Below, in pieces: positions 1-37,284 of a DNA stretch of 37,284 bases. The translations under genes and the position numbers were made by a program. Origin of the DNA: Rubrivivax sp. Its GTDB lineage: Bacteria; Pseudomonadota; Gammaproteobacteria; Burkholderiales; Burkholderiaceae_C. The notes under the pieces are model-generated. The model had not been told where the DNA came from, searched no databases, and saw nothing but the letters and a program-made list of their open reading frames with translations. The stretch lies in contig JANNMQ010000076.1 of NCBI GenBank assembly GCA_031398045.1, positions 1 to 37,284 on the forward strand, given 5' to 3'. Numbering within the stretch: the first letter of the stretch is position 1; the number at the start of each line of letters is the position of its first letter.

Positions 1-1
1 C

Positions 2-604
2 GACAAGGAAGACGGCCACGGCACCGAAGCCGTGATGACGATGGAGCAGATGCTGACCGACCCGGAGGAAGCGGCCGAGTTCGTCCAGCGCACCCAGCTC
101 GACGCCCTGGCGATCGCCATCGGCACCAGCCACGGCGCCTACAAGTTCAGCCGCAAGCCCACGGGTGAAACGCTGGCCATCAGCCGCATCAAGGAGATCA
201 ACGCCAGAATTCCCAATACGCACCTGGTGATGCACGGCAGCTCCAGCGTGCCGCAAGACCTGCTGGCCATCATCAACCAGTACGGCGGCCAGATGCGCGA
301 AACCTACGGCGTGCCGGTGTCGGAGATTCAGGAGGCCATCAAGTACGGTGTGCGCAAGATCAACATCGACACCGACATCCGCCTGGCGATGACGGCCGCG
401 GTGCGCAAATTCCTGGCCGAGAACCCCGACAAGTTTGACGCCCGCGACTGGTTGAAGCCGGCCCGCGAAGCCGCCAAGCAGATCTGCCGCCAGCGTTATG
501 TGGAATTCGGCTGCGAAGGCCAGGCGGCGAAGATCAAGGCGCTGAGCCTGCACGATGTGGCCGGCCTGTACAGCAAAGGCACGCTGGCGCAGGTGGTGCA
601 GTAA
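2..604 (+). CDS. fba: Class II fructose-bisphosphate aldolase, 5'-truncated by the window edge
   Basis: Frame is open from position 2 ([11 protein letters not shown]...). Motifs [25 protein letters not shown] and [10 protein letters not shown] are typical of class II FBA. Stop TAA at 602-604. Confidence 0.95.
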
Positions 605-699
605 GGCGCTGCTGGGCGTGCCGTGGCAGCGGCGCGCCGATGATGACCGGGCGGCCTCAACGCCGATTGTTGCGTCCAAACGTGCGATCTCTGGGATAA

Positions 700-736
700 A
701 GTCGCGACTATTTTGCAGCAGACACTAGAATAGTCG
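700..736 (+). promoter_or_regulatory. Probable leaderless promoter with an overlapping inverted repeat (candidate operator) for the ATPase gene
   Basis: TAGAAT at 726-731 lies 6 nt before ATG 738, with no SD. Perfect inverted repeat CGACTATT (705-712)/AATAGTCG (729-736). Palindrome AGTCGCGACT at 700-709. Confidence 0.5.
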
Positions 737-737
737 G

Positions 738-1883
738 ATGCAGCGCTACCTAGACGCACTGGTCCGCACCGACCTTGACCGCAAGATGGTGCTGCTGACG
801 GGCCCGCGCCAGGTGGGCAAAACCACGCTGGCGCGGCAGATGCTGGCGGGCCTGCAGCCAGCGCAGTATTTCAACTGGGACGTGGCGGCCGACCGCGCCG
901 TGCTGCAGCGCCAGAGCTGGCAACCCACCAGCCGGCTGCTGGTGCTGGATGAAATCCACAAGATGCCGGGCTGGAAAGCCTGGCTCAAAGGCGTGGTTGA
1001 TGGGCGGCTGCATGTTGAAACTGCGCAGCAGGCGCTGTTGGTTACAGGCAGCGCGCGCATGGAGACTTTTCGCCAGAGTGGCGAGTCGCTGGCCGGCCGC
1101 TACTTTGCCTACCGCCTGCACCCCATATCCGTGCGCGAATGGTGTGAACAGCAGCAGGCCACGCCTGACGTCGCGCTGCAGCGCCTGATGCAACGCGGCG
1201 GTTTCCCCGAGCCCTGCCTGGCTGAAGACCCGGTACAGGCTGATCGATGGCGCGCGCAGTACATCACCGACCTGATTCGTGAAGACGTGGTGGAGTTTTC
1301 ACGTGTGCAGGAAGTGGGCACCATGCGGCTGTTTGTTGAATTGCTGCGCGAGCGTGTGGGCTCACCACTTTCTCTGGCGTCGATGGCGCGTGACCTGGCA
1401 CTGTCATCCACCACGTTGAAGCGTTATCTCGACATCCTGCAGGCGCTGTTCATCGTCTTCACGGTGCAGCCCTGGCACCACAACATCGCGCGCGCTGTGC
1501 TGCAGTCGCCCAAGGTGTATTTCTACGACACCGGCCTGGTGCGGGGCGACGAAGGCCTGCGTTACGAAAACGCGGTGGCCACGATGCTGTTCAAGCATGT
1601 GCAATTCAACATTGATGCCCGTGGCCGCGACATGGGCCTGCACTATGTGCGCACCAAAGACGGTGCCGAGGTGGACTTTGCGCTGTCTACGAACGGCGCG
1701 CTGACGCACCTGGTCGAATGCAAACTCGGCGACGACAAACCACACCGGGCGCTGCAGCGGTTTGCAACCGAATTTCCAAGCACCACGGCCGTGCAACTGG
1801 TGCACAGCCTGCGCCACGCGCAGTTGCGCGAACGCGTTGCCATCACGGCTGCGGCGCCCTGGCTGGCGGCGCTGGACGCCTGA
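738..1883 (+). CDS. AAA+ ATPase (AAA_14) with DUF4143 C-terminal region, COG1373-like
   Basis: Walker A GPRQVGKT, Walker B LLVLDEIH, VTGSA, ESLAGR and GGFPE motifs, PKVYFYDTG, and a C-terminal EVDF...VECK that resembles PD-(D/E)xK. Confidence 0.9.
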   Translation: MQRYLDALVRTDLDRKMVLLTGPRQVGKTTLARQMLAGLQPAQYFNWDVAADRAVLQRQSWQPTSRLLVLDEIHKMPGWKAWLKGVVDGRLHVETAQQALLVTGSARMETFRQSGESLAGRYFAYRLHPISVREWCEQQQATPDVALQRLMQRGGFPEPCLAEDPVQADRWRAQYITDLIREDVVEFSRVQEVGTMRLFVELLRERVGSPLSLASMARDLALSSTTLKRYLDILQALFIVFTVQPWHHNIARAVLQSPKVYFYDTGLVRGDEGLRYENAVATMLFKHVQFNIDARGRDMGLHYVRTKDGAEVDFALSTNGALTHLVECKLGDDKPHRALQRFATEFPSTTAVQLVHSLRHAQLRERVAITAAAPWLAALDA

Positions 1884-1923
1884 GCCCGCGACGCCGCACC
1901 GGGCCGCAGCCTGGCCAGTTGGG

Positions 1924-2850
1924 TCAGCCCTTGGTCAGCGCCATCACCGCATCGTCAAAGCGGTGGTTCTGCGGCCCGCGTTCTGCAATCTTCACGGCGC
2001 CGATGTGGTTGCCCAAAGTGGCGCAGCGCTGCAGGCTCCAGCCGCGCTCCAGGCCAAACAGCAACGCGGCGCGGAAGGCGTCGCCACAACCGGTGGGGTC
2101 TTGCACCGCAGTGGCTTTGACACCCGGCACGGTCGTGCGCTGGCCCTTGATCCAGAGTTCGCATCCATGTTCGGCCAGCGTCACCACCACACCTTCGATG
2201 TTGGGCCGCTGCGAGATCTGCGCTGCGGTTTCACCGGTGCGCTCTTCCAGCATGCGGGCTTCATAGTCGTTCAAGGCCACCCAGCGGGCCAGGGCCAGCA
2301 TTTCCTTGTGCTCGTCACCATTGAACTGCGGCAGCTGTTGGCCGGGGTCGAAAATGAAAGGCACACCGGCTTCAAACATCTGGTGCGCGTGCTGCCACAT
2401 GGCGTCGCGGCCGTCGGGTGCGATGATGCCGATGTTCAGATCGTTGCGCTGGCTGCGTGCCGGCACCTGCATGTGGTGCGCGTTGCTCATCGCACCGGGA
2501 TGGAATGCCGTGACCTGGTTGTTGTCGCGGTCGGTGGTGATGTGGCACTGCGCGGTGTGCAGTTCGCGGTCGCGGTGGATGAGTGAGGTGTCAGCGCCCC
2601 AGCTTTGCACCCGCGCCACGTATTCACCACCGTCCACGCCCACGGCAGCCAGGATGACGGGCGCGCCGCCAATGGCTTGCAGGTTGTAGGCGATGTTGCC
2701 GGCGCATCCACCCCATTCACGCCGCAGCGTGGGCACCAGAAAGCTGACGTTCAGAATGTGCACCTGCTCAGGCAGGATCTGCTCGGCAAAACGGCCGGGG
2801 AAGGTGGTGATGGTGTCAAAAGCAAGCGATCCGCAGATCAAGGCGGGCAT
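1924..2850 (-). CDS. PfkB-family carbohydrate/nucleoside kinase (adenosine kinase-like)
   Basis: GSLAFD, GGCAGNIAY, FDPGQ, NDYE and DPTGCGDAFRAA motifs. Start moved to ATG 2850 (MPALICG), which has a GGAG SD. Confidence 0.9.
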   Translation of the reverse strand: MPALICGSLAFDTITTFPGRFAEQILPEQVHILNVSFLVPTLRREWGGCAGNIAYNLQAIGGAPVILAAVGVDGGEYVARVQSWGADTSLIHRDRELHTAQCHITTDRDNNQVTAFHPGAMSNAHHMQVPARSQRNDLNIGIIAPDGRDAMWQHAHQMFEAGVPFIFDPGQQLPQFNGDEHKEMLALARWVALNDYEARMLEERTGETAAQISQRPNIEGVVVTLAEHGCELWIKGQRTTVPGVKATAVQDPTGCGDAFRAALLFGLERGWSLQRCATLGNHIGAVKIAERGPQNHRFDDAVMALTKG

Positions 2851-2924
2851 GGCAACTCCAGAATGAACGGTAAGGGTCGGTCGGTTGGGGTTCAGCGCGG
2901 TGGTGCACGCCCCACTATGCCGTT

Positions 2925-4361
2925 TCAAGGGTAGAACAGCTCAACGGTGTAGCCGGCCACGGTTTCGGGCGTGGCGCTGACAGTTTGCAAAGTGCCCTGC
3001 AGCGTGATTTCGCCCCCCGCTGCCACCGTGCCACCGTGGGCTCCCGGTTTTTTATCTATTGTGCTGCCCAGCTGGTGAGGCAGCAGCACTTTGCGCGACA
3101 TCACATCGCCCTTGCTGTCAGTGAATGTGACATCCAGCGCGGGCAAAGCCAACTCCAGGTTGGCGCGGTTGCGCAAGGTGACTTGCAGCGTGTACAGCGG
3201 CGTTTTATCCACGCGCACCAAACCACTGCTTTCCACCGCCAAGCTGTCGATGGACCGTGCAGCCTGCACCGTGCAACCCAAGCCGGCACACAGGCCGGCC
3301 AACAGCGGCTTGCTGGCCGGGTAACGTGCTGCCACGAGATCGCGGTAAGCCACGGTCACCTGCGCCAGCAGCAGCAGCACGCTGCCAACCAGGGCGCTCA
3401 CCAGCAGCGCGCGCATCTGGGGCCGGCGCCACCGCTGTTCGCGTTCGGCCTTGCGCATGAAGCCCGGCTTGGCCGACTGCGGCGGTGCGGAACGGTGGCG
3501 TGGCTCGGCGTGCAGGCCTTCCAAGCTGCTGGCTGCTTGCGTGGCAGGCCACAAGGATTCGGGCCGGGTTTCGTCAAACAGCGATGGTTCGGGCAGCGCA
3601 TGCGCCGGCACAGGCGCGTTTGCCGGCAGAACGGCCGGTTCGACAAAGCTGGCTGGCGGCTGATGGGGTGGCCAGGTTGATGCCGGTTCCAGCCAGCGTT
3701 CGTCGGCCCACGGGGGCTGCGCTTGCACATCGTCGGGCACCTCGGCAGTGTTTCGCTCTGTTCTGGTCGGCGGTGGCGGTGGCGCGTGCAAAGCCTGGGC
3801 TGCGGGCGGCCATGGGCTGCCGGGCACCGAGTCCCACGGTGCATCGGGTTGGTCAGCAGCCTCTGGCGGTGTGGGCTCAAACGCGGGCGGTACCACCGAA
3901 CGCCTGAACGTCAACCCAGATGCAGGGGCGGGCGCGGGCGCACGGCCGCCCGATGAGGGTGACTGAAAGCCGGGTGGCTGCACCGCCAGTGGGACCAAGG
4001 GCTGCTGCGGCACCTTGAGTTGATGAGGCTGCTGCGCACGCGACATCGCCGCTTCGATCTTGGACGCCAGCCGGTCGTTGTCGGGGCCATCCTGGCGCGC
4101 GCGGTGCGCCTGCGTGCGCGGCAGGCCCCAAGTGTCGGCAGCGGGTGCCTGTCTGTGGCCTTCGTGCTTGGTTGCTGGCGCGTGGTCGCCCGACAAGCGG
4201 GCCCAGCCGCCATCCATGTCCACCATGCTTTCTGACGCGTTGAACACGTTGGTGCAGCGGCCGCAGCGCACCCAGCCTTCAGACACACGCAACTGGTCGG
4301 CCACAACCCTGAACACCGTCTTGCAGGCGGGGCAGCGGGTGGCCTGGTCGTTGCTTTTCAT
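2925..4361 (-). CDS. Zinc-ribbon (MJ0042-type) and DUF3426 domain membrane protein
   Basis: N-terminal CPAC...VRCGRC finger, long Pro/Ala linker, one TM helix, then LCAGLGC...GYTVELFYP. Start ATG 4361 overlaps the prmA stop (TGATG). Confidence 0.85.
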   Translation of the reverse strand: MKSNDQATRCPACKTVFRVVADQLRVSEGWVRCGRCTNVFNASESMVDMDGGWARLSGDHAPATKHEGHRQAPAADTWGLPRTQAHRARQDGPDNDRLASKIEAAMSRAQQPHQLKVPQQPLVPLAVQPPGFQSPSSGGRAPAPAPASGLTFRRSVVPPAFEPTPPEAADQPDAPWDSVPGSPWPPAAQALHAPPPPPTRTERNTAEVPDDVQAQPPWADERWLEPASTWPPHQPPASFVEPAVLPANAPVPAHALPEPSLFDETRPESLWPATQAASSLEGLHAEPRHRSAPPQSAKPGFMRKAEREQRWRRPQMRALLVSALVGSVLLLLAQVTVAYRDLVAARYPASKPLLAGLCAGLGCTVQAARSIDSLAVESSGLVRVDKTPLYTLQVTLRNRANLELALPALDVTFTDSKGDVMSRKVLLPHQLGSTIDKKPGAHGGTVAAGGEITLQGTLQTVSATPETVAGYTVELFYP

Positions 4362-5305
4362 CAGCCAGCAGGTGGGGGCGTGTGGTGCCCGGCTGTCGGG
4401 GCTGCCGACACCATGAGTTTTTGCGCCGTCATCAAGATCCAGCCTTCTTCGGTGTCGGCCACGTGCAGCTGCACGAAAGGCGCATAGGCTGCTTTCAGCT
4501 CGTCGGACTGACGCTCCAGGATGCCGGCCAGCACCAGCCAACCACCGGCTGCCACGTGGCCTGACAGCAGGGGTGCCAGCAGCTTCAGCGGCATGGCCAG
4601 GATGTTGGCGAGCACCACGCTGTAGCTGCCGTTGGCGTGGTCGGGAAGGTGCGCTTGCAGCGTGACGCCGTTGCGCTGGGCGTTTTCTTGCGTGGCCTGT
4701 ACGGCAGCGGGGTCGATGTCCACCGCGTCCAGCTGCTGCGCACCCATCAGGGCCGCGCCAATGGCCAGGATGCCCGATCCGCAGCCGTAGTCCAGCACGC
4801 GGGTCAATGCCGCACCAGCGGGTGCCTGGGCCAGCCAGCGCAGGCACATGCGCGTGGTGGGGTGGGTGCCGGTGCCAAAAGCCAGGCCCGGGTCGAGGCG
4901 TATCACTTGTCGGGCCTGCGGTGGTGGTTCGTGCCAGCTGGGTACTACCCAGAAAGTTGGTGTGATGGCCACCGGCGCGAACTGTTGCTGGGTCAGCCGT
5001 ACCCAGTCTTGCGCCTCCAGGGGCTGCAGCGATTGCAGGCTCAGGCCGGGTGCCCAGCTTTGCACCAACAGCAAGGTGGCAGCACTTTCGGCGCCGGCTT
5101 CGGTGTCGAACAAGGCTTGGATGGTGGACCGGTGCCAGCCCGTGGCCGGCGCCGGCATGCCGGGTTCGCCAAACAGGGCACGTTCACCCTCGGTGCCTGC
5201 GTCGGCATCTTCCACCGACACCGACAACGCGTCCAGCTCGTCCATCAGCGCGTCGGACACCCGGTCCACCAAGCCTTGGGGCGCACGCAGTACCAGTTCA
5301 AACAT
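4361..5305 (-). CDS. prmA: Ribosomal protein L11 methyltransferase
   Basis: LDPGLAFGTGTHPTT, VLDYGCGSGIL and ANILA motifs. Start moved to ATG 5305 (MFELVL). Lies downstream of accBC as expected. Confidence 0.95.
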   Translation of the reverse strand: MFELVLRAPQGLVDRVSDALMDELDALSVSVEDADAGTEGERALFGEPGMPAPATGWHRSTIQALFDTEAGAESAATLLLVQSWAPGLSLQSLQPLEAQDWVRLTQQQFAPVAITPTFWVVPSWHEPPPQARQVIRLDPGLAFGTGTHPTTRMCLRWLAQAPAGAALTRVLDYGCGSGILAIGAALMGAQQLDAVDIDPAAVQATQENAQRNGVTLQAHLPDHANGSYSVVLANILAMPLKLLAPLLSGHVAAGGWLVLAGILERQSDELKAAYAPFVQLHVADTEEGWILMTAQKLMVSAAPTAGHHTPPPAG

Positions 5306-5343
5306 GGGGTGATGGAGTGATAGGGTGGCCGTCAACGTGGAAG

Positions 5344-6693
5344 TTAGCGCCTGCGTGCGGCGAGCCAGCCTTCCAGGTAATGGATGGTGGTGCCACCTTC
5401 CATGAACTTGGCGTCGGACATCAATTCGCGGTGCAGCGGGATGTTGGTGTGGATGCCTTCCACCACGGTCTCGCTCAGCGCGGTGCGCATGCGCGCCAGC
5501 GCCTGCGCCCGGGTGTCGCCATGCACGATGATCTTGCCGATCATGGAGTCGTAATTGGGCGGCACGTAGTAATTGGTGTAAACGTGCGAGTCGACCCGCA
5601 CCCCGGGCCCACCCGGTGCATGCCACAGCGTGATGCGCCCTGGCGACGGTGTGAATTTGTAGGGGTCTTCGGCATTGATACGGCATTCCAGCGCATGGCC
5701 GCGCACCTCGATGTTGCGCTGCGCAAAAGGCAGCTTTTCGCCGGCGGCAATGCGTATCTGCATCTGCACGATGTCCACGCCCGTCACCCATTCCGTCACC
5801 GGGTGCTCCACCTGCACCCGCGTGTTCATCTCGATGAAAAAAAACTCGCCGTTTTCAAACAGGAATTCAAACGTGCCGGCGCCGCGGTAGCCCATTTTTT
5901 TGCCGGCCGCTGCGCAGCGGTCGCCGATCTTTTCGATCACGCGGCGGGCGATGCCCGGGGCGGGTGCTTCTTCGATGATCTTCTGGTGCCGGCGCTGCAT
6001 GGAGCAGTCGCGTTCACCCAGCCACACCGCATTCCTGAACGTGTCGGCCAGCACCTGGATCTCGATGTGGCGCGGGTGCTCCAGGAACTTTTCCATGTAC
6101 ACCGCCGGGTTGCCAAAAGCGGCGCCGGCCTCTGACCGCGTGGTTTGCACCGCGTGTATCAGCGCAGCTTCGGTGTGCACCACGCGCATGCCGCGCCCAC
6201 CGCCGCCACCCGCGGCTTTGATGATGACGGGGTAGCCTATGGCCCGGGCCTGGCGGATGATTTCTTTGGGATCTTCGGGCAGCGCGCCCTCGCTGCCGGG
6301 CACGCACGGCACACCGCTCTTGATCATGGCCTGCTTGGCCTGCACCTTGTCACCCATGGTGCGGATGTTTTCTGGCGTGGGCCCGATGAAAACAAAACCG
6401 CTGCGTTCCACGCGCTCGGCGAAGTCGGCGTTTTCGCTCAGGAAACCGTAGCCGGGGTGGATGGCTTCGGCGTCGGTGACTTCGGCCGTGGCGATGATGG
6501 CCGGCATGTTCAGATAGCTCAGCGCCGACGGCGCCGGGCCGATGCACACGGCTTCGTCAGCCAGCTTCACATACTTGGCTTCACGGTCGGCTTCTGAATA
6601 GACGACCACCGACTTAATGCCCATTTCGCGGCAAGCGCGCTGTATCCGCAGAGCGATCTCGCCCCGGTTCGCTATGAGTATTTTCTTAAACAT
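5344..6693 (-). CDS. accC: Acetyl-CoA carboxylase, biotin carboxylase subunit
   Basis: [40 protein letters not shown] and [10 protein letters not shown] motifs; 449 aa. Confidence 0.97.
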
Positions 6694-6705
6694 GGTGGTC
6701 GGGGC

Positions 6706-6807
6706 TCAATCGCTCTCGTGCGCTGCGCGCACGCAGAACAATGTGGCTTCGCCGCTGCGCCCGCGGCGCAGAACGCCCCGGTTGGCAATCAGAATTTTCT
6801 TGAACAC
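6706..6807 (-). other. 33-aa mini-ORF duplicating the AccC N-terminus ([33 protein letters not shown]) with a hairpin-rich tail
   Basis: GTG at 6807 to TGA at 6706. Positions 6775-6807 match accC 6661-6693 at 27 of 33 nt; the differences are the start codon and five synonymous third positions. Whether it is translated is unknown. Confidence 0.75.
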
Positions 6808-6822
6808 GCGCAGCCGCCCCCG

Positions 6823-7308
6823 TTATTCAACGATGTACAGCGGCTGGCCGAATTCAACCGCCTGACCGTTTTCGCACAGCATGCGCACCACTTTGCCCTC
6901 GCAGTCGGATTCGATCTCGTTCATGATCTTCATGGCTTCGATGATGCACACCGGCTGCCCCGGTTTGACGCTGTCGCCAATGTCAATGAAAGGTTTGGCG
7001 CCCGGGCTGGCTGCACGGTAGAACGTGCCCACCATCGGCGACTTGATGACCTTGTCAGTGGCGCGGGCGGCGGCTTCGGTAGCGGCTGCCACGGCGGCGG
7101 CTTCGGTTTCCACCGCGGCCGCAGCTGCAGCGGTGGCCGCCGCGCTGAGGGGCGCGGGCGCCATCATCATCATCGGCGCTGCCATCGCGCCAGTGCCCAT
7201 GCCCCCTTTGACGATGCGCACCTTGCCTTCGGCTTCGGTGATTTCAAGTTCCGAGATGTTGGAGTCCGACACCAGGTCGATCAGGGTTTTCAGTTTTCGC
7301 AAGTCCAT
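6823..7308 (-). CDS. accB: Biotin carboxyl carrier protein of acetyl-CoA carboxylase
   Basis: MDLRKLKTLIDLV start with a GAGGAG SD, Ala-rich linker, SPMVGTFY, and biotinylation site EAMKIMNEI. Confidence 0.97.
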   Translation of the reverse strand: MDLRKLKTLIDLVSDSNISELEITEAEGKVRIVKGGMGTGAMAAPMMMMAPAPLSAAATAAAAAAVETEAAAVAAATEAAARATDKVIKSPMVGTFYRAASPGAKPFIDIGDSVKPGQPVCIIEAMKIMNEIESDCEGKVVRMLCENGQAVEFGQPLYIVE

Positions 7309-7382
7309 GCAGGGCTCCTCGGTGCCACGGTGGGCCCGCCGGGGCTGGGCGGGCACGCCGTTCTTATAGGTTGAAGGGTCGG

Positions 7383-7829
7383 TCAGGCGTTGCCGGTGGT
7401 GCGCAGCGACAGCACATGCTGCAGCGCCAGGCGATAACCTGCCACGCCCAGCCCCACGATGACACCTGCTGCAAGGGCTGACAGGTAGGAGTGGTGCCTG
7501 AACGATTCGCGTTGGTGCACGTTGCTGAGGTGCAGTTCGATGAAAGGCAAGTCCACACCGGCCAGCGCATCGCGCAGCGCCACACTGGTGTGGGTTAAAC
7601 CACCCGGGTTGATGATGATGAAGTGGGTGCCGTCGCTGCGCGCCGCGTGGATACGATCAATCAGCACACCTTCGTGGTTGCTTTGCAGCGCATGCAGTTG
7701 GGCGCCAGCATCGGCTGCCAACTTCACCAGTTCTGCTTCTATCTGCGGCAACGTGGCCGAACCGTAGATGTGAGGCTCCCGTATGCCCAACAAATTCAGA
7801 TTGGGGCCGTTGAGTAGAAGGATGCTCAT
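7383..7829 (-). CDS. aroQ: Type II 3-dehydroquinate dehydratase
   Basis: [33 protein letters not shown] and [11 protein letters not shown] motifs. Start at ATG 7829. Confidence 0.96.
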
Positions 7830-7890
7830 CAAAAAGTGCCTTGCGTTGATCAAGCACAGGTTTTGCAGTCAAGACGCGGGACTTTACGCT

Positions 7891-7950
7891 CATTTGCGGC
7901 CAAATCGCGTCCCTTACCGTCAATGCGGCAGTTTGCGGCTCATTGCGGCG
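7891..7950. promoter_or_regulatory. Phased WWTGCGGC direct repeats upstream of aroQ-accBC (candidate regulator sites)
   Basis: TGCGGC at 7895, 7924, 7934 and 7944, each preceded by two A/T bases; spacing 29, 10 and 10 bp. Confidence 0.4.
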
Positions 7951-8014
7951 ACAGCATCAGTTTGGGTCACCAGGATTCCAGAACCGGAGGCCTGAATTCG
8001 AGGCTGGCAGCTGC

Positions 8015-8068
8015 TGGACGGGCTTACGGACGGGCTAATGGACGGGCTTATGGACGGGCTTATGGACG
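8015..8068. repeat. 12-bp tandem repeat, about 4.5 copies, consensus TGGACGGGCTTA
   Basis: Units at 8015, 8027, 8039, 8051 and a partial one at 8063. The array overlaps the tlpA stop codon. Confidence 0.95.
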
Positions 8069-8614
8069 TCTCACCCAGGACCGCAATTCGGCCAGTTTGG
8101 TCTGGCCGGCTTTCTGGTGTGTGACCCGGCCCGCTGCATCAAAGGCCACGGTGTACGGCAAACCGCCTTGGGTGTTGCCCAATTGCCGCGACAGATTGGC
8201 GCCTTCAAAACCCGCCAGTGCGATGGTATAGCCAACCGGCCGCGTGGCCAGAAAATCGCGCACAGCCTTCGGGTTGTCAACGGCCAGGCCCAGCACACGC
8301 CAGCCGGAGGGGGCCATTTCGCGGGCAAAAAGGTCGAGTTCGGGCATTTCGGCCACGCAGGGTGGGCACCAGCTGCCCCAAAAATTCAGCAGCAACGGCT
8401 GGCCGCGCAAGGTGGCCATCTGCAGTTCGCCGCCGTCGGGTTTGTCAAAACGCAGCTGCCAGAGGGCGCCAGCGCCACCGGGTGCGTCAGCTGCCGCCGG
8501 TTCCCCCGTCTTCGTTTGTCGTTGCTGCCACCACCACCCAGCGGCCACTGCAGCAGCCGCCGCAGTGGCCATCGCCAGGCTGCCGACAACGCGGCGGTTG
8601 GGGCCCGCCTTCAA
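8060..8614 (-). CDS. TlpA/ResA-family thiol:disulfide oxidoreductase
   Basis: N-terminal hydrophobic anchor, LLNFWGSWCPPCVAEMP active site, GGLPYT cis-Pro loop. The TTG start overlaps the upstream stop; exact start uncertain. Confidence 0.9.
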   Translation of the reverse strand: MKAGPNRRVVGSLAMATAAAAAVAAGWWWQQRQTKTGEPAAADAPGGAGALWQLRFDKPDGGELQMATLRGQPLLLNFWGSWCPPCVAEMPELDLFAREMAPSGWRVLGLAVDNPKAVRDFLATRPVGYTIALAGFEGANLSRQLGNTQGGLPYTVAFDAAGRVTHQKAGQTKLAELRSWVRRP

Positions 8615-9264
8615 GGCGCTGGCTCCGCAGCTGCCGTTTCGCCGCCCAAGACTTGCGGGCCGTGGTTGTCGGCAGCCGCCAGCAGCCTTTCCAGCGCCGC
8701 CTGGTTGCCGCGCCAGTTTCGGCCGCGCGTATCGGGTTTCAAGGCGCCGCGCAAGTCGTCGGCATCGTGCAGCAACAGATGCACGGTCACCGGGTCCCGC
8801 AGCAGCGGGCTGCGGCTGGCCAGGGTCAGAACGGTCAAGGGTTCACGCCCCGTACCGGGCTCGGCACCGGTGTCAAACGGCACGCCACTGTTGATCAAGG
8901 TAATTTCGGCAGCCTTGGTGTCGTCGCAATACAGGTCGAGGTGCACGGCCGACTGGCGGGTGGCCGTGCCACGCCAAGCCGCGCCCGACAAGTGGGGTCT
9001 GAACTCCTGCAGGCGCTGCATCCACAGCAGTGCCACTTCGCGCAGCGCACGCAGTTCCTGCGCTTGCACTGGGGCGCAGAACAGCGCAATGTGCTCGCGC
9101 ACCGCGTTTTCCACCTGTTCGTTGCTGGGCAGCTCCACCCGGCCGTGGTGCTGGCGCGCCACCTTGCGTTTGGCAGCGCCGTATTCCATGCCTTCGTCCA
9201 CCACCAACGCAGCGGCCAGGGCGGCCAGCTGGTCGGTGTTTCGCTCGGTTTTCCATTCACTCAT
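8611..9264 (-). CDS. Conserved hypothetical protein with a degenerate nucleotidyltransferase-like fold
   Basis: AAALVVDEGMEYGAAKRK, LPSNEQVE and FRPHLSGAAWRGTAT resemble a conserved Burkholderiales protein found next to tlpA. Start moved to ATG 9264. Confidence 0.75.
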   Translation of the reverse strand: MSEWKTERNTDQLAALAAALVVDEGMEYGAAKRKVARQHHGRVELPSNEQVENAVREHIALFCAPVQAQELRALREVALLWMQRLQEFRPHLSGAAWRGTATRQSAVHLDLYCDDTKAAEITLINSGVPFDTGAEPGTGREPLTVLTLASRSPLLRDPVTVHLLLHDADDLRGALKPDTRGRNWRGNQAALERLLAAADNHGPQVLGGETAAAEPAP

Positions 9265-9311
9265 GCACTGATTGTCCTGCGCCGCGGCAAGCCCCGCCGC
9301 CGCGTGGCCCA

Positions 9312-10109
9312 TCAGGGCACCACCACGCTGGGCATGCGGGCAACCACCGTGGCTGCGCGCCCCAGCACGTAGCTGGATGCCGGGGCTTTTTCGAACCGTT
9401 TCGGCGCCGGCAACATCACCGCCAGCCTGGCCGCCTGCTCGGCACTCAGGCGCGCCGCGTCCACTCTGAAATAGTGCTGGGCTGCAGCGTGCGCGCCAAA
9501 CACACCTTCGCCCCATTCCACGCTGTTCAGGTAGATCTCGAGGATGCGGCGTTTGGGCAACAAGGCTTCCATCATCAGCGTGATGATGAACTCCTGGGCC
9601 TTGCGTGCAGCGGTGCGCTCACCCGATAGAAACAGGTTCTTCGCCAGCTGCTGGCTGATGGTGGACCCACCCACCACTTTGGGGCCGCTGGCGCTGCGGC
9701 CGCGTGCACGTGCGCTGGCCGCCTGGGCGCTTTTTTCGGCGCGGGCCGCCGCGCTGCGGTTGCGATTCCAGGCGGTCTGGATGGCCTCCCAGTCTACGCC
9801 GTCGTGTTCTGTGAAGCCTGCGTCTTCACTGGCGATGACGGCACGCGGCAGTTGCCGACCCAGTTGCGGTGCATCCACCCACTGCTGGCTCCACGCCAGC
9901 TGGTGCTTGTCCACCAGCAAGCGCCAGGCCTCGCTGCGCTGAAAGCTGGTGGACTGCGGGTCCACGAACCGCATCGTCGCCACACGCACCAGCCACACAC
10001 CTTGCAACGACACCGCACACAGCACCAGCAACATCAGCAAGCGCACCGTGTGCTGCTGCCACGGCGGGCGCGCTGACAGGGGCTTGAAGCGGGGTCTGGG
10101 CCGTTGCAT
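9312..10109 (-). CDS. mtgA: Monofunctional biosynthetic peptidoglycan transglycosylase
   Basis: GT51 motifs ASEDAGFTEHDGVD, GGSTISQQLAKNL, RKAQE and KRRILEIYLN. One N-terminal TM helix and no transpeptidase domain. Start approximate. Confidence 0.93.
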   Translation of the reverse strand: MQRPRPRFKPLSARPPWQQHTVRLLMLLVLCAVSLQGVWLVRVATMRFVDPQSTSFQRSEAWRLLVDKHQLAWSQQWVDAPQLGRQLPRAVIASEDAGFTEHDGVDWEAIQTAWNRNRSAAARAEKSAQAASARARGRSASGPKVVGGSTISQQLAKNLFLSGERTAARKAQEFIITLMMEALLPKRRILEIYLNSVEWGEGVFGAHAAAQHYFRVDAARLSAEQAARLAVMLPAPKRFEKAPASSYVLGRAATVVARMPSVVVP

Positions 10110-10138
10110 GAAGGGTGCGTGCGTCGTCGCCTGAAAAA

Positions 10139-11020
10139 TCAGCGCTCGGCGGACAGTTCTGCGCGCAGAGCGGCCAGTACCGGCGCGGTGGCCGGACGCA
10201 CACCGCGCCACAACACAAAGGCTTCTGCGGCCTGCTCCACCAGCATGCCCAGGCCGTCACGCGCCTGCGCGCCATGCGCCTGCGCCCAGGCCAGCCAGGG
10301 CGCCGCTGCAGGGCCGTACATCAGGTCGATGGCCAAGCAGCCCGCACCGAGCACGTCTGCTGCCACGGGCGACGCCGCTGCCTGCAGGCTGCTGGCGCTG
10401 GCGTTGATGACCAGTGTGCTGGGGCCCTGCGCAGCGGCTTCTGTCAACCCGCAGGCACTGAGACGCACCCCGTGCACCGCGGCCCAGCTGGCATGCCGCG
10501 CCACCAGAGCCTGCGCCCTGGCTGCATGGCGGTTGGCCACACGCACGGTGGCAGGCCTTTGCTGCAGCACAGGCCCCAACACGCCGGCCGCTGCACCGCC
10601 GGCGCCTATCAGCAGCACGGTCTGGCCGGCCAGCGCCACGCCGGCACCTTGTTCGATGTCGTGCACCAAGCCCACGCCGTCGGTGTTGTCGGCCAGCCAG
10701 TTGTCACCGTCGATGTGCAACACGTTGGCCGCGCCGGCCAGCGTGGCGCGTGCGGTGCAGCGGGTGGCCAGCGCAGGAGTTTCAAACTTGAACGGCAGGG
10801 TGACGTTGCAGCCACGTCCACCGGCGGCCGCAAAACGCCGCACGGCAGGTGCAAAGTCGTCCATCGCGCAAAGCAGCCGCTCGTAGACCAGGTTTTGGCC
10901 AGTTTGCTGCGCAAACAGGTGGTGGATGAAAGGCGAACGGCTGTGCGCCACTGGATTGCCCAACACAGCGTAGCGGTCGGGGGCGCCGGCGCCGGCGGCT
11001 GCGGAAGAAACATCTGGCAT
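10139..11020 (-). CDS. aroE: Shikimate dehydrogenase
   Basis: GNPVAHSRSPFIH, GCNVTLPFK, DNTDGVG, GAGGAA and DGLGMLVEQA motifs. Start could be 11020 or 11044. Confidence 0.95.
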   Translation of the reverse strand: MPDVSSAAAGAGAPDRYAVLGNPVAHSRSPFIHHLFAQQTGQNLVYERLLCAMDDFAPAVRRFAAAGGRGCNVTLPFKFETPALATRCTARATLAGAANVLHIDGDNWLADNTDGVGLVHDIEQGAGVALAGQTVLLIGAGGAAAGVLGPVLQQRPATVRVANRHAARAQALVARHASWAAVHGVRLSACGLTEAAAQGPSTLVINASASSLQAAASPVAADVLGAGCLAIDLMYGPAAAPWLAWAQAHGAQARDGLGMLVEQAAEAFVLWRGVRPATAPVLAALRAELSAER

Positions 11021-11056
11021 CAGTGTGGTGGGTTCAAGCTGCAAGTAAGCCGACCA

Positions 11057-12142
11057 TCAGCGGCCGCTGAGCGAAGTTTCCAGGCCGTCTTCGCGCGTGA
11101 AGCGAAAACGCGACGTCACCACAATCTGGTCGGCCTGCGCCCGCATGCCGTTGTTGAAAGGGCCAAAGGGTGACGCCGCGCGCACGATGGACAGCGCCTG
11201 CGCATCCAGCCGACGCGACTTGGAGCTGCGCACGATATCGGCTTCTATCACGCGGCCCGTCGCGTCCACCGTGACGTTCATGGTCAGCTCGCCGTACAGC
11301 TTTTGGCCGTTGTGTTCGGGGAAGTTGCGCGTGCCCCGCTCTTCAATGCGTCGGCGCAGCGCGTCGTAATACAGCGCGTAGACCTCTTCCCGCGTGGCCG
11401 GACTGATGTAGCGCCGCTTCGGGCGTGCGTTTTCTTCGTTGACCCGCTTTTCAATTTCGGCCAGCAGCCGCAACAGCTGGCGCCGCCTTTCTTCTTTCTC
11501 GCGCTCTTCGGGTGAACCGTCATCGCGCGAGGGGTCGGGCGGCGGGAGGATGGCAATTTCACGCCGTATCTGGGCCAGCAACTGCTGCTGTTCGTCCTGC
11601 AGCTGTTCAATGCGCTTTTTAGCGTCGTCAGCCGATTCGCCCAGCTGCACGGTGGCTGCGGCGGGCAGCGGCGACGTGGCGCGGCCTTTGTCTGCTTCGC
11701 CACCACCGGCCAGGTTGGCCTGCGCAATGGCCTGCGCCTGCAGCGGCGCTTCTTTGCTGCGTGCGTTGACCAGAATCACTTCCAGCGGCGTGTCGCGAAA
11801 AGCGCGGGTGATGTTCTCGGCGCCCACAAACCGCACCGACAGCACCGCCGCGTGCAATGCCAGCGACGCCAGCAGCGCGATCTGCAGGGCGCTCAACTGG
11901 CGCAGGCGCTGGCGCCAGCCACCGCCCACAGCACCCTGGTTGGCGCCACCGCCGCCCGCTTTGCCGGGTGGGCGTTCGGGTTGGGTGTCGGCGCCGGCAG
12001 GCGTGGTGGCGGCCTTGCGCTGTGCAGCCGACCACTTCATCGGCCGCGTGATCGGTTGGGTCTCGGCCAGGCTGGTGGCGCGCGCTTTGGCTGTGCGCTT
12101 GCCAGCGCTGTCGGGCGCACGTCGGTTGGGGCGGCTCATCAC
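11057..12142 (-). CDS. TonB-family energy transducer (TonB C-terminal domain protein)
   Basis: TM helix with SLALH (S-x3-H), LEVILVNA, a coiled coil, and a C-terminal domain (...SSKSRRLD..A..IV.AASPFGPF). GGAGG SD precedes GTG 12142/ATG 12139. Confidence 0.8.
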   Translation of the reverse strand: MMSRPNRRAPDSAGKRTAKARATSLAETQPITRPMKWSAAQRKAATTPAGADTQPERPPGKAGGGGANQGAVGGGWRQRLRQLSALQIALLASLALHAAVLSVRFVGAENITRAFRDTPLEVILVNARSKEAPLQAQAIAQANLAGGGEADKGRATSPLPAAATVQLGESADDAKKRIEQLQDEQQQLLAQIRREIAILPPPDPSRDDGSPEEREKEERRRQLLRLLAEIEKRVNEENARPKRRYISPATREEVYALYYDALRRRIEERGTRNFPEHNGQKLYGELTMNVTVDATGRVIEADIVRSSKSRRLDAQALSIVRAASPFGPFNNGMRAQADQIVVTSRFRFTREDGLETSLSGR

Positions 12143-12192
12143 AGCCCCCTCCGCGGTTGATTGACGCCACCGACCACCGTGCCGTCCTCGTT

Positions 12193-14313
12193 TCAGTCCG
12201 GTTGGGGCGCTGAAGGTGACAAGGGCGCCGGTGGCGCCGCGGGGCTTTGCAGCTTGTCTGCGCCGCCGGCACCAGCGTCAGGCGCTGTGCCAGCTGTTGT
12301 GCCGTCGTCCAATTCGATGGCCAGGTTCAATGCGGTGCCTGTGCCCAGATCGTCGTTCTCGTCCAGCGTTTCGTCGCTGGTTGATGCCACCGGGCCCGCA
12401 TCGAGCCGGGCTGCCAGCGTGGCGTGCAACTCCAGCGTCAGCAGGTCCACGCTGTTCACGCGCGCCGACACCAGCGCGCCGCGCGGCAGGCTTTCTGTGC
12501 CCGCAAGGCGAAAAACCAGGGGCAGCGTCTGCGCCCGCACCAGGCCGTCTTTCATCACCGCCGCCTCCAGTTCGGCCACCGCGTTCTGTTGCAGCCAGCG
12601 CAGCGTCCAGTAGCGCTCTATCGACTGCTGGAAACCGTTGTACGCACTGTAGGCGGCATCAAAGCCCGATATAACCGAGAAAAGCGCTGCATCCTTGGGC
12701 TTGAAAGGAGCCACCAGCGCCGCGGTGCGCCCCTGACGCACGCAGGCCATCAGCTGCCACTGGTTCACCAGGTCGACATAGCGCCGCAACGGGCTGGTGG
12801 ACCAGGCGTACTGCGCCACCCCCATGCCGGCGTGGGGCGCGGGCTTGGTACCCATCTTGACCTTGATGCCCGGCAACATGCTGGCCTGGCTGCGGTAGAT
12901 GCCCGGCACACCATGTTCGGCCAGCCAGGCACCCCAGGTGCTGTTGGCCAGGATCATCGCTTCGGCGACGATCAGGTCCAGCGGCGAACCGCGCAGGCGG
13001 GTGCTGATGTGCACCGGTTCGTCACCTTGGGGTTCGCCGCTGTTGGCACCCCTGTCACCGGTCAGCTTGAAGTTGTAGTCAGGGCGGTTGAAGGTTTCGG
13101 GCTTGCCGCGCACCACTTCGCGCCGTGATTTCAGCGCTTTTGCGAGCTTGAACGTGAACGCAAGTTCGGTGGCAAAGCTGTAGTTGGCGGGTGCGCTGCC
13201 ATCCAGCGAAGCTTCGGTAACCACCTGGTCCAGTTGGTCGTGGCGCAGGTTGGCAGCGATGGGCACCCGTTCCAGCCGGGTTTCGCTGCTGCGCACTTCC
13301 AGCGTATTTTCGTCCAGCGTCACATACAGGCTCAGTGCGGGGCAGTTTCGGCCCGCGGCCAGCGTGTAGGCCTGCACCACGTCATCGGGCAGCATGGTGA
13401 TCTTGTAGCCCGGCATGTAGACGGTGGACAGCCTTTCGCGCGCCACCTTGTCCAGCGGCGAGTCTGGCGTGATGGCCAACCCCGGCGCCGCGATGTGCAC
13501 ACCCAGCACCACCGTGCCGCTGCCCAGGCCCTGCACCGACAGCGCGTCGTCAATCTCGGTGGTGGCCGAATCGTCAATGGAAAAGGCCTGCACCGCGGCG
13601 GTGGGCAGCTCGTCCTTGAAGCCGGGCACCGGCAGCGCCGGGAATTGGTAGCCCTTCGGGAACTGGTCAAACAGAAAGCGCCGCCAGTGGAACTGGTACG
13701 GGCTTTCGATGGCGCCCACTGCGGTCAGCAGGTCCAGCGGTGCGCGCTGCGCCCGTTTGGACGCTTCCACCACGGCTTTGTATTCGGGCCCGTTTTTGTC
13801 GGGTTTGAAGAGGATGCGGTACAGCTCCTGCCTCACCGGTGCCGGGCACTGGCCGGCCACCAGTTCGCTGGCCCAGGCCTCGATTTGCGCCGCCACCTGC
13901 TTTTTGCGTTCGATGCCCAGTAGCGCGGCTTTCACCGTCTCTTCGGGCGCCTTTTTGAACTGGCCTTTGCCCAGGCGCCGAAAGTAGTGCGGCGCGTCGT
14001 ACAGCCGCAGCAGCGCGGCGGCCAGCTTGTCGGGCCCGGCCTTGGCATCGAAGTAGTCGCGCGCCAGGTCGCTGAAGCTGAAGTCTTCTTCAGGCGCAAA
14101 TTCCCACGCCAGGTCGAGGTCGATGTCGGCCGCCAGCACCTGGGCCTGCGCCAGCAGTTCGGCCGGCGCAGGTTTTTCAAAACGCAGCATCACCTGCGCC
14201 ACTTTGACCTTGACGCGCTTGCCGGAATCCAGCTCCACCTGCACCGACGTGTCGGCTTCGGACATCACGCGGCCGGCGTGGAATTTGCCGGCGTCTTCAA
14301 ACAGTGCATACAT
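12193..14313 (-). CDS. rnb: RNB-domain exoribonuclease (RNase II family)
   Basis: Catalytic SIDDSATTEIDDALS, EAMILAN and STSPLRRYVDL motifs. Start ATG 14313 (MYALFEDAGKF). Confidence 0.9.
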   Translation of the reverse strand: MYALFEDAGKFHAGRVMSEADTSVQVELDSGKRVKVKVAQVMLRFEKPAPAELLAQAQVLAADIDLDLAWEFAPEEDFSFSDLARDYFDAKAGPDKLAAALLRLYDAPHYFRRLGKGQFKKAPEETVKAALLGIERKKQVAAQIEAWASELVAGQCPAPVRQELYRILFKPDKNGPEYKAVVEASKRAQRAPLDLLTAVGAIESPYQFHWRRFLFDQFPKGYQFPALPVPGFKDELPTAAVQAFSIDDSATTEIDDALSVQGLGSGTVVLGVHIAAPGLAITPDSPLDKVARERLSTVYMPGYKITMLPDDVVQAYTLAAGRNCPALSLYVTLDENTLEVRSSETRLERVPIAANLRHDQLDQVVTEASLDGSAPANYSFATELAFTFKLAKALKSRREVVRGKPETFNRPDYNFKLTGDRGANSGEPQGDEPVHISTRLRGSPLDLIVAEAMILANSTWGAWLAEHGVPGIYRSQASMLPGIKVKMGTKPAPHAGMGVAQYAWSTSPLRRYVDLVNQWQLMACVRQGRTAALVAPFKPKDAALFSVISGFDAAYSAYNGFQQSIERYWTLRWLQQNAVAELEAAVMKDGLVRAQTLPLVFRLAGTESLPRGALVSARVNSVDLLTLELHATLAARLDAGPVASTSDETLDENDDLGTGTALNLAIELDDGTTAGTAPDAGAGGADKLQSPAAPPAPLSPSAPQPD

Positions 14314-14409
14314 GCAGCGATTGTCGCTGCTGGTCACGCAGCTGCTTGTGTCTAGGGCGCAGCCCGACTTTCGCTGGGGATGTCAGCCGGCTTCGCTGCC
14401 AAGCGCCAT

Positions 14410-14477
14410 AAAAAACCGTTCGGGCTGAGCTTGTCGAAGCCCTCGCCACAGGGCTTCGACGGGCTCAGCCCGAACAG
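14410..14477 (-). repeat. REP-like extragenic palindrome followed by T6 on the minus strand (probable terminator)
   Basis: 26-bp arms GTTCGGGCTGAGCTTGTCGAAGCCCT (14418-14443) and AGGGCTTCGACGGGCTCAGCCCGAAC (14450-14475), with 2 mismatches and a 6-nt loop. A6 at 14410-14415. Confidence 0.85.
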
Positions 14478-14504
14478 AGTGGTGCGTCTAACCGCAAAGC
14501 CGTA

Positions 14505-17375
14505 TCAGACGCCCTGTTTGATCAGCGGCGCCTTCAAGGCTTCGGCCAGCGTGGCCTGGCTGTCGGCCAGGTGCGCGCGCGTGGTGGCCGACCAGCCGGG
14601 CTGTGCCAGCGCGCGCTTCAGTTCGGTGTCGAGCTGCAGTGCCTGTGCGCGGTGCACAGCCCGCACATCGGCTGCTGCCATGGAGCCGGGCCGCAGCAGG
14701 CCACCGGCCAGGCGCCGCAGGTGTTCACGCTGCAGGTTGCGGCGCAGGCTGTCGACGTCACGGCCTGCCGGCGGCGCCTTCAACTCTGACCACACCTGCC
14801 CACTCAGCTGGGCCTGGATGTCGGCGTAACTGAGCAGCGTTTTCGGGTCGGCCACTTTGGGCTCGGTGCTGGCGATGCGCGCGGCCAGGTTTTCCGACAT
14901 CAGCGCATCCAGCGCCGGCCTTTGCACCGCCAGCACGGCGGCGGGCAGGTTGAAGTCGGTCTGCGGGATGAAGCGCCCCTGCGACAAACGGCTGACCTGG
15001 TCAAAACCCAGGCGGCTGATGATCTTGGGGTCGAACTTGAAGCTGCTGCTGGCAAACACCTCGCTCAGGATGGTTTGCAGTGCCTGTTGCTGGCGCGGTA
15101 GCGGCACCGGTGTGTACAGCGCTTGCTGCGCGCCGGCCAGCGCACGTGACGTGCGCACACCGCCCACGTGGCTGGTCAACAGCGCCACGCTGTTGTTGGT
15201 GGCCGACAGCAGCCGCTGCAGGTTGCGCCGGTACACGGTCTGGTCGTCGTCGGGCGCCAGCTGGCGTGCTTCGGTGCGGGCCCACAGTTCGCGCGCCAGC
15301 TTCAGCTGCCGCGTGGCGTAGGCCAGCGGGTCGTCGCCCAGGTCAAAGCGGTTGGCATCGGGGTCGCCAGCGGCGGCGTCTTCGTCGGTGCCGTAGGCCA
15401 GCGCGGGGTCGTTATCGCTCTGTGCGCCCAGCTTCAGCAGCGCGGTGCGTTCTTCAGCCGCGGGCAGCTCGCGGTAGCCGTAGGCTATGGCCCAGTAGTC
15501 ATAGTTTCCCAACGTCGTCATCTGATACTTCGACGGCGTTTCGCCCGGCAGCGGCAGGTTCACCGCGTTGTAGTCCATCACTGAATTGGACGTGCCGCGC
15601 GAGGTCGTGAAGCTGTGGTCGTTCAGCTGCGCACGGCTGATGCCGGTGCTGGCCTTGAAGTTGTGGCGCAGTCCGATGGCGTGGCCTACCTCATGGATCA
15701 CCACCGCCGTCAGGCTGTCGGCGATAAAGCGGTCGGCGGCTGGACCGGTCAGGTCCATTTCGCCGCGTGCGGCCAGCAGTTCCATGCCGAACTGGGTGTG
15801 TTCCAGTGCGTCGCTGGCATAGCTGCAGCCCAGCAGGCGTTTGGCGAAGCCGCCTGTGGTGGTTGTGAGGTCTTGGCTGTATGCGTCGGCCAGTTGCGGT
15901 TGCCGGTCGGCCACGAAGTTGCGGTTAACACGCACCCAGTTTTCAGGCACGATGGCTGCAGCACGCAAGATCTCGCCGCTGCGGGGGTCGCTCTGGCTCG
16001 GGCCCACCGCGGTGGCGCCAGGCCCTTCCATTGCAAACCAGCGCACGGCCAGCAGGCGGGTGCCTTCCAGCGACGACCAATCGGCGTCGTCGGCTTGTTG
16101 CTCCACCGCCAGCGCGTTGCTGAAGCCGGCGCGTTCAAAAGCCTTGTTCCATTCCAGGATGCCGCTGCGCACCGCGTCGCGCCACTTGGGTGGAATGTTC
16201 CTGTCCATCACCACGCGCACCGGTTCTTTGGGGTCAGACACGGCCGCAGCCGGGTCTTTTTTCTCCAGCCGCCAGCGGTTGATCAAGTGTGTGCGGTTGT
16301 CGGCTTCGGTGTCGTCACCGTAATTGGTGTACGAATTGACGAAGTACCCCACGCGCTGGTCGGCGCGGCGCGGCTGCATCGGCTGTTCGGGCAGCGCGGC
16401 AAAGGTGTGCGCCCAGGTGATGAAAAAGCTGCGCGCGTCGGGCACGGCGGTGGGCGGGTTGGGCAACGCGGCCGGGTTGGGAGGCGGCGCCCCTGGCGCC
16501 AGCACCGGCGGTGCCGGCAGTTTGGGCACGGTGTAGTGCGCACGCACCGTCACCGCCGTGTGCTGCGGTGTGCCGTGTGTGCGTTCGATGCTGCTGTTGC
16601 CACGGTCCAGGCTGTAGGGCATGCGGAACGCGGTTTCCAGCGCGGTCAGCACGCCGGGCAAGTCGCCGCCCAGCAGCGCCATCGCGTCCACCAGCAGCGA
16701 CTTGCGCTCGGGGTGCGGCGCCGCCGCCAGCGGCACCGCAGCGAGCAGGCTGTCTGAATAACTTTCGTTGACGGCGCGCTCGACGGCAGAGCCTGCGGGC
16801 GCCTGCACCAGCATGTTGCGCGCCACCAGCTGCACGCTGTTGCCCACCCGGCGCAGCACCACCAGGCGCTCATCAGCCATCAAGCCGGGCAACACATAAG
16901 CCTGTGCCAGGCCTGAGGCCACCGACGTGCCCAGGAACAGTGGCTTGCCCAGCTGCGACACGGGAATTTCAAGCCAGGTTTTTTCATCCTTGGTCCACAC
17001 CGGCAACAGGCCTGGGATGCTCTTGGCGTCTTTGGTGACGGTGGCAAACGGCGGCGGTGTGCCCGGTGCGGGTGGCTGCGTGGGGGGCAGGGGTGGCGTG
17101 GCTGCGATGGCCACAGGCGCAGGTGCCGCGCCAGGAGCGGCCGGCGGAACGGCGGACGGTGGAACCACAGCCGGTGGCACCGCAGCAGGAGCCGCGGCAA
17201 CGGGTTGCGCCACGGGCGCGGCAGGTTTTGCGGGCGCCGCGGTGTGCACCGTGGCACAGGCTGACAACAGACTGGCCAATGCCAGCGCGGTGGGTGCAAA
17301 CGGCAGCCGGCGGGCCGGCGAAACACGGTGGGCGGGTGCAGGTTGCTGCAGTGAAGGGTACGGGTCCATCGTCAT
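14505..17375 (-). CDS. Secreted or lipoprotein zinc metalloprotease (metzincin; DUF5118/DUF5117/DUF4953-type)
   Basis: HEVGHAIGLRH (HExxHxxGxxH), Met-turn SVMDY, lipobox LSAC after a hydrophobic stretch, and family motifs RRADQRVGYF, RWRLEKKDP, GILEWNKAFE and DPRSGEIL. Confidence 0.88.
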   Translation of the reverse strand: MTMDPYPSLQQPAPAHRVSPARRLPFAPTALALASLLSACATVHTAAPAKPAAPVAQPVAAAPAAVPPAVVPPSAVPPAAPGAAPAPVAIAATPPLPPTQPPAPGTPPPFATVTKDAKSIPGLLPVWTKDEKTWLEIPVSQLGKPLFLGTSVASGLAQAYVLPGLMADERLVVLRRVGNSVQLVARNMLVQAPAGSAVERAVNESYSDSLLAAVPLAAAPHPERKSLLVDAMALLGGDLPGVLTALETAFRMPYSLDRGNSSIERTHGTPQHTAVTVRAHYTVPKLPAPPVLAPGAPPPNPAALPNPPTAVPDARSFFITWAHTFAALPEQPMQPRRADQRVGYFVNSYTNYGDDTEADNRTHLINRWRLEKKDPAAAVSDPKEPVRVVMDRNIPPKWRDAVRSGILEWNKAFERAGFSNALAVEQQADDADWSSLEGTRLLAVRWFAMEGPGATAVGPSQSDPRSGEILRAAAIVPENWVRVNRNFVADRQPQLADAYSQDLTTTTGGFAKRLLGCSYASDALEHTQFGMELLAARGEMDLTGPAADRFIADSLTAVVIHEVGHAIGLRHNFKASTGISRAQLNDHSFTTSRGTSNSVMDYNAVNLPLPGETPSKYQMTTLGNYDYWAIAYGYRELPAAEERTALLKLGAQSDNDPALAYGTDEDAAAGDPDANRFDLGDDPLAYATRQLKLARELWARTEARQLAPDDDQTVYRRNLQRLLSATNNSVALLTSHVGGVRTSRALAGAQQALYTPVPLPRQQQALQTILSEVFASSSFKFDPKIISRLGFDQVSRLSQGRFIPQTDFNLPAAVLAVQRPALDALMSENLAARIASTEPKVADPKTLLSYADIQAQLSGQVWSELKAPPAGRDVDSLRRNLQREHLRRLAGGLLRPGSMAAADVRAVHRAQALQLDTELKRALAQPGWSATTRAHLADSQATLAEALKAPLIKQGV

Positions 17376-17546
17376 CGGGGTGTCCTGTGGGTTTCAGGTG
17401 GGGAACAAGGGGTGGTCCGGTGGGGGCGTGTGTGTGCTGTGCCGGGCCAACACCGCCGGCGCATCAAGCCGCCATGCTGCCTCAACGGTGGGCACGCCGG
17501 GCTTTGGTGCGACACAAGGCCACAACGTGTGCACGGACCGCTGTTT

Positions 17547-18941
17547 TCAGTGCGCAGCCCGTGTTTGCAGAGCCGCCAGCAACTGGTTGTGGATACCACC
17601 GAAGCCGCCATTGCTCATGCACAGCACATGGTCGCCCGGCCGCGCGGCCTGCACGATCTGGGACACCAGCGCTTCCACGCTGTGGGCTACCACCGCTGTG
17701 GCGCCCAGGGGCGCCAGTGCGTCGGCGGTGCTCCAACCATAGTCGCCCTGCAGGCAGAAACTGAGGTCGGCGGCTTCCAGCGCCCACGGCAGCTGCGCTT
17801 TCATCGTGCCCAGTTTCATCGTGTTGGAGCGGGGCTCAAACACCGCCAGCAGACGCGGCCCCAGCCCCAGCTTGCGGCGCAGGCCATCAATGGTGGTTTT
17901 CATCGCGGTGGGGTGGTGTGCAAAGTCGTCGTACACGGTCACGCCATCGGCAACGCCCCGCAGCTCGAGCCGGCGGCGCACATTCTCAAAAGTGGCCAGG
18001 GCCTGACAGGCCACGTCGCCCGCCACGCCCACATGTTCAGCCGCGCCCACGGCGGCCAGCGCGTTGAGCTGGTTGTGTTCACCCAACAAATTCCACTCCA
18101 CACGACCCAGCTTCAGGCTGCCACGCAGCACGTCAAAACTTTGTGCGTCGCCGCGTGCACACAGCCCACCGGGCTCTTCGCGTTTGGTGCCGAAGCGCTG
18201 CAGCTCGCTCCAGCAGCCGCGTGCCAACACACGTTTCAGCGCTTCGTCGCGCGCATTCACCACCAGCCGGCCGCTCGCCGGCACGGTGCGCACCAGGTGG
18301 TGAAACTGGGTCTCGATGGCCGCCAGGTCGGGGAAGATGTCGGCGTGGTCGTGTTCCAGGTTGTTCAGCACGGCCGTGCGTGGGCGGTAATGCACAAACT
18401 TGCTGCGCTTGTCGAACAAGGCGGTGTCGTATTCGTCGGCTTCGATGACGAAGGTTTTGCCCACACCGGCGGCAGTGCTGCCCCCCATAGGGCCCAGACG
18501 TGCCGAGACACCAAAATTCAGGGGCACGCCGCCGACCAGAAAACCCGGCTGCAGGCCCGCCTTTTCCAGCATCCAGGCCAGCATGGCGGTGGTGGTGGTT
18601 TTGCCGTGGGTGCCGGCCACCGCCAGCACATGGCGGCCTTGAAGCACGTTTTCAGCCAACCACTGCGGGCCGCTGGTGTAGCGCACGCCGGCGTCGAGGA
18701 TGGCTTCCAGCAGCGGCATGCCGCGCTTGACCACATTGCCGATGACAAAAGTGTCGGGCTTCAGTGCCAGCTGGTCGGCGCCAAAACCTTCAATCAGGTC
18801 GATGCCCAGCGCGCGCAACTGCTCGCTCATCGGCGGGTAGACGGCGGCGTCGCAGCCGGTGACTTGGTGGCCCGATTCGCGGGCCAGGGCAGCCAGGCCG
18901 CCCATGAAGGTGCCGCAGATGCCGAGGATGTGGATGTGCAT
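17547..18941 (-). CDS. mpl: Murein tripeptide ligase
   Basis: MHIHILGICGTFMGG, GTHGKTTT, EADEYDTA, DHADIF, DDFAHHPT, FEPRSNTM and MSNGGFGG motifs. Confidence 0.97.
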   Translation of the reverse strand: MHIHILGICGTFMGGLAALARESGHQVTGCDAAVYPPMSEQLRALGIDLIEGFGADQLALKPDTFVIGNVVKRGMPLLEAILDAGVRYTSGPQWLAENVLQGRHVLAVAGTHGKTTTTAMLAWMLEKAGLQPGFLVGGVPLNFGVSARLGPMGGSTAAGVGKTFVIEADEYDTALFDKRSKFVHYRPRTAVLNNLEHDHADIFPDLAAIETQFHHLVRTVPASGRLVVNARDEALKRVLARGCWSELQRFGTKREEPGGLCARGDAQSFDVLRGSLKLGRVEWNLLGEHNQLNALAAVGAAEHVGVAGDVACQALATFENVRRRLELRGVADGVTVYDDFAHHPTAMKTTIDGLRRKLGLGPRLLAVFEPRSNTMKLGTMKAQLPWALEAADLSFCLQGDYGWSTADALAPLGATAVVAHSVEALVSQIVQAARPGDHVLCMSNGGFGGIHNQLLAALQTRAAH

Positions 18942-19017
18942 GAGCGGCGATTCTAGAAGTCGGGTCCGCACACCCCGTGTGGTGTCCGTGGCGCTGCCTT
19001 GGTGCTAGCGTCCCAGG

Positions 19018-19461
19018 ATGGAACCGACCCCCCGTTTTACCGGCATCCCATGGATCGCTTCGCACCCGGTGGCCTACCCGGCGCTGGAGGTGCTGCACAT
19101 CGTGGGCATTGCGCTGCTGCTGGGCAGCCTGGTGCTGCTGGAGCTGCGTGTCTGGGGCGCGGTGCCCGAACTGCCGCTGCAGCCGCTGGCCCGGCTGGCG
19201 CTGGCGGTTACGCTGTCGGGCTTCATGCTGGCCGCCGCCAGTGGGCTGTTGATGTTTGCCGCCAACCCCAACGAGCTGCTGAGCAACCGCAGTTTTCTGA
19301 TCAAGTTGGTGTTGCTGATGGCTGCCGGGCTGAACGCGCTGTGGTTCCACAGCCGCGGCAGCCTGCAGCACTGCGACGGCCTGGCGCGGGCGCAGACCGT
19401 GCTGTCGATGGGGCTTTGGCTGGGCGCCATCATCTGTGGCCGTTGGATAGCCTACCTGTAA
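19018..19461 (+). CDS. Four-TM membrane protein, DUF6644-like (CopD/HemJ-like pattern)
   Basis: Four hydrophobic segments, with YPALEVLH, SGLLMF, FLIKL..L..AGLNAL.FH and GRWIAY. Family recalled from memory. Confidence 0.75.
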   Translation: MEPTPRFTGIPWIASHPVAYPALEVLHIVGIALLLGSLVLLELRVWGAVPELPLQPLARLALAVTLSGFMLAAASGLLMFAANPNELLSNRSFLIKLVLLMAAGLNALWFHSRGSLQHCDGLARAQTVLSMGLWLGAIICGRWIAYL

Positions 19462-19470
19462 GGAGCCCCC

Positions 19471-19962
19471 ATGCCATCAAACCTGCCACGCAGAATGTTC
19501 ATTACCGCCCCACTGGCAGCCGGCGCCGTGCTTGCGCTGCCTGCCTGGGCCCATCACGGCTGGAGCAGTTTTGACCAGGCGCGGCCGTTGTATCTGGAGG
19601 GCACGGCGCGCACGGTGGCCTGGCGCAACCCGCATGCCGAACTGGTTCTGGAACTGCCGGCTGCAGGCCTGAAGCTGCCGCCCGACTTGGCCAGCCGCAG
19701 CCTGCCGGCGCAAAGTGCGCCGGTGGATGGCGCGGCGCTGCTGAAGGCCGCGCAGCTGCCTACGCGTCGTGACCGGCAGTGGGAAATCGAACTGGCGCCG
19801 CTGACTCGCATGCAGGCCTGGCAGGTGCCTGAAATCAAAAACGGTGATGCGGTGGCCCTGCTGGGTTTCACCTTCAACGGGGAGCAGGGCGCACCGGTGT
19901 TGCGCGTTGAATATCTGTTCCTGGGTGGCAAAACCTACGCGCTTCGTTCTTCACCGGCCTGA
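19471..19962 (+). CDS. Exported DUF6152-like protein with a Tat-like signal and mature N-terminal His-His
   Basis: AAGGAG SD, PRRMFI twin-arginine motif, AWA|HHGW cleavage site, WRNPH motif. Confidence 0.78.
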   Translation: MPSNLPRRMFITAPLAAGAVLALPAWAHHGWSSFDQARPLYLEGTARTVAWRNPHAELVLELPAAGLKLPPDLASRSLPAQSAPVDGAALLKAAQLPTRRDRQWEIELAPLTRMQAWQVPEIKNGDAVALLGFTFNGEQGAPVLRVEYLFLGGKTYALRSSPA

Positions 19963-20005
19963 ACAGCGCAGCGGCGGTGTCCAGGCACCCGCGCGTGACG
20001 GTGCT

Positions 20006-21301
20006 TCAGGTTTCGGCCCGCAGCGCTTCACGCGCCGCTGCCACGGTAGCCGCGATGTCGTCTTCGCTGTGGGTGGCACTGACAAATCCGGCCTCATACA
20101 GGGCCGGCGCCAGGTAGACACCACGCTGCAACAGGGCGTGGAAAAACCGGTTGAAGCGCTCTTTGTCGGTGGCCATCACGACGCCGTAGTCTTGTGGCAG
20201 TTCGCTGGCAAAGAAAAAGCCAAACATGCCACCTTCGCTGTCGCCCACCAGCGGCACGCCGGCATCACGCGCCGCGCCTTCCAGGCCCCGCACCAGGCTG
20301 CGGGTCTTGGCTGACAGGGCTTCAAAAAAACCCGGCTTGCTGATTTCTTTCAGTGTTGCCAGCCCGCAGGCAGTGGCCACCGGGTTGCCTGACAGCGTGC
20401 CGGCCTGGTACACCGGGCCCAGTGGCGCCAGCAGGCTCATCACCGCTTTGCTGCCACCAAACGCGGCCAGCGGCATGCCGCCGCCGATGACCTTGCCAAA
20501 CACAAACAGGTCGGCGTGGAAGCCCGGGATCTGCTGCTGGTACACATGCTGGGCGCCGCCCAGCGCGACGCGAAAGCCCGACATCACCTCGTCAAAAATC
20601 AGCAGCGCACCGTGTGCGCTGCACAGCTGGCGCAGCCGCGTCATGAAGGGCAGGCTGGCACGCACGAAGTTCATGTTGCCGGCGATCGGCTCCACCATCA
20701 CGCAGGCCAGCTCTTTGCCGTGGATGTCAAAGGCCTGTTCCAGCGCAGCCACGTCGTTGTAGGGCAGCACCAGGGTGTGCTGCACCACTTCGGCGGGCAC
20801 GCCGGCGCTGGTGGGGAAACCAAAAGTGGCCAGCCCGGAGCCGGCTTTCACCAACAGCGGGTCGGCGTGGCCGTGGTAACAACCTTCGAACTTGATGAAC
20901 TTGCTGCGCCCCGTGGCGCCACGCGCCAGGCGCAAGGCACTCATGCCGGCTTCAGTACCGCTGCTCACCAGCCGCACCTGTTCCACCCCCGGCACGTGCG
21001 CGATGATGGCCTCGGCCAGTTCAATTTCGCGCTCGGTGGGCGCGCCAAAGCTGAAACCGTCGAGCAAGGCGCGCTGTACCGCTTCCACCACTGCCGGGTG
21101 GCCGTGGCCCAGGATCATCGGCCCCCAGGAACCGATGTAGTCGATGTAGCGCTGGCCATTGGCGTCCCAGAGGTAGGCGCCTTGGGCGCGTGTGATGAAG
21201 CGGGGTGTGCCGCCCACGGCGCGAAATGCCCGTACCGGGGAATTCACGCCACCGGGGATGACGGCCTGCGCGCGCTGAAAAAGTTCTGCGTTGTTGTCCA
21301 T
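20006..21301 (-). CDS. hemL: Glutamate-1-semialdehyde 2,1-aminomutase
   Basis: [46 protein letters not shown] and [10 protein letters not shown] motifs. Start moved to ATG 21301. Confidence 0.97.
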
Positions 21302-21365
21302 GGGGGTCGATGTGAAAGTCGTCCTGCATGACCCGGGGGCGCTGCCCCGCGTCATGGACGTTGGT

Positions 21366-22319
21366 TCAGTGCACGCGGCGCGGTGCGCCTTTGCCCTTGG
21401 GGTCTTCGGGCTCGGGTTCGGGCATGCCGCCTTCAGCACCTTCACCCTCTTCGGGTGGTGGCAAGGCCCAGAAAAACCGGTCGGGCACGATGTTGCCCAT
21501 GCCAGGGCGAAAACCAGCGTCCAGGCTCTGGTCCAGGAACGACAGCGCTTCGCCGACCGCGGCCTGCAGTTCGCCACCAGCGGCCAGCAGCGAAGCCAGC
21601 GCAGCCGACAGCGTGTCGCCAGCGCCTATGAAAGCGGCGTCAAAGCGCTCGAACTTCTCGCCCGCGATGGCGCCTTGTGGTGAGGCCAGCACGTTGTCGA
21701 TGAACTGCTCACTGCCTTTGCTGGCCAGCATGATGCCGGTCACCAGTACATAGCGGGTGCCATGCTCGCCAGCGGCCACGGCCAGTTCACGCGCTGACGG
21801 CGGGCGTTCACTGTCCCAGTCGGGCAACAAGAAGTCTTGCAAGGTCTTGTGGCTGCCTACCAGCACCTCGGTGGCCGGCAAGATCAGTTCACGAAAAGCG
21901 TCCTGGTAAGGCTGCAGCACATCGTCTTCCATCCACGACAAGTTGGGCACATAGGCCACCAGCGGTATCTCGGTGTAGTCAGACAGTATTTCGGCCACGG
22001 CGCTGACGTTGTCGGCGCTGCCCAGGAAACCCACCTTCCAGCCCGCAATGGTTACGTCTTCAAGAATGGCGCGCGCTTGTTCAGCCACGACTTCGGGCTC
22101 GATGTCGTGCTGATCAAAGATGTCGGCAGTGTCGCGCATCACCACCGCCGTCACGATGGGCAGCGCATGGGCGCCCATGGCCGCCACGGTAGCGACGTCG
22201 CCGGCCAGTCCGCTGGCGCCGCTGGGGTCACTGGCGTTGAAACACATCACACAAGCAGGTGCCGGCGGGTCTGCAGCCGGGCCTTCGCCGTCGGTTGCCG
22301 AGGAGGGTTGAGCAATCAT
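21366..22319 (-). CDS. ThiD-like (HMP/HMP-P kinase family) protein, divergent
   Basis: [30 protein letters not shown] and RPGMG...PDRFFW motifs; upstream of hemL. Start ATG 22319. Confidence 0.8.
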
Positions 22320-22566
22320 GGTGGAACCTAGTCGCGCGCGGCGCGGATGGAGGGTGCAATCAAAGGCAAGCTGGGTACACAGCGCTCGGCGCTTGCGTGC
22401 CACGATACCGTGTCATTCGCCCTCTGGCGCCATGGGGCTGACCACAGCGCCAAAATACCTCCAGCGAAAGATGAGAAACGGTCTGTAGGTCCGCACAAAT
22501 CATGGACTTTTGCCAAGTCAGCGTGGCTACAATGCGTTTTCATTGTAGTGAAGTGGACTGGTGACT

Positions 22567-22740
22567 GTGACCGAATCGCGAACATGGATGTGCTTGATTT
22601 GCGGCTGGATCTACGACGAGGCCACTGGCGACCCTGAACACGGCATCACGGCCGGCACAGCCTGGGCCGACGTGTCGATGAACTGGACCTGCCCCGAATG
22701 CGGGGCTCGCAAAGAAGACTTTGAGATGGTCCAGATCTGA
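22567..22740 (+). CDS. Rubredoxin, 57 aa, absent from the ORF track
   Basis: Manual translation from GTG 22567: MTESRTWMCLICGWIYDEATGDPEHGITAGTAWADVSMNWTCPECGARKEDFEMVQI*, with two CxxCG knuckles. Confidence 0.95.
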   Translation: MTESRTWMCLICGWIYDEATGDPEHGITAGTAWADVSMNWTCPECGARKEDFEMVQI

Positions 22741-22795
22741 AACCCACCGTAGGCGCGGCGCACCGGCGCAGCCTGGTTTCCAAGGAGAGCGGCGC

Positions 22796-23230
22796 TTGGA
22801 CATACAAGGGCCTGAAACTGTCGCCAAGATGTCGGCAGCCGGCGCAGAAGCCAGCAGTGGTGCCAAGGTGCTGGTCATTGATGACAGCAACACCATCCGG
22901 CGCAGTGCTGAGATTTTTCTGCGCCAGGGCGGGCACCAGGTGTTGCTGGCCGAAGACGGGTTTGACGCGTTGGCCAAGGTTAACGACCACGCGCCAGAGT
23001 TGATCTTCTGCGACATCCTGATGCCGCGTCTGGACGGTTATCAAACCTGCGCCATCATCAAGCGCAACCCCCGGTTTGCGCATGTGCCGGTCATCATGTT
23101 GTCGTCCAAGGATGGTCTGTTTGACAAGGCGCGCGGACGCATGGTGGGCTCTGACGAATACCTCACCAAGCCCTTTACCAAAGAACAACTGCTGCGTGCT
23201 GTGGATGCCTTTCGGCGCGCGGCGCCATGA
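22796..23230 (+). CDS. pilG: Twitching-motility CheY-like response regulator PilG
   Basis: VLVIDDSNTIRRSAE, FCDILMPRLDGYQTC and LSSKDGLFDKARGR motifs. Start TTG 22796 has an AAGGAG SD; ATG 22829 is an alternative. Confidence 0.93.
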   Translation: MDIQGPETVAKMSAAGAEASSGAKVLVIDDSNTIRRSAEIFLRQGGHQVLLAEDGFDALAKVNDHAPELIFCDILMPRLDGYQTCAIIKRNPRFAHVPVIMLSSKDGLFDKARGRMVGSDEYLTKPFTKEQLLRAVDAFRRAAP

Positions 23231-23338
23231 ATGTCGGCCCCGTCGCCGCACCGGGCTTGGGCCCGGCTTCGCAGGTTTGCGCAGGTCCGACACACCAGCC
23301 GGGCCGCGGGCTGGCTGAGACCCAGGAGTACCGTCGTC

Positions 23339-23704
23339 ATGCCGATTCAACATGTACTGATCGTTGACGATTCAAAGACCGAGCTTTACGTGTTGTCCGA
23401 CATCCTGGGCAAACGCGGTTATCAGGTGCGCACCGCCGAAAACGGCGAAGAGGCCCTGCGTCGTCTTGAAGAAGCCAAGCCCGACCTGATCCTGATGGAT
23501 GTGGTGATGCCGGGTGCCAATGGTTTTCAGCTCACGCGCACGATCACCCGCGACCCCCGGTTTGCCGAAGTACCGGTGATACTGTGCACCAGCAAGAATC
23601 AGGAAACCGACAAACTCTGGGGCTTGCGGCAAGGCGCGCGCGACTACATCGTCAAGCCCGTCAACGGCGAAGAGCTGTTGGCCAAGATCAAGGCACTTGG
23701 TTAG
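23339..23704 (+). CDS. pilH: Twitching-motility CheY-like response regulator PilH
   Basis: LIVDDSKTE, LMDVVMPGANGFQ and TSKNQETDKLWG motifs. AGGAG SD before ATG 23339. Confidence 0.93.
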   Translation: MPIQHVLIVDDSKTELYVLSDILGKRGYQVRTAENGEEALRRLEEAKPDLILMDVVMPGANGFQLTRTITRDPRFAEVPVILCTSKNQETDKLWGLRQGARDYIVKPVNGEELLAKIKALG

Positions 23705-23706
23705 AG

Positions 23707-24246
23707 ATGGGCAACCGAGAAGCATTGCGGGAGTTGCAGGCCCGATTGGCACAACGTCTGCACCCCGATGGTGCCGATACCCAGGTCGCCACCTGGCTGG
23801 CCTTCGAATGCATGGGGCAAGGCATGGTGGTGGCCTTGCCCCATGCGGGCGAGATATTTCCGCTGTGCCCCTTGCTGCCGGTGCCCCACACCAAGGCCTG
23901 GTTTTTGGGCGTGGCCAACCTGCGTGGCCAGCTGCACGGCGTGGTGGACCTGGCGGCCTTTCTGGGTCTGCGCCCAGCGCTGGGCAACGAACAATTGCGT
24001 GAACCCCAACGGTCACCGACCCGGCTGTTGGCTTTTAATGCCGCACTGGGTTCGCACTGTGCGGTCTTGATTGATCGGTTGGCGGGCCTGCGCAGTGCCC
24101 ACCAGCTGCAAAAGTCACCCACGCAGGACGGCAACAGCCCTGTTTTTGCACCAGCGCAATGGCATGACGCGGACGGCCGCAGTTGGCAGGAGCTGGACTT
24201 GGGCCTGCTGGCGCGTCATGAACAGTACCTGGCGATTGCTGCATGA
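23707..24246 (+). CDS. pilI: CheW-like adaptor PilI
   Basis: MGNREALRELQ start and VPHTKAWFLGVANLRG..GVVDL CheW motif; located between pilH and the MCP. Confidence 0.9.
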   Translation: MGNREALRELQARLAQRLHPDGADTQVATWLAFECMGQGMVVALPHAGEIFPLCPLLPVPHTKAWFLGVANLRGQLHGVVDLAAFLGLRPALGNEQLREPQRSPTRLLAFNAALGSHCAVLIDRLAGLRSAHQLQKSPTQDGNSPVFAPAQWHDADGRSWQELDLGLLARHEQYLAIAA

Positions 24247-24349
24247 GCCGCTGGCCAGCACCCGAGACGGTATCTACCGAACAGCCCCTGGCAGCGTTCG
24301 GGACGTTCAGGCTTGTGGCCCCGCAGCGGCCGGTTGACACGAGGACGAC

Positions 24350-26878
24350 ATGAGCTTTCTGGACCGAATCAAAGGCCCCAAGCCCACCCACGGACCGTCA
24401 GCTGCCCATGCCGCGGCGGCGGACTCTGCGGCTGAAGCTGTGGCTGGCGGCGCTGCGGTGGCCACGCCCGTGTCGCCGCTGGCTGAAACCCGCGCCCGGG
24501 CAAGCGCTGCGGCGGCCATGGCACCGACTGCATTTGATGAGTTGACGCCAGCCTCGGCAATGGAAGCCACCATCAGGTTGGATCCCGGTTTGAATGCCGG
24601 TGTGTACGCCAGCTCCAACCCGCAAGCCACCCTGCAGGCCTTGACGGCGGTGGGGTCGGCAACAGCCGCTTCGGGCGCTGCATCGTCGAGATCTGCAAAT
24701 TCGGCTGCCCCATCACCATCAGCACCCGGGTCCATCTTTTCTGAAGCAGCACCGTCTGAACTGGCCACCGAGTTCAACGAATCCACCCAAAGCCCCAAAT
24801 CCGCGGCGCTGCGGGAAGGCGCCAGCGGTTTGCCGCTGGTGGGTGGCTGGCCGGTGGCACGCCAGCAGCGTGCCATGTTGTTGCTGCTGGGCCTGGGACT
24901 TTTGGGCCTGTTGAGTGCTGCAGGTTGGGCACTCAATCTGGCCTCGCAGGGCGCCGCACAGGTGGCCGCTGCCGGCCAGGCAGCCACACAGTCTCAGCGC
25001 CTGGCCAAATCGTCCACGCAGGCCGCCATGGGGCGCCCGCTGGCCTTTCCCGAGCTGCGTGACAGTGTGACCGTGCTGACGCGCAACCTGCGCGGCTTGC
25101 AGTCCGGTGAAAGTGGTGTGCCCGCCGTGTCTGAAACGCTGCAGCCGGCACTGGCGGCCCTGATGCCGCTGGTCGACCGCGCTGAAAAAAGCGCCGCGGT
25201 GGTGGCCGCGCAAGAAAAAACGCTGACGCAGGCCGGCAAGGCCCTGCGCGATATCAACCGCCAGAGCACCGAATTGCTGGAAACCGCTGAAGCGGTGTCG
25301 GCTTTGAAACTGCAGGCCGGTGCCACTTCGGCCGAACTGGCTGCCGTCAACCAGCTGGCGTTGCTGACCCAGCGTGTGGGCAAAAGTGCCAACGAGTTTG
25401 TTTCAGCCGAAGGTGCCAGCGCCGAGGCGGTGTTCCTGCTGGAAAAGGACCTCGGCAGTTTTCAGCAAACCGCGCTGGCGCTGCTGGATGGCAAGGCTGA
25501 GCTGGGTCTGCCCGGCACCAAGGAAGGACCAGCGCGCGAAAAGTTGCAGCAGCTGCTGACCCAGTTTGAAGCCACGCGCGGCGAAGCGCGCTCCATGTTG
25601 GACAACCTGAAAGGCCTGGTGGCGGCGCGCGAAGCGCAGGCGCTGATCGTGGCCGATTCAGAACCGTTGCGCCGCGGCCTTGAATCCCTGCAGCAGGGCT
25701 TGGCCGGCAGCGGCGGCATGGCGGGTTGGCCTTTGGTGCTGTTGGTGTCTTCATTGCTGCTGTCGGCTGCCGCCGCTTTTGGATTGCTGCGACTTTTTGT
25801 GTTTGACCAGACCAACCGTTCACGCCAGGCCGATGCCCAGCGGCAGGAAGCCGAGCGGCAGGAGCGTGAAGCCAAGCGTGTGAATGACGCCAACCAGGCC
25901 GCCATCCTGCGGCTGATGAACGAGCTGCAAACAGTGGCCGAGGGCGATTTGACGCAACAAGCCACCGTCACCGAAGACATCACCGGCGCCATTGCCGATT
26001 CGGTCAACTACACGGTGGAAGAGCTGCGCTCGCTGGTGTCGCAGGTGCAGAGCACCGTGGGCCGCGTCACCGACACCACGGCCCAGGTGGACGAAACCTC
26101 CACCGAACTGCTGGCGGCGTCGGGTGAACAGCTGCGCGAAATACGTGAAACCGGCGACTCGGTGCTGAAGATGGCGGGCCGCATCAACGATGTGAGCGCG
26201 CAAGCGCAAGAAACCGCCAGCGTGGCACGGCAGTCACTGCGTGCGTCAGAAACCGGCTTGCAGGCGGTGCAGGATGCCATCGGTGGCATGAACACCATCC
26301 GCGACCAGATCCAGGACACCTCCAAGCGCATCAAGCGTCTGGGCGAAAGTTCCCAAGAAATCGGCGAAATCACCGAGCTCATTTCCGACATCACTGAACA
26401 AACCAACGTGCTGGCACTGAATGCAGCCATCCAGGCGGCCAGTGCCGGTGAGGCTGGGCGCGGCTTCAGCGTGGTGGCCGAAGAAGTGCAGCGGCTGGCC
26501 GAGCGCTCGGCCGATGCCACGCGCCAGATTGCGGCCATCGTGCGCACCATCCAGACCGACACACAGGACGCCGTGGGCGCCATGGAGCGCAGCACGCAAG
26601 GGGTGGTGGAAGGTGCGCGCCTGTCCGATGCGACCGGCGCCGCCCTGGCCGACATCGACCGCGTCACGCGCGAACTGGCCGACCTCATCAGCCGCATTTC
26701 CGAAGAAGCCCTGCGCGAAGCGCGTTCGGCCAACCTGGTGGCGGCCAACATCCAGCATATTTTTGCAGTGACCGAACAGACTTCCGAGGGCACAAGGTCA
26801 ACGGCCCAGATGGTGCGCGACCTTTCAAAAATGGCGCAGGAACTGAACACCTCGGTGGCTCGTTTCAAGATCTCCTGA
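24350..26878 (+). CDS. pilJ: Methyl-accepting chemotaxis protein PilJ
   Basis: Two TM helices, SQRLAK PilJ-type periplasmic motif, HAMP-like EGDLT, signalling domain [37 protein letters not shown]. Confidence 0.93.
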
Positions 26879-26906
26879 ACCCGATCCGCACCAGGACCCT
26901 TCACGC

Positions 26907-29900
26907 ATGGATTCAGCCGACCTGAACAGCGCTGCCAGTCGCAGCTACGGCCAGACCACCGCGGCCGTTCGGGGCCCGCGGCTGGGCCTGCTGGCGCCTG
27001 ACGACTTGAGCGCGGTGGCCTGGGTGCAGGCTGAATTGAAACGTTCGCTGGAATCTGCCAATAAAACGCTGCGGCGCTACCTGCGCGACGCCGACACGGC
27101 GCGCCTGAGTGACCTGGACTCGGTGGAGCCCGCCGTGTTGCGCGGTGCACGTGCGCAACTGCACCAGGGTGTGGGCGCGCTGGAACTGGTGGACCTGCCC
27201 GCTGCGGCGCAGGTGCTGCGTGCGGCCGAAAGCCTGGTGCAACGCATGGCTACCAAACCCGCTGCCGCCACGCCAGCGGCGGTGGAGGCGGTGGAGCGGG
27301 TGTCGTTTGCGCTGCTCGACTACCTGGCCCGTTACCTGGCCGGCAAGCCGGTGTCGCCGGTGGCGCTGTTTCCGCAGTACCAAGCGGCCATGCTGCTGGC
27401 GGGCGCTGAACGGGTGCACCCCGCTGACCTGTGGTCCTTCGACAGCAACGCCTGGGCCGAAGGGTTGCGCCACGGTGGCGGATTTTTGCCTGACGCGGCC
27501 GACCAACCCCGGCGTGCTGACGATGCGTCGCGCAGCGACATGGAACAGCTGGTGTTGGGTCTGATGCGTGAACCCGGTCGCCAGACCTGCCTGCGCATGA
27601 GCAGACTGTGCGCCGAATTGGCCGCCGGTGCGCGGCAGCAGCCGGGTGAACACCCGCTGGCTGGCATGTGGCAAAGCGCTGCCGCGGTCTACGAAGCCCT
27701 GGCCAACGGCCTGTTGGCCAACGACGTGCACACCAAGCGGGTGGCGTCACGCCTGCTGGCACAACTGCGCGCCAGTGCACGCGGGCAGGTGGGTCTGTCT
27801 GAGCGTCTGGCGCAAGACCTCATCTTCTTTTGTGCCCACGCCAGCCCACCGCGTGCTGACCGCCCGTCACCTCGGTTGGCGGCGGTGCGCCGGGCCTGGC
27901 GGCTGGACGGTCTGCGCACCGACGCCTACGACCGCGTGCGGCTGGGTCTGCACGACCCCGCCTTGTTGGCTTCGGCCAAACGCCGTGTGGCCGCTGCCAA
28001 AGACACCTGGGCCGCGGTGGCTGGCGACGAACAGCACCGCCTGTCCAACCTGATGGAGCAGTTTGCGTTGGTGGGTGAGTCGCTGCAGAAGCTGTTCCCT
28101 TCAGGTGAAGCACTGGCCCACGCGCTCAGCCTTTCCGCGGCGCAAACCGCGGCCAGCCTGTCACCGCCGCCGCCGCCGCTGGCCATGGAAGTGGCGACGG
28201 CTTTTCTGTACGTTGACGCGGCGCTGGAAGACGGTGAGCTTGACCAGCCCGACCTGGCCGAACGGGTGTTGCAATTGGCGCAGCGGGTGGACCAGGTGCG
28301 TGCCGGGGCGGCTCAACAGCCGCTGGAAAGCTGGATGGAGGAGCTGTACCGCCGCGTCAGCGACCGCCAGACCATGGGCAGTGTGGTGCAGGAACTGCGC
28401 AGCTCGCTGTCCAATGCTGAAAAGCACATCGACCAGTACTTCAGAAATCCTGCTGACCCGACACCCCTCGTGGCGGTGCCGGGCCAGCTGGCTTCGATGC
28501 GGGGCGTGTTGTCGGTGCTGGGCCTGGACCACGCATCGCAAGCGGTGCTGCACATGCGCGACGACGTGGAGCAACTGCTGCAGACGGAAGTCGACGCCGA
28601 GCAAGCCCAGAAAGCGGGCACCTTCAACCGGCTGGCCGACAACCTGGGCGCGTTGAGTTTTTTGATCGACATGCTGTCTGTGCAGCCCCAGCTGGCCAAG
28701 GCCTTGTTCACGTTTGACGCCGACACCGGCAGCCTGAGCGCAGCCATGGGCCTGCGTGAACGGGCCTCGGCATTGGGTGAGTTGGACGCTGCGGCTGTTG
28801 TGGCCCCTGTGGCCCCTGTGGCTGCATCTTCTTTGGCCTCCGCTGTGCTGCCCTCTGTAGCCGCGGCCGCTGCGGCGGCGGCTTCTGCTGGGCCGTCACC
28901 TGCACCGCCCCCACCGGCCACGGTGGTGCCCGCAGCGCCGCGCGGCGGCGCGCTGCCTTTGCAGCCTGCCACCGCGTCCAGCAGGCTGGTTGCAGATGGC
29001 GTGCAGGTCACTGCGCAGGTTGGCAGCGACGGCAACACCGGTATCCACAGCGCCAACCTCACTACCGCCCGTGCAGGCCCCAGCGCTGCCCCGCTTGCAC
29101 CTTTGCCGTTCCCCGTCGCTGCGCCCAGCGCCGCGGCATTGCCGGCGGGCGACATCAAGTTGCAGGTGCGTCTGCAGGCGCTGGCGGCCGAGGCCGCGCA
29201 GCCCAACCTGGGTGACCATGAGCTCCTGGTCAGCATCGACTTGGTGGCCCAGCAGGCGCTGGCGGCTGACCGTGCCGACCTGGCCCGCTTGCTGGGCAGC
29301 GCACAACGCGGCCTGCGGGACAGCATAGACCCCACCACCAGCCGCGTCATCAGGACCGACCTGGTGCGTGCCCTGGCCGAAGCCACCACGCCGGCGCCCG
29401 TGCCTTTGCCAGCCGAACGCCCCGTGCCGGCCCCGCGCCCCACACCCGAGGGCGGCACGGGCCTGGAAGATGACGCCGAGATGCGCGCCATCTTCATGGA
29501 AGAGGCCCGCGACGTCACCGAACAGGCCCTGCAGGCCCTGCAGCGCGCCCAGCAAGCCGGGGGCGAAGCCGCTGGCGACATGACCACCATCCGCCGTGCC
29601 TTCCACACGCTGAAAGGCAGCGCGCGCATGGTCGGCTTGCGCGAATTCGGCGATGCGGCCTGGGCCTGTGAGCAGCTTTACAACGTGCGGCTGGCGCAAA
29701 CCACCGTACCCGACGAGCCGCTGGTGCAGTTCACCACCGATGCACTGGCTTACCTGCGCAACTGGACCGACGCCATCGAAACCGGTCTACCCAGCGGCCA
29801 CCATGCTCAGGCCGTGGTGCAGGTCGCCGATGCCTTGTGGCACCAGGGCCGCTTGCAGCGCATTGCGCCTGCAGCGTTGGCGCCTCAGGCGCATGCTGCG

Positions 29901-32900
29901 GTGCCGTCTGCACCCGCATCTGCACCCGCATCTGTACCCGTATCTGCACCTGTACTTGCACCTGTACCTGCACCCGTACTTGCACCCGTAGGCGCATCCG
30001 TAGCGGCGCCGGCAACGCTCGTCGACCGTGTCAGCAATCTGCCCAGCGCCGCCGACCTGGATCTGACGCTGCCCGCAGTCGCTTCGCCTGTGGAAGCCCA
30101 AACAACCCGTGCCCAGCCGGCTGCACCGGCGCCTCCCGTGCCTTCAATGCCCGAGGTGGAACTTGACTTCGACCTCGGCCTTGATGCTCCGAATGCAGGC
30201 GTGGCCACGCCTGATGGATTGCCGGCAAACCAGGGCGCGCCGACCATTCCGGTGTTTGCAGTCGGCACAGCACCCGCTGCGGAGCGCACAGATCGACCAC
30301 CGCTGTCTGAACCTGTGCAGCTGGTTGATTTTGAGTTTGACCTTGCTGGTGCTTATGCCGAACCACTGCCGCCGCCCCAGCCCAGGTTGCCGCTGATAAC
30401 GGAACTGCCCGCTGCCGACGTGTTGGAACTCGACTTCGCCGACTTTCCAGAGTTCTTGGCGGTTGCTGCCCAGCCTGCTGGGCCCGCAGGGGCTGAGGCC
30501 TTCGAAACGCAGGCCCCCGCGTTGCCTGTGGCTGAAGCACCGGCGCCACCTGCTCAACCCGAACAGCGCGCACCCGTGTCTGATGAGCTTCCCCCGCTGC
30601 CCGGCTTTGAATCGGCGGTAAAGGCACCTCAAGAAGCACCGCCGGCTGCTGCGCCGGTGCAACACCCCGTTGCCTCCGCGCCCGCGCGCCTGTCGCTGGT
30701 GCCGCCCACGCCGGCTCCCCCGTCCCTGGCAGCTGTTGACGAAGACGAAAACTACAAACGCATCGGTCCGCTGCGCATCAGCATCCCGCTCTTCAACATC
30801 TTCCTGAACGAGGCCGATGAGCTGTCTCGCCGCCTCGTCAATGAACTGGCTGAATGGGCGTTGGAAAGTGACAGCCGCCCGGTGCCCGAGGTTTCCATTG
30901 CGCTGGCCCATGGGCTGGCTGGCAGTGCGGGCACGGTGGGTTGCGCCGACCTGTCCGCGTTGGCGCGTGCGCTTGAACATGCACTGATGCGGTCCAGCGC
31001 CGTTGGCTCGGGTCGACCCGGCGAAGGCGATTTGTTCAGCGACACGGCCGAGGAAATCCGGCGCCTGTTGCACCAGTTTGCCGCCGGCTTCCTGCGCGAC
31101 GTGCCCGTGGCTTTGCGCGAGCGACTGTCTGAACATGAACGCCTGCCTGCGCAGGCGCGCGCCACCGAATCTGGTGCGCTGGGCGCAGAACACGAAGACC
31201 GGGCAGCGGCCGCCCGGCCTGAAAGAGCGGCGCCCTCGATGCCTGCAGCGCAGGGGGCGATAACGCCGGCGGTGGTGGAGCCCGCCGTGCCTCATGCCGA
31301 CCTGCGCGCAGCGACCGCTACCCCAGCTGCGCCGTCCTTGCCGCTGGTGCCCACGGGCGCACGCAAAGACGCCTTTGACGACGACCAGGACATCGATGTC
31401 GTTGACAGCGTCGACATTGAGCTTTTCCCCATCTTTGACGAAGAGGCCGAAGAACTGCTGCCACAGCTGCAGGCACGCCTGCGCGACTGGATGCACCAGC
31501 CTTCCCAAGAAGGCCCGCCAGCGGCCTGCATGCGCACGTTGCACACGTTCAAGGGCGGCGCCCGCCTGGCCGGTGCCATGCGCCTGGGTGAAATGGCGCA
31601 CCGGCTGGAGACGGCCATTGAGCACCTGGCCTCCAGCGAAAGCGCACGTGCGGCTGACGTACTGCCTTTGCTGGGTCGCGCTGACGCCATGGTCTCGGCA
31701 CTTGAAGCCCTGCGCCGGCAGGGCCAGGTGCAGGCCCAAGAGGCCAAGACCGCAGCAGCGCTGGCACAGGCGGCGGCTGTCAGTGCCGCGGCGGCAGCCA
31801 GCAGTTATGGCTTGCAAACACCGCCAGCGGGCGCGGCGGCGCCAGTACCGCCTGAAGCAGTCCGCGCGATGGAGCCCGCTGCTGCGCAGGTGGCTGATGC
31901 GGCCCCTGCGCTGGCCGAACCCGACACGGCCGCCGAAGAGGCTGCAGCCGCCAACGCACAAGCAGCGGTGGCAGGCCCGGCAGCCCTTGCAGAGCCAATC
32001 ACAAGCTCCTTCAGCACCGTGGCCGGGGTGGCTGCGGTCGCTGGGCAGGCTGTTGCGGTCGACGCCGGAGCAGCCTACGCCAACGCAGCCAGCCCCGCTG
32101 CAACCACCGCGCCGACAGCGCAGCGCCTGGACTGGAGCCGCTTTGAACGCGGCGGTGCTGCAGCACCCGCCGGAGAAGAGCGCGTGGCCACGGGCCCGGC
32201 CGGCGTGCGTGTGCGCGCAGCCTTGCTGGACCGCTTGCTGAACCAAGCCGGCGAAGTAACCATTGCACGTTCGCGCATCGATGCTGACGTCAAACAGCTG
32301 CAGTCCGGTTTGGGCGAACTGGGCGAAAGCCTGGACCGCATGCGTCACCAGCTGCGCGACATTGAGGTGCAGGCAGAAACGCAGATCAGCTCGCGCCTGG
32401 AAGCGGCCAAAGCGGCGGCTCAGGCCTTCGATCCGCTGGAGATGGACCGCTTCACGCGGCTGCAAGAACTGACGCGTTTCATGGCTGAATCGGTGAACGA
32501 CGTGGCCACGCTGCAGCGCGGGCTGCAGCGCACACTGCAGTCAGCTGAAGACCAGCTGGCCGCGCAGTCGCGCCTGACCCGCGACCTGCAAGACGACCTG
32601 CTGCGCACACGCATGGTGGAATTTGAAAGCGCATCCGACCGTCTGTACCGCACCGTGCGCCAGGCCGCCAAAGAAGCGGGCAAGCAGGTACGGCTGGACA
32701 TCGTGGGCGGCGCCATCGAACTGGACCGCGGTGTGCTGGAACGTATGATCGGCCCCTTCGAACACCTGCTGCGCAACTGCGTGGCGCATGGGGTTGAATC
32801 CGAGACCGAACGCGTGGCCGCCGGCAAGCCCGGGGTGGGGCAGGTCACCATCGCCGTCGCCCAGTCGGGCAACGAAGTGGCGGTGGACATTGCCGACGAC

Positions 32901-34046
32901 GGTGCCGGCCTGGACCTGCAGCGCATCCGGCAGCGTGCCATCGAAAGGCGACTGCTGCCCGAGGGCGCAGCACCCAGCGAAGCCGAACTGTCGCAGCTGA
33001 TTTTCAAACCCGGCTTCACCACCGCCGACGCGGTGACCGAACTGGCCGGTCGCGGAGTGGGATTGGACGTGGTGCGCGCCGAGGTCACCGCGATGGGCGG
33101 GCGCATCGAAACCCAAACTGCAGCCGGCCAGGGCACGCGCTTCAAGCTGCTGCTGCCGCTGACCACCGCCGTCACGCAGGTGGTGATGCTGCGTTGTGGC
33201 GACCTGGTGGTGGCCGTGCCCAGTACCCTGATTGAAAGCATACGCCGCGTGCCAGGTGCAGAGGTGGAGGCTGCCTATGCCAGTGGCAAGCTGGATATGG
33301 ACGGCGAGGCGCTGCCGTTTTATTGGCTGGCTGCGCTGCTGCAGGCCGCGGCGCGGGGCGGCACTGCTGAAGGGCGCACGCAGGCCGTGGCAGTGGTGCG
33401 CAGCGCAGCGCAGCGGGTGGCGGTGCATATCGACGAGGTGGTGGGCAACCAGGAAGTGGTGGTCAAGAACGTGGGCCCGCAACTCGCCCGGGTGCCTGGG
33501 CTTGCCGGCGTCACTTTGTTGCCCTCGGGAGCCGTGGCCCTGATCTACAACCCGGTGGCCTTGTCGGCCGTGTACGGTGAACATCTTCGAAGCGTGCAGT
33601 CTTTCGGCGGCGCGCAGGCCGCCGAAGGGCTTTCTGCAGCCGCGGCACCTCGTTTGCAACCCCTGGTGATGGTGGTGGACGACTCCTTGACCGTGCGCCG
33701 TGCGACCGAGCGGCTGCTGGTGCGTGAGGGTTACCGGGTGGTGACTGCCAAAGACGGCATGGAAGCCCTGGAACTGCTGGCCGGCGAAAGACCGGTGGCC
33801 CTGTTGTCCGACATCGAAATGCCGCGCATGGACGGCTTTGACCTGCTGCGTAACGTGCGTGCTGACGCGCGGCTGGCCGATTTGCCGGTGGTGATGATCA
33901 CCTCGCGCATTGCCCATAAACACCGCGAACATGCGTCTGAACTGGGCGCCGACCATTATTTGGGCAAACCGTACGGCGAAGACGAGTTGTTGCGCTTCGT
34001 GGCACGCTACGCTGGCGGTGCAGTGCGTGCGGGCGTGGCGGTCTAG
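26907..34046 (+). CDS. chpA: ChpA/PilL hybrid CheA-type histidine kinase (multiple Hpt, HATPase, CheW, receiver)
   Basis: Hpt motifs FHTLKGS, AHGLAGS and LHTFKGG; HLLRNCVAHG, DDGAG and GRGVGLDVV; a CheW domain; C-terminal receiver VVDDS...LSDIEMP. 2379 aa. Confidence 0.93.
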   Translation: MDSADLNSAASRSYGQTTAAVRGPRLGLLAPDDLSAVAWVQAELKRSLESANKTLRRYLRDADTARLSDLDSVEPAVLRGARAQLHQGVGALELVDLPAAAQVLRAAESLVQRMATKPAAATPAAVEAVERVSFALLDYLARYLAGKPVSPVALFPQYQAAMLLAGAERVHPADLWSFDSNAWAEGLRHGGGFLPDAADQPRRADDASRSDMEQLVLGLMREPGRQTCLRMSRLCAELAAGARQQPGEHPLAGMWQSAAAVYEALANGLLANDVHTKRVASRLLAQLRASARGQVGLSERLAQDLIFFCAHASPPRADRPSPRLAAVRRAWRLDGLRTDAYDRVRLGLHDPALLASAKRRVAAAKDTWAAVAGDEQHRLSNLMEQFALVGESLQKLFPSGEALAHALSLSAAQTAASLSPPPPPLAMEVATAFLYVDAALEDGELDQPDLAERVLQLAQRVDQVRAGAAQQPLESWMEELYRRVSDRQTMGSVVQELRSSLSNAEKHIDQYFRNPADPTPLVAVPGQLASMRGVLSVLGLDHASQAVLHMRDDVEQLLQTEVDAEQAQKAGTFNRLADNLGALSFLIDMLSVQPQLAKALFTFDADTGSLSAAMGLRERASALGELDAAAVVAPVAPVAASSLASAVLPSVAAAAAAAASAGPSPAPPPPATVVPAAPRGGALPLQPATASSRLVADGVQVTAQVGSDGNTGIHSANLTTARAGPSAAPLAPLPFPVAAPSAAALPAGDIKLQVRLQALAAEAAQPNLGDHELLVSIDLVAQQALAADRADLARLLGSAQRGLRDSIDPTTSRVIRTDLVRALAEATTPAPVPLPAERPVPAPRPTPEGGTGLEDDAEMRAIFMEEARDVTEQALQALQRAQQAGGEAAGDMTTIRRAFHTLKGSARMVGLREFGDAAWACEQLYNVRLAQTTVPDEPLVQFTTDALAYLRNWTDAIETGLPSGHHAQAVVQVADALWHQGRLQRIAPAALAPQAHAAVPSAPASAPASVPVSAPVLAPVPAPVLAPVGASVAAPATLVDRVSNLPSAADLDLTLPAVASPVEAQTTRAQPAAPAPPVPSMPEVELDFDLGLDAPNAGVATPDGLPANQGAPTIPVFAVGTAPAAERTDRPPLSEPVQLVDFEFDLAGAYAEPLPPPQPRLPLITELPAADVLELDFADFPEFLAVAAQPAGPAGAEAFETQAPALPVAEAPAPPAQPEQRAPVSDELPPLPGFESAVKAPQEAPPAAAPVQHPVASAPARLSLVPPTPAPPSLAAVDEDENYKRIGPLRISIPLFNIFLNEADELSRRLVNELAEWALESDSRPVPEVSIALAHGLAGSAGTVGCADLSALARALEHALMRSSAVGSGRPGEGDLFSDTAEEIRRLLHQFAAGFLRDVPVALRERLSEHERLPAQARATESGALGAEHEDRAAAARPERAAPSMPAAQGAITPAVVEPAVPHADLRAATATPAAPSLPLVPTGARKDAFDDDQDIDVVDSVDIELFPIFDEEAEELLPQLQARLRDWMHQPSQEGPPAACMRTLHTFKGGARLAGAMRLGEMAHRLETAIEHLASSESARAADVLPLLGRADAMVSALEALRRQGQVQAQEAKTAAALAQAAAVSAAAAASSYGLQTPPAGAAAPVPPEAVRAMEPAAAQVADAAPALAEPDTAAEEAAAANAQAAVAGPAALAEPITSSFSTVAGVAAVAGQAVAVDAGAAYANAASPAATTAPTAQRLDWSRFERGGAAAPAGEERVATGPAGVRVRAALLDRLLNQAGEVTIARSRIDADVKQLQSGLGELGESLDRMRHQLRDIEVQAETQISSRLEAAKAAAQAFDPLEMDRFTRLQELTRFMAESVNDVATLQRGLQRTLQSAEDQLAAQSRLTRDLQDDLLRTRMVEFESASDRLYRTVRQAAKEAGKQVRLDIVGGAIELDRGVLERMIGPFEHLLRNCVAHGVESETERVAAGKPGVGQVTIAVAQSGNEVAVDIADDGAGLDLQRIRQRAIERRLLPEGAAPSEAELSQLIFKPGFTTADAVTELAGRGVGLDVVRAEVTAMGGRIETQTAAGQGTRFKLLLPLTTAVTQVVMLRCGDLVVAVPSTLIESIRRVPGAEVEAAYASGKLDMDGEALPFYWLAALLQAAARGGTAEGRTQAVAVVRSAAQRVAVHIDEVVGNQEVVVKNVGPQLARVPGLAGVTLLPSGAVALIYNPVALSAVYGEHLRSVQSFGGAQAAEGLSAAAAPRLQPLVMVVDDSLTVRRATERLLVREGYRVVTAKDGMEALELLAGERPVALLSDIEMPRMDGFDLLRNVRADARLADLPVVMITSRIAHKHREHASELGADHYLGKPYGEDELLRFVARYAGGAVRAGVAV
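29907..29990 (+). repeat. In-frame 12-bp tandem repeat, 7 copies, inside chpA (SAPA SAPA SVPV SAPV LAPV PAPV LAPV)
   Basis: Consensus YYTGCACCYGYA, starting at 29907 with a 12-nt period. Confidence 0.92.
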
Positions 34047-34219
34047 GTTGCTAAAAACTTCGGCCACAATGCGGGTTCCTCCAGGGGCCCACAAGAGCCG
34101 GGCTGGGTACTGCAACCGTTGTTACTTCCTGCCACCACCCGCCGCTCAAGGGGGCTGGGTTGAAGTGACGGTCCCCGCGCAGTGCCCTTACGCACCGTCC
34201 AACCTTTAGCAGGGTATCC

Positions 34220-35260
34220 ATGTCAGGCGTTGTTGAACACCTGGCCACACTGACCGGCTCGCGCGATCGTGAGGTGCTTGATGTCACCTTGGTCAGTGCG
34301 TTCAGGGATTTGTTGCGCCCCCGCCTTGTTGCCATCTACCGATGTGTGGGCGAAGCAGACCGTCAGCGTTGGCTGACGCGGGCCCACCTGTTGCTCGGTG
34401 ACGCGGCGGCCACGGCCGACCCCCTGGGGGCAGACCCTGAAGGCTTGCCGCTGCTGCACACGGCGCCCGACCGGCTGGCTTGCATGACACGCAATGAGCC
34501 GGTATCGGTGGCGCCCCAGCACGCCGCGCCCGCGCGCACCTACCTGCCGCTGGACGCTGAACACGAAGCCGTGGGCGTGCTGGAAATCCACACCGACGCG
34601 GTGCTGGATGAAGCATCGCTGCGCCTGGTGAGTGCTGTGCTGCGGGTGTACCGCAACTTTCAGGGTTTGCTGGACTACAGCGAACGCGACACGCTCACCG
34701 GCCTGCTGAATCGCAAAACCTTCGACGACTGTTTCTTGCGCTTGGCCGCGCAAGTGTCGGCGGCTGAAAAGGTGGTGGCGCTGGCCGAAGACAGACGCAG
34801 CATGGCTGCCACTTCGGTCTGGCTGGGGGTGGTGGATATCGACCTTTTCAAACGGGTCAACGATGTCCACGGACACCTGATAGGCGACGAAGTGCTGTTG
34901 CTGCTGGGCCGCTTGTTGCGCAGCAGCTTTCGCTACTACGACCATCTATTCCGGTTTGGCGGCGAAGAGTTTGTGGTGTTGATGCGCTGCGGCGGCGCGG
35001 CCGACGCCCTGGGTGCCTTTGAGCGCTTGCGCCGCAACGTCGAGCGTTATGTTTTTCCCAAGGTGGGCCACATCACGGTCAGTGTGGGCGTGGCCAAGCT
35101 GCGTGGTGGCGACACGCCCACCTCATGTTTTGAACGTTCAGACAAGGCGCTGTACTTCGCCAAGCAGCAAGGCCGCAATCAGCTGCATGACTTTGCGGCA
35201 TTGGTGGCACAGGGCCACCTAAAAGAAGAGGCGCGCGACAGCGACGTGGAGTTGTTTTAG
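34220..35260 (+). CDS. Diguanylate cyclase (GGDEF) with an uncharacterised, possibly GAF-like N-terminal domain
   Basis: DTLTGLLNR, DIDLFKRVNDVHGHLIGD, RFGGEEF active site, and an RYYD I-site 5 residues upstream. Confidence 0.92.
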   Translation: MSGVVEHLATLTGSRDREVLDVTLVSAFRDLLRPRLVAIYRCVGEADRQRWLTRAHLLLGDAAATADPLGADPEGLPLLHTAPDRLACMTRNEPVSVAPQHAAPARTYLPLDAEHEAVGVLEIHTDAVLDEASLRLVSAVLRVYRNFQGLLDYSERDTLTGLLNRKTFDDCFLRLAAQVSAAEKVVALAEDRRSMAATSVWLGVVDIDLFKRVNDVHGHLIGDEVLLLLGRLLRSSFRYYDHLFRFGGEEFVVLMRCGGAADALGAFERLRRNVERYVFPKVGHITVSVGVAKLRGGDTPTSCFERSDKALYFAKQQGRNQLHDFAALVAQGHLKEEARDSDVELF

Positions 35261-35298
35261 CGGCTGGCTTTGAAAGGGGTTTGGTGGCCGGCCTGCAT

Positions 35299-35342
35299 GC
35301 CCTGCTTTTAGCCCTGCTTCGAGCCCTGCTTTGAGCCCGGCT
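35299..35342. repeat. 12-bp tandem repeat, about 3.7 copies, consensus GCCCTGCTTTGA
   Basis: Units at 35299, 35311, 35323 and a partial one at 35335. Confidence 0.9.
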
Positions 35343-35416
35343 GTGGGCACGGGGTGCTGTGCAGGCGCTGCAAGCAGGCCATACTCGTGACTTGTCCGTA
35401 CCGTGTCATTCATCGC

Positions 35417-36685
35417 ATGACCATTCGATTTGTGGCCCGCCGCGGCCTTCGGCGTCTTTTTGCACCAGCGTTGTGGGCTGCAGGCCTGGGCTTGGTGGGC
35501 GCCCCCGCCACAGCTGCCGAACAGGCTGCTTCAGCGGTGGTTGGGGCCAAGGCCCAGACCACGCAGGCTACCCCAGCCACTCCAGCGGCCCCGACCAGCG
35601 CCCGCCCCGCCCTGAGCGTCACGCTCACGCAAGCCCAGCGCGCCAGCATCGCGCAGTCGGTGCAGGCAGGCGGCACCATCCACCCCTGGCAAGAAGCGGT
35701 GGTGGGGGCTGAAAGCAACGCTTGGCGGCTGGCCGAGGTGTGGGTCAACGTGGGCGACGTGGTGAAGCGCGGCCAGCTGCTGGCCAGTTTTGCCACCGAG
35801 TTGCCGCGTGCCGAACTGGCGCAGTCCGAAGCGCTGGTGGCTGAAAGTGAAGCCACGCTGGCCGAAGCCAGCGCCAATGCACAGCGCGCGCGCGACCTGC
35901 AGCCCACGGGTGTCTTGTCGGCGCAGGCTATCAATCAGCTGCTGACCCAGGAACGCACTGCGCAGGCGCGCTTGCAGGCGCAGCAGGCGATGTTGAAAGT
36001 GCAGCAGCTCAGGCTGGCGCAAGCGCGTGTGCTGGCGCCTGACGACGGCGTGATTTCGGCCCGCAGCGCCACTGTGGGTGCGGTGGTGCCGGCGGGGGCC
36101 GAGCTGTTCAGGCTGATTCGCAAGGGCCGGCTGGAATGGCGTGCCGAGGTGACCGCCACCGACCTGGGACGCATCGCCGTGGGCCAACAGGTGCAGGTGC
36201 AACCGGTGGGGGGCACGGCGCTGGTAGGCCGGGTGCGCATGGTGGCGCCGACGCTGGACGCCCAAAGCCGCAACGGCCTGGTGTACGTGGATGTGCAAGG
36301 TGCTGCGCCTGCCAATTTGCTGGCGGCCACTGGTTCGGGCCCCACTGCGGGGGCGGCCGTGGTGGCTTCTGAAAACAGTGGTGTGACCAAGGCCGGCATG
36401 TATGCCCGCGGCGAATTTCTGCTCGGCAGCACGGCTGCGCTGACCTTGCCGCAAAGTGCCGTGCTGTTGCGCGACGGCTTCAGCTACGTCTTTGTGCTGG
36501 GCCCGGGCGAACGTGTGGCGCAGACCAAAGTGCAGGTGGGCCGACGTGTGGGCGACCGCATTGAAGTCATCAGCGGCCTCGACGCCGCCGCCCGCGTGGT
36601 GGCCAGCGGCGGTGGGTTTCTGGCTGATGGCGACACGGTGCGGGTGGTGGCCGCCCAGCCCGGCCCGGCCGCTGCGGTGCGCTGA
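35417..36685 (+). CDS. RND efflux periplasmic adaptor (membrane fusion protein)
   Basis: Signal/anchor region, lipoyl motifs VNVGDVVKRGQLL and APDDGVI, coiled-coil hairpin, beta-barrel. Start uncertain (ATG 35417). Confidence 0.9.
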   Translation: MTIRFVARRGLRRLFAPALWAAGLGLVGAPATAAEQAASAVVGAKAQTTQATPATPAAPTSARPALSVTLTQAQRASIAQSVQAGGTIHPWQEAVVGAESNAWRLAEVWVNVGDVVKRGQLLASFATELPRAELAQSEALVAESEATLAEASANAQRARDLQPTGVLSAQAINQLLTQERTAQARLQAQQAMLKVQQLRLAQARVLAPDDGVISARSATVGAVVPAGAELFRLIRKGRLEWRAEVTATDLGRIAVGQQVQVQPVGGTALVGRVRMVAPTLDAQSRNGLVYVDVQGAAPANLLAATGSGPTAGAAVVASENSGVTKAGMYARGEFLLGSTAALTLPQSAVLLRDGFSYVFVLGPGERVAQTKVQVGRRVGDRIEVISGLDAAARVVASGGGFLADGDTVRVVAAQPGPAAAVR

Positions 36686-36757
36686 CGTGTCGCCGCACCA
36701 CCCGGCCCGACGGCCAGCGCCCCTGCCCCGCACCAACCTGAACCGAGCCGCCCACGC

Positions 36758-37284
36758 ATGAACGTCTCCGCCTGGTGCATCCGCAACCCCATCCCCGCGG
36801 TGATGCTGTTTGTGCTGCTCACGCTGGCCGGGGTGCTGGGTTTTTCGGCCATGAAGGTGCAGCAGTTCCCAGACATCGACCTGCCCACCATCAGCGTCAC
36901 CGCCAGCCTGCCCGGCACCGCGCCGGCGCAAATGGAAACCGAGGTGGCGCGCAAGATTGAAAACGCGGTGGCCGCGTTGCAGGGCGTGAAAAACATCTAC
37001 ACCAAGGTGCAAGACGGGGTGGCCAGCGTCACGGTCGAATTCCGCCTTGAAAAGTCCACCCAGGAGGCTTTGGACGATGTGCGATCGGCCGTGGCGCGGG
37101 TGCGTTCCGACCTGCCGGCCGACCTGCGCGACCCGGCCATCAGCAAGGTCGATCTGGCCGGTGCGCCGATCCTGACCTACACGGTGGCCTCCAGCCGCAT
37201 GGACGACGAGGCCCTGAGCTGGTTTGTCGACAACGAAGTCACGCGCGCCATGCTGGCCGTGCGCGGCGTGGGCAGCGTGTCGCG
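36758..37284 (+). CDS. RND efflux permease (AcrB/AcrD/AcrF family), 3'-truncated by the window edge
   Basis: Manual translation from ATG 36758: MNVSAWCIRNPIPAVMLF...FPDIDLPTISVTASLPGTAPAQMETEVARKIE..., open to the window end. Confidence 0.92.
   Translation, partial: MNVSAWCIRNPIPAVMLFVLLTLAGVLGFSAMKVQQFPDIDLPTISVTASLPGTAPAQMETEVARKIENAVAALQGVKNIYTKVQDGVASVTVEFRLEKSTQEALDDVRSAVARVRSDLPADLRDPAISKVDLAGAPILTYTVASSRMDDEALSWFVDNEVTRAMLAVRGVGSVS

Follow-up and report, generated by a model that had tools for sequence, protein, structure and literature searches.

The dusA-specific IEs (such as IMEVchUSA3) and SXT, which enters prfC, insert in the 5′ coding region of their targets and restore the reading frame with a new, divergent N-terminus; these elements are multi-gene, with their own integrase, excisionase and promoter (PMC8409611). 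IS200/IS605 elements and the REP/TnpA-REP system are built on small hairpins of one strand, and element DNA pairs with the junction. The natural guides are 4 nt long and lie 5′ of the hairpin foot (PMC5934647; 10.1101/279083), and IS608 could be engineered to 12- and 17-nt targets by extended pairing (PMC5934647). The mycobacterial MIRUs are short, GC-rich palindromic units in operons, where a small ORF overlaps the adjacent genes and both filled and empty sites occur; they are intergenic, with 40-50 similar copies and 4-bp direct repeats (PMC3184786). Insertion with long target duplication, described for restriction-modification genes and found in Betaproteobacteria too, produces direct repeats of considerable length, in many cases running across a start or stop codon, and the gene itself remains intact; the inserts carry genes and the repeats are variable (PMC2853133). 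For integron cassettes the folded single strand is the recombination substrate, and insertion at attG (GWT) is dispersed, avoids essential genes and brings no replacement start (10.1101/2022.09.11.507474).

The window analysed here, a 37,284-nt stretch of DNA from Rubrivivax sp. (contig JANNMQ010000076.1), contains an accC gene whose start is duplicated. The DNA that sets the two copies apart belongs to a family of units 108-149 nt in length with coding direct repeats of 33-35 nt, which recurs in Betaproteobacteria at several housekeeping gene starts.

Like the dusA IEs and SXT, the unit supplies a replacement N-terminus; unlike them, it has within its 108-149 nt no protein gene or integrase of its own, carries an arm antisense to the junction, and appears to rely on translational coupling rather than on a new promoter. 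It shares with IS200/IS605 elements strand-specific hairpins (172 versus 4) and pairing with the junction. However, its complement, 16-19 nt in length, is located on the 3′ side of hairpin 3; the unit also duplicates a gene end, and neither it nor the window genome has a Y1 gene. In contrast to REP/REPIN sequences, it does not occur as many near-identical extragenic copies: a profile search of the window genome finds three strong copies, and there are about nine units in all, each gene-specific. The GTAG/GTGG tag at the hairpin foot, a REP feature, was not seen by eye in the consensus of alignment A1 (see below), and a term search of the GTAG/CGTC REP survey (PMC3733652) gave no match to the unit. 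The small ORF that overlaps the adjacent gene recalls the MIRUs, whereas the unit cuts its target at codon 11/12, has 33-35-nt coding repeats, brings a gene-specific replacement start with an antisense arm and is present about nine times in the window genome. As in long target duplication, the long repeat spans a start or stop codon. The unit, however, lacks cargo and has a fixed junction, and its two copies are distinct alleles separated by a conserved fold. An integron integrase is encoded in 38 of 42 genomes of the genus, yet the unit has neither attC-type ends nor a cassette ORF. Each known system compared is thus separated from the unit by a defining property, and the unit lies outside the families tested. 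No description of it was found in a search of mainly open-access literature.

The duplicated accC start

On the minus strand of the window (Table 1), the accB TAA (6825-6823) is followed by 15 nt, a GTG at 6807 opening a frame of 33 codons, a TGA (6708-6706), 12 nt, and the accC ATG at 6693, within the gene order aroQ-accB-accC-prmA (Pfam assignments). The first 11 codons of the two copies differ at 6 of 33 nt, namely the start codon and the third positions of codons 2, 5, 6, 7 and 8, and every difference is silent; beyond codon 11 the copies have one more G in common and then diverge. The new start contains two ATA codons and has no GGAG ahead of it. In all of this, the silently recoded duplicate, its spacing, the rare codons and the want of a clear SD at the functional start, the locus is as the original prediction described it. 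The length of the unit is a multiple of three, and the stub stop falls 12 nt upstream of the new start.

Table 1. Features of the accC locus, in window coordinates
Feature	Position	Strand	Basis or remark
accB, biotin carboxyl carrier protein, upstream gene	6823..7308	-	PF00364
Stub ORF of 33 codons, original GTG to TGA, 12 nt before the new ATG; putative coupling ORF	6706..6807	-	Sequence, frame statistics
Left copy, codons 1-11, the displaced original accC start	6775..6807	-	Matches empty alleles
Inserted unit, 114 nt, one repeat length	6660..6773	-	Crossover points within the repeats not readable from sequence
Hairpin 1, 7-bp stem, loop GCG here; relatives mostly GNA or GNNA	6755..6771	-	6/7 pairs with compensatory change
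Hairpin 2, GGC-GAA-GCC; best-conserved motif, shared with alpha-E and several 3′-end units	6745..6753	-	
Imperfect sense mimic of codons 13-15; could pair with the antisense arm (alternative fold)	6735..6742	-	By eye on alignment A1
Hairpin 3, C-GCA-G triloop	6717..6734	-	
Antisense arm, complement of 6666-6650 (interrupted in the window copy by a 3x3 internal loop); covers 7-23 nt before the new ATG	6700..6716	-	
Right copy, codons 1-11, the replacement start brought by the unit (ATG TTT AAG...)	6661..6693	-	
accC codons 10-15, partner segment of the antisense arm; spans the duplication end	6650..6666	-	
accC, biotin carboxylase, intact, 449 aa	5344..6693	-	PF00289, PF02786, PF02785

An assembly artefact or a chance duplication might be suspected, since the window genome is a fragmented assembly with 6.7% contamination. 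When 35,502 candidate starts were scanned genome-wide, 48 matches were returned, and the clean short-range gene-start duplicates among these were the window accC, two other biotin carboxylases and one alpha-E gene. Run X1, possibly the source sample itself, yielded in a separate assembly a 452-nt contig that shows 1 difference over 6488-6939, and a 170-nt contig of run X2 covers 6604-6773. With more than 150 homologous units at hand, isolates among them, this explanation is refuted and its probability negligible. The original prediction had also allowed that the stub might be peculiar to this assembly; homologous units are present in 43 of 151 genomes of the genus.

Hairpins, antisense arm and stub frame

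The anatomy of the unit was studied on 151 distinct units from genomes that are related, so that the counts below are not independent. The left copy is followed by hairpin 1 and then by hairpin 2 (GGC-GNA-GCC); next come a short sense mimic of the post-junction codons, hairpin 3, the antisense arm, a spacer and the new start. A structure drawn from one member was scored on an alignment of 20 units (A1), in which 92.5% of cells pair, against 28-40% in slid controls. Compensatory change was seen in 16 of its 28 pairs, a result matched by 0/500 shuffles. Folded as DNA, a 151-nt region of the window is no better than its shuffles (z -0.08); it is the covariation across copies, and not the fold energy of the window copy, that establishes the structure. 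A generic two-hairpin pattern proved too noisy to use. The hairpins, the arm and the recoded overlapping stop described below were absent from the original prediction.

For hairpins of the C-GNA-G triloop type, the sense strand has 172 against 4 for the antisense strand (shuffle maximum 6); they occur in 131 of the 151 units. The common tetraloops are GCCA, GTCA and GGCA, mostly outside the GNRA class. GNA loops and tetraloops of these kinds stabilise DNA hairpins, which points to single-stranded DNA as the folded form. We consider it very improbable that the unit travels through RNA, with a folded transcript being processed or circularised and then copied into the gene by a reverse transcriptase while the arm aligns the target. 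Such a route would fit the fact that the functional strand is always the transcribed one, as well as the head-to-tail tandem units; besides the loop types, it has against it that no Rfam match overlaps a unit in the 3 loci scanned, the two matches there, both weak, lying elsewhere.

The arm is 16-19 nt long, lies 3′ of hairpin 3 and is antisense to codons 9-15. Out of a possible pairing score of 19, it reaches 16.5 with its own gene, 14.9 ± 0.08 with same-type genes other than its own (at most 15.2 over 200 shuffles) and 10.2 when shuffled. The arm tracks synonymous changes to either side of the junction; at such sites, Watson-Crick pairing is 0.92 at position -1 (0.40 expected), 0.91 at +2 (0.51 expected) and 0.83 at -4 (0.51 expected; n=144). 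Compensatory change was seen in 6 of 12 arm pairs (20 sequences; 0/500 shuffles), only 12 being counted because of a gap misplaced inside the arm in A1. Where the two copies differ, the arm follows the new copy in 90 cases, the old in 7 and neither in 9. Among its mispairs G-T exceeds A-C (87 versus 30), and the commonest mismatch is G-A (186), clustered at the junction in accC units. The arm may be a target selector, or else a cis clamp inherited together with the codons it pairs with.

The stub frame is free of early stops in all 151 units, while the other two frames have them in 30 and 18 and shuffles in about 50. In 150 of 151 units the stub stop falls within -27..+16 of the new start, a figure that drops to 61 if TTT is read as TTC. 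Ninety-two units build the stop from the new start itself; these have a length of 3n+1 and TTT as codon 2, and read CAT GTT TAA/TAG/TGA. In pcc/mcc-type genes, codon 2 is TTT in 30 of 38 with a unit and in 1 of 21 without. These statistics support a coupling role for the stub frame. In the predicted RNA fold of the window unit, positions -12..-7 pair with codons 10-11, which would make accC reliant on ribosomes that arrive by way of the stub.

The stub peptide itself is not conserved: by profile-based calling, the core (codons 5-11) is broken in 11 of 165 stubs, and in none of the functional starts bar one conservative variant. The count of 397 synonymous to 49 nonsynonymous changes is inflated by the search pattern and does not speak for selection on the peptide. 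The earlier emphasis on exclusively silent changes is accurate for the window copy, but owes something to how stubs are found, as the 11 broken cores among profile-called stubs indicate. Of the two functions proposed in the original prediction, a selected leader peptide is not supported, since stubs decay and their tails follow the hairpins. The other, a device coupling AccB to AccC, survives in part: the frame is open and ends at the new start, but the same design at pccA-, mccA-, atuF-like and alpha-E genes deprives it of any AccB:AccC specificity.

Much of this evidence would also suit the second option of the original prediction in the form of an mRNA switch selected by the host: the arm would mask the region where translation newly initiates, leaving the leader as the only way to translate the gene. 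The open stub frame and the placement of its stop, the predicted pairing of -12..-7 with codons 10-11, the excess of G-U-type over A-C pairs and the window copy without a clear SD all agree with it. However, units are distributed in a random-looking way among close relatives and come in one to three tandem copies; stubs decay; the loops are of the DNA type rather than GNRA; related units sit at 3′ ends, where they have no leader role; the targets have no common regulon; and a harmless parasite would need the coupling equally. We judge such a switch improbable. On the other hand, we hold it to be highly likely that the feature is a unit which came in by insertion and which combines a replacement start with a coupling frame.

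Distribution, targets and the origin of the two copies

In the window genome, stubs lie upstream of three of the five biotin-carboxylase genes, at 114, 118 and 121 nt, and their middles are homologous; the two stub-bearing genes other than accC have PCC_BT and weak BT_MCC domains (Pfam). The stub pattern gave 60 matches, all in the 43 genomes mentioned above (control 0), with a second copy 109-149 nt downstream wherever this was read; L044 lies at a contig end, and the second copy of L063 was missed by the pattern. A scan of species genomes yielded at least 120 loci, 118 of 120 being true units (115 standard units, one contig end, one assembly gap and one decayed tandem, with two false matches). 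The records that carry units bear such titles as Rubrivivax, Ideonella, Caldimonas, Variovorax, Rhodoferax, Thiobacillus, Gallionella and Pseudothauera, among others, and several are isolates. Tandem arrays hold up to three near-identical units, three being present at the Caldimonas locus L101. An even draw across the order matched 1 of 120 genomes, and among genes fetched regardless of stubs 5 of 49 had a unit; units are thus frequent in certain lineages but rare on the whole. The genes just upstream, as told from peptide ends without Pfam, are mostly the usual operon neighbours. Accessory genes are present in unit-bearing operons, and at one locus (L329) a PIN/MazE-type pair lies directly before a truncated half unit.

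The targets comprise accC-, pccA-, mccA- and atuF-like genes and the alpha-E gene (PF04168), at which the same layout occurs in 9 of 151 genomes of the genus. The following details of the alpha-E units were read by eye: the arm tracks GAA/GAG in 9 of 9; six units of 145 nt have the start recoded to TCT AG, giving an overlapping stop; and in three of 146 nt the stop comes just before the start, which is not recoded. Hairpin units also duplicate the 3′ ends of ftsW, metK, rplS, smpB and the pyruvate kinase gene in the window genome (genes named by Pfam). Units at the 3′ end of smpB were found in 5 of the 26 relatives' loci read as well as in the window genome, with an arm complementary to the junction (by eye). 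The metK unit has a 9-nt arm, and no clear arm was seen in those of ftsW, rplS and pyruvate kinase. Most unit junctions, judged by eye, fall at the G|A of a Glu codon.

By sequence comparison, the left copy is the native one and the right copy is foreign. In the closest filled and empty pair on the accC tree (L022 and L005, respectively), the stub agrees with the empty allele at 31 of 33 nt, including the GTG, and the new start of L022 departs from L005 in codon 12 and at 6 positions among its first 30 nt; further in, 0-3 differences per 30 nt are found. This pair bears out the proposal that incoming DNA split accC at codon 11/12 and supplied a replacement 5′ end. GTG is the start codon of 10/17 empty accC genes and 10/16 left copies, and of 0/16 new starts. 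The window stub agrees with empty alleles at 28.6 of 33 nt and the window new start at 26.2 of 33. Among the 151 left copies are 9 with a longer native N-terminus still in place, all but one of them (8) facing a standard new start. The junction is fixed at codon 11/12 in all resolved loci, and the breakpoint at ANRG, which the original prediction had wished to see tested, is shared.

The boundary of the foreign DNA is less sharp. CGA at codon 10 occurs in both copies (10/16 left, 11/16 right) and in 0/17 empty accC genes. AT-ending codons are more frequent in accC genes with a unit than in those without at codons 12-15 (0.33 versus 0.17), and at codons 16-25 the values are 0.04 versus 0.07 (18 versus 18 genes); pcc/mcc genes lack the excess at codons 12-15 (0.12 versus 0.12). 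From the shared CGA and the AT-ending codons up to codon 15, donor sequence seems to reach both sides of the insert, or else the repeats were homogenised later. The arm consequently need not be a targeting guide, and arm and paired codons may travel together. In the window accC, GC3 is low over codons 12-44 (0.67 versus 0.81); gene-wide GC3 gives, on average, no foreign tract past codon 11. Twenty-seven of 151 copy pairs are identical across codons 2-11.

These observations bear on an origin without any dedicated enzyme. The unit would be born by template switching, which leaves an inverted copy and a direct repeat, and would spread by ordinary homologous recombination or transformation, with homology provided by the conserved start codons and the body of the gene, its arm being kept in register by co-transfer or quasi-palindrome correction while selection removes only polar versions. 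Donor-like codons on both flanks fit homologous co-transfer or repeat homogenisation as well as they fit a precise cut, and the identical copy pairs, the tandem arrays of near-identical units and the failure to find a mobiliser agree with this origin. It does not account for a junction that is fixed in every resolved locus, for the recurrence of one hairpin architecture at the unrelated alpha-E and smpB genes, for the strand-specific GNA loops or for the transfer between paralogs with only about 45 nt in common, and we regard it as unlikely, though it is the strongest of the competing accounts.

Unit presence on a tree of 40 accC genes (codons 51-210) changes 11 times, at least 6 of the changes being forced by strong branches, against a shuffled mean of 12.8, so that the scattered presence needs no fewer changes than chance would give; L104 was scored empty in this count although it bears a unit. 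Identical hairpin-1/2 modules of 29-32 nt form 7 groups common to accC-, pccA-, mccA- and atuF-like genes in different records, an identity that is owed in part, for about 12 of 30 nt, to the search pattern itself. For 142 modules the nearest relative was at another paralog in 38 cases, tied in 24 and at the same paralog in 80.

The original prediction had offered, as part of its first option, to see in the locus the empty site of a cassette system that would hold genes between the two starts in other strains. The accessory genes of these operons and the PIN/MazE-type pair before the half unit would suit such cargo. However, the interval from one start to the other contained none in the 60 matches of the genus, 2 of them unresolved, in the at least 120 loci anchored at the left end or in 44 metagenome loci anchored at the right end by a scan blind to the interior, 39 of which have a left copy 110-122 nt upstream (four are contig edges and one is a false match). 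A long-repeat scan of the window genome and the fetched loci and a scan for half units likewise returned no ORF-bearing version and no cargo. The insert is itself the element, and the cargo reading, now largely refuted, retains only a slight probability.

Proposed insertion mechanism and candidate mobilisers

On balance we favour the view that the unit is probably a non-autonomous element that folds as single-stranded DNA, clamps the junction with its arm and is joined to an empty gene start by a presumed trans-acting strand-transfer enzyme, with host recombination finishing the process and coupling keeping the insert harmless. The sense strand would be exposed at a replication fork, during transcription or in DNA uptake, and would fold, the arm clamping the junction segment. 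A structure-recognising enzyme acting in trans would cut beside the clamped G|A of the Glu codon; candidates are an enzyme of the HUH type and a tyrosine recombinase, for instance the resident integron integrase. The cut unit would then be joined to an empty gene with matching start codons, and host recombination would complete the exchange, carrying in donor codons up to about codon 15. Ribosomes would start at the old start, cross the hairpins, melt the helix that covers the second initiation region and initiate again at the new ATG, which would keep the essential gene expressed. The 33-35-nt repeats could recombine, and the unit would then be deleted or amplified in tandem.

A bolder version, which we put forward as a tentative possibility and on the doubtful side, is a reprogrammable DNA-guided insertion system: a scaffold of about 115 nt with fixed hairpins would carry an exchangeable DNA guide of 16-19 nt along with a replacement gene end to match it, and the enzyme in trans would insert it scarlessly in the ends of essential genes, recoding their termini. 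If the arm is a true guide, this would be a natural single-strand insertion system with a long guide, a property that IS608 is reported to have reached only by engineering (PMC5934647), and its enzyme would be worth finding.

The unit accounts for the short 'biotin carboxylase' stubs in Burkholderiales annotations that the original prediction mentioned. It would represent a way for tiny selfish DNA to live in essential operons, bringing in a new start and making an overlapping stop out of synonymous codons of the host (TTT AAG, TCT AGA). Gene termini are made mosaic by such units, which would bias codon-usage and N-terminal analyses.

The search for a mobiliser covered transposases, recombinases and the places where a moving unit might be caught. 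No Y1 transposase was found in the window genome (89% complete). Across the genus Y1 does not track the unit (11/21 genomes with and 8/21 without), and an integron integrase, which the window genome also has, is non-discriminating (20/22 with and 18/20 without), the sets 'without' being noisy because they are defined only by the lack of a biotin-carboxylase stub match (G108 bears an alpha-E unit). Nine tyrosine-recombinase matches in the window genome showed no link to the unit. No attC ends were seen on units, and a crude scan for the attC core-end consensus gave 14 matches, with no unit-bearing contig among the 12 listed. Neither an excision joint nor a circle appeared among the contigs listed (contigs, not reads), two unit patterns had 0 matches in viral contigs, and 20 plasmid records matched in gene-start codons only, with no unit. 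When 20 Y1 loci were checked for repeats, 4 were found to carry GGGGTC repeats, which are unrelated to the unit.

Units at other gene ends

The design of the biotin-carboxylase start units recurs at the start of the alpha-E gene of the same genome (G000), and eight further alpha-E start units were found across the genus. A palindromic 85-nt repeat lies in tandem 3′ of the alpha-E operon, at the contig end (C268, about 10130-10395). Hairpin units with a duplicated gene 3′ end are present on C382, C769, C830 and C1146, the genes being ftsW, metK, rplS and pyruvate kinase, and in three of these four GGCGNAGCC stands immediately 5′ of the second copy. The hairpins of the smpB unit are made by recoding of the working copy of the 3′ end, and a comparable unit occurs in 5 of 26 relatives. 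The smpB ends of the two G000 contigs are almost identical, reflecting either strain mixture or contamination.

Features in the window and its genome (G000; C, contig; L, comparison locus)
Feature	Position	Strand	Loci
145-nt unit, alpha-E gene (PF04168) start	G000:C268:9100-9300	+	L075, L252
Hairpin unit, duplicated gene 3′ end	G000:C382:1725	+	set L374-L376, L378
Same	G000:C769:1321	-	same set
Same	G000:C830, about 2830-2900	-	same set
Same	G000:C1146:105-220	+	same set
Duplicated smpB 3′ end	G000:C385 and start of C514	- (C385)	L377 (C385)
Integron integrase	G000:C643:2606-3571	-	
Long ORFs of 842 aa and 2379 aa	window 24350-34046	+	

Partial units at biotin-carboxylase starts

Half units missing the left part adjoin the upstream gene, with a full unit next, in L055, L057, L060, L036 and L120; in L055 the stop codon of the upstream gene overlaps hairpin 3. 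In L329 (G005:C25; 505-1193, minus strand) an inserted PIN gene and MazE-type antitoxin separate pccB from a half unit that lacks its left part; this half unit is followed by a decayed stub and then a full unit. The accC start of L012 (G003:C13) has no unit, yet its codons and spacer are those typical of unit-bearing alleles, and it is possibly a scar left by a lost unit.

Integron integrase, Y1_Tnp genes and long ORFs

An integron integrase is present in 38 of 42 genus genomes. Upstream of the G000 gene is a LexA-like box; no attC array was found on its contig. Weak Y1_Tnp genes in L202, L203, L205 and L208 have GGGGTCAGGTCT repeats on their flanks, either inverted or palindromic, which form a repeat family distinct from the units. 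The long ORFs of the window would encode a putative chemosensory receptor and a putative CheA-like kinase.
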